This document shows, piece by piece, positions 1 through 64,000 of a stretch of 64,000 nt of DNA. The position numbers and the translations under genes were made by a program. This DNA comes from the human T2T-CHM13v2.0 reference genome, Homo sapiens: NCBI RefSeq assembly GCF_009914755.1, contig NC_060939.1; one strand, written 5' to 3'. The notes below the pieces were generated by a model. That model ran no database searches and had not been told where the DNA came from. It was given only the letters and a program-made list of their open reading frames with translations. Every line of letters begins with the position of its first letter. Position 1 is the first letter of the stretch.

Positions 1-697
1 TTAAAATGATCCGGAATCACTGAGTCCACAGTTCTCTTTTCTCTTGGTTATGTATAGATGGAGAGTGGTCTTGGTGTTATATTAGTGTATGATTCGTATT
101 TGTTTCATAATTAACTTCGAAGTGAAAAATTGATGCGAGAGCAAAGGTTTATTTGGTTTCCATAACTATTTACTAATTTTATGCTTGCCAGATTTTAAGA
201 TTAAACTGTTTGCCATCTCTTTTTTTTTTCTTCCCGTAAAACCTTTGGCCATCTACAGTCACTTTTCCTCAAATCTTATGCTGTAATTCAAACTGTATAT
301 TCTTTTTGCTGATTGCTTCTGTACCTCCTCTGCTTCCAGTGTTCTTTTGCAAGAGTGTCCACACAGTGGGAAGAAAACCTGAACTTGACTCATGAAGTGC
401 TGGGCATTCAAAACAGTGAATCCTTGCAAAGGATCTTGGGAGTAGACCCCTGTGAATTGGCTCTTTCAATTTGTCCACTTAAAGGGCATAATAGATTATG
501 CAGCTGTTTGGGCTTCAGCAGGGTATTGCTCCATATTCATGCCTAGTTGCAATTATGTGAATTTTCAGTTTGTTACAAAGACTTCCCTTTGTATTCAAAA
601 CAATTTTGTTGGCTTTGTGTTCTAATATTTGAGTTTTCTCTGAGGAAAAATAGTTGCAAGATTTTGAACTTTGAAAACTTCAAATTAAAATGTTTAA

Positions 698-730
698 AGG
701 TTTTGTCACTTTTTATTTTCTGATGCAAAC
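698..730 (+). promoter_or_regulatory. Duplicated module copy 1 with C/EBP-ATF element TGATGCAAA (721-729)
   Basis: aggttttgtcactttttattttctgatgcaaac; near-identical copy at 2138-2172. The regulatory role is inferred. Confidence 0.4.
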
Positions 731-2137
731 CATACATTGAAAGCATATTTTAAGAAGAAGTCACTCTAATAAGCTTTAATTTCGAGTTTATGAATCACAG
801 GATTTTTGGTAGAGGTAAAAACTATACTTACACCGTAAATTAGACATTAAATGCCATTTAATCAGTCAGATAATGATTAATGTTAGAGTAATGTTTGATG
901 GGCCAAGCTGCTAAAACATAAGCAGTTCTAATTAAAATATATAAACTTATCACGTAAAAATAGCAAACTTAGTAATGTATAAAGTGACAGTAGGTCTTTT
1001 TTGCTTAAAAATCAGAGTTCCTGTGTAGTGTCTCTTTATGATCTCTGTAGTAAAAATATTATTTAACGTAGCTTAGTGAGAAGTTTAAGAGGAGTATACC
1101 TTTTACTTTAGGGTGCCCATGCCACTTTGAAGTTATGGAGTGCAAAGTAGTTTCCACACATTAAAAAAAAAAAAAAGATGAAAAAGACTTAAACTTTTCT
1201 AAATTTTATACCTGAACATGTCATTAGAACATGTGCCTTTTGCTTTTAGATATCTGTTTGCCAATGGTTAAGCATTAACCTTGGCAAAATACTCACATGT
1301 CAGATCTGTTAAATGTAATAGTATTTCTGCCCAGTATTTTCTTCAGTTTTAAGTAGAAATATCAACCTTTGATGTCACTGAAATTTCTACTCTGTTGTGA
1401 TACTGAGAACATAAATGTCAGTGAGTTTGATAGCTTAGAAGTGAATCTTTTGCATTCAGTATTTTAGTGCTGTATATTTTCACTTAAGTTATAGTTTTCT
1501 CTTTAAGTCTTAGAAAAAAACATTGGTTTGTTCCTCTTAGCAACATATTGTAATGGATTTTCTGTTGCCGTTTTACAATTTTCAGGTAAAATGTGAACTC
1601 TATTAAAAATAATCTGTCTTTAAAGCATAACTTCACCTTCATTGCTCCATAAAAATAAATGATTTAGATTAAAAGCATTGTATTTTAAACAATTGGTCAC
1701 AGCTGCTTCTGTGAGATTTTCATTTTTGTTACTTAGTTTATTTTTCACCTAGACAAGGGTAAGCAAACAGTATATGATGGGAAAACTGAAACCTTATGTA
1801 CTGTTTCTTTAAGAAACCAGCTTATCCAGGAGGTTTTAGTGTGTCTAACCTAACCTGCTAGCAAGGAAAAGTTCTTTAAAATAATGGATATTAGCCGTAT
1901 CCAATCACAATTATCAGTTTCACTAACAGGGAGGAGATTTTACTCTTCAGCCACTAGAATTGGAGAAGGTGGAGCTTGGTATTCAGGTTTGGTTGCTTTG
2001 GAGTACAGCTTCAAGTGAAGTTAATCTGAGGTGAAGCAAACAGAAAATTGTGGAGGTTTTGTTGGTAGGATTTTTGTTCTAATCTTTTTATGATCCTTTA
2101 TTTTATAATTTTGCTCCTTTATGATTCTGTGTGTGCT

Positions 2138-2172
2138 AGGTTTTGTCACTGTTTTTATTTTCTGATGCAAAC
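2138..2172 (+). promoter_or_regulatory. Duplicated module copy 2 with C/EBP-ATF element TGATGCAAA (2163-2171)
   Basis: aggttttgtcactGTttttattttctgatgcaaac; differs from copy 1 only by a 2-nt insertion. Confidence 0.4.
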
Positions 2173-3864
2173 TGAACACTAAAATTAAGCAGGGAAGCAG
2201 AACAAAAGGGCTCTTTGGACAGGAAATAGGTGTTCAGAGAATCAAACTTGACTTTCTCCTATCATTATTTTTAGTTCAGAATATGAGTGTCATTAAAACA
2301 TCTTAGACTCAAAATCATCTCCAATAACAGGATTTTTTTTTGAATTGGTTGTTTGAACAGTCAGTTGTCAGTTTTTATAAATGACATCTTGAGGAGGTTC
2401 ATTTGATATGTCATTTTCCTTAAACTTAAAATGTTAAGTTGCTGAAAGATAAATGTGATAGGCTTAAATACGTCTTTTTTAGTAAATTGAAATGCCAACT
2501 GTTTAATTTTTTTAACCCCAGCACAGCACCCCTTTTAATTTCAGTATATTTTAATTTAACAATATGTTGACATTTTTAATATGCTTATAATTTTTAATAT
2601 GCTCATAATTAAAAAGGCCATTGATGAACAAAGTGAAACTGCTTTCTTCTTACTTCATTCAAACTCTTCATTTCTTTCAAAGGTGGAGATAAGTAATTAA
2701 CATTTCGAAACAGGAAATGAAAGGATTTATATTTTTAAAAGCTATAGGTAGGCTACTACAACTTTTTTTTAAAGTATCTGATTCTATTTACATTTCTTAT
2801 TTATGACGTAATTGTAGTGTATTTCAGTACAAGAATATTTTTTAGAGACTGTTTTCTTTATATTGTTGCTCTTTGTTCTCATAGAAATTAAGGTATAAAT
2901 TGCAATAATCATTGCAATAATCAGACCAAAAGCCAGCTAAGCATTTTCAGCCATTGTATTTGCTATGCTACTTGTTCCGGATCATGCAAAGGTTTTTAAA
3001 TTAATGCTTTTCTGCTATATCTGTTGTTTAAACAATAGTGTAATAATAATGAAATCAAGAAAAGTTACCTATCTACCCACCAGCAGATCATTGTTTGGTC
3101 ATCTCATTTTTTTCCTGTTCCCTTCTCTGTCTTATATTCTTGCAGTTTTCCAATAATTATGAATCTGTGCAGTTTTATGTTTTCACTTAACTATCTGTTG
3201 AAATTGTTTTCATTTCAGTAACTATGTAATTCTCTTAAATTGATGTGACCTGAATTAACCTAGTTTTTTGAATTGTCTACTTTTAGGTTCTAATTTTTCG
3301 TCATTTTTAATAGTATTGCGTTGAACACACCTGTGTGTAGCTGTAAAATATTTTCCTTTTTAAAAAAGATTTCTTTTGGAAAAATCCTGGAGTGGCTTTA
3401 CCTAGATCAAAGGATAATGAACACTTCACTGGCCAAATTGTTTTTCTAAAAAGTTATACCAGTTTATATCGACACCAGCAGAATATGCTTCAAAGTTTTT
3501 CTGATGTGTAGCCCCTTAAATGTTCTGTTAAAGTGTGCCTATGGAGCTCTCTGACTTGTTGATTAGTTTTTGCCTAAAAGCCTATTTTCAACACCACTTT
3601 CCAAGATGTAGATGGATATAAAGCAATTTTTCTGGATATTAAAATCAGCTGAGGGAAATTGGAAACACTTTTACCCACTTAACTGAGCAATTGTATCTAT
3701 GCTAGATATTTTATATACTTAGTGTATGTGTTGCTATTAGTAAGTATGGGGCTTAATGTTTTACACTGGCTTTGTTATTCAGGCTGGCTTTTCTTTTTCT
3801 TCTGGTAAGCACATACCAGAAGAAATATTTTCTTTCAAGAAAATATATCAGAAACATTTTTAGG

Positions 3865-3919
3865 AGGAGACTGGAGTAGTGCCAGTTAACATTAGGAGAC
3901 TGGAGTAGTGCCAGTTAAC
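3865..3919. repeat. Tandem duplication, 26-bp identical core, period 29
   Basis: aggagactggagtagtgccagttaac at 3865-3890 and 3894-3919. Confidence 0.95.
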
Positions 3920-4580
3920 TTTACCTGTCTCAAAAACATGTATGAATAACCTTTGTCATTATTTGTGCGTTTCTTAATTTTGAGTTTTTAAAAATACACT
4001 TTGGAAACAGATAACTTTTATGAATAATTACAGGCTTTGAAATGGTATATCAGCATCTTTCCAGTATTTTATAGGTTTCAGTTAAAGGTAAGAACTTAAC
4101 TTTACACACATATAGTGGTGCTAGACATATGTTGTTTCTGTTTGTCTTTAAGAGCATGCTTTGTTGGCATTGACCACAAATTATGTATACTTTTACTAGC
4201 TTGTCTGTTAAATGAAATAGGCATAACTGGCTTATAAACTAGTTGAGTAACGTTCTAGAATAAACTTAAGTTGTGTTAAAATCAAAGACAATTCTAAGAC
4301 AATCATATTTTTTCTTACAAATGGGGAGTAATGATAAGCCATAGGCTGGGCTATAACTCATTGATGGAACCAGTAGTTGAGCATGTATGGTATGGAGTTA
4401 GTCTAGCTCATTTTGCAATTTAAATAATTTAACTTACTTTGTGTCAACTTTTATTTCAATTAACTGATAATTTAGTATCTCTGACTTTCAGAGCTGATGC
4501 TGGTATGTTTGTCATTGTGTTTGTTTCAGAGGGAAGTTTTTTTTGTTAATGTCTACTTTTATTGTTTGATTTTTTTTCAG

Positions 4581-4793
4581 ATACTTTGGTGTTGAACATT
4601 TGGGATAGAAGAGAGAAATTTAAAATTAAAAATTTTCCATATTTCTATCACAAATATTGGTAATTTGACAACATGTAATTTGATTGTCGTCTTAATAAAA
4701 TTTAATGTTATTGCTACCAAATAGAGATAAAGGTAATTGTAAATACTGTAGTGAAAGTTTAGCTGTTGATTACATTTTGCTGGGTACCCCAAG
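4581..4793 (+). other. Candidate alternative 5'UTR cassette exon
   Basis: Strong acceptor gattttttttcag|ATAC with possible donors AAG|gtaatt (4732) or AAG|gtaaag (4793), in unique sequence. Motif evidence only. Confidence 0.3.
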
Positions 4794-5359
4794 GTAAAGA
4801 AGTGATTTTTTTTAGTGGTTTCTGTAACTGTAATTCTGCAGTACTACTGATCTTACATTGACAGATTTAGGGAGTATCTTTTTGGTTTCCTAGGGAGAGT
4901 GGAAAGTAGTTTTCTACAAGGAGAAGAAAACTTTTAAATTGACCTAGGTATTTGGGTCAAGATATGAAAAGTGATGGTTGCGTTTTATTTCAAAAATAAT
5001 GTATTCAAAGTCTCTGTTGTTAGATGCCATTCAAGAGGAACATAGTGATTTTTTTCCCTCCAAATAATATGAGGAAAAAACTTAATGGGCAGTAAGTTGA
5101 TAAAACTTGAAAGAACCTAGAGCCATTTTTGTTTAAACCTATTAATGCTAATTTTTGAACTGATGTGTCTATGAACTTGTTTGACTAAATTTGGTTTTCT
5201 GTGTTTGTATGCCATCGGAGAAAATGAACTCGAAACAGTTTTGTCGTTAGTAGTGCTTTGGTAGAAGAGAGCAGATCCATCTATCCCTGTTTATACCTTT
5301 TTTCCCCTTCGCAATATAAATACCCTGTGTCATCTGCTACCAATAGATTTTTGTAAGTA

Positions 5360-5960
5360 CTAGATTTCTCAGCAACATTTAGTGCCATTGACTACTTTTC
5401 CTGCTTGAAACTCTTCTCATTATTTTCATGATACTGTCTGTGCTTTCCTCATTAGTGATCTCTGTGTCTTTTGCAAATGTTTCTCCTTTACAACCATTAA
5501 GTAATAGAAGTTCGTAGCATTTTGTTCTTAACTCTTCTCTAGACTTCCCTTTTGATAATCTCCAGTCCCATATCTTTAATTAGCATACTATACATATTAA
5601 TGGTTCCAACGTCTGAATCTAAAATCCAAAACTTTTTTTGTACCTGAGACCCATATTTATCCAGCTCACCAAAAGTCACAGCAAATGGGTGATACTGCCA
5701 CCCAAGCCAGAATCTGATTGTCATTCTGATTCTTCTTCATCACCAGTTAGCCACAATTAGCCTATAAATTTTAAATTCAGTGTCTCTAGAATCAATCTTT
5801 TTTTTTTTCCTTCACGTGTTAGCATAAGGCCACACGGTATGATTTCTTAGATGACTAAACACCCCCCTAATTGATCTTCATTTCCATTTTAGGCTCTGTA
5901 TAATACATTCTTTACTGTGCGGTCATATCTGTTTTTCTCTGCTTCATATTCGTTAGTGAA
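5360..5960 (-). mobile_element. Old L2 LINE fragment
   Basis: Resembles L2 consensus (ctcagcaacatt...cttgaaactcttctc). Boundaries approximate. Confidence 0.5.
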
Positions 5961-7013
5961 TACTAGCTAGAGTGAAGAATAACACCAGCTGATTCTGTGC
6001 TAAACATTCTCTCAGATGGTCCCCACGCTAAGTACTGTTAGTCTTTTCGAACCAGTAAGTCAATTTAGAAAGGCTAGCTAATTTGTCTAAGGTCTCCTTG
6101 GCTGGTAAGTGACTAGCATACTTTAAAACTGAGGTTTGTCAGACTGGAAGTCCTTTCCTTTACACACTGAGCTGTGTGCTTTCCTGAGCTTACTTCTCTA
6201 TTCCTTTTTTCCCTCACATCATTCCACTTCACTCTTTAACCACCAGCTATTTGTAATTCCTTCTTCTAAGGCATAGTGAAAACTTGCTGCCTGTCTAAAA
6301 ATGCTTTAAGGGAAACAAACATTAAAAAAAAAAAGTATTTCTGACAGTTTTTTGGAACACTTTGATAAAGGATATTAAACATTTTAGCATCCCCAGGATA
6401 CAAGAAGATAAAAGAATGAGGCACAGGCAAAGTAAAGGTAGTTTTCCTTATGCACATAGTTTTGAGTTTCATAGCTGTTGAATTCCTCACGTTTAATAAA
6501 AGCTTGAGACCAAGCTGTGTAGTGGGAAGATTAGGCAAAGTGCAAAAGCACTTTAAGCTATTTGAAATGCTAACAACTCCTTAAATAACTGTTGGCTTGG
6601 ACCTTGTGCTCATTCTGCATCCGGGTGTATAAAGCACCTGCCTGTGAACAAAAGTCAAATAACTTACTGAGTAACTTATACATAGGGTAGAGAGGCTACA
6701 TAGATTATTTTGCATCAAATATTCTATCATCAAAAAAGTTAAATAATGCAGACAACATTACTTACAAATAAAATTGACGTGAACAGAAAAATAGTTGATT
6801 TGGAATCATTTTCATTTAAAATATTTTCTCTTTGTCCTCTGTGCCATTCCCCCTCTAACATATTTTAAAGCAAAAGGACCTCTATTGGACCAAAAAAAGA
6901 AAAAGTAGCCTTTTTATTCATAGCTTTGAAAGCAACTTGGTGGTAAAGGAAAAAGGTCAAATTGATGAAACTTTTGAAATACAGGTAAATATTACCAATG
7001 TTTGTTTCTTTGA

Positions 7014-7490
<477 letters not shown>

Positions 7491-8281
7491 TAGGTTCAGG
7501 GGTACATGTGTAGGTTTGTTACATGGGTAAATTGCATGTCACTGTGGTTTGATGTACAAACAATCCCGTCACTCAGTGACCATAGTACCTGATAGGTGTT
7601 AATAGTTTTTCAACACTCGCCTCTCCCCAGCCCTTTCCTCTAATTGTCTCCAGTGTTTATTGTTCTCATCTTTATGTCCTTGTGTACTCAGTGCTTAGTT
7701 CCCATTTATAAGTGACAACGTGGTATTTGGTTTTCTGTCCTGCATTAATTCACTTAGGATAATGGCCTCCAGCCCCATCCATGTTGCTACAAAGAACATG
7801 ATTTTGTTCTTTTTTATGGCTGCACAGTATCCCATAATGTATATGTACCACATTTTCTTTATGTAGTCCACTGTTGATGGGCACCTAGGTTAATTCTATG
7901 TCTTTGCTCTTGTGAATAGTGCTGTGATGAACATAAACGAGTGCATGTGTCTTTTTGGTAAAATGATTTATTTTCTTTTGAGTATATACCCAGTAATGGG
8001 ATTGCTGGGTCTAATGGTAGTTGTGTTTTAAGTTCTTTGGGAAATCTCCAAATTGTTTTCCACAGTGGCTGGACTAATTGACATTAACACCAACAGTGTA
8101 TAAGCATTCCATTTTCTGGGAAACTTCACCAACATCTGTCATTTTTTTGACTTTTTAATAATAGCCATTCTGACTGGCTTGAGATGATATTTTGATTTTG
8201 ATTTGCATTTCTCTAATGATTAGTGATGGTAATGTTGAGCATTTTTTCATGTATTTGTTGGCTGTATTTATGTCTTCTTTT

Positions 8282-8484
8282 TTTTTTCATTTGCTCAATT
8301 ATTTTATTTTATTATTATTATACTTTAAGTTTTAGGGTACATGTGCACAGTGTGCGGGTTAGTTACATATGTATACATGTGCCATGCTGGTGTGCTGCAC
8401 CCATTAATTTGTCATTTAGCATTAGGTATATCTCCTAATGCTATCCCTCCCCCCTCCCGCCACCCCACAACAGTCCCCAGAGTG
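8282..8484 (-). mobile_element. Young, 5'-truncated L1PA 3' end (~200 bp) with TSD tgtcttctttt
   Basis: ttatactttaagttttagggtacatgtgcac...cagtccccagagtgtg; TSD at 8271-8281 and 8485-8495. Confidence 0.9.
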
Positions 8485-8568
8485 TGTCTTCTTTTGAGAA
8501 GTATGTGTTCTTTTGCTCGTTTTTTAATGGGATTATTTGTTTCTTGCTTGTTGAATTCTGGATATTAG

Positions 8569-8935
<367 letters not shown>

Positions 8936-9065
8936 TACTCTGTTCTTTCTTTTGCTGTTCTTTTGGTATACATTAAATAATAAAAATGTAAAATAATGAC
9001 AATAGATTTTGAATGTTATAATAGATTTATGTGATATATAATTTGAAAAGAATGTTTTCCTTAGC

Positions 9066-9365
9066 TTTTTTTTTTTTTTTTTTGAAATGGAGTCTCGCTG
9101 TGTCGCCCAGGCTGGAGTGCAGTGGCGCAAACTTGGCTCACTGCAAGCTCTGCCTCCCAGGTTCACGCCATCCTCCTGCCTTAGCCTCCCCGAGTAGCTG
9201 GGACTACAGGCGCCCGCCACCACGCCCAGCTAGCTAATTTTTTGTATTTTTAGTAGAGTCGGGGTTTCACCGTAGCCAGGATGGTCTCGATCTCCTGACC
9301 TTGTGATCCACCTGCCTCGGCCTCCCAAAATGCTGGATTACAGGCATGAGCCACCACGCCTGGCC
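9066..9365 (-). mobile_element. AluY-like
   Basis: Alu consensus; TSD cttagcttt. Confidence 0.95.
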
Positions 9366-9394
9366 CTTAGCTTTGAGAAACAGAATACACAACC

Positions 9395-9712
<318 letters not shown>

Positions 9713-9762
9713 TACACAACCAGTTTTCTTAAATTTTGTAGATAATTGTTTAAAATTATATA

Positions 9763-10477
9763 TACAGTAGTTGCCCCTTATTCATGGGAGATATGTTTGA
9801 AGACCCACTGTGGATAGTACCAAACCTATATTTGCTGTGTTTTGTCCTATACATAAATACCTATGACATAGTTTTATAAATTAGACATAGTAAGACATTA
9901 ACAATAATAGAATAATTATACTGTAATAAAAGTTATGTGATATCATCTCCCTCCCTCTTTCTCTCAAAATATCTTAGTATCTTCAGGCTGTGGTTGATCT
10001 CAGGTAACTGAAACAGCCGACAATGAAATCTTGGATGTGTTAGGTCATTCTTGCATTACTATACAGAAATACGTGAGACTGAGTATAAAAAGAGGTTTAA
10101 TTGGCTCATGGTTCTTCAGGCTGTGCAGGAGACATGGCACCAGAGATCTGCTCAGCTTGTGATCATGCCTCAGGAAGCTTACAATCACTGCGGAAGCAAA
10201 GAGGGAGCTGGTGCATCACATGACAAAAGCCAGGAGCTAAAGAGAGTGGGGTGCGGAGAGGTACCACACACTTTTAAGCAGCCAGATCTTGTGAAAACTA
10301 TCTCAAGGACAGCACCAAGGGGATGGTGTTAAGCTATTCATGAGAACTCCTCCATCCCCATCATCCAGTCACCTCCCATCAGGCCCCACCTCCGATACTG
10401 GGGATTACAGTTCACCATGAGATTTGAGTGGGGACAAATACACAAACTTTATCAGTTGATAAGGGTGGACTACTGTA
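9763..10477. mobile_element. MER44-like Tigger MITE split by a MaLR LTR
   Basis: Inverted termini tacagtagttgccccttat ... gataagggtggactactgta. Confidence 0.75.
10036..10454 (-). mobile_element. MaLR solo LTR (MST-type)
   Basis: TG...CA ends; aagaggtttaattggctcatggttc and ggccccacctcc...tgagatttg match MST/THE1 consensus. Confidence 0.85.
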
Positions 10478-10800
10478 AGGTTATCTTTTCTCTGAATGAA
10501 TACTAAGTCTCAGTAGCTGTAGGAATTTAAAAAATACATTTACTTTTTGTAGAAAAAATTTATTCTTTGCAGACTTTCAAATGAAAACCTACACTGAAAA
10601 GGTGACATTGATTGCCTAAAATAATTGTTTCAGTAACAAATTTTTATTGAGTTGTGTGCATACAGCCTAGTCAGATAGTCAGACTAGTTACACAGTCAGA
10701 TGAGCTTGTAAAGTACTGTAAAATGGTCCTTTTCTGGAGGAAACTCACATACTGTTTGATAAAAGTAGGGGATATGAGTATTTCCTATCTGATAAGTCAG

Positions 10801-11243
10801 TGTTAAAGACTTTAGACAAATTTAATGGAATTTAATTGAGCAAAAAGCGATTCAAGAACCAAGCAGCTCCCAGAACCAGAACAGTTCAGGAGGACTGCAG
10901 AGTACCGTATTGTCAAATAACATATTGTCAGATAACATTTATGGTCAAGAAAAGGGAAGTGACATGCATACAGCAAAGGGAAGTGAGGTACAGTAACAGC
11001 TAGATTAGTTACAGCTCAGCCTTTGCCTCATCTGAACACAATTTGAACAGTTGGCCACCTATGATTGGCTGAAACTCAGCTACTGTGATTGGCTGAGACT
11101 TGGCTACTTATTACAAGAGTAGGTTACAGTCTGCTTACATATCAAGTTAACTTTATAGTGCACTATGTAGAGAGAAACTTTGGGCCAAACCTAAAATATG
11201 GATGGAGGCAGCCTCGGGCCAGACTTAATTTAGTTTAATGTCA
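10801..11243 (-). mobile_element. ERV1 solo LTR (MER57-like)
   Basis: Reverse complement of the MER57 consensus as recalled; contains tandem ATTGG (CCAAT) boxes. Confidence 0.75.
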
Positions 11244-11764
11244 GGATCATATATTACTGAGTGCAAACTTGTGTTTGTTATAGATGATTGCTGTAGAAGT
11301 TCAAGTGGGAAGAAAGATAAGCCAAGATAATAAGAAAATTAGAAAAAGTAAAATCTGAGACATTCCTTGAAGATTTGTTAGATAGGTTTGAGACTGGATG
11401 TACACTAAAAGCTTTATTTACCCGGAAAGAGGCAATCCTGGAATGGCAAAATGGAGGGAGTAATAGATTCTGGATATGCCAACCAAAATTTTGCTGGTTT
11501 AGCAGGTGCCATTTAATTTCTCATTTTTCCAGTAAGCCCAGGTGGGGAAGAGGTATGGAGTATACATAGGATATGGGAATGGTGTGACTGTGAGCAGTGG
11601 TGAATTATGAAGGCTTCTATGCAAATAAGTGGTAAAAACAGGGTTTGGAATATTAATTTAATTGCAACTCATATTGGACACTATCAGACACATTAACTTT
11701 AAGTTCTCACAATATCATGAGATGGGTATTATTGTTGTGCCTATTTCGCAGATGATAATGCTAA

Positions 11765-11839
11765 GTTTATAGAGAGATAGGAAAAATTGACAAAGGTTAA
11801 ACAGGTTTATAGACAGATAGGACAAATTGACAAAGGTTA
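11765..11839. repeat. Imperfect tandem duplication (period 40) inside a MIR remnant
   Basis: gtttatagagagataggaaaaattgacaaaggtta repeated with 2 mismatches. Confidence 0.85.
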
Positions 11840-12305
11840 TGTGGCAGAGCCTAGATTGAAATTGGGAAGGCTGATACCAGAGCATGATCTTGCTATTCAG
11901 GTTTACTTAGAGAGGGAAGGTTTACTTAGGGAGAGGAATTCAAGGCAGGGAGACTACCAGTTGTTGTTTTTGAAGTTCTGTGGTAATGTGAGTAATTTTA
12001 CTAATGTTCCTAAACCTTTGGGTTTGGTATCTCAATATCACTGTCAAGTGACTTTCTGGGAAAGGTAGGAAAGATTGACAGATGGATATAGCAGGGATTA
12101 TTCATTCTTATTTTAGTGAGTGTCAAAGGATGGAAACTGGTAAGAGTTCCAGATATTTAAGGAGTTTATTATGAGGATTGGACCATGCTTCCCTCCTTGT
12201 TTTGCTGAGTTTATATCTTCTGGTTCTTTGATTTCCTATGAACTAAAAATCAGAATTCCATCTTAGAAATTTATTATTCAATTGAACTGCCCTCACCTCC
12301 CTTAA

Positions 12306-12706
<401 letters not shown>

Positions 12707-13042
12707 TATACATACGTTATTTTAAACCTCCCAGCCCTGTGAATTGGTGGTGGTATTATCCATAATAATAAATTCTGCACAGGTTTCTTAAGCAACTACT
12801 GGGTGCTATGCTAAGAACTTATGATATGTTGGGGAAACATGCAGAGAATTTATATTAAATGATAATGAGGGAGAAAAGAGACCAGATTATCATTGGAGCA
12901 GAGTCAGAGAAGACTGTAAAGTGGCTGTGCTAAGACTTAGAAAATAAATAAAAGTTAACCAGAGTGAGTGAAAGGGATGTTAGGTAAGCCTTGTAACTTT
13001 AGAGAAAAGCGTGTTCATGGAGATGATTAAGCATGGAAGTTA

Positions 13043-13280
13043 GGCTGGGCACAGTGGCTCATGCCTGTAATCCCAGCACTTCAGGAAGCCAATGTCAGGA
13101 GTTTGAGACTAGCCTGGCCAACGTGGTGAAACCGTGTATCTACTAAAAATATAAAAATCAGCTGGGCATGGTGGTGAGCATCTGTAATCCCAGCTACTCA
13201 GGAGGCTGAGGAGGTTGCGGTGAGCTCAGATCATGCCATTGCACTCCAGCCTGGGCAACAGAGCGAAATTCCTTCTCAAA
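13043..13280 (+). mobile_element. Alu with internal deletions in both arms
   Basis: Alu consensus of ~240 bp; TSD aagcatggaagtt. Confidence 0.9.
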
Positions 13281-13648
13281 AGCATGGAAGTTGAGAGCTT
13301 TAGGGCCCAGGAGGAAAAATGGCAGGAGAATGAGGCTTCATAGACAAGATGAGCTAAACCTATTCTCTTAGTGATGGAAAACCTTTGAATTACTGATTTG
13401 GGGCGTGGTCTGATCACCCTGAGAGGATTTAAATATCCTCTTAGGCAGTAAAGTGGCATGGGTTCAAGATTGTGCAGCTAAGAAGAAACAGCTCAGATCT
13501 GAATCCAGGCCTTGTCTCAGTATTATAGCACTCTGCTTCTTATGAAGTCTGTTTAAGCCTAGATCAGGGTTAGGCATGATTACAGCACACACATAGTTGC
13601 TGCAAATCAGTTCAGAGAGGCAAGAGATTAAGTGAGATTTACGAAGTG

Positions 13649-13878
13649 TAGGTCGATCATCCCAAATTCGAAATTTGAAATACTCCAAGATTGGAAATTT
13701 TCTGAGTGCAGACACGATGCTGAAAGAAAATGTTCATTGGAGCATTTCAGATTTTGGATTTTCAGATTAGGGATGCTCAACTGTTAAGTATATAATGCAA
13801 ATATTCCAAAATACAAAAAAATTTGAAATCTGAAACTCTTCTGGTCCCAGACATTTTGGAAAAAGGATATACTTCCTA
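13649..13878. mobile_element. Tigger4/MER46-like DNA transposon relic
   Basis: cattggagcatttcagattttggattttcagattagggatgctcaac motif. Confidence 0.75.
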
Positions 13879-15202
13879 ATAACTGAGGCCTAACTGGCCA
13901 AGAAGTGGGAGGGAGGAGGGCCTAAACCAGATGTAATGGCATAAAAGGGTTAGATGAGGAGTATTGATTTAATTACTAATTTACGTGGGGGCAGTGTGTC
14001 AGAAATGACCAAGGCGTTAAGCCGGGTTGGCAGAGAGATGATAGTTTCCTTGAAAACAATACTAAGTTAGGCAAAGCTATTTCTTGGAGCAAGTTCCTGA
14101 GCTATGTTGAATTTTGAGATTTAGGATTTTCTCTTCAAGTCATTGAAGGTTTTTGCTTTTACTAACCTGCAGATTTGACTCTGTATTAGACTCTGAGGAT
14201 ACAGAGATAAATAATACATGCTGTCCCAGCATCTGAGGACCAGGTGAGTGTCATCCTGCATCATCAAGCCTCAGAATGTCTCCTAAGCTGCAGTCTGAAC
14301 CTAATTAAGAATTTTTAAGTCGGTTAATCCTGCCATGCCCCCTTGGTTCCTATACCAAATACAGTTCACTACTCATTCCTTTTGCTCTAGAGCTCTATTC
14401 TGTAATGAACAAGATACTTAACTCCTCACAGAATCTTTGTTTCCTGCCCTAACTGAAGCTTTCATCTTTCAAAGGACGCCACTTTCCTCCTGGTCCTCAA
14501 GTGTTGGCTGCTGATTCTTCCATACGTCATACCAGGAGGTTAAAAGGGGAGTGAGTTCTGTGTTTTCAGACCATTACTCTTCTGTCAAGTATCAAGGCTA
14601 CTCCTGTTCATTATCTCTTTTTCTTTTCTCCATCGTTCTTTCACGTTCATTTAGAATTTTTGTACGTGGTTTAAGTTCTTCACTCTGTTCAAGTGACTTT
14701 CCACTACTGTGAATGCTGGGATTTGGGTCTGTTTTATTCGTTACTGTATCCTCAGATCCTAGAACCGTAGCTGGCACATAGGAAATGCTTAATTTTTATT
14801 GAATACATAAATTCATTTAAATTTCAAAGTAAATTAATTTTTTAAACTCCTATGACCTTTGTCTCCAGAGCTTTCGTAATCAACTCCCAAAATCACGACC
14901 TTAATCATTGCTTAAAACAGTTCCACTTCTGAACTTTTCTGGTCATACAATTGAAATACATATTAATTATGGAAAATTTGGCAAATGGATAGGCAAAAAC
15001 AAAAAACACTCATCATCTAACTAGTTAGCAATAAAAATGGATAAAAATATCTGTATATTTTTCTAGCCTTTTTTCTGTAAACATGCATACCTAGGTTTAA
15101 TTTTTTTAATGGGGATCATATTGTACATACTGTTTTTAAAATTCCTGGTGTGTTTTGTGTGTGTGTGTTTAACTTTAGGATATTTTGTGAAATCTTTACA
15201 TG

Positions 15203-15754
<552 letters not shown>

Positions 15755-15759
15755 TAAAA

Positions 15760-16830
15760 CTTTTTATATTGAGGTATAATTTACATACCACAAAATTCAC
15801 CTGTTTCATAAGTGTTCAGTATTTTTTAGTAAATTTATAAAGTTATGTTGTTACTACCACAATCCACTTTTAGAACATTTCTGTCACCCAAAATATTCCT
15901 TGAACCAATTTGTAAACAATCCCCTTTCCTACCACCCATTATGGGTAACCAGTAACCTATAGATTTGCCCTTTCTTGACATTTCATATAAATGGAATAAT
16001 AACAAAAATGACCTTAAAATGTTATTGAGGTACATTCATGTTGCACTACCTGTCATTAGCTTAATCTTTTATTGTGATAAAATATACATAAAATTTACCA
16101 TTTAAACTGTTTTTAAATAGACCATTCAGTACCATTAAATACATTCACATTGTTGTATAACTATTACCACTTTCCATCTCTAGAACTATAAAAATTGTCC
16201 CAAACTGAAACTGTACCCATTAAACTATAACTCCCAATCACGTCTCCCCCAGTCAGTGGTAACCAACATTGTTTCTGTCACTGTGAGTTTGACCATTCCA
16301 AGTATTTCACGTAAGTGGAATCATACAATATCTGTCCTTTTGTAGTGTGGCTTATTTAATTTAGCATAATGTCTTCAGGGTTCATCCAGATTGTAGTATG
16401 TATCAGAATTTCATTCCTTTTAAAGGTGGAATAATACTCTCTATATATACATACCACATTTTGTTTATCCATTCATCCATGTATGGACACTTGGCTGCTT
16501 TTATGCTTTGTCTGTTGTGAATAATGCCACTGTGAACATTTGCGTACAAGTGTGTGGCATATGTTTTTGTTCTTTGTGGGTAGAAACCTAGGAGTGGAAT
16601 TTCTAGGTCTTAGGATAATTGCATGTTTAACTTCATACGAAATGGTCAAACTGTTTTCCCAAGTGGCTGTAGTTTTTTACATGCCCACTAGTCGTGCTTG
16701 GGAATTCTGTTTCTCTTCACCCTCATCAAAAATCGGTGTGGTCAGTCTTTTAAATTTTAACCATTTTAGTGGATGTGGAGTGGTATTCTATTGTGGGATT
16801 AATTTGCATTTCCTAAATGACTAATAACAA
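15760..16830 (-). mobile_element. L1M (L1MB/MC-type) 3' fragments
   Basis: tattgaggtataatttacatac..., ttatccattcatcc..., tttgcatttcctaaatgact. Confidence 0.8.
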
Positions 16831-17700
16831 CTCTGATTTGGAATGCTTAATATCCTACTTTTCTGACTGTAGCCTCCTGTCATTCCAATGCTCATTCTCC
16901 TTTTCCCAGCACGTTTATTCTTAAGCTTTAAGCTTTATCAAGATTTCTGGTCCCAGCACCTCTTGTTTCATTCTCTCCTCTAGCTTCAGTTCCCTCTTCA
17001 ATCACTTTTCTTCCAGTATTCTTAGCTTTGAATCTTTGCCCAGTTTTGCCATCTACTCTGCTTCTAAGTGCTATCAGAGGAAATCATATAGTTTTGTTTT
17101 GACACTACTATGAATTTTTTTGTAACTTTTAATTTATATTTATTTTCAAACTTTTACATAGTTATTGCATGTACAGTACAAGGAGCTTTCATACATCGTT
17201 TTTCTAGATTCCCAATTGTTATACTGTGTCCTGTTTGCTTTATCATATTCTTACTTTCCTTGGGGGTGTATTATGCATGCATATATAAAAATTAAATTAG
17301 TATGCACATACTATATATGCATTGTATATATAATACATATGCATGCTATGTTTTTCTGAATCATTTGAGCATAAGCTGGAGACTTTTACCCCTACATACT
17401 TCAGTATATATTTCCATAGAGCAAGAATATTCTCTTACACAGTGTGATTAAGTTATCAAAATCAGGAATTTTAACTTTTATGCAATAATATTATTTAATA
17501 TACTGTCCTTATTTAGTTTTGTCAGTTGTCTCAACAATACCCTTTATAGCTTTTTGTTTTGGTTTGCTTTGTTTTTTTAAGCTTTACTACAAACTTTATA
17601 CTTTACAACTCCAGCTTGGACTTGTCCATCCTTTTTGATCCTAACCCTCTACCATTTTTCTGTGTGCTTATCTTAAACCTTCTCTATTCTTTAAGACTTT

Positions 17701-17994
<294 letters not shown>

Positions 17995-18175
17995 CGACTT
18001 CGTCCTCACTCTTTCCTTATGCTTTATTGTTACCATTGACATAATTTTGTGAGTTTTCTCAATTTCCTGCCCCTTCTTTTCCTTAATTTACAAATACCTG
18101 TATCTTCATTTACCCTCTTTTCTTTATGGAAGATAAATTCTTTCTGGATAAGAAAATTCTGTTACGTGTGCTGTA

Positions 18176-18312
18176 GATCATTGCTGTCTAATATGGTAGT
18201 TAGTAGTGGCTATTTAAATTTATTAAAACTTAGCTCCTTAGTTGCACTAGCTCCATTCCAAGTGCTCCGTAGTTCCACAGGGCTGGTGGCTACTTAATAT
18301 ATTGGGTAGCAC
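18176..18312. mobile_element. MER3/MER33-like hAT-Charlie relic
   Basis: gctgtctaatatggtag ... gttgcactagc...caagtgctc motif. Confidence 0.6.
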
Positions 18313-18675
18313 CTTTCTAGATTCCCTTCTTTCCCAACATTTGAGGGATTTTTCTTTATCTCATCTTTATCCATAATAGACCCACCATGATCTTGCCCTT
18401 GCTTATCTCGGTATCCTCATCTCAACGTGTACTGTACTTCAGTCACAGTAAACTACCAGCATTTTCTCTAAATACATTGTTTCGGGCCCTTTTCACTTTT
18501 ACAGCTGTTATCTTCCCACATCTTCCTGAAAGACCTACTCATAATTGACAACTCCTTCTGTTCTTCACTGATCACACCAGATTGCAATAATTCAACATAT
18601 TTGCCTCTTGTACCAAAGCTGTGAGATCCTTTGTGAGTAGGGGCCATATTCTGTCTTCGTGTGTGAGTGTGTGTG

Positions 18676-18971
18676 TTTTTTTTTTTTTTTTTTTTTTTTT
18701 GAGACAGAGTCTCTGTCACCCAGGCTGGAGCAGTGGCACGATCTCCTCACTGTAGCCTCCACCTCCCTGGTTCAAGCAATTCTCCTGTCTGAGCCTCCCG
18801 AGTAGCTGGGATTACAGGCTGTGCCACCACCTGGCTAATTTTTGTATTCTTAGTAGAGATGGGGTTTTGCCATGTTTGCCAGGCTGATGTTGAACTCCTG
18901 GGCTCAAGTGATCTGCCTGCCTCAGCCTCCCAAAGTGGTGGGATTACAGGTGTGAGCCACCACTCCCAGCC
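18676..18971 (-). mobile_element. Alu (S/J-type)
   Basis: Alu consensus. Confidence 0.95.
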
Positions 18972-19734
18972 TAGCCTTTGTGTTCTCTTGACCTAGCATT
19001 CAACTATATGTTGAATTGAAATGAATATGTAATCTCTGCCTTCTAGCTGCTTACCATAGGCTGATTGATGATCACTTGTATAGACTCCATTGCCTGTGGA
19101 AATGGAATAGCTTTCCTTGTAATACTGCCTGAGCTCTGCTTTCCACCCAGTCCGTTTTAGCCTACTTGAGCCCTGGACCTTGACTGCTGTCTGGATGCTT
19201 GAACTATGTTTTCCTTTTTATTTTTCTAATCATCTAGAATCCAGCCTAACTCTCCACCCTTCTAGGTATTTATATTTTAAGAGTATCAGTCTACTTGTGA
19301 CTCTTGAGTGCACTATGTAGAATCATGGTATCATGTTTTATTTAGTCTGTAATATCCTTCATCCTCATTCAAAATATTAAGGTGAGTCTCCCACCATAAA
19401 CCAAAACAATCCTTTCCCTATAACGAAGCTAATCACTGTATAACTTCTCTTCCTTGTTTCTATTTGTGTTGTTTCATATTATATTGTGACTTGTTAATTT
19501 GTCTGTTTTCCTGAGTAGCAGCCATTCCTTATTCAAATCATACTGCTCAGAAACTTTTTCATTTCAGCTTACGTAGCTATTAAGTAGTAAAGCAAGAATT
19601 TGAAGCCAGATGTACATTTTTTTCTGTATCCTCAGTATCTGATAGTACCTAAGTACTCAAGAAATGCCTCTTGAATTGACCAGTGACCACAACTCTGTCA
19701 GAATCTGCATTTCATTCTTTTTGATGTCTTAGCA

Positions 19735-19925
19735 TGTTCAGGTGCTTGAGCTTTGGAGTCAGACTCTCTGGGTTCAAATCCTTGCTTTACTGCTTACCAG
19801 CTGTTTGACCTGAGCAAGTTCCATAATCTCTGTAGGCCTCAGTTTCCTCATTCTAAATAGTTACTACTACCTTTAAGGGATATTGTGAAGATGAAAGGAG
19901 ACAATGCAGATAAAACATTTATCAT
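19735..19925 (+). mobile_element. MIR
   Basis: gctttggagtcagac...gggttcaaatcc...gcctcagtttcctca core. Confidence 0.8.
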
Positions 19926-20576
19926 GGGACCCCTCAATTCTGTTCTTACTATTTGTCCTGCAATTCTGACTTACCTACTAGCTCTTAGTTAATCCTGCTC
20001 CATGCTCATCCCATGTTTTTGTTTGTTTTTTTAACTGGCAGAGCCAATGAGACATCTAAGTGAATTTCTAGTAGGCAGTTAGCAAAAACAACCCTGGAGA
20101 ATGGTCTGAGAAAGAGTCATATTTGGGGGAGATTTGCTCAGAACTCCTATTTAGAACTTTGAAACCTGAGCTAATGTATATAAAAAGACAAATAGCAGGT
20201 GATGGGATTTTGAGATACCATTCTAGGAGCCATGTATCTTCAGGCAACCCAGTTTTCAAATATTTTTTATTGGTCTTCTAAATTTTTGGAATATTTTAGA
20301 AATAATAACTTTTTGACACCCTTAAAATACAGAGTCACACATTTGGAAGTAGCACAAAAATTTGAACTGCCTCTTTGCCGCAACCCACTAGAGGTTTATG
20401 TTTTTCTACTGAAATATTCTATCTTGTTGAATCACACATCCTAGGTTTTGATTTAGAAGATATGGTCACCATAGGTGTTACTTGACTTGGCCACTAGGAG
20501 GAAGAGAAGTTGCCAAAGGAAATTCTTGCAAAGAAAGATTTCATTAGTATCATATTTTCTATTTAGTTGTTAAGGG

Positions 20577-20602
20577 GTGTGTGTGTGTGTGTGTGTGTGT
20601 GT
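20577..20602. repeat. (GT)n microsatellite
   Basis: About 13 GT units. Confidence 0.95.
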
Positions 20603-21063
20603 CGGGCACACGTGCACATGTGTAGTTTCTCACCCTATTAGGTGATTTTATATCAGAATGGGGTGAGAAGGAAGGAGGAGGATGTACGTGAAAATCTAGA
20701 GGTGTTATTGAGAAGACTGAGTACCACAAAAAGCTCTGAATCTGGATGCCTAATGGATGGTTTGTATGTGATTAAACTCCAAGCCATACTTCATTCTTCT
20801 AATCATTTTGGTAGTTTTCTCAGAATAATCAAATGTTCTTTTGAAAGAAAAGGTAACCAGGACCTTTCGTTCATTTGCTTTCGCAGAGTTCCGTTTAGAT
20901 AAAATGGTTAATTTTTATAATGTTATGAAAACTAAAAAGTGAACTATTTTAGAGAAAAGTAACACTGAAGATTGCCAGTTTGCCATCGGTATCCTTGATT
21001 TGCTCTTCTTCATCTCTAATAACAGATACAAATTTTTAATATATTTACTATTAAAAAAAAACC

Positions 21064-21355
21064 TTTTTTTAAGAGACAGGATCTTGCTCTTGTCACCCCA
21101 GCTGGAGTGCAGACGCACAATCATAGCTCACTGTAACCTCAAACTCCAGGACTGAAGCAGTCCTCTTGCCTCAGCCTCTTGAGTAGCTAGCACTACAGGC
21201 ACGTGACGCCATGCCTGGCTAATTTTAAAATTTTTTGTAGAGGCAGAATCTTGCCGTATTGCCCAGGCTGGTCTTGAACTCCTGACCTCAAGCGATCCTC
21301 TCACCTCAGCCTCCCAAAGTGCTGAGATTACAAACATGAGCCTCCGTACCTGGCC
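21064..21355 (-). mobile_element. AluJ-like
   Basis: Alu consensus with atcatagctcactg diagnostic. Confidence 0.9.
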
Positions 21356-21621
21356 AATCCATATATTTAATATCTCACTTTGACTGTTAATGTTAATAGC
21401 TGATAACATTCTTGAAGGTAGACATTTGCTCCCTGATAATGAAGAAATGCTTTGTTTCTGAGTAGAGGTGATGTTTTTGTATTTAGTTTTCTCCACATAT
21501 ATCTGTCCCACTTGCAATGGATAGTATTTATCTGCAAAACAACTGTTAACTGGAATGAATTATCAAAGAAGATTTATAGAAAAAATTTGGTTTGTTGGTG
21601 GTTGGGAAAAAAAAAATCAAC

Positions 21622-21862
21622 TGGCCAGCATGGTGGCTTCCACCTGTAATCCCAGCACTTCAGGGATCAAGGTGGGTGGATCACTTGATCCCAGGAGTTC
21701 GAGACAAGCCTGGGCAACATGGCAAAAACCCATCTCTACAGGAAAAAAAAAAAAAAAAAAGGATTGCTTGAGGACGGGAGGCGGAGGTTGCAGTGAGCCA
21801 AGATCGTGCCACTGCACTCTAGTCCGGGCGACAGAGTGAGACTCTGTCTCAAAAAACAAAAC
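21622..21862 (+). mobile_element. Alu with expanded middle poly-A and a right-arm deletion
   Basis: Left arm, A18 run, then a partial right arm. Confidence 0.9.
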
Positions 21863-22336
21863 AACTGCGTATCCTCATTAAACAGTATAATAAACTGAAT
21901 GTGCTATTTAAAACATATCAGTTATTCATTGTTAACATGTTTTATTAGAGGGGTAGTAACGTTTTAATTTATTCAAAGTTCTAAATGGTAAGAGAGAGGG
22001 GGGAAAGTTCTTGTCTCATCATTCAGGCTGAATTAGTGTCTTACATTTTGTATCCCTCAAGGCTGTGCACGTAATCAGTGGTGGGTGAATGGGTTCATTG
22101 ACGGTGTTACCCTGGAATGTTTTACCTTGGCAACATTGACACACTATAATACCAATAGAATTTTTAAAAATTGTTTAAATTTGAAGGCTACTCTTAAAAA
22201 TAGCTATTATTTTGAGCATTTTAATTTTGTGGTAAAGAAGCAAAAATGTTTCAAATGAATTATATTAAAATACTTTTATATTTAGCTCTCTGAAGAAGTC
22301 TTTTGGTCTCAAAATACCCAATTTACTGTAAGTTAA

Positions 22337-22679
<343 letters not shown>

Positions 22680-22860
22680 AGGACTTTCTTTTTTTTAAAT
22701 ATACAAGTTTTTGTCTAGAAAAGGAACTCTTTAGGAACTTGAATTATTTTGTAATATAAATGTAATAGATGAGCAAGAAGGTTGTATTTGAGGTGTGGGG
22801 AGGGAGGTTGCTTTCTCTATATTCTTTCAAATAATCGGAAAACATGAAGAAGTGATTCCT

Positions 22861-23202
<342 letters not shown>

Positions 23203-23617
23203 CTACTGCCTTCTCAATGGAAGAATAGCAGAGCTTTACTGGAGAAGTCTTGTCTCTGTTCTTTAATTCCAGTGTAGTTTCGGGAAGGGTGCAGTAGAAT
23301 AATAAGATTGGGAGGAGGTAGACATTCACCTGACTTAGATCTGTGAGTCATACCTTATCATCAGTGGAAAGGTTTATGTCATTTGGCACTTACATTTGGT
23401 ATTTTAAACTGGAGCACTATTTATTATAACTCAGTCATCATAAATCAGTTTAAACTGCTGTTGGATTGGATGGAGTTTGTGTGTGGAAACAAGATAAGGA
23501 ATCTGGTTCTTTTAGCTATTTAGAATCCTTGGAACATGAGGTTCAGATGCTTACCAGGTTTTATTTTGCAATAATTCAAATTTATGGAAGGTTAAAATAG
23601 ACATGTATTTCCTATCC

Positions 23618-23945
23618 CAGTCCCTGGGCTGGCAACTGAACTAGGCCTGGTACTAGTCTGTGGCCTGTTAGAAACCTGGCTGCACAGCAGGGGAGCGCGT
23701 GGGAGCTGGCATTACCACTTGAGCTCCGCCTCCTGTCAGATCAGCAACACTGGATTCTCATAGGAGTGCGAACCCTCTTGAGAACTGCTCATGAGAGGGA
23801 TCTAGGTTACACACTGCTTATGAGAACCTAAGGCCTGATGATCTGAGGTGGAACAGTTTCACCCTGAAATCATCCCGCCCACCCCTACCCCCTACCCCAA
23901 AAACACACACAGAAAATTTGTCTTCCACGAAACTGGTCCCTGGAC
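23618..23945. mobile_element. MER1B-like (Charlie3) relic
   Basis: gagctccgcctcctgtcagatcagc...gattctcataggag...gatgatctgaggtggaacagtttc. Confidence 0.85.
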
Positions 23946-23949
23946 CTCT

Positions 23950-24990
23950 TAGTAAGATTAACCCATTGTTAACATTTTGTGCTATTTACTTATTCATTCT
24001 CTGTCATATTATTTTTTTCTGAATCTTTTGGGATTAAGTTGCTTACATCATGTTCCTTCACCATGTAATATTTCAATGTATAGTTTTAACAACAAGGACC
24101 TTCTCTTGTATAACTGCATTACAGTTATTAAATTAAGGAAATATGCAGTTATCTAATACACAGTCCACATTCACATTTTACTAGTTTTCCCATTAATGTT
24201 TTTTTTCTTTTGTGTGTGAGACGGGGTTTTGCTCTTGTATCCCAGGCTGGAGTGCAATGGCTCACTGCAACCTCTGCCTCCCAGGTTCAAATGATTCTCC
24301 TGCCTCAGTCTCCCAAGTAGCAAGGATTACAAGAGTGCCATCACGCCCGGCTCGTTTTTGTATTTTTAGTAGAGATGGGGTTTCACCATGTTGGCCAGGC
24401 TGGTCTCGAGCTCCTGACCTCAGGTAATCCACCTGCCTCGGCCTCCCAGATTGCTGGGATTATAGGCGTGAGCCCAATAATCATTCTTTAGGGATTTTTT
24501 TTTTCCTGTCCAGAATCCAACCCATAATCATTCATTGCATTTAGTTGCCACATCTCTTTATTCTCCTTTAATCAGGAACATTTCTTCAGCCTTTCTTTGC
24601 CTTTAATGACACTGACATTTTTGAAGAGAGTGACAGACCATTTATTTGTAGAATCTCCCTTAATTTGAGTGTATCTAATGTGTTCTCATGATAAAATTTA
24701 GGAATGTGGTTTTGGCAGGAATGTTACACTTGTGTGCTTTTCAGTGCATCACATTAGGAGGCACATGTCCACTTGTTTCCTTATCAGTGATACTTACTTA
24801 GATCTTTAGGTTAATGTGATACCTGCCAGGTTCCTCTACTTAAGTTAATATTTCTCCTTCTGTAATACATAATTTGTGGGAAGACACTATTAGACTCAAT
24901 ATATACCAGTCCTCATCAAACTTTCATTCACAAAGAGTTTTAACATTCTTTGGTAACTTTGTCTAAATCAAATTATTACTAGATGGTAAT
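23950..24990 (-). mobile_element. Old L1MC/ME fragment interrupted by an Alu
   Basis: cattgcatttagttgcc, gacactgacatttttgaagag, tcagtgcatcacattaggaggcac. Confidence 0.65.
24198..24475 (-). mobile_element. AluS-type
   Basis: Alu consensus. Confidence 0.9.
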
Positions 24991-25449
24991 AATTCAGATA
25001 TTTAATGGATTTAGATATTTAACCGGGTTTAGGTATTTAATTGTAGGAGCTCAGTACCATAGTAGGAACCGCTTTGAGCTGTTGGATTCTTTAGCATTAT
25101 AAAGTGCTTTGTGTTGAACAAGAATGTCTCCTGAGACTTCTATACACTGTTTCAAGTTCTGTACTCTGTACCACGTGAGATGAGCCTGCTTTATTTGTGT
25201 CTCTCTAACTGCCCTTCAAAATGTGTTCTTTTTTGTCTTTTCGATAGGTTACTTGCTTTAATTTCATATAGTCACTTCTTGTAAGAGATGACTTTCCTGA
25301 ATTTATAACCATCCTGTTGGTTTTCTGATAACATTCATTCATCAGTATCACACTTAACATATGGTATCCAAATCTGGATACTAATTCCAGATACAGTTTG
25401 ATCTATCAGTACAATGGATCACTGTTTGCCTGTAATCTAGCTTTATGCT

Positions 25450-25680
25450 CAAGAGCACCAGGTTTTGGAGACAAATAGATTTGGCTTCAGGTCCTAGCTC
25501 TGCCACTTAACTAGCTCTGTGATCTTGAACCAGTTCCTAACATCTCCAAACCTGTTTTGTCATCTGTAAAGAGTTGGTAATAATAGCACCTGACTTTTAA
25601 GGATGGAATGAAGATTAAGCGTGCATGTAAAACTCTCAGTGGTGTCTGTTATATCGTAAACACCTATAAAATGTAAATTA
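25450..25680 (+). mobile_element. MIR
   Basis: cctagctctgccactt...ctgtgatcttg...catctgtaaa. Confidence 0.7.
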
Positions 25681-26172
25681 TTTTTATGCAGAAAGCATGC
25701 TTCTGTTTTATTGCCCAAGATTGGTACAGTTTATGTTTTAGCCCTTGTACTGCAGACTCATTTAAGCCTGCGGTGAAATCAGAGTTTTAATCAGTTCTAC
25801 TGAAGCAAAGTTAGACACTTGGACAAATATTTTAACTTATTATGATAGAATACCTTTCATATAACTCTTATGAGATTTTGAATTATTTTTAAAATATTCA
25901 TATGTACCATATAAGTCGATTATAGAGAAACATTTGAGTTACTTTGAATAAACCCTAAAACATCAAGTCATCTCTTACAGCATAGCAAATGTTAAATATT
26001 TCAGCATTAATTAATAGTTTTAAAATTAGTCTATGAAATTGGAGTGTTTGGGTGCTATTTCTCATGGTGTTTTTGAATTATGTTGCTAATATAAACAGTA
26101 CATTTACTATGTTCATGACATCTTTAAGTTTTTCCTAAAATTTACTATAGAAATTTAGACCAATATACATAT

Positions 26173-26230
26173 TAGCCCAGTGTACATATAGGGGAAAGGT
26201 ATAGCCCAGTGTACATATAGGGGAAAGGTA
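26173..26230. repeat. Perfect 29-bp tandem duplication
   Basis: tagcccagtgtacatataggggaaaggta x2. Confidence 0.97.
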
Positions 26231-26376
26231 GTTATCTCAGTATTCTAGGATGTTTTAATTGAAGTGTACATATTTTGCTTGAAGTTTACTTACAGTTGTA
26301 TTAAAAAATGCAGGTGAATAGGAAATGCATTGAAACATCAAAGCCTAGAATCTTTCTCTGTATTGTGGCTTTCTGA

Positions 26377-26727
<351 letters not shown>

Positions 26728-26743
26728 TAAATGGCACTTTTTA

Positions 26744-27090
<347 letters not shown>

Positions 27091-27830
27091 ACATACATTT
27101 ATTTTTGCAGTGCAAACTGTCATTATGACTGCCTATGTAATACATATTTGCTAATGGGATGGAGAAACAAAGATTTTTATCTTGTAATTGTAGTTCTTAA
27201 TTTACAGACTTTCTGTATTTTTGGTATTTTGAAAGTTCAGTTTAGTAGAATAGTTTTTTTTTTTTATGGGAACAAGGTTTTATTTTCTAGGCAAGGCTTC
27301 TAACACTTGATTAACCTGTAGTAATAATGGTACTGTAGAAATTTTAATCTGTCAAGAAATGTGCTATAAACCATAGAAAATGTCAGCAACATGGCTCCTC
27401 CTGCTGTCACAAAACAATCTCATTCTCCCTAGTCCGGTGCTATGACATGTATACTTGAGACTCTAAAGGCATTCCACTGACTGTTGGTAAAAGTGTTCTT
27501 TAGTTGGTAGCTGTTTATTCTAAATAAATTAGCTAGACTTAAGGAAAACAGAAAAATACCTACTTTTGCTTACTTTGGATAAAATGATTATATAAAGTAA
27601 TCCTTACTCACCTAGTCTGTGGCCAGGTATAGAAAATCTATGGATTAGTTATATGCATATTGTTAATAATGTCAAATACCAATTGGAATGTTTTTATTTT
27701 TCACTTTTTCTTCAGCCACCCTTTTAACCTAGCTATAATAGCGAAAGCACTCCTTAAAATTTTAGGTGGTTAAAATGTGGTACGTAAATTTTATATGTCT
27801 CAACTCTGTTTCATGTTAAATGTGTTACAG

Positions 27831-27993
27831 GAATGAATCTGAAGTCTGCTGCAGTAAAACACAGAAGGCTTTAAAATGTTTTCTTGCATAAAATTCAAAA
27901 CTTTTAAGTAGCTGCTTATGAGAATAGGGAAGGCAGAAAGCTAATGTCTGTCTCAAGATACAGGACAGCTGTTTGCTCATCAACCTCAACTGT
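27831..27993 (+). other. ZFAND6: ZFAND6 non-coding 5'UTR exon (163 nt) containing four uORF starts
   Basis: Acceptor tgtgttacag|GAATG at 27830/27831 and consensus donor ACTGT|gtgagt at 27993/27994. Unique non-repeat sequence that matches my recollection of the ZFAND6 mRNA leader. Confidence 0.85.
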
Positions 27994-28617
27994 GTGAGTA
28001 GAGACTTAAGCCTGTAACCCTATGTAATTGGGCATAGTAACTTAATTTTTTTTTTAATTTAAAATGCTTGAAGATAGACCTAAGTCATCATGATGAGACA
28101 TTTTTAGGGTGTATTTTTTCTGGTGGGTAGGATACTGAGGGTGGAGTGGGTGGTAGATTTTTATTTATAAAATAATTTGTGCAATAACATTTATAACTAA
28201 TGTTATTAGTGACTACACATCTTTTTTCAGAATTATTATAAGCATTGGAATCTGCATTACTAATTTATTATTGTGAAGCAAAAGATTGTAATTCTTTAGA
28301 TTGCTGTTTATTTTGCATTGATTTCAGCCATTTAAAGTTAATATTTTGACCAAACAACCATAAAAAAATTACTTGGGATTATGATGTTTGATATTAATAG
28401 AGAAAATTGCTTCTGGAAATAATAATTTAAATTATAATAATTTTAAAAGCTAATATTTTAAAAAATAACTTCATTTAGTCAAAGAGTATATCAAAATACA
28501 AGCACCCTTGTTCCCTAAATGCAGTTGAAAGTTTTTTAAATTCGCCAATTTTATTTTTTAAAGTACTTTGAATAATAGAAATGCCTATGGAAGAAAAAAA
28601 ATCTCCTTTTCTTTCCT

Positions 28618-28643
28618 TTAAGGTGTTAAAGTTAACACCTTAA
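28618..28643. repeat. Perfect 12-bp inverted repeat with 2-nt spacer
   Basis: ttaaggtgttaa-ag-ttaacaccttaa. Confidence 0.95.
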
Positions 28644-29033
28644 GAATCTATGGTAGGGTGGTGTCTGGTTTTTTTCTACCCTCCTCCCCCCGACTTTTTC
28701 TTTATGGATTTAGGAGTGAGACTCTTAATTGGATGTTTTTTCTCTCTCTTTAGAAGAATGCATTGTTTGTACAGATGGAGTGATTAAAATGTACAGCATT
28801 GTATTGAGCAAAATGATGAGCATGTAGACAGAGACTTATAAAATCTTGTTAACTGTTCACTGAGGCATGGAGTAGAAGGAATGTTATGCAGTGTATGCAC
28901 TAAAATGAAATTACTTTCTCTTTCATAACACAAATGTGTTGACTGAAGGAAAATAAAAATGGACTATCTTTAGAATCAGTGAATGAGAAAACATTTAGAA
29001 AACGTGAAGAATACACACTGAATATGGATATCC

Positions 29034-29331
29034 TTTTTTTTTTTTTTTTCGAGACGGAGTCTCACTCTGTCGCCCAGGCTGGAGGCAGTGGCACAATTTC
29101 TGCTCACTGCATCCTCTGCCTACCAAGTTCAAGTAATTCTCCTGTCTCAGCCTCCTGAGCAGCTGGGACTACAGGCATGCGCCACCATGCCCGGCTAATT
29201 TTTGTACTTTACAAAGAGGTGGGGTTTCACCATGTTGGCCAGTCTGGTCTCAAACTCCTGACCTCCAGTGATCTGCCTGCCTTGGCCTCCCAAAGTGCTG
29301 AGATGACCAGCGTGAGCCACCTTGCGCGGCC
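29034..29331 (-). mobile_element. AluS-type
   Basis: Alu consensus; TSD gaatatggatat. Confidence 0.95.
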
Positions 29332-30204
29332 GAATATGGATATTCATAATGAAAGTGGTCAAAGGATATGTGGCAGAAATGGAGGGACACATGTTGCTGC
29401 ATTCAAAACTAGTGAAAAACCCAAAGGTTTCACTTTGCCCCATTATTTTCTTTTCTATATTGGTCAGTAGATACATAACACTGTGTAAATCTCCAGAGGT
29501 TATCTAGTTCCTAATCTTTCAGTATTTCTAGAGAATAAATATTTATAATCTTGTTTAATGATTACAAGGCTCACTTTAATGCAGTTTTAGGGTCTGTAAA
29601 ACGAAATTTAATTCTTAATTTACTGCCATTTGGCATTTCCCTTGAAAAGCCAAGTTTAATTTGGTGCTGCTATTCTGTGAACAGTACTTCAACACCCTTC
29701 CCTCCTCTTTTTTAATTAGTGTTAAAAATAAGGAAAATTCAAGGTGAGAGAGGCCTTTGGAACATACTAATGAAACTTTGATTTTTAAAATGAGATTAGG
29801 AGAGAACACACAATAGGGAAGAGAGTTGCTTTTATCACTGTAGAGGGTTTAGGGGGAAATTGTATGATAGTAAATTGGTCCCAAATTTCTTTTTATCTCT
29901 CTGAGATGATTCTCTGTGTTCTGTTCTATATTACTCTTCTCTCAAGGGGATAAAGTTAGAAGCTAATTAACTTTCCTAGGATAGAAAGTACATGTAGGAA
30001 TATGTGAGCAACATATATAAAACTCATCTACTTTATTCCCTCTTCCTTGCTCTACCCTTTACCTTACCACAATAGTGTAGGCTTCTCATTGATCCTGTAC
30101 GAAATTCTGTCATTTGGTTTTGCTTAGATTTTTAAATGTATTTGAGCTTGTTTTACTGTTGTATAATGCAGTATATTAAAATGAAGTTTTTGGGCTATAT
30201 AAGG

Positions 30205-30400
30205 CCATGTAACATGGTCATGTACACAGGCTATAGAGTCTGGCTGCCTGAGTTCAGATCCTAGCTGTCCCTTCTAACATCTCTGTGATACTGAGCAAAT
30301 TTCTTAAACCTTCCTGGGCCTCAGTTGTGTAATCTGTAAAATAGATACAGTAATAATTTGCTACCTGGTGGGATATTGTGAGGTTGAGTGAATCATCAGT
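30205..30400 (+). mobile_element. MIR
   Basis: ggctatagagtctggctgcctgagttcagatcctagct...gcctcagtt...atctgtaaaat. Confidence 0.7.
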
Positions 30401-30595
30401 GCTTGCAAATTATTATCATTATTAAACCTGTTTGTTCTTTGAGAGGAGGAATACTAGGTAGCATATTATAAATGCTCAAAATAATAGATTTTAAGGCTTT
30501 AGGATTAAGAATTTGAACATTACAAAGTAGGATATTTTCAATTAAGGTATCATAAGAAACATCTCAAGAAGAGTAGAATAGAAATCTTTACTCCC

Positions 30596-30949
<354 letters not shown>

Positions 30950-31202
30950 TCACATTCTCAGTAGCTACATGTGACTGATGGCTACTGTGTTGGACAACAC
31001 TGTTCTAGATAGTTGGTTTCACTAGGTAATGTATTTGCATTAAACATGACATTTATTGATGACACAATTCTCTTTGTCTGGAACATGAAAGATTGGTTCT
31101 TGTATCAGATATAACTCCACCAAGAAAGAGAAGAGGAAGCAAAAAATATTTCTTCAAGAATCTTGGTGAAGGTTAGGTGTATTTTCTCTGGGTTTTATGT
31201 AA

Positions 31203-31510
<308 letters not shown>

Positions 31511-31556
31511 ATAAAGTGATTTTTAAACAATTTATAAAATTTATTATAGTGTAGTT

Positions 31557-31829
31557 ATTTTTATTTTTCATTTTTATTTTTGAGATGGAGTTTCACTCTT
31601 GTTGCCGAGGCTGGAGTGCAGTGGCATGATTCTCCTGCCTCACCCTCCCATGTAGCTGGGATTACAGACGTGTGCCACCACACCCAACTAATTTTGCACT
31701 TTTAGTAGAGACAAAGTTTTACCATGTTGGTCAGGCTGGTCTCGAACTCCTGACCTCAGGTGATCCACCCGCCTCCCACTCGGCCTCCCAAAGTGCTAGG
31801 ATTACAGGTGTGAGCCCCCGCGCCCAGCC
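31557..31829 (-). mobile_element. AluSp/Sq-like with internal deletion
   Basis: Alu consensus. Confidence 0.9.
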
Positions 31830-33258
31830 TTGCAGTTACTTTTGAATAAAGGTATTGACAGTTGAGTCAAGCAGTGTTGCAAGTATTGAAGTCTGTCAGT
31901 GACTGCTTCTCAGATTAAAGTGAGCCATCTGTTTATATGTGATATGGAGATGAAAACTGATTTTTACATTTAAATGCTAGTAGATTTCTTATCTAGAAGC
32001 ACCTTTGAAGACTAGCAATGTTATGGGTGGCACATTAATTTAGAGTCTTTCAGGAAGGACTAGGTTTCAGTTAGTGGTTTTATTGTGAGATAAATTTATC
32101 TGTTTGAGATGATTCCACTAAAGGTTAAAAGTAGTCTGGATTTCAGCACTGATAATCACTTTTACTTTGTGCTTAGAAATAGTGTAGGTGTTAGGGGAGA
32201 TACCAAAGGATAGGAACAAGCTATTAATGTTATGTTCTAAAAGAAATCACTGTTTACTGGATTCTAGTCAGGGACCAGAACACATGGAAATAGAAATCCA
32301 TTCTACCTAAGGAAAGAAAAAAGGATTATTTTAAAAATCTTTGGAAAATCATATGTAATTGAATTGCAAGTATATAGCCTTGGTACTTTTTATGTGTGTG
32401 CTATTCTGTCTCCTCCCCACCTCCATCCATGACTTTAGATAGGTTCATCGGGTCAGTGTTCATCCAGGTCTAATCACCTTGTCTGGAGGGTTTATCCCAT
32501 GGTACTAAAAGGTCAGCAAGAGCTGATTTATAGGTATACAGATTGTCTTAGAAGGGAATGTTAGTAGGGAGGCAGTGAATGGCATGTGTAACTTCAGTTT
32601 CTTCAACTGATTACAAAGGAACGTGTGTGAGAATGTTACCTTCCTTATACAGATTTGGTGAGGCCTAAGTCAGATAATCTATATAAAGTGCTTAGCCCAG
32701 GGCCTAGTACATAATAGTGAGTAGACATTTTCAGTGAGCACTTACTCTAATACATACCTAATTGTGTAGTTTCCTTACCTGGTTTTTTTAATTTAGGGAA
32801 AAAATTTGGAGAATTTGGTGGGATTAATTGGTAACTTGTGGATATTCACTCAGAACATCTCAATTCAAAGTGCCTGACTGAAATTTAACTCTTGTAACTA
32901 GCGGCCTAGATATGCTCTGAAGTGTTCATGGTATAGTATATCAGCCCGACCTCAGATTGGCTTACTGTTGAGCATTGTTGAGTTTGCTCTTAATCAAGAA
33001 CTTAAAGTGTCCAAATTTTTTAGCCATCTGAGCCCCTTTATTTAATTGAAATCTTTTGCAGAAACCAGGTATGTGAAAACACCAAAAATGAACTATTCTA
33101 TTTGAAGCAGAAATTTGTAACCCATTCTGCCTTCTCAGTCTGCTTTCTCCCTACCCTTTTCCTCTGCCTCAGCAATCTTTGATAGAACAAAAGCAGACAC
33201 TTAGGAGAAATAAACTTTATGAAGGATTGCCTAAATGATAAGCCTGAATGATAAGTTC

Positions 33259-33556
33259 ATTATTATTATTGTTTTTTTAAGAAACAAGAGTCTTGCTCTG
33301 TCACCTATGCAGGGGTGTAGTGGTGTGATCTCAGCTCACTGCAGCCTCAATTTCCTAGGCTCAGACGGTTCTCCCACCATAGGCTCCTGAGTAGCTGGGA
33401 CCACAGCTGTGCACCACCACACCCAGATAATTTTCTTATTCTTTGTAGAGACGGGGATCTCACTGTGTTGTCCAGGCTGGTCTTGAACTCAAGCAATCCT
33501 CTCGCCTTGGTCTCCCAGAATGTTGGGATTACACACGTGAGCCACCGCCCCTGGCC
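33259..33556 (-). mobile_element. AluJ-like
   Basis: Diverged Alu consensus. Confidence 0.9.
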
Positions 33557-33654
33557 GGATTTTATTTTTAACTCTGGCTCCACTCCATGAAGACTGGCTG
33601 TTAACTGAAGGTGGCCATGAGACTATTGATTTATATTAGAACTAAATAGCCAGA

Positions 33655-33979
<325 letters not shown>

Positions 33980-35713
33980 CAGAAACTTACATTTTACTTT
34001 TCAGGTATTATTGACCATATCATTTTGTGTTTTACTTGTTGTAAACTATAGATGAAATCCTCTTATGTTATCTGGGGTAATATTTCATTGTACTTTTCTT
34101 GAGTCGCTGATTTTGTTTTTCTTAAGTAGTCATATTCTTCTTTGCATTAGCTCCTTGAAAGAATAGAGTTGAATGGCTTCCAATTAGCAAATAGGCCTTT
34201 ATGGGCATACATTTTATTTATTGACAGTATTTCTAACTTATTTTTTTTTAACCATTTTTACTTGGATTGACTATTTTTGCCTACTTTTGATATCATACAG
34301 CATGCATTTTTAAAGTCACCTAGAATTCTTTTCAGAGCAATTTAAAGTATATAAAAAACAGTAATATTTAGTGAACAGCACTTGTTCTAAAAAGCTCCCC
34401 TTTTCATTCTAAGGTGGTGGGATTCCCTGTTGCTTGTGGGTTTAAGTTCAGACTCCTTATCATGGAAACACAGATTTTGTGATGTGGCCTTATTCTAAGA
34501 TCATTTCCCACTATCCTGTAGTCTAGGCACACAGAAGTCTCCCCTGGTAGACCACATACTTGCTTTTATCCTTCCTTTACAGTTATAAATATTGAGCGTA
34601 AGCACATAGTAAATTTTTGTTGCCAGTTATCCAGAGTAATTGATACATCATTTTATAAACTTTTGAGAGGAGGATGTTAGAAACCATTCCATCACACTTT
34701 TAATAAAAAACGGTATCATCTCAGGTGGAAGTGAGGCCTATTCACAGATCTCCTAACAGGTGATTACTGTCTCTGTGGCAAGGAGAACTTTTATGAACCT
34801 GCCCTTTGTGAGCTATGGGTAAATAAGGAGTCTTGGATTTATGACTGCAGCTACTATTAAATAGTGGACAGTTTGAACCTCTCTCTCTCATGATGAACTG
34901 CAGATATGTGACTTAAATAAGCCACCCAATTCTGAACTGAGCTTTATATTGCAACTTACGGGTTAAAGTATTTTCACAATCACCGTCCCAGTTGACCCCC
35001 TCAAAATTCTATGAGTTAGAAAGGACAGGCATCATAACTATCTTAAATGAAGTACTTCAGGCTAAGCACTTATCTAAGTAGGAAGTTTATATTCACAACC
35101 AACTTGAAGATGAGTCAGTTCTTTTTTCTTTTTACTACATATCAAGTTGTCCCTGTATATATAACAGTTGTTTTGCAGTGATTTGTAGTTAAACTTCCTT
35201 TCATGATGCATTTGTTAGTCATCCCTACAAGGTGTGTTACGTTTTAACTGAAAGAAAATCAGTTTCTGAAGTATCTTGCAATCATTTCTGGCATCCATTT
35301 TTATATACCTCTATGAAGTGAGAGTGGTGTATTCTAAAACTTTGTGGTTTTGATACTTAACATTTTGTGGTTTTGTGGCTAATAAAGTTGTAATTTTGGA
35401 GTTAGATGTGATGTTTGTGCAGATACGTGAAAATCAGACATTAGTATTTCTGTTCTTGTACCTACATTGATGAGAGCAGAACTGTGTGTCCTAAATATCT
35501 TTTACAGTGTTTAATAGCTAGCGGAGTGATAGGTACGATAAGTTTATCAAGATATCCTTGAACAAAGAGCTATGACAAAAGAAAGTACTTGCTTATAGTC
35601 ATGGAATTTTGCTATGTCTTTCCTGATAATATCTCTAACCAAAATAGTTGTGAAATCATTTATTCATCCAGCATGTATTTGAGTACCTCCTATGTGCCTG
35701 GCATTAATCTAGA

Positions 35714-35937
35714 GCGGGAATTGGCCAACTATGACCCACTCACCAAATCCATTCTAGTCACCCCTTATTGTAAATAAAAGTTTTATTGAAACACAGCCAT
35801 TCCTATTCATTTACTTATTGTCTGTGGCTTCTTTTTTACTGTAAAGGCGAAATTGAGCAGTTATGACAGACTCTATGGCCCACAAAGCCTAGAATAATTG
35901 CTCTCTGGTGCTTTAGAGAAAAAATTTGCCAGCCCTA
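35714..35937. mobile_element. MER58A-like hAT-Charlie MITE
   Basis: gtaaataaaagttttattgaaacacagcc...tggcccacaaagcct; flanked by an 8-bp TSD atctagag, typical of hAT. Confidence 0.85.
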
Positions 35938-36338
35938 ATCTAGAGTGCTGGGAATATAACTCTGAAAAAACCAAATAATTTTTTCAGTATGTTAAATTTG
36001 TTTTTTTTTTTTTTGCTTCCATATTATAGGCTCTTTGTGCCTAGAAACTTATTATTTGCTCATTATGCATATTTTAATTCATGTTGAAGGACAGTGTTAT
36101 TACAAGTAAGTTGTTTTCCTCTGAATTTGTGTAGGTATCTTTTTCCTCAGTAACCCTTTTCCCTGAAATGGGAGACTAATTAAGAACTGTGTGCCAAAAA
36201 CCTCTGCAAGGATAGAGACTTCAGTTTCCAGTATGTGGATAAGAAACTAGATTGAGGAAGGCTTTACTCTGGGGTGACGTATCTCAAAATAGGTGAAAGA
36301 GGAAAAATACAATGAAGTGTAATCAGAATCAAGATTTA

Positions 36339-36640
<302 letters not shown>

Positions 36641-36669
36641 TAGATTTAGTAAAAATAATTTGTTTCATC

Positions 36670-37369
<700 letters not shown>

Positions 37370-37370
<1 letters not shown>

Positions 37371-37560
37371 TAGAGTGTGGACTCCAGCCAACTGCTTGGG
37401 TTGAATCCCAGCTCCTCACTTACTAGCTGTGTGTCCTTGAACAGTTTATTTCTCTGTAAAATGAGAGTGCTAATAGTACCTACTTAATAGGACTATTATG
37501 AGGATTAAAGGGATTGGTATTTATAAGTGCTTGGCACATAAAGTTCTATATAAGTATTGC
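37370..37560 (+). mobile_element. MIR
   Basis: gaatcccagctcctcacttactagctgtgtgtccttg. Confidence 0.8.
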
Positions 37561-38095
37561 TCAGTAAATGGTAAAGCAAGTTTTCTTCTGTAAAAAATGT
37601 GCAGTTTCATGAGCAGAAAAGATATAAATTTAGAGAATGACCATATATTAAACTTTAAAATTAGGGAAGGACATTCATTTACAATTGAAGATTTACCTTA
37701 GGGGGAGAAGAGATTTTTTAAAAGGTTTTGGGTGGAGGGGTTGGGGGGAAGTACAAAGTCTACATAGTTGAATTAAAAGCTTTAAGGGCAAAGAGGGAAT
37801 AAAAAGCCATAGATAGATCGATCAATCTGTGGTAATCGTGAGAAGAAAGAGAATGAATGTCCATGAATGTGGAAGCCAGTGGGAAAATTTGAACGGGTTC
37901 CTCTTTTTGCAAATAAGAATATTGGGTGGCCTTGTGCTGGTAAAAACTGTGCCTTGTTCTTTAAGGTATGTGATATGAAACCTAGGTCAGTTTGAGAATA
38001 TGAAATTCACTGCAACTTAATTTTACTAATAAAATTACTGTTTGGTATGCTAAATTAGTCACATTGCTAAATGAACCTCTTTCTGAGTAGGCTGA

Positions 38096-38439
<344 letters not shown>

Positions 38440-38617
38440 CAGGCATCTTTGTTCAGTGCATGAACTGTATAGTCATAGGTGGCACACCTTGCTGACAGAT
38501 CTAGATCTCTTCTTAAACAGCAAATTCAATTTCTTTAAAAGGAGCCTTTCTCGTTTTTTGCCTTGGGATAAATCCTTGGCTACTAGTGGTGGTGTGCAGG
38601 TAAGGTGGCAGGGCAGT

Positions 38618-39200
38618 TTCATTCATACATTCAATCAATATTGAATGCCTGCCATTTACCAAGCATTATTCAAAGCATCAGTGAACAAAATGGACAAAAT
38701 CCCTGCCATTAGGGAGGTAACATTTTAGCAAAGGGGAGACACAATATAATAGTAAATTAAGATTAGGATAAGGACGTTGAAGAAAAATAAAACCGGAATT
38801 GATGCTGGGGACAATTTTAAATAAGTGGCAAGGGAATTCCTCCTTGAAAAAGGTAACATTTGAGCAGAGACCTGAAGGAGGTGAAGAACCTAGTCATAAG
38901 GATTTCTGGAAAGTAGAAGGAATAGCAAGTACAAAGGCCTCAGACAGGAAAATACCTGTCATACCCAGCAACGTGTATGGTAGGAAGGGGAGTAAAAGAG
39001 GAAGTCATGTAATGGGGGACCAGATCATGAAGAGCCTTTAAGTCAAGGTAAAGAATTTGTCTTTTAACGCTTTGTAAGTTGGGAAGCCACTGGAAGATTT
39101 TGAGTAAGCAGGCAGTGTGATTGATTTAGATTTTAATAGGATCACTGGCTGCTGTGTTGAAAATAAAGTATAGCGGGGCAAGAAGCAGGGAGATATATAT
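38618..39200 (-). mobile_element. L2 fragment
   Basis: ttcattcatacattcaatcaatattga...catttgagcagagacctgaagg...gggaagccactggaagattttgag. Confidence 0.75.
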
Positions 39201-39209
39201 ACCAGAAGC

Positions 39210-39700
39210 TGTGTTATCAATTGCTGCATAAGAAACTAACCCAAAATTCACTGGCTTAAACAACAAATATTTATTATCTCACACAGTTTCTGTTGGGAAT
39301 ATAGAAGGGCCTCAGCTGTATGGTTTTGGCCCAGAGTGTTTCATGAGGTTGCAGTTCACATGTCAGCTAAGGCTGCAGTCATTCAAAGATTTGATCAGGG
39401 CTAGAGAAGATCGGCTTCCTGGTTCACTCATATAGCTGTTGGCCAGAGACCTCAGCTACTCGTCACATGAGCCTTTCTCTGTGAAATGGCCCTCAGCTTC
39501 TCCAGAGTGAGTTACCAAGAGAGAAAGCAAAGCAGAAACCACAGTGTCTCTTATGCCCTAGACTTGGAAGATATGCCATTACTTCCATGGTATTCTGTTG
39601 ATCTCCCAGACCAACACTGATAAAATGTGGGAAGGAACTGCATGAGGCCTGACTACCAGGAGGCTCAGGGAATTGGGGCAGACCACCTAGGAGGCTGGAA
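39210..39700 (-). mobile_element. MLT1-type MaLR LTR remnant
   Basis: attgctgcataa...tggcttaaacaacaaatatttattatctcacacagtttctg. Confidence 0.75.
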
Positions 39701-39704
39701 CAAA

Positions 39705-40445
39705 CAGACAGAAAATGACATTTAAAAATAAGATACACCATTTATAGTAGATTTTAAACAAATACCTAGGAATATCCAAAAGATATGCAAGACCTCATCA
39801 CAGAACACTATAAAACATTATGAATCTAAAGGAGAACTAAATAAACTGAGAGATATACAGTAGTATTAGCACATCTGTAGATTCAACACAATTCCAATAA
39901 AAATCCTATTGGTTTTTACTTTTTAAGTGGAAATTGACAAACTGAATCTAAAATTTATGTGGAAATGCAAAGAGCCAAGAATAGCCAACACAATCATGAG
40001 GAAGATTAAAACTGATACTAGATATCAAAAAAAACTGTATAATTTAGAATAGGATAGAGAAATAAACCAGTAGAATAGAATAGAGAGCCTAGGAAAAGAC
40101 CCATACATGTATGAGGCCTAATGTGTGGGCAAAGATGAGACTGTAGGGAAAAGATGATCATTTTAGTAAATGGTTTGGGGTTAATTAGATATCCATATGG
40201 AGAAAAGCATTAATCTTAACTCTTAACCTCATTCCATACCAAGAAAATCAACTCTAGATGGATTGCAGATCTAAAAGTGAAAGGCTTAGCTTCTCACATG
40301 CCCAGCCTTGGCTCAGGTATTCAGCCCTGAGACAGGCCTGGCCCTGGGATGGGAGGGGTCAGGCCTACCCAAGCAAATGAAATGGTCTTCCTGCAAGAAA
40401 TAGATGTTCTATTATCTAAAAGAGCAAGGAAAGAAAACATAGTAG
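39705..40445 (+). mobile_element. Old L1M ORF2 fragment containing a GC-rich insert
   Basis: gaaattgacaaactgaatctaaaatttatgtggaaatgcaaagagccaagaatagcc. Confidence 0.75.
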
Positions 40446-40697
40446 GCAGATTGAAGCTGTCAGCTTCAGTAATACAGATACCCTTCAGATTCAATTGTTG
40501 AGTAATTTCATAATTAAGACACCACAGATATATTTAGCTTGGTGTTCTAAGTGGAGATGGGATTGTACCAAAAGTGTTACTATCATTTATCACATCATGG
40601 TTATAACTCCATATAAATCATGTCTGGGGATACACATTTGGATGAGACATATATTGCCTTTCTAATCCTTTCCCTTCATTGGGTGATGAACATATAT

Positions 40698-40885
40698 CAG
40701 TCATCCCTCAGTATCTGCAGGTATTGGTTCCAGGACCCCCCTCATCCCACCCCTGCAGACACCAGAATTTGTGGGTTCTTAACTCTTGCAGTCAACCCTG
40801 CCAATCATTTGGGTATGAAAAGTCAGTCTTCCTTATTGACAGGTTTCACATCCTGGGAATACTGTATTTTCAATCTGAGGTTGGT
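40698..40885. mobile_element. MER2-like Tigger relic
   Basis: cagtcatccctcagtatctgcaggtattggttccaggacccc terminus. Confidence 0.75.
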
Positions 40886-41092
40886 GGAGTCGCCGGTAGC
40901 CACCTAAGATAGGAATGTCAATCAGAAGTTTTCTAGAATCTATCTTCAGATGCAAACAATACAGTGGCCTCTTGGTGAGATTTATTTTACCAGTATAACT
41001 ATATAGCAATATAGGATAAGTATATAGTGATATATTGCTATAAGGAAATTTTTCTCATAAGTTTTTAATAAAGTTTTCTTATAAGTGGGAGG

Positions 41093-41377
41093 GGCTCATC
41101 TTACCACTTTGTGCTGTGGTACTAGTTCAAAGTTTAATGTGCATTCTTATTTAACTAAACGTGTATTTTTTCTTCTCTTGAAACTAATAGTGAAGATTCC
41201 CAAATTGAAAAGGCCAAAGATTGCTTATAAGATCAGTCAGGTAGCTAAAATTGAAGGTGGTCTTGAATCGGAGAGTACAGGCTCTGCCTAATAGGGCCTT
41301 AGCTGATGGGTTTTAATTTGGGGAACATGAGTCCAGTATTGTCAGATCTTCCTATTTTTCAACAGAAGAAATCTGGA
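41093..41377. repeat. Dispersed direct repeat, copy 1 (~285 bp)
   Basis: Aligns with 42428-42736 at roughly 85-90% identity by eye. Confidence 0.93.
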
Positions 41378-41392
41378 AAAAACTGCTGTATA

Positions 41393-41681
<289 letters not shown>

Positions 41682-41812
41682 CTGCTATGCAGAGAAACTA
41701 CAAAGCACAGTCAGTACAGTAGTCCAAAATCCCTATACTTTTATCAGAGTGACTAGCATTCATCCCAAGTGTTTTGTATCAAGTCATACTTTCTGATCTG
41801 TTGGCTTTATGA

Positions 41813-42110
<298 letters not shown>

Positions 42111-42427
42111 AGATTTTTTTTATCATCTCTGCAAAAAGGTTACTGCTGCTCCTTACCATCCCTCATGTCTCTTTATTACCCATGTGATAGTTGGAGATCC
42201 AAAGGCTCAGAACTCGGAATTACTGTATGCAACAGGAAACACTAATCTCAAGCACCTATGCCAAGTTAGGTAATTCCTCTTTTGGTCAGTTAATAAGAAA
42301 AAATTAGAGTGTACCACAAATCCTATTTTGCACTCTTCTGGGATCCATTTGATACAATTGCAAAGAGAATTCACCCATTCTGAGCAGTTAGTTTTCCAGT
42401 GATTTGAAAAAAGGCGGAGTGTGACAG

Positions 42428-42736
42428 GAGCTCGTCTTACCTTTGTGTAACACTTTGTGTTGCGGTGTCGTACTAGTTCAAAGCTTAATGTGCATTCTTA
42501 TTTAACCAGACATATTATGTGTATTTTTTTCTTTTCTTGAAATTATTAGTGAAGGTCCCAAAATGAAAAGGCCAAAGATAACTTATAAGATCAGTCAGAT
42601 AACTAAAATTGAAGGTGGTCTTGAATTGGAGAGTACAGGCTCTGCCCAGTAGGGCCCTAGCTGATGGGTTTTAATTTGAGGAACATGAGTCCAATATTGT
42701 CAGATCTTCCTATTTTTCAACAGAAGAAATCTGGAA
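42428..42736. repeat. Dispersed direct repeat, copy 2
   Basis: Aligns with 41093-41377. Confidence 0.93.
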
Positions 42737-43165
42737 TTACGTGACATTCCCCAATTTTTGAATGCTAGCAACTAATTTTTTTAAAAAATAATAGGTACTG
42801 GCCAATCAAATATGGCTATGGGTCAGATTTAACTGAGGTTTGCTAGTTCACAACTTCTTTGGACTAATTCATCATTATAAATTATATTTTCTCCCTATTT
42901 TTTTCGGGAGGAGGGAGAAAAAGAATGAAGTGAAAAAAAGTATGCATTTTATAACTGCCTTGGGCTGTTGGTCATTCTTGCTGAATAACTGTTTCATTTT
43001 ATAAATTATGAATATTGCAGTGTGAAACATTCTACATCAGTTTTCTCCCCTTTTCAACAGAATATAGCCGTTTTTTGCCTGACATGAATACTTGTGACAA
43101 TAATGAAGTGTGTTTACTCAACAAAATATTTTGTGGGGTTCATGTTAGGCATAAAGAGGGTTTGA

Positions 43166-43255
43166 AGAAGAAACTTAGAGTTTAGCTGGGAACAGAGTTG
43201 TATACCAGTGAGAAGAAACTTAGAGTTTAGCTGGGAACAGAGTTGTATACCAGTG
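43166..43255. repeat. Perfect 45-bp tandem duplication
   Basis: agaagaaacttagagtttagctgggaacagagttgtataccagtg x2. Confidence 0.97.
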
Positions 43256-45708
43256 AAGTATTTGAGTAATGGTACAATTAAGTGCCCCAAAAGAGTGGTA
43301 CAAGCAGCTTCCTTAGGAATATAGAGTAGAAGAGGCTTGAGGTGGTCAGAAAGGGGCCCAGAAGAAATAGAATTTAAGCTGATTTCCTGAAGTAGATAGG
43401 ATTATTACAAGCAGAGTACAAAGGTAGATGGGATATACTAAAAAAGGCGCAATATGAGCTAGAAGCTTGTTTCCAAGAGTGAGCATGATTTGTTTCAATC
43501 AGATGGAAGCAAAAGACCCTCTGCTTTTAGGAAGAATAGAGTAAGAACAGTTATTGAAATTTTGCTATGTGCCACACACTATTTGGATGCTTTTCATATG
43601 CATTATTTAATCTGGTTAGATAAGTGATGTAAGTGCCCTCTTAGTTGAAACCAGGGAAATTTAGTAACAAGTCCAAGCTTTTACAGGTAATAAAATGGCA
43701 AAGCTGGGATTCCAGCTGCTGCCGACCTGACTCCAAGCCCATTCTGTTTACATACAGCATAGTTTCTAGGGAAATTAGGCTGCTCGGGTTAAATTATGTG
43801 AAGGACGAATGCTAGGTTGAGTACTCCTCTCTGGGACAATTATTATACAAACTAAAACCGAAGTAATATGATGAGAACTGGGTGTTTTAGGAGAATTTCA
43901 ATAAATGTATTAGGAGGAGGGGCAGTAAACTGTTAAAAATAACCCAGGTATGAAAAGCAATGAGAACCACAGTTGGGATGGAAAATAAAAGAGGGTGAAG
44001 CATTTCAAAATAAAAATTATTGGAACATGGTGACTTACCTTTAGGGAAGGAAGCACAGGAAAGTAGGTTTAAATGACATGTGTGTGCTGTTATAATTGAG
44101 TTTATGTTGCCATCATTACTATTCTTTTGTCAGAATTTTAATAATTGGTAATGAATTTTCTTTACAGTCTTAAAGCATTTAATCTTGAATTTTTAATCCT
44201 GCTAAGAACTTCCTAGGTAAAAAGACATAAAGGAAAAACAAATTTTTTCAAGAGCATGGTTTTAGCTAATTAAAGCTGCATAATATGTTAACATTGAATA
44301 AATAAATGGAATTTAAAAGGTATACTTAAATGAAACTAATAAGAATTAATGAATGCTCAGAAAATTATAGGTTTTCAGGGATATGATGGACTTTGACAGT
44401 TCTCTTTTTTGTTGTTGGTTTTGTTTTGTTTTGTTTTTTAGATCAAAAGACACTGACTTAGCTGCTTACCAGAAGGGGAACTTGGGCAAGTTACTAAGTC
44501 TTTTTGAGTATCATTTTTTTTTGTTTTTAAAATAGGGATATCAACAGCACCAACATCATAGTGTTCTTGAGAGGATTAAATGAGATATAAATAAACAATA
44601 AAAAGAGTTCCTGGCACATAGTAAACTCTGAATAACTGTTAAGTATTGTCTGGGATGTTAGAGGGAGTAATAGGTTGGGGATTTGACTACGAATGTTATG
44701 AACAGTCAAAAGTCACATTTTATGAATTCTCTTCAATTCATAGGCTTTTGTTTATTATACCATGCTAATCATTTTTAAAGTATCTGGTAGAGTGATCTTA
44801 CTCTCTGTCTCTGGATTTGTGGTTTTATAATTCCACAGTGCAGCAGTTAAGGAATTGTTCTGCCTTTTCTCCCCTTATCCCTTTTCCTCCCTGATCATTT
44901 GAATGCCAGACTGATTGCCCCAAAAAGGTATAGTAGCAAAGGGAGGGAGGCAGGACTTCCAGTTTCTTCATAGCTACCCCATCTATGCCATTACACATTC
45001 AGATAAACTAAATTACTCTTTATGGTTTTTTGTCTTTTTCAGTCTTTCTGACTCTTCATGTAAAGGTACATTTTATGGCCTAACGATTAATAAATAAGAC
45101 TGATTCTTTTTTTTTTTTAAGAATCCTGTGAGAAACCCTTTGTGCCTCTTGAGTTATGAAAATCATTGTTAATTTGATGCCGTGCAGGCAGTTTGACTTG
45201 GGAAAATTGGTAGTGTTACAAGTTTTCAAACTTTAATCTTAATGTTTTGAAGTAATTGTAATGAAAAGCTTAGTGGTCATATTGTACTTTCATCTATGAC
45301 TTTTTACTTGAGTTTTTATGGAAATATATTTATCCTTTTACTGTTTGGTTGCTAGCCATATATTTACCAGTATCATTGGGAGAGTTCCTTTAATTCCTCT
45401 CTTACACTTTAATGTTGTTAATAAGCAGTATAGCATAGTTGGTGGTTTAGACCCGAGTTCCTCAGTCTTTTTTCTCTATTTTTTCCCTAAGGAGCCTTTT
45501 TAGGTTTTTTTTTTGTTTTTTTTTTTCTTAAGTGGCCCCCACCTCCAGAAGATTTTAACTCCAGAGAGATATTGCAGGTCTGTTTATGTATTTTATGTAT
45601 ATCTGTGTTTTATACAAGAGTAAGGGTTTTTGTGACCCTTTCCTCCAAAAATCAGTGTTTTCTCCCTTGAGGGGCAAACTGTCTATACTGAGAGTGCACG
45701 TTTTATAA

Positions 45709-47386
45709 GCAGTGGATTCTCAAAATTTTGGTGTAAATATCCCGAAGGGCTTTTGTGTGTGAGAGTTATATCTAGTGAAATCATATTAAAAATTAAAGCT
45801 GAGAAAATGTTTTAAGTACTAGTTTATTTTAAAATATTTTAGGAAAATAACCACTTTCCTCTCCCCCACACTTGTTAATGAGAAGAGTGGCATTGTTAAC
45901 ACATTTTTGCAGATTTTTTAAAAAGTCTGCCTTAATAACAACATTCTAGTAGTTGCTTTGGCATTCAATCTGTTATAGTGTTATAAAGAAAATCTGGGCT
46001 CATATGTATTTGGAAAGAATATTTTAATAACATTATCAGATAATAGAGGTTCTTTGATATTACACTAAAACTTGACGATAGTTTCTTAAAGGATAGTTGC
46101 AGTGTGAAATTGAAACCATACAAGACAAGCTTGTTCAATCTGTGGCCCAACACAAATTCATAAACTTTCTTAAAGCATTATTTATATATTTATTTATTTT
46201 AGTTCATCCACTGTCGTTAGTATTAATGTATTTTATATGTGGCCTAAGACAATTATTCTTCCACTGTGGCCCAGGGAAGCCAAAAGATTGGATACCCTGA
46301 TATAAAACTTTTTGTCCTGTTACATTAAAATTCATTGGCTTTTCACTTTGAATGGATCTTCTGTTCATGAGTAATTTCTTACTATTTCTTGCTAAGCAAC
46401 CAACATTGGTTGCTTAGAAAATACTGATTCAGTGTCTTAGGATGATATTTCAAATATTGATATAGTAGCAACTAATCACATTTAATTAATATCACCATGA
46501 ATCTTATCAGAAACTCTCAGAATATTGGAGATGCTTGTCAAGGTTTTTTTCACTTGACTGTTGTCTTTGATAACAGATACTATTAGATGTTTGAAGTGAT
46601 GAGTGCACTTTGTTCATTTACAAAAATATCTACTGAATACTCTTTTTTTTTTTTTGAGACGGAGTCTCGCTCTGTTGCCCAGGCTGGAGTGCAGTGGCAC
46701 GATCTTGGCTCACTGCAAGCTCCGCCCCCTGGCTTCATGCCATTCTCCTGCCTCAGCCTCCTGAGGAGCTGGGATTACAGGCTCCTGCCGCTATGCCTGG
46801 CTGATTTTTTGTATTTTTAGTAGAGACGGGGTTTCAATGTCTTAGCCAGGATGGCCTCTATCTCCAGACCTCGTGATCCTCCTGACTTGGCCTCCCAAAG
46901 TGCTGGGATTACAGGCATGAGCCACCGTGCCCAGCCTGAATACTCAGGTCTTAATAACCAGTTTATTAGTCATTCTTTCAAATAAGAAACGTGTTCCATG
47001 AAAAAGGCAGTTCAGTCAGCTCACAACTCAAACAATTGCACAGTGCTTTTTCTTCAGTCTTCATACTTCTTTACACAACAGGAGTGCTTCATGCATGCTT
47101 CCCGGTTTGTCATGTAAAATGTTAAGATGTGTATTCAGGGTCAAGATTTAGTAAAATTAATAATTTTTACTGTGAGAGCATGGTGATGAAGAGTTGACTA
47201 CTAGTACAGTTGGGTGCCACTGCTTTGATTTGGCCCCTTGATAAGGCTTCATCTATTTTTTTCCCCCACAATTGCTATAGCAGCATTTGTCCATATGGTG
47301 AAAAAGGCAAATAACTCACTAGTATTATTATGAAAACAATTTTGACCTCTATAGGGGTATGTGAACCATACTTTGAGAATCATTGA
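45709..47386. mobile_element. Charlie1-like hAT element with nested MER30-like MITE (~46125-46280) and AluY
   Basis: Termini cagtggattctcaaa ... ctttgagaatcattg; internal gagaagagtggcattgt. Confidence 0.7.
46642..46936 (-). mobile_element. AluY-like
   Basis: Alu consensus; TSD tgaatactc. Confidence 0.95.
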
Positions 47387-47390
47387 CGAC

Positions 47391-47538
47391 TTAATAAGTG
47401 ATGGAGCTGGGATTCAATCCAGGTATTGAATTGTGTGTGTGTGTGTGTGTATATGTATGTATATACATATATGTATACATATGTATACATACTATATATA
47501 CACACATTATACATAGAATCCCAGCTCCATCACTTATT
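47391..47538. repeat. Inverted repeat (23-bp perfect arms) enclosing a (GT)n/(AT)n microsatellite
   Basis: aataagtgatggagctgggattc ... gaatcccagctccatcacttatt. Confidence 0.95.
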
Positions 47539-47792
47539 TTATTTATTTATTTTTGAGACAGAGTCTTGCTCTGTTGCCCAGGCTGGAGTGTAGTGGTGCG
47601 ATCCCGGCTCACTGCAACCTCCGCCTTCCCAGGTTCAAGCGATCCTCCTGCCTCAGCCTCCCAAGTAGCTGGGACTACAGGCACACGCCGCCACACCCGG
47701 CTAGTTTTTTTGTATTTTTAGTAGAGATGGGGTTTCACCATGTTAGCCAGGATGGCTCTAGCTCCTGACCTCGTGAGCCACCGTGCCCGGCC
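47537..47792 (-). mobile_element. Alu (Sc/Y-like) with left-arm deletion
   Basis: Alu consensus; TSD tccatcacttatt. Confidence 0.92.
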
Positions 47793-49759
47793 TCCATCAC
47801 TTATTAATTAGCTACAGGACCTTGAGCAATTACTCTGATACCAAAATCAGATAAACATAAAGAAAGCTGCAGACCAGTATTCTTCATAAAATAGGCAAAA
47901 AAGGGGAAAAACCCCAAAATATTTGACATTAGCATTTCTATACTGTGCTTGTTATTTTTTAATGTGATATGTGTGTGTATGTATGTATATATACATATGT
48001 ATATATTTTACAGGGCTGTAGAAGAAAGAGGGTTCTAAAGTAGCATTTATAAAAAGAAAGGTGGCAAAGGTGGGATTCTGAAATGACTTGTCATCATGGA
48101 ATAAGAAAGATGCTTGCCAAAATCCCAAATTGTGTTCATAGGCTAAAGGTTTAACTATCCTCAACAGTTTTAGGACTTTTTTTTTTTAAAGGCAGCTGCT
48201 AAGCCTGCATCATAATTCAGTCAAGTGCATTATTGCTCTTGGTTCTGAAATACGTATAAATCCTCACTACCCATCAACAGTCTTCAGATAATGTAGAGGA
48301 AGAGAAATCTAGTTGGTGACAGTAAACTGTGAATGCTTTTCTTGGGTGTTTACCAGTTCAAGGAAATTTCAGTGGCAAAACATTTTCCTTCTTTGGTTAG
48401 TCTCATTCTTCATGATCTTTGAAATAGACTCATCTGTAATACATATACACCCATTTCGGAGTAACCTTCACTTAGGAGATTGTTGTTTTTTAATAAGAAA
48501 GAGAGCCCGTTAGTACTTCTGTCATGTTATTCATGCCAAAGAACCAGTTGCTTTATGGGAGAAATGGCACATGGGGTTCTTCCATCTGCTGTAATTGATT
48601 ATTGCTTTCATGTGGTTCCCAAACAATTCCCTCAGTCCCAGCATCACTTGCCTGTCTGACTAATGCCTCTGTCCTGTTAGTTTTTAGTATTTTTTAGTTA
48701 TAAATACTTAAAAAAATAAAAATTTCCACCAATTATGCAAGTAATATCTTCATTTTAGAAAATTTAAAAAGTAAAGGTACAAATCAGGGAAAAACACTAG
48801 CTTCACCATCCTGGGATATGCTCATTACTGTCCTTTTTGATGATTAATGGGTGCTCCTTTTTTCCTAATTGGCAAAATATAGTATACGCATTTCATATTG
48901 TGCCTTTTCATTTATTATCGGTATTTCCCTCAATCAAAAAATATTCTAAAATATTTTTAATGACTGCATAACTTTTGTCATTTATATATCATGCTTTTTT
49001 AAAAAAAAACTGCATACATTCTAATGTTATTGTCTGTTTATAAAAATTATAAATAACGCTGTGAAGCACATCCCTTATATTTTATTATTCTTTTTCTGAT
49101 TATACTCTAGTCATTTTGTTGAAGACCCTTAAAGGGGAATGACTGGTTCAGATAGCAATATTTGTTTTTTACAGGGTTCTTGAAGTGAATTGCTAACTTG
49201 CTTTCCAAAAAGATTGAACCAATTTATTATCATTTTACAAGCATTCAGCCCAGTTCTCCATATCTTCACCAGAAATGATACTATGTGAAATGCTTTTGAA
49301 ACAGAATAAATAACACACATTAGCACATGAACTTCCAGCAAAAGTTTAAATGCTTAGATATTAGATAATATAACATACATCAAAACTTATAATGTATATC
49401 TCTTATTACTAGGAGGGTCCAAACTGAGCTAGACTTAATAAGTTATCCTTGACCTTCTGGGGGTAGAGTCTTCAAAACAGATTTCTTTCTCTAGGAGTTC
49501 TTTATACTTTCTGAGCCTGTACAGACTTGGCTTATGTAGAGTGGGTTGGAGATAAAAAGTTCAATGTGTGTCCTTTTGGTTTTTATATTTTTCTCTCCTT
49601 TTTAGCCCTATGTCTTGGGACAGTTATGTAGAATAGTTTGATATATGTGGGCTTTTTTCTTTATCATATAAAAGCAGTTTTGGATAATGTGTGATTGGAA
49701 GTTACGTGTCTGAGTTCTTTGCTAATTTTATGTAATTTTCAGGTGTGCAACTGAGGAAC

Positions 49760-49913
49760 ATGGCTCAAGAAACTAATCACAGCCAAGTGCCTATGCTTTG
49801 TTCCACTGGCTGTGGATTTTATGGAAACCCTCGTACAAATGGCATGTGTTCAGTATGCTATAAAGAACATCTTCAAAGACAGAATAGTAGTAATGGTAGA
49901 ATAAGCCCACCTG
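49760..49913 (+). CDS. ZFAND6: ZFAND6 first coding exon (exon 49743-49913, 17 nt UTR + 154 nt CDS): A20-type zinc finger
   Basis: Acceptor tgtaattttcag|GTGTG, strong Kozak gaacATGG, donor CTG|gtaagt. Translates [51 protein letters not shown], with the A20 finger pattern C-x3-C-x11-C-x2-C. Confidence 0.98.
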
Positions 49914-51126
49914 GTAAGTAATTCTAGTGAAACCCGTCTATATTCATAATTGAAATACAAGTGGATATTTCGGTATACCCAATACCTTTTTCTGCTCTCA
50001 CATTATATTTATATTACCATATTCATATCAGTAAAATTTCTCATTACACATTGTGATTATAATCAGTAGTGAGGAGTTAGGAATGAGTATCATCACTCAT
50101 TGAAAATACTGTAAATTCATACCATAATCTTATTTCTGTGGCTGTGGAATTCTGTTACTTTATTTAGAGGGGACACCTCAAGTGTCTTGGAAAGTAAGGG
50201 AAGAGAGTGATAAAAGAACCTTTGTTCTTTTATCTGGTGTGACTTACAGCTCAAGTAGTTGTTGAAGGAAGGAGTGGATTATTGATAACCACAGCTCAGT
50301 GGACTTGAGAGGAAGCTTTACTCCATTAGGAAGGAGGAGTATCGTGGATTAACTCATAGTAAGGGATGTTCAACCCCAGTTCACTAGGGTTTTTTATGCC
50401 TTTTTGTGTCAAAGGATATTCTTGGAATTGAGGTGGTCTTTTGTTTCAGTAGTTGTATAAGAAGGATCATGCGGATTCCAAGTATAAGCTTTGCAAAAAG
50501 GAAAGTGTTTAGTGTATTCATTTAGGATAGATCTCATGTAGGTTAATGCCTGCATGTATAGATTTTTGTGGTTAATGAAAGTGTAGGCTATTACTTAGTT
50601 CATTTAATATTGTGTGTGAGATCTTGTCTGTTTTTGTTCAAGCCAAAACCTACAACCATTTAACCAAAACTCCAAATTTGCTTAAGGCTAAGATCAAATG
50701 AGTATAAATTGTTTTAAAATTAAGTCATCATCTACATTTATAACCTAATGTACTGAGCATAGATTTTAATTCTGAACCTATATTCTTCACTGCTATGTCA
50801 TCTTATTTAAATATCTCATTTGTTCTCTAGTACTTGGAAGATGTTTTTGAATTAAAGCATTTGGGCTTGGGTGCTATTCAGTCCTAAGAAATAGGAGTTT
50901 ATTAATGTATACAATTTGCAGATGGTTTCCTTCTTGGTTTAAAATTAACATATTTTTCACTGGCAAACCGTTGAAAAATTTTTTAAAAATAATGAACCAA
51001 CATACTACATATTAAAAGAAAACCTCTATACTGTGTTCTGTGGAAAATGGATTTTGATTTTTTTAGATAAGGTCTTAGACTGCTGAGCATATAGAATCAC
51101 TAATACGCAATGTGGTACTGTTACAG

Positions 51127-51235
51127 CAACCTCTGTCAGTAGTCTGTCTGAATCTTTACCAGTTCAATGCACAGATGGCAGTGTGCCAGAAGCCCAGTCA
51201 GCATTAGACTCTACATCTTCATCTATGCAGCCCAG
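51127..51235 (+). CDS. ZFAND6: ZFAND6 coding exon (109 nt), Ser-rich linker
   Basis: ttacag|CAACC ... CCCAG|gtaaga. Continues the phase-1 frame as ATSVSSLSESLPVQCTDGSVPEAQSALDSTSSSMQP(S). Confidence 0.96.
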
Positions 51236-52114
51236 GTAAGATGTACTCTCTGAATTCTAATGAGAATGCTAATAAAAACTAAAGAGTATATTCTGTGTTT
51301 GATTAATAAGGAAAACTACGTAAAGCTACTTTTAGATTAACTGGCCTAAAATTTTATCGTCTGATTATAACTAGTTAGAAAAAGCGATTTCTTGCTTTTA
51401 CCTTGAGGGATCGGGGGTTATCGTTTAAGTCTTAGATTTCTTTTTCAGGCATCTTTTTCTTTCTCATAATATATCCTGACCTACTCCTGAAGTCCTTTGG
51501 AAGCATGTTAAGTGAAATGTTAGTCTTATTCTGCAAGTATTACTACCGTGTATTAAAAAAATACAGTCTTGTCACACATTATCTTTGTTTAATATCATGA
51601 TGTAGTACTCATATTTGTTTATATTGTAATGTGTATATATATATTTTTTAACTCTGAAGTCACATCATTTAGAAGCCTGCATACAGCAATACTGGTTTCA
51701 TTTTTATTCTGCTTTTAGGAACCAATATATTAAGTTCCTACACTGGGGTTCCTTTTTTCCAGTTCATGATAAGATATGTTCAGTTTTGCTATGCCAGAAT
51801 ATCATTTACAGCTTTGTCTTAGGGTTCTTTAAGCATGTCTTTATCATGCTAGTTTTCATTTAGTGAATTCATGTGGTACTTGAAATACACAAAGGACATA
51901 TACACTGTTGCTTTGTTTCCAAGGCAGTAAAATTCTGGTCCAAATTAGTCTCTAGTTTTAAAGCTCTATGATTATGTTTAAGTTATTAAAAAAAAGTATG
52001 TCTGTGTTCTCATCTTAATTATCTACTTAGATATGTTGAACTCTTACTGTGTCACATTAGTTAATATTCATGTGTAGAGATCACCTTTTAAAATGAAATA
52101 TTTTGCTTTTCTAG

Positions 52115-52215
52115 CCCTGTATCAAATCAGTCACTTTTATCAGAATCTGTAGCATCTTCTCAATTGGACAGTACATCTGTGGACAAAGCAGTACCTGAAA
52201 CAGAAGATGTGCAGG
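52115..52215 (+). CDS. ZFAND6: ZFAND6 coding exon (101 nt), linker
   Basis: ttttgcttttctag|CCCTG ... GCAGG|gtttgt. Translates (S)PVSNQSLLSESVASSQLDSTSVDKAVPETEDVQ in frame. Confidence 0.95.
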
Positions 52216-53034
52216 GTTTGTATATGAACTAGCATGTATTTTGTTATTTGAGTATTATAGGCCAGACACTATCCTAGGTGCATGTATAAAAAAATTGCCA
52301 GCTTAAAATACATGTTTTTCTGTTTTCCCTATGAACACAATACTTTATATCTTTAAGTATTTAATTAACATGTTGGAGAGCCATTTCACACTTACATGTA
52401 ATTTTATCATCAGCATAAATGTTGCAAATTCAAAATTTGTTTAGTTTGGAAAATATAATTAAATGAATGTGTGGCAGTGTTACACTGTTCTCTTTTACTA
52501 TTTTGGCCGTTTCAGTCTATATACTACTCTGTAAGAAAACTGGGGCTGCTGGTTTGAGGGGCATCTCTTTCTTTTGTGTTTTGACTCATTATCTGAGAGA
52601 CTGTGTCCATCGTGCCTGGCAGTTCTCCTTTTTTCTTCCCCATGTGTGCAATAGTCACATTCAGTTGCTCGTATTCACAGCATGGTATCTATCGTGTCTT
52701 GCCCATGCTCTTCATATCCCCATTATGAAGCTCAAAGTGATCTAGGAAGACTTGAAAATTTGTATGAAGGCTTTCGTAGTAGGGAGAGAGAATGCGGAGT
52801 AGGCCATTTTGGAGGCTATTAAATAATCTCTGCTTAATTAGTTGTATTCTAGCAGTGTGTGGAAATAACATGGTAACAAGGAAGGATCTCTGGAAAGATA
52901 AGCCTAATGAAGAGCAGTGTGTCATTCTGCCTGTGAGATGATTTACCAGTGAAACTTCATTGCACATGGTGTTCACATGATGGTAACAGATACATCTGCC
53001 AATCCTAGTTTAAGATGGCTAAATTTTTAATTTA

Positions 53035-53310
53035 GGCCAGGCACTGTGGCTTGTGCCTATAATCCCTACCTACTTGAGAGGCTAAGGCAGGAGGATCGCT
53101 TGAGTCTGGGAGTTTGAGACTAGCCTGGACAACAAAAAATTAGCCAGGTGAGGCGGCACATACCTGTAGTCACAACTACTCAGGAAGCTGACGTGGGAGG
53201 ATTGCTTGAGCCCAGGAATTCAGGCTGCGGTGAGCTATGATCGTGCCACTGCACTCCAGCCTGGGTGGGCACCAGAGCAATTCCCCCACACCCGGTCTCA
53301 AGAATTAAAT
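53035..53310 (+). mobile_element. AluJ-like
   Basis: ggaggattgcttgagcccagga diagnostic. Confidence 0.92.
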
Positions 53311-53566
53311 AAACAAATTTAAATAAGCTAGGTAGTTCCTCTTGCTTTTTTTTCATACCCAGCAAATACTTGAACCAGTTTGCTTGTTTGTGTAGATTTT
53401 GCCGTAACAAAAGAATATTCTGTGTGGTCAACGTAAATATTCTAGTCCCATCTAGCATATTGTGATAAATTCTTAAATGTTTTAAGTGAATAATTCTTAT
53501 TTCTTAGTTACATCAAAAAATTTAAGGAAGGGCAGAAATGAGGAATCTTTAAAGAAATAAGGAAAA

Positions 53567-53981
<415 letters not shown>

Positions 53982-56246
53982 TTATACCATTTATTTATAA
54001 AAGTGTTTTTATTTCCATTTGTGGTGTATGGAAAACAATACCGTTTTCTCCACTTAGCCCTGAGTATATCACTTCAAAAGGTGGTCCTGATGCCATATTA
54101 GGAGAAATTGTATAGGCCCCATTTTTCATACATGATTTGAATGACTTTTAGGTTAAACCAGTATTAACTTGTAAGTACCTTTAAAAAACTTAGCATTCGT
54201 AATATCAGCAGCAAATCTTTGATAAATTAGGTATAAGTTTCATCTCAGTTTTAAGAGAGGAGGGTTAGGTTCCAGTATGTAAAATCTCTTAACAACCTAG
54301 TTTTTAAAAAAAATTTAACATATTATTGAATTAAGAATACCCTTTTTATTATAAACATACACAAATATAAACATGTATGTTTGTATATATGTACGTGTAT
54401 ATTCTGTATGTGCACACACTCATACACTTACATGCAATTACGATTTCCCTATTGATCAAATTCAAATAACTTTTTTTCCATTTATTTAATAGATGGATGA
54501 AAAGAGACAGAAAAAGTCTCTTTGAGTCAGTCATATGGTCATAAAAGCTGGAACTGGAATCCAGGGACCTAACTCATAGAGGCCAGTATTCTTATGATTA
54601 GACAGTTGTGGAGCTTGTTGGACTAGGATGTGGATATGTGTATTCCTGTTAACACATACATCTCCCTCAGTTCTCAGGGTAGGATCAACTCGTTTAGCAA
54701 ACTACCCAGGTATCAGTTTTCTTCTTCCTCACTCCATATGCTTCCCTCAAGGGAAATTTATATAGATAGGAAAACCATCCCAAATGGAAGAAGGTATATG
54801 AGTAGCAGCTATATGTCTAAGCCAGAAGTTTGTAACATTTTGTAATTGGAACATTCAGAACAACTTTTTCTCTACATGTATTCTGCTTATAATTAGGATA
54901 TGCTGCCACCAGGTTGGTGGTACTGCTTTCATATTGGCCACATGGCTCTGAAGAATTTTTATGTTTCATTGAGAATTTAGCATATTGAAGCATGTTTCTT
55001 AGTTGTTCTTTTTGATTTAAAAATATAGCAGTACCTTACTTACATAGTGTCACTCAGGAGTATAAGTCAAATTTCCAGTTCACAAATGCTAGCTTTTAAA
55101 AGAACTACTTTAAGCATTTTGGTACACTCTAAAACTGTTGAAGAATATGCTTAAATTTGGTCAACCTCTTAGTCCCTCAGATCTTGGGTCATAGTAGAAA
55201 AATACTGAATTTGGATTCATAAGTTCTATTTTCCTATCTTGGTATGCCTGCTTAACTTCACTGAGCCTTACTTTCATTACTCTTAAAAGAGAATAAGAAT
55301 GTCCCTCTTACAGGGTATTAAAAGATACTGAGATAATGGAGGTTGGATGAGCTTTGTAAGCTGCAGAAGATATTCTTTATATTGCCCAAGTGATTTGGGA
55401 GTTGTAGGAGGCCTAGAGTAAGAGAGAATTTTGAAGCTTTCCAACACTCGAATGATGTCATATGTTAAGATGGTAAGGTCTACATCACTGAAGCATTCTA
55501 GGAAAGATGAGTTGATGTTAGAGACCATATAGAGAGAGGAATGCTGTGCTTAGTGACAGGATGAACTAGAATTCTCAGGCTCTTTCCTACTCTGAGGGTT
55601 TCTGACTTTATACAAAGTTGAATTGTCAAATCATTGGTTCAGAAAAATCAGAGGGGGACAGTCTCTTTGGACTGATTTAGGAAAGCTGTATGGGTTTTAA
55701 AAATCAGGCATTTCTTCTGATTCTAAAGAATGAGTGAGAATAGCCAAAGGTATCTTGAAAAATAACAAAGTTGGAGGACTAACAATTCCTGGCTTCAAAA
55801 TTGAGTACAAGCTACAGTAATCAAGACTGTGTTGTACCGGCATGAGGATAGTCATGAAGGTAAGTGGAATAAAAAATTGAGAGTCCAGAAATAAACTCTT
55901 ATTATATTTATGGGCCATTGACTTTCAACAATGGTGCCAAAATCATTTGATGGGAAAAGAGTAATCTTTTAAACAAATGATGCAGGAACAACTTCATATC
56001 CACATTCGAAAGAATGAATTGGACTCCTATGTCATACCATATGCAAAAATTCACCCGAAATACATCAAAGACCTAAAACGAATATAAGAGAACTATAAAA
56101 CTCTTAAAGCAGGTATACATTTTTGTGATCTTGGTTTAGGCAGTGGTTTCTTAGATATGACACCTTAACCACAAGCAGCCAAAGAAATTATAGATAAATT
56201 GAGCTACATCAAAATAAAGATTTTTGCTTAAAAGAGTGGAAAAACA

Positions 56247-56532
56247 GCCAGGTGCAGTGACTTATGCCTGTAATCCCAGCACTTTGGGAGGCCAAGGTGG
56301 GCAGATCACTTGAGCTCAAGAGTTTGAAACCAGCCTGGGCAACATGGCAAAACCCCATCTGTACAAAAAATAGCCGAGTGTGGTGGCGCACGCTTGTAGT
56401 CCCAGCTACTGGGTAGGGAGGCTGAGGTGGGAGGATCACTTGAACTTGGGATGTTGAGGCTGCAGTGAGCCATTAACGCACCACTGCACTTCAGCCTGGG
56501 TCACAGAATGAGACCCTCTCTCAAAAAATAAA
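56247..56532 (+). mobile_element. AluJ-like
   Basis: Alu consensus; TSD aaaagagtggaaaa. Confidence 0.93.
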
Positions 56533-56720
56533 AGAGTGGAAAACCAGCCTACAGAATGAGAGAAAAAATACTTTGAAATCATATATGTGATAAGGATATA
56601 TAAATAATTACAATTCAACAATAGAAAACCCATTTTAAAAATAAGCAAAGGATTTGAGTGGACATTTCTCCAGAAAAGATATACAAGTTTCCAATAAACA
56701 CATGAAAAGATGCTCAACAG

Positions 56721-57036
<316 letters not shown>

Positions 57037-58984
57037 TCAACTTCATTAGATATGAGGGAAATGGAAGTCATGGGACACCACTTCGTATCCACTAGGATGG
57101 CTCTAATCAATAACAAAGTATTGTCAAGGATGTAGAAAAATTGGAGCCCTCCTGCCTTGGTGGGAGTGTAATATGGTGCCAGATACTCTGGAAAACAATC
57201 TCCTAGCTCCACAAAAAATTAAAAAGAATTGTCATATGACCCAGCATTTTTCTCCTGATTGCCAGGAGAATTGAAAACATACGTCCACACAAAAACGTGT
57301 ACACAAGTGTTCGTAGCAGTATTATCTATAATAAAAAATAGAAACTACTGAGATGGCTGTAAATAGATCATTGGATAAAAAAAAATGTGGTATATCCGTA
57401 CAGTAGAATATTCAGTCACAAAGAGGAAGGAAATTCTGATACATGCCACAGTATGAGTGATCCTTGAAAATATGCTGAATAAAAGAAGTTAGGTACAAAA
57501 GGCTACATGTTGTATGATTTTATTTATATAGAATGTCTAAAACAGGCTAGTCATACAGAAAGATTAGTGGTTGCCAGAAACCGTGGGAAGTGGGGAGTAA
57601 TTGCTAATGAGTACAGAGTTTTCCCTTAATGTGACTTAAATGTTCTGAAAGTAGATAGTGGTAATAGTTTTATAACCTTGTGAATATAATAAAAACCACT
57701 GAATTGTATACTTTAAAGAGTGAATTTTATGGTATGTGAAATCTCCCCACCACCCCAAGACAGTGAAGAGGGCTTTTGCTGGAGGATGACTTGTGAGTGC
57801 AAACGCATACAGGTAGGAAAAATGAAATTTGAGAAAGAGTGAAAAGACTGTTTGCTGAAGTGATCAGTTCAGGCAGTTATATGTTGAAACTAAAGCTAGA
57901 AAGGTTGTTTGGAAGTTGATAAGGTATTCCTTGGTCTTAAAACTCACATAAAAACTGAGGAAACAGGATGATTTCTGGGAATCATAGACTTTTAAAAATA
58001 GTACTATATCATCTTGTCCGTGAATTCATTTGGTGACTGTTGAAATTCAGGTTGTCAGCTATTAGTTTCAAGTAAGCTGAGGTTACCTTAGCCTCATGGG
58101 TATATAATCGACATTTATTGGTCCCACATTTGAGTTATAGCATATAAGCTTTTAGATAGCCTTCTGATCCTTCACTTTAAAGACTGCATTTGCCTCAGTT
58201 AAAAAGAAACCATTGGCCTTCTTTGGGGCTTTAGGGTTAATACTGTGAAATGTCTTTTGAGATATGCAGTAGTATTTGTATGCATAGAAGATAGATGTAT
58301 TTTCACTCTTCTCCATTTCCAGATCCCATTCAAATTTGTGTCTCAGTAGTTAGACCAGTTTTGTTAAAAACTATAATCTTGTGATAATGTTACTGCCATT
58401 AAATGGGTTTTTTTGAATTTTTCTGGAGAACAGGTTAGATATGGCTTACAGGTTTCAAAACCAATAAATACTGTAGGTTCATTTCTGATTGCAAGGTAAG
58501 CTGTTTTTGAGTCCATATGCATAGCCAGATAGGCTTATCTGATACTGTTCTAGGAGCTGGAGATAAACAGTAAACAAGACATTCAGCCCCTGCCCTCTTG
58601 GAGCTTACATTCTAGGGATATTTATTCATTGAAAATAAAAGGTTTGATGTGTCTATATTCTGTTTCAAAAATAGTATGTTCACAGTATTATTAATAGAAC
58701 TGTCCCCTGTCTGGTTTCAGCATGTCTGAGTGGAGTAACATGCTATAGAGTTTGTCATTAGCACATATTTACTTGTTTGTGGCATTCTGCCTTTTGTCAT
58801 CTTTTGTTAAAATATGAGATAATGATGGTAGCATAAGCAGGTTAGAATCACAGCAAATGTCTGAGCATGTATTACAATGTGTAGTTCACTGTGATAGGAC
58901 TGGAGGTTCAGATGGGGAATAAGGTAACCATCCTTCTCAATGGCCTTACGGTGTAGTTGGGGAAATGAGGCACATAAATAAAAT

Positions 58985-59580
58985 AGGTAAGTAATTCAAT
59001 TCAACAGATACTTATTGTCGAATGTCTGCTATGTGGTTGGAGACACTGGGATAGGCACTGATAATGGGATAAATAGGACCGATGTCTCCCCTCAAAGAAT
59101 TCAAAGTTAAACCAAGTTAAGCCAATGAGGGAATTTTAATATGAAAAGTGCTATACACAGGGTTTCCCACCCCAAGGTTGTTGGAGAGGCAGTGGAGGAA
59201 GAGCTGATTATATAAGCTTAAACAAGAAAAACAAGTTAGAGTTAGCCTGATAAAAAGAGGGACAGGAGGGGCATAGAAAGAGTATTTTGTATGGAAAGCA
59301 CAACTTATACAAGAGCCCAGAGGCAAAAGAGAGTTTGATATGTCCAGGGAAACTGCAAGTCCTTCAGTATGGCTGAATCATGGAGTACTGTTGAGGAATA
59401 GTGAGAGATGAGGCTAGAGAAAGAAGGATGAAGAAAATCATGAAGGACCTCTGGGCTTTATCCTGGGGGGTAGTTGGGAGCCATTGAGGAATTCTAAACA
59501 TCAGAGGGAACACCATTAGATTTTCACTTAAGGCAGATGATTGGATGCAATGTGTGAAGCATGGATTGTAGAGGGAACTC
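58985..59580 (-). mobile_element. L2 fragment
   Basis: attcaattcaacagatacttattgtcgaatgtctgctatgtg...gggagccattgagg. Confidence 0.6.
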
Positions 59581-60594
59581 ATGAGGTGCCCAGTATTTGG
59601 AAAAGGTGTTAAGGAAAATCAGAGTGAGAAGCTACAGAGAATTGAGACAAGGAAAGGGTATTTGACCTTGGTCTTGAAAAAGAGGAGGACCTAGATCAAA
59701 TGGGGAAAAAGGAAACCCTTTGGAATAGATTCTAAGAAGTGTGAGCAAAGGTACATGGCATATTCCCAGTGTAGATTAATGGAGCAGTGGATCCCTGGGG
59801 AAAGTCTAGTTGGGGATAAAACTGGAGAGGTTAAGAATTTGATCCATGGGAAATTCCACCATTTTAGAGCAAAATGTCACGTCTGCAAGGTCATATTATA
59901 TGATTCTGACTCTGGCGACAGCATTCATGAGGGCTAGAGTAGTTAGCAACTGGAGGGAGGCATGTTAAGATTTCAGAGTAGTAATTTAACCCGAATCTTG
60001 GTAAATCTGGCTTTGGTTTCCATACATAAATGCATCAACTTATTATCTTACAACATTTTAAAGCTTCTTTGCTTCAATTTGCCTTATTTCTAACATTTAA
60101 AGTGCTTTTATGTGAAACATTCTGGGAACTTTAAACATACTTAATATTCCACAGAATCTTGGTTTCACCTTTTCCCTCCTCGTTCTCTGAGAGACCTATG
60201 TCATTCTGACCCCGAACAATATTAAGAACTATGCATATGGCTATTGTCTTGCACACTCCCTTAGAATATTCAAGTAGTATTTGTTTATGTGCCTTTTATT
60301 GATTAAATTTGTAGTTACTAGAAAAATTAGAAAGTACAGTTAAAACCTAAAGAAAGTCTATAAAACCACTGTTAACATATCATTACATATTCTAGATTAT
60401 TTTCTACATGCATATATACATACATTTAACAAAAAGGGGTCATATTTTTGTAAACAACTTTGTAATTTAATGACTAGTTTTCTGTGCTAATAAATTCCTC
60501 AGTATCCTCTGAATAATAGACTAGGGAGGGTGGGATGAGGAATAGCAAAATCTTACAGAATAATTAAATTTTGCCACCTTCGTATTTTTGTTAG

Positions 60595-60708
60595 CTTCAG
60601 TATCAGACACAGCACAGCAGCCATCTGAAGAGCAAAGCAAGTCTCTTGAAAAACCGAAACAAAAAAAGAATCGCTGTTTCATGTGCAGGAAGAAAGTGGG
60701 ACTTACTG
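60595..60708 (+). CDS. ZFAND6: ZFAND6 coding exon (114 nt), start of the AN1 zinc finger; CDS continues beyond the window
   Basis: tatttttgttag|CTTCAG ... ACTG|gtaagg. Translates [38 protein letters not shown](G), containing the AN1 signature [13 protein letters not shown]. Confidence 0.97.
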
Positions 60709-62588
60709 GTAAGGACCTAAATCAAATGTTTAAAATTAAAATGATGTTTTATAATAATGCATAGCTTACTGTTGTTGACTTCAATTAAGATTGTTCCTGT
60801 TCCCTTGAGAGTTAATATTGGATATACTTCACCTTCTGAATTTTCTTAAGGAAATAAAAATAGCTTTGATTATACACCTAAAAGTGAAATGAATAGCTTT
60901 TTTAAAAAAAGTTTTATTTCAGTTGAATTTAGAAGTATTAGACAAATAAGGTTAGTGTGCCAGATTCTGTGAAAGGTCAAAGATGTGGCTCCTGCTTTTA
61001 AGGAGAGAATATTTTGAAGTACTTGGTAAACTGGAAGTACTTTCTATATATAAAATAGGGCTAATCATACGTTGTTGTGTGGGTTCAGTGAGTTAAGACA
61101 TGTAAGCAGTTAGCCCAGTGCTGCCACACAGTAAGTAATTAATATATGTTGGCTACTGTAACATAGCTATCAGATGCAGATGGTGGTGGGAGGGAGAAAG
61201 AAATGTTCAAAAGCATTTAGCAAAGAAAGTACATGAAGTGCAGTCAGATTGCTCTGGGAATTCAGGGATGAGAGTAACTAATTTACATTTTAAAATGGTA
61301 GTTCTTAGAGGCCCAGCAAGGAAAGGACCATGAAGGCAGAATGTTTCAGTGTGTCTTGAACAGTGAGTAGGACTTATAACTGATGGAAATAGGGGCATTT
61401 CAGGCAGAAAGAATAACTTGAAGAAAATGAATAGGGCATGTGCAGGGACCATGAATAGGGGAATGTCGCTGTGTAGCACATAATACGTGAACAAGACTGT
61501 TGTGTACTGCAGTCCAACAGGAATAAAGAAATAAGACTAAAAACTTATACAGTTGACTCTTGAACAACATGGGACTGTAGGGGTCCACTTAGAGTTTTTT
61601 CTAATACATTGGAAAATTTTTTGGAGATTTGCAGCAATTGGAAAAAACTCACAGATGAACTGTATAGCCTAGAAATATATTTTTTTAATTAAGAAGAGTT
61701 AGGCATGTCTTGAATGTGTAAAACATGTGTAGATACTTGTGTATTTTATCATTTACTACCACAGAATATGCACAAATCTATTATAAAAAATTAAAATTTT
61801 ATCAAAACTTGCCTATACAATATGCAGATCATACATGAAGCCATTCATAGTCAAGAGAAATGTAAACAAATGTAAAGATGCAGTATTAAGTGAGAGTGGC
61901 AAAAAGTTACTGTGGTATATACTATACTTCTCTAATAATTTCATAGCCACCTCCTATTGCTATTGCAGTGAGTTCAGGTGCTGCAAGTATCCACTTAAAA
62001 TGCCACACATTTTAATCGGCACTGATCACCTCTGTTTCAGCAGTTTGTCTCTGTAGTAAATTGCCTACCACAGTAAAAGGTAATCTCTTGTGGTTCTCAT
62101 GTATTTTTCATCGTGTTTAATGCAATACTGTAAACTTTGAATAATACCATAAGACTCGTATAAAGTGATGCCACTAGCACTAGTGATACTGGAAGTGCTC
62201 CCAAGAAGAAGAGAAAAGTCTGACATTACAAGAAAAAGTTGAATTGCTTGGTATGTACCATAGATTAATGTCTGCAGCTGCTATTCTGCCATTTCAAGAA
62301 AAATGAATGATGTCTGCCATTTCAGGATAAATGAATTCAGTGTAAGGACTATTGTTAAAAAAAAAAAAAAGGAAATTTGTGAAGCCATCTCTGCAGCTAT
62401 GCCAGCAGGCACAACAACTTTGTACTTTTTTATGAAATACCTTTTTATTTTGTATTGACAATGCAGCTTTTATGTGGGTGCAGGATTGCTATAAAAAAAG
62501 GCATACTATGATTCAAGAAAAAGTGAAGTCATTATATCACAGCTTTTAGATTCTAAAGCTGGAGACTTTAATGCCAGCAAAGGATGGT

Positions 62589-62909
62589 GTTTTTTTTTGT
62601 TTGTTTGTTTTTTGTTTTTTTTTTTGAAATGGAGTCTTGCTCTGTCATCCAGACTGGAGTACAGTGGCACTATCTCGGCTCACTGTAACCTCCGCCTCCT
62701 GGGTTCAAGCAATTCTCCTGCCCCAGCCTCCCAAGTAGTTGTGATTACAGGTGTGTGCCACCATGCCCGGCTAATTTTTGTATTTCTTTAGTAGAGATGG
62801 GGTTTCACCACGTTGGCCAGGCTGCTCTCAAACTCCTGACCTCAGGTGATCCACCCACCTCAGCCTCCCAAAGTGCTGGGATTATAGAGTGGAACCGCCA
62901 CACCTGGCC
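62589..62909 (-). mobile_element. AluS-type inside Tigger2
   Basis: Alu consensus. Confidence 0.95.
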
Positions 62910-63403
62910 GGTTTGGTAATTTTAGAAAAAGGTTTGGCTTTGAAAAAGTCAAGATAACAGGAGAAACAGCTTCTGCCAGAAAAGAGGCAGTAGGTTCCCA
63001 AACTACATTAAGAAAGTTCCCAAACTATATTAAGTTGTTGGAGAAAGAGTATCTGCCTGAACAAGTTTTTAATGCAGACAAAAGTGCCCTATTCTGGAAG
63101 AAAAAGGTCACAAAGATCTAAGGAAGAAAAGTGAATACTAGGACTTAAGGCAGGAGGAGATCGTCTAACTTTACTGTTTTGCGCAAATGCAGTTGGGTTT
63201 ATGATCAGAACTGCCATTACCTATAAAGCTGCTAACCCGAGTCTTGAAGGGAAAAAGATAAACACCAGCTGCCAGTCTTTTGGTTGTACAACAGGAACGC
63301 TTAAACAATATGAACCCTTTTTCGTGATCGGTTACATTAATGCTTTGTCCCTGAAATCAGAAAGTATCTTGCTAGTAAGGGACTGCCTTTTAAAGTTGTT
63401 GGG

Positions 63404-63704
<301 letters not shown>

Positions 63705-64000
63705 TAAAGTTGTTTTGATATTGGACAATGCCCCTGGCCACCCAGAACCTCATGAGTTCAGCACTGAAGGCGTCGAAGTGATAAATGCTTGCTCCCAGAG
63801 AAGCATCTCTAATTCAGCCTCTAGGTCAGGGGTCGTAAAGACCTTTCAGGCTCATTACACATGGTACTCTTTGGAAAAGATTGTCAGTGCTATGGAAGAG
63901 AACCCCAATAGAGGGAACATCATATCATTGAAGATACCATTATTGTTTAGAAAAAGATGTGAAAGCTCTCAAGCCTGAAACAACAAATTTTTGCAGGAGA

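What the first reader, a model, noticed from the sequence alone, without database searches (positions are those of the whole stretch)
49743..52215. Stop-less circular ORF: a 381-nt ZFAND6 circle predicted to encode an endless tandem A20 zinc-finger polyprotein
Seen in sequence: the three clustered exons total 171+109+101 = 381 nt, exactly 127 codons, and include the strong-Kozak ATG. Back-splicing the donor at 52215 to the acceptor at 49743 gives ...GTG CAG G|GT GTG CAA CTG AGG AAC ATG..., so the 17-nt leader plus the phase-1 G returns in frame to the ATG with no stop (junction peptide ...[16 protein letters not shown]...). The same holds for the single-exon circle (171 nt), the short-acceptor circle (345 nt) and the four-exon circle (495 nt). 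Established knowledge: A20-type fingers bind ubiquitin, and stop-less circRNAs can undergo rolling-circle translation. I recall circZFAND6 isoforms being catalogued but cannot verify that here. Inference: the product would be repeated A20 fingers on flexible Ser-rich spacers without the AN1 domain, i.e. a high-avidity polyubiquitin binder or dominant negative. Caveat: a length divisible by 3 plus six stop-free codons has roughly a 1-in-4 chance of arising at random.
Basis: partly seen in the sequence, partly recalled or inferred. Interest (0 to 1): 0.88.

Follow-up and report, generated by a model that had tools for sequence, protein, structure and literature searches.

The report
Known stop-less circular RNA of ZFAND6
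Three ZFAND6 exons form a well-documented 381-base circular RNA whose reading frame has no stop codon; its endless translation is already published from overexpression and disputed as a vector artefact, and the natural circle is likely translated little or not at all.

Summary
In detail: exons 49743-49913, 51127-51235 and 52115-52215 give a 381-nt circle with a stop-less 127-codon frame. It is hsa_circ_0000643 (circZFAND6): same span and exon sizes, validated by Sanger sequencing and RNase R, and 468 of 672 ZFAND6 back-splice reads in megakaryocytes. The idea is in print: Deng et al. 2025 (PMC12696948) report the 127-aa infinite ORF, a FLAG ladder and ERBB3 co-IP, from overexpression only. Jiang et al. 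2021 (bioRxiv) tested circ-ZFAND6 with stop, splice and AUG mutants and concluded its FLAG signal was not circle-derived. Endogenous data are negative though shallow: 0 polysome junction reads in HEK293, no junction footprint among 757 million megakaryocyte Ribo-seq reads. Verdict: already known; interest low.

The parts
49743..49913 (+). First circle exon (171 nt): back-splice acceptor, 17-nt leader, ZFAND6 start codon, A20 finger, phase-1 donor
   Evidence: exon size 171 in the circRNA table of PMC8906552
49743..49759 (+). 17-nt 5' leader; with the phase-1 G of the donor exon it makes six stop-free codons that return in frame to the ATG
   Evidence: chance level
49793..49864 (+). A20-like zinc finger, Pfam PF01754, residues 12-35, full 24/24 profile match
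   Evidence: E 1.8e-12; closest solved relatives ZFAND5 (2kzy, 7qxw, 9bui) and Rabex-5 (2fid, 2c7m)
51127..51235 (+). Second circle exon (109 nt; alternative acceptor at 51163 gives the 345-nt circle with the same back-splice junction); Ser-rich linker
52115..52215 (+). Third circle exon (101 nt), back-splice donor in phase 1
   Evidence: hg19 80415142 maps to 52215
46613..46943 (-). Alu-type repeat 2.8 kb upstream of the acceptor, inverted relative to the downstream copy (86.4% over 295 nt)
   Evidence: the family name Alu is recalled from the sequence, not from a library call
47534..47795 (-). Alu-type repeat 1.9 kb upstream of the acceptor, inverted relative to the downstream copy (87.2% over 242 nt)
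53565..53870 (+). Alu-type repeat 1.35 kb downstream of the back-splice donor; likely pairing partner that favours circularisation
   Evidence: role inferred, not tested

Best explanation
This is the known AUG-type circular RNA hsa_circ_0000643, back-spliced from three ZFAND6 exons, likely helped by inverted Alu-type repeats in the flanking introns; its frame lacks a stop codon likely by coincidence of leader length and intron phase, and the natural circle is likely translated little or not at all. Shown: the circle, its junction, the open 127-codon frame, the flanking inverted repeats. Inferred: that the repeats drive back-splicing; that the open frame is unselected; that ladders seen from plasmids come at least partly from linear or concatemeric by-products that carry the same junction.
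For: Identity with the catalogued circle: span 2473 in both window and hg19, exon sizes 171,109,101. Chance 0.24, or 0.49 for any circle from this exon; infinite ORFs are predicted for 8% of AUG circRNAs (PMC6487579) and host-frame rolling ORFs for 14% of circRNAs (PMC9242994). 0 of 8 ZFAND5 equivalent circles are stop-less. Jiang et al.: FLAG signal persisted in circ-ZFAND6-stop and AUG mutants, and they conclude it is not translated from the circle; linear concatemers can mimic ladders. HEK293: 0.4 junction reads per million in total RNA, 0 in polysome fractions. Megakaryocytes: a high-confidence circle, yet the only three junction footprints in 757 million reads were on PRDM2 and YEATS2. 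No ZFAND6 string in 8 searched supplement files of the proteomic survey PMC9242994. DRACH motifs not enriched: 9 against 8.2 +/- 2.5.
Against: Deng et al. saw ladder bands that vanished with an ATG mutation, with FLAG placed in front of the ATG, plus ATG-dependent phenotypes. Jiang et al. cite a ribosome-profiling study listing circ-ZFAND6 as ribosome-associated (their ref. 33, which I could not see), lost all signal in splice-acceptor mutants, and saw occasional ~100 kDa bands. I could not see the length of their construct (Table 1 is an image). The leader appears open and of the same register in 27 of 120 listed homologs, from placentals to a marsupial, platypus and a turtle. The endogenous negatives are shallow: most rows shown in the HEK293 table are also 0, and about 2.93 footprints per junction were expected in megakaryocytes.
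Confidence: 0.65

Rival explanations
1. The endogenous circle is translated in rolling fashion into tandem A20 fingers on 103-residue Ser-rich spacers, lacking the AN1/C-terminal degron, and this product acts as a stable multivalent polyubiquitin binder; the reported ERBB3 co-IP would reflect binding to ubiquitin on the receptor.
For: Intact finger in each repeat; ZFAND6 binds K48, K63 and linear chains and C30A abolishes this (PMC11731517); AN1 mutants of ZFAND5/6 are completely stable (bioRxiv 10.64898/2026.06.05.730379); ladder and reciprocal ERBB3 co-IP on overexpression; the fly ortholog acts in trafficking of the receptor Dome (PMC10112927 abstract) and ZFAND5 is linked to EGFR signalling (PMC5342714 abstract); leader register broadly kept in mammals.
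Against: No endogenous peptide or footprint in the sets examined; Deng et al. state they could not examine translation in clinical specimens; Jiang's controls; ZFAND5 lacks the feature; two meerkat gene models imply a leader one base shorter (inferred from protein); rolling products of two of three tested circles were cleared by the proteasome.
Confidence: 0.1
2. The circle is translated at a low, unselected rate by cap-independent initiation; the repetitive product is mostly degraded and has no function.
For: Almost any coding circle can be translated from short IRES-like elements, rolling ORFs are over-represented among MS-detected circle peptides, and such products are often proteasome-cleared (PMC9242994); the ribosome-association citation; strong Kozak context.
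Against: Same endogenous negatives; AUG circRNAs as a class show no Ribo-seq or MS support (PMC6487579).
Confidence: 0.17
3. The circle has a selected function as an RNA, a cytoplasmic microRNA sponge, and the open frame is irrelevant.
For: Cytoplasmic by FISH; sponge claims for miR-6815-3p (PMC12696948 abstract) and miR-575 (PMC11977909 title and passages).
Against: Different papers name different microRNAs; abundance is about 0.2-2.1 reads per million in megakaryocytes and 0.4 per million in HEK293, which is low for a sponge (established stoichiometry argument, my knowledge); I did not test microRNA sites.
Confidence: 0.08

Closest known systems
hsa_circ_0000643 / circZFAND6 and its product circZFAND6-aa (Deng et al. 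2025, PMC12696948; also PMC11977909)
   Same: Identical circle: 381 nt, same three exons and junction, same 127-aa infinite ORF, ladder on tagged overexpression.
   Different: Nothing in the sequence. The paper never mentions the zinc finger or A20 (0 occurrences; ubiquitin only in the reference list) and explains the product by ERBB3 binding.
AUG circRNAs with infinite ORFs (Stagsted et al. 2019, PMC6487579; Jiang et al. 2021, bioRxiv 10.1101/2021.03.23.433163)
   Same: Circle includes the annotated start exon and has no in-frame stop; circ-ZFAND6 was one of Jiang's 30 such circles and one of five studied in depth.
   Different: Stagsted describes AUG circles as generally Alu-independent, whereas this one has close inverted Alu-type repeats.
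Rolling-translated endogenous circRNAs (circPSAP, circPFAS, circABHD12 in PMC9242994; rolling-translated EGFR, seen only as a reference title)
   Same: Stop-less host-frame circle giving concatemers.
   Different: The first three have MS spectra across the junction; I found none for ZFAND6.
A20/AN1 proteins ZFAND6 (AWP1) and ZFAND5 (ZNF216); Rabex-5 A20 finger
   Same: The repeat contains the ZFAND6 A20 finger unchanged.
   Different: The predicted product repeats the finger and lacks AN1 and the C-terminal region, which bind the proteasome and form the degron.

Membership tests
Exonic circRNA (hsa_circ_0000643) | Back-splice between canonical annotated splice sites at the catalogued coordinates | tested here: met
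   AG/GT ends; span 2473 matches hg19 chr15:80412669-80415142; exon sizes match; published primer spans the junction
Exonic circRNA (hsa_circ_0000643) | Junction reads, RNase R resistance, amplification from cDNA only | not testable with these tools
   Reported in PMC12696948 and PMC11977909; read counts in PMC8906552 Table S3
Alu-assisted circRNA | Inverted repeats in both flanking introns | tested here: met
   86-87% inverted pairs at 1.35 kb downstream and 1.9/2.8 kb upstream; such repeats are numerous in these introns in both orientations and no control was run
Alu-assisted circRNA | Deleting the repeats lowers circle formation | not testable with these tools
   Needs a minigene or genome edit
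AUG circRNA with infinite ORF | Contains annotated start codon; length a multiple of three; no in-frame stop | tested here: met
Endogenously rolling-translated circRNA | Ribosome footprints or polysome association at the endogenous junction | tested here: inconclusive
   Literature tables only: 0 in HEK293 polysomes, none in megakaryocytes, one unseen citation in favour
Endogenously rolling-translated circRNA | Junction-spanning peptide in untransfected cells | tested here: inconclusive
   No hit in 8 supplement files of PMC9242994, one file unsearchable; CICADA supplement unreadable; raw proteomes not searchable
Endogenously rolling-translated circRNA | Reporter signal depends on circularisation and not on linear by-products | not testable with these tools
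   Conflicting reports: failed in Jiang; in the Deng section I read the only translation control was an ATG mutant
Selected (conserved) circular ORF | Stop-less frame kept in paralog | tested here: not met
   0 of 8 ZFAND5 circles (4 donors x 2 acceptors) are stop-less; leader 9 or 6 nt
Selected (conserved) circular ORF | Leader length and open frame kept in orthologs, with codon-type constraint | tested here: inconclusive
   Protein gene models only: 27 of 120 in human register, 13 other, 79 uninformative, 1 unmatched; biased toward open leaders; residues vary; ortholog DNA not available
A20-type zinc finger (PF01754) | Full profile match with four Cys ligands | tested here: met
   alignments to ZFAND5 and Rabex-5 fingers
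A20-type zinc finger (PF01754) | Ubiquitin binding by the repeat product | not testable with these tools
   Shown for full-length ZFAND6, not for the concatemer

The most novel reading that the evidence does not exclude
Cells make, from the endogenous circle, a natural tandem-ubiquitin-binding polyprotein: repeated ZFAND6 A20 fingers freed of the AN1 degron, which binds polyubiquitinated receptors such as ERBB3 by avidity and opposes the short-lived linear ZFAND6. It would be an endogenous counterpart of engineered tandem ubiquitin-binding reagents, and would explain the published ERBB3 co-IP and gefitinib effect by a mechanism that paper did not consider.
Probability: 0.08. Interest if true: 0.62.

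Novelty: already known. Interest (0 to 1): 0.17.

Why it matters
As found, it is a rediscovery: the circle, its 127-codon endless frame and a ladder on overexpression are published. Its remaining value is as a test case in the dispute over whether endogenous circRNAs are translated, because two studies of this circle disagree and the junction gives a clean 14-residue tryptic peptide. If the endogenous product exists, the A20 reading gives a concrete mechanism and a one-residue test (C30A) that I did not find in the papers searched.

Tried and rejected
Treating the four stop-less circles as four lines of evidence: rejected, they share one leader and one intron phase; in megakaryocytes the 495-nt circle has 7 of 672 reads and the 171-nt circle is not among the six listed, in a file that was cut when stored. 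A circle-derived retrocopy with scrambled exon order as genomic proof: the one ZFAND6 retrocopy found (G000:C9:35.47 Mb) is colinear. Paralog conservation: fails. m6A-type initiation motifs: not enriched, P = 0.42 against 2000 shuffles. A tandem two-finger natural homolog: P0001 (sturgeon, labelled unverified) duplicates its whole N-terminal part, likely a gene-model duplication, 1 of 120. Mouse circle: no Zfand6 row in the mouse columns of PMC6376117 Table S1 and a four-term paper search gave two unrelated papers; this is not evidence of absence. Ribo-seq paper searches naming ZFAND6 returned only Jiang et al.. A search for circZFAND6 with ubiquitin and zinc finger gave three papers, seen as listings only, none on this question by title.

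Full report
Setting. The window is human chr15 (T2T) inside ZFAND6, as the hub annotation states and one search confirms (G000:C15:77934001-77998000).

Observation. The three exons have canonical ends and total 381 nt. Joined head to tail, the host frame never meets a stop, while the other two frames do. The 171-, 345- and 495-nt circles are also open, but only because each ends at a phase-1 donor and shares the 17-nt leader. The 280-nt circle and all circles starting at the upstream exon stop. In the leader position 73% of window 17-mers are stop-free; assuming leader length is uniform modulo three, the joint chance is 0.24, and 0.49 for at least one canonical circle from this exon. Published base rates agree that the feature is common: 8% of AUG circRNAs (PMC6487579, passages) and 14% of circRNAs in the host frame (PMC9242994, section 9).

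Identity. The circle is hsa_circ_0000643. PMC11977909 (passages) gives 381 nt at hg19 chr15:80412669-80415142, a span of 2473 equal to the window span, with Sanger, cDNA/gDNA, RNase R and FISH checks. PMC12696948 reports the same (section 19), and its forward primer spans the predicted junction (supplement). In the megakaryocyte table of PMC8906552 it has exon sizes 171,109,101 and 468 of 672 reads over the six ZFAND6 circles listed; the 544-nt circle has 183 and the 495-nt circle 7 (file cut when stored). Searches found 28 papers holding circZFAND6 and 25 holding circ_0000643 (listings only except as named).

Biogenesis. A plus-strand Alu-type repeat 1.35 kb downstream pairs in inverse orientation with minus-strand copies 1.9 and 2.8 kb upstream at 86-87% identity. 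This fits intron-pairing back-splicing (established knowledge), but these introns hold many such repeats in both orientations and I ran no control, so the role is inferred.

Prior work on translation. Deng et al. 2025 (abstract, sections 19 and 25, passages, supplement search) describe the ATG-initiated stop-less ORF of 127 aa, staircase FLAG bands lost on ATG mutation, reciprocal co-IP with ERBB3 and ATG-dependent gefitinib sensitisation. The translation evidence comes from a plasmid, and they state they could not examine translation in clinical specimens. The words zinc and A20 do not occur in the main text. Jiang et al. 2021 (abstract, Results, Discussion) screened 30 infinite-ORF circles and studied circ-ZFAND6 closely. 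Its FLAG signal survived a stop placed before the tag and AUG mutation, and they conclude it was not translated from the circle; they also show that linear transcripts can give ladders and carry the junction. In fairness, splice-acceptor mutants lost the signal, ~100 kDa bands appeared occasionally, they cite a ribosome-profiling study listing circ-ZFAND6, and I could see neither that reference nor the length of their construct.

Endogenous evidence. In HEK293 the junction has 0.4 reads per million in total RNA and 0 in polysome fractions (PMC6376117 Table S1), though most rows I saw are also 0. In megakaryocytes, where it is a high-confidence circle, the only three junction footprints in 757 million reads fell on two other circles, against about 2.93 expected per junction (PMC8906552 section 13). 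No ZFAND6 term was found in 8 supplement files of the proteomic survey PMC9242994, one file being unsearchable; the CICADA supplement could not be read. These negatives are consistent but individually weak.

The product, if made. Residues 12-35 match Pfam zf-A20 over the whole profile, and the nearest solved chains are the ZFAND5 and Rabex-5 fingers. ZFAND6 binds K48, K63 and linear chains through this finger, and C30A abolishes binding (PMC11731517, passages). The AN1 domain is required for the rapid ubiquitin-independent turnover of ZFAND5/6, and AN1 mutants are stable (bioRxiv 10.64898/2026.06.05.730379, abstract and section 7). It may explain the ERBB3 co-IP through receptor-linked ubiquitin (inference; the fly ortholog acts in receptor trafficking and ZFAND5 is linked to EGFR signalling, abstracts only). 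I did not find this reading in print, but the library lacks most subscription journals.

Conservation. The paralog at G000:C9:84.51 Mb, whose translation matches the PDB ZFAND5 chain, has a 9- or 6-nt leader, and 0 of 8 equivalent circles are stop-less. For orthologs I had only predicted proteins. Of the 120 best hits listed (of 1400), 79 start at the Met, 27 extend upstream in the human register (manatees, cats, whale, ruminants, bat, pangolin, a murid, Tasmanian devil, platypus, loggerhead turtle and unnamed records), 13 extend otherwise and 1 did not match. But only open leaders can appear in such models, the query included the leader, the residues vary, three of the 27 resemble the chr9 retrocopy, and two meerkat models imply a leader one base shorter (inferred). 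Stagsted et al. found that 5'UTRs of AUG circles are more conserved in general, without ORF-type constraint.

Verdict. A real and correctly described feature, already known and already tested, with conflicting overexpression results and no endogenous proof in the sources I could search. Most likely an abundant AUG circle with a coincidentally open frame and little or no translation (0.65). The functional poly-A20 product remains possible (about 0.1). Novelty: already known. Interest 0.17.

Noticed in passing
window 27831-52215 (exons 27831-27993, 49743-49913, 51127-51235, 52115-52215): The second most abundant ZFAND6 circle (544 nt; 183 of 672 reads in megakaryocytes; listed as an AUG circRNA in PMC6487579) is not stop-less: it would give a single 135-aa A20-only protein without AN1.
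   Followed up: partly
window 51214/52175 (annotated alternative exon ends 51127-51214 and 52175-52215): The annotated intron 51215-52174 starts AT and ends AC but lacks the minor-spliceosome donor consensus (recalled), and both ends sit in the same 7-nt direct repeat; it may be a reverse-transcriptase template-switch artefact in the annotation.
   Followed up: no
L002 (G000:C9:35.469 Mb): Processed ZFAND6 retrocopy, 96-98% identical, colinear, joined to the alternative first exon at window 1979-2064 and skipping exon 27831-27993; frameshifted after about residue 108.
   Followed up: partly
L003 (G000:C19:45.305 Mb): Processed ZFAND5 retrocopy, 97-99% identical to the gene's exons, with an in-frame stop and Alu-type repeats next to it.
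   Followed up: partly
window 40953-40974 and 44442-44485: Two small alternative 5' exons keep the frame open through the leader into the start codon, so leader-derived peptides could also come from linear N-terminally extended isoforms; only the full junction peptide is specific to the circle or a concatemer.
   Followed up: no
proteins P0076 and P0088: Gene models fuse the A20 finger to a PF01557 domain, and one source names P0088 fumarylacetoacetase; FAH is the next gene downstream, so these are read-through transcripts or merged models.
   Followed up: no
proteins P0028 and P0029 (meerkat): The upstream residues fit a leader one base shorter than in other mammals, which would close the circular frame in that species; it could also be an assembly error.
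   Followed up: partly
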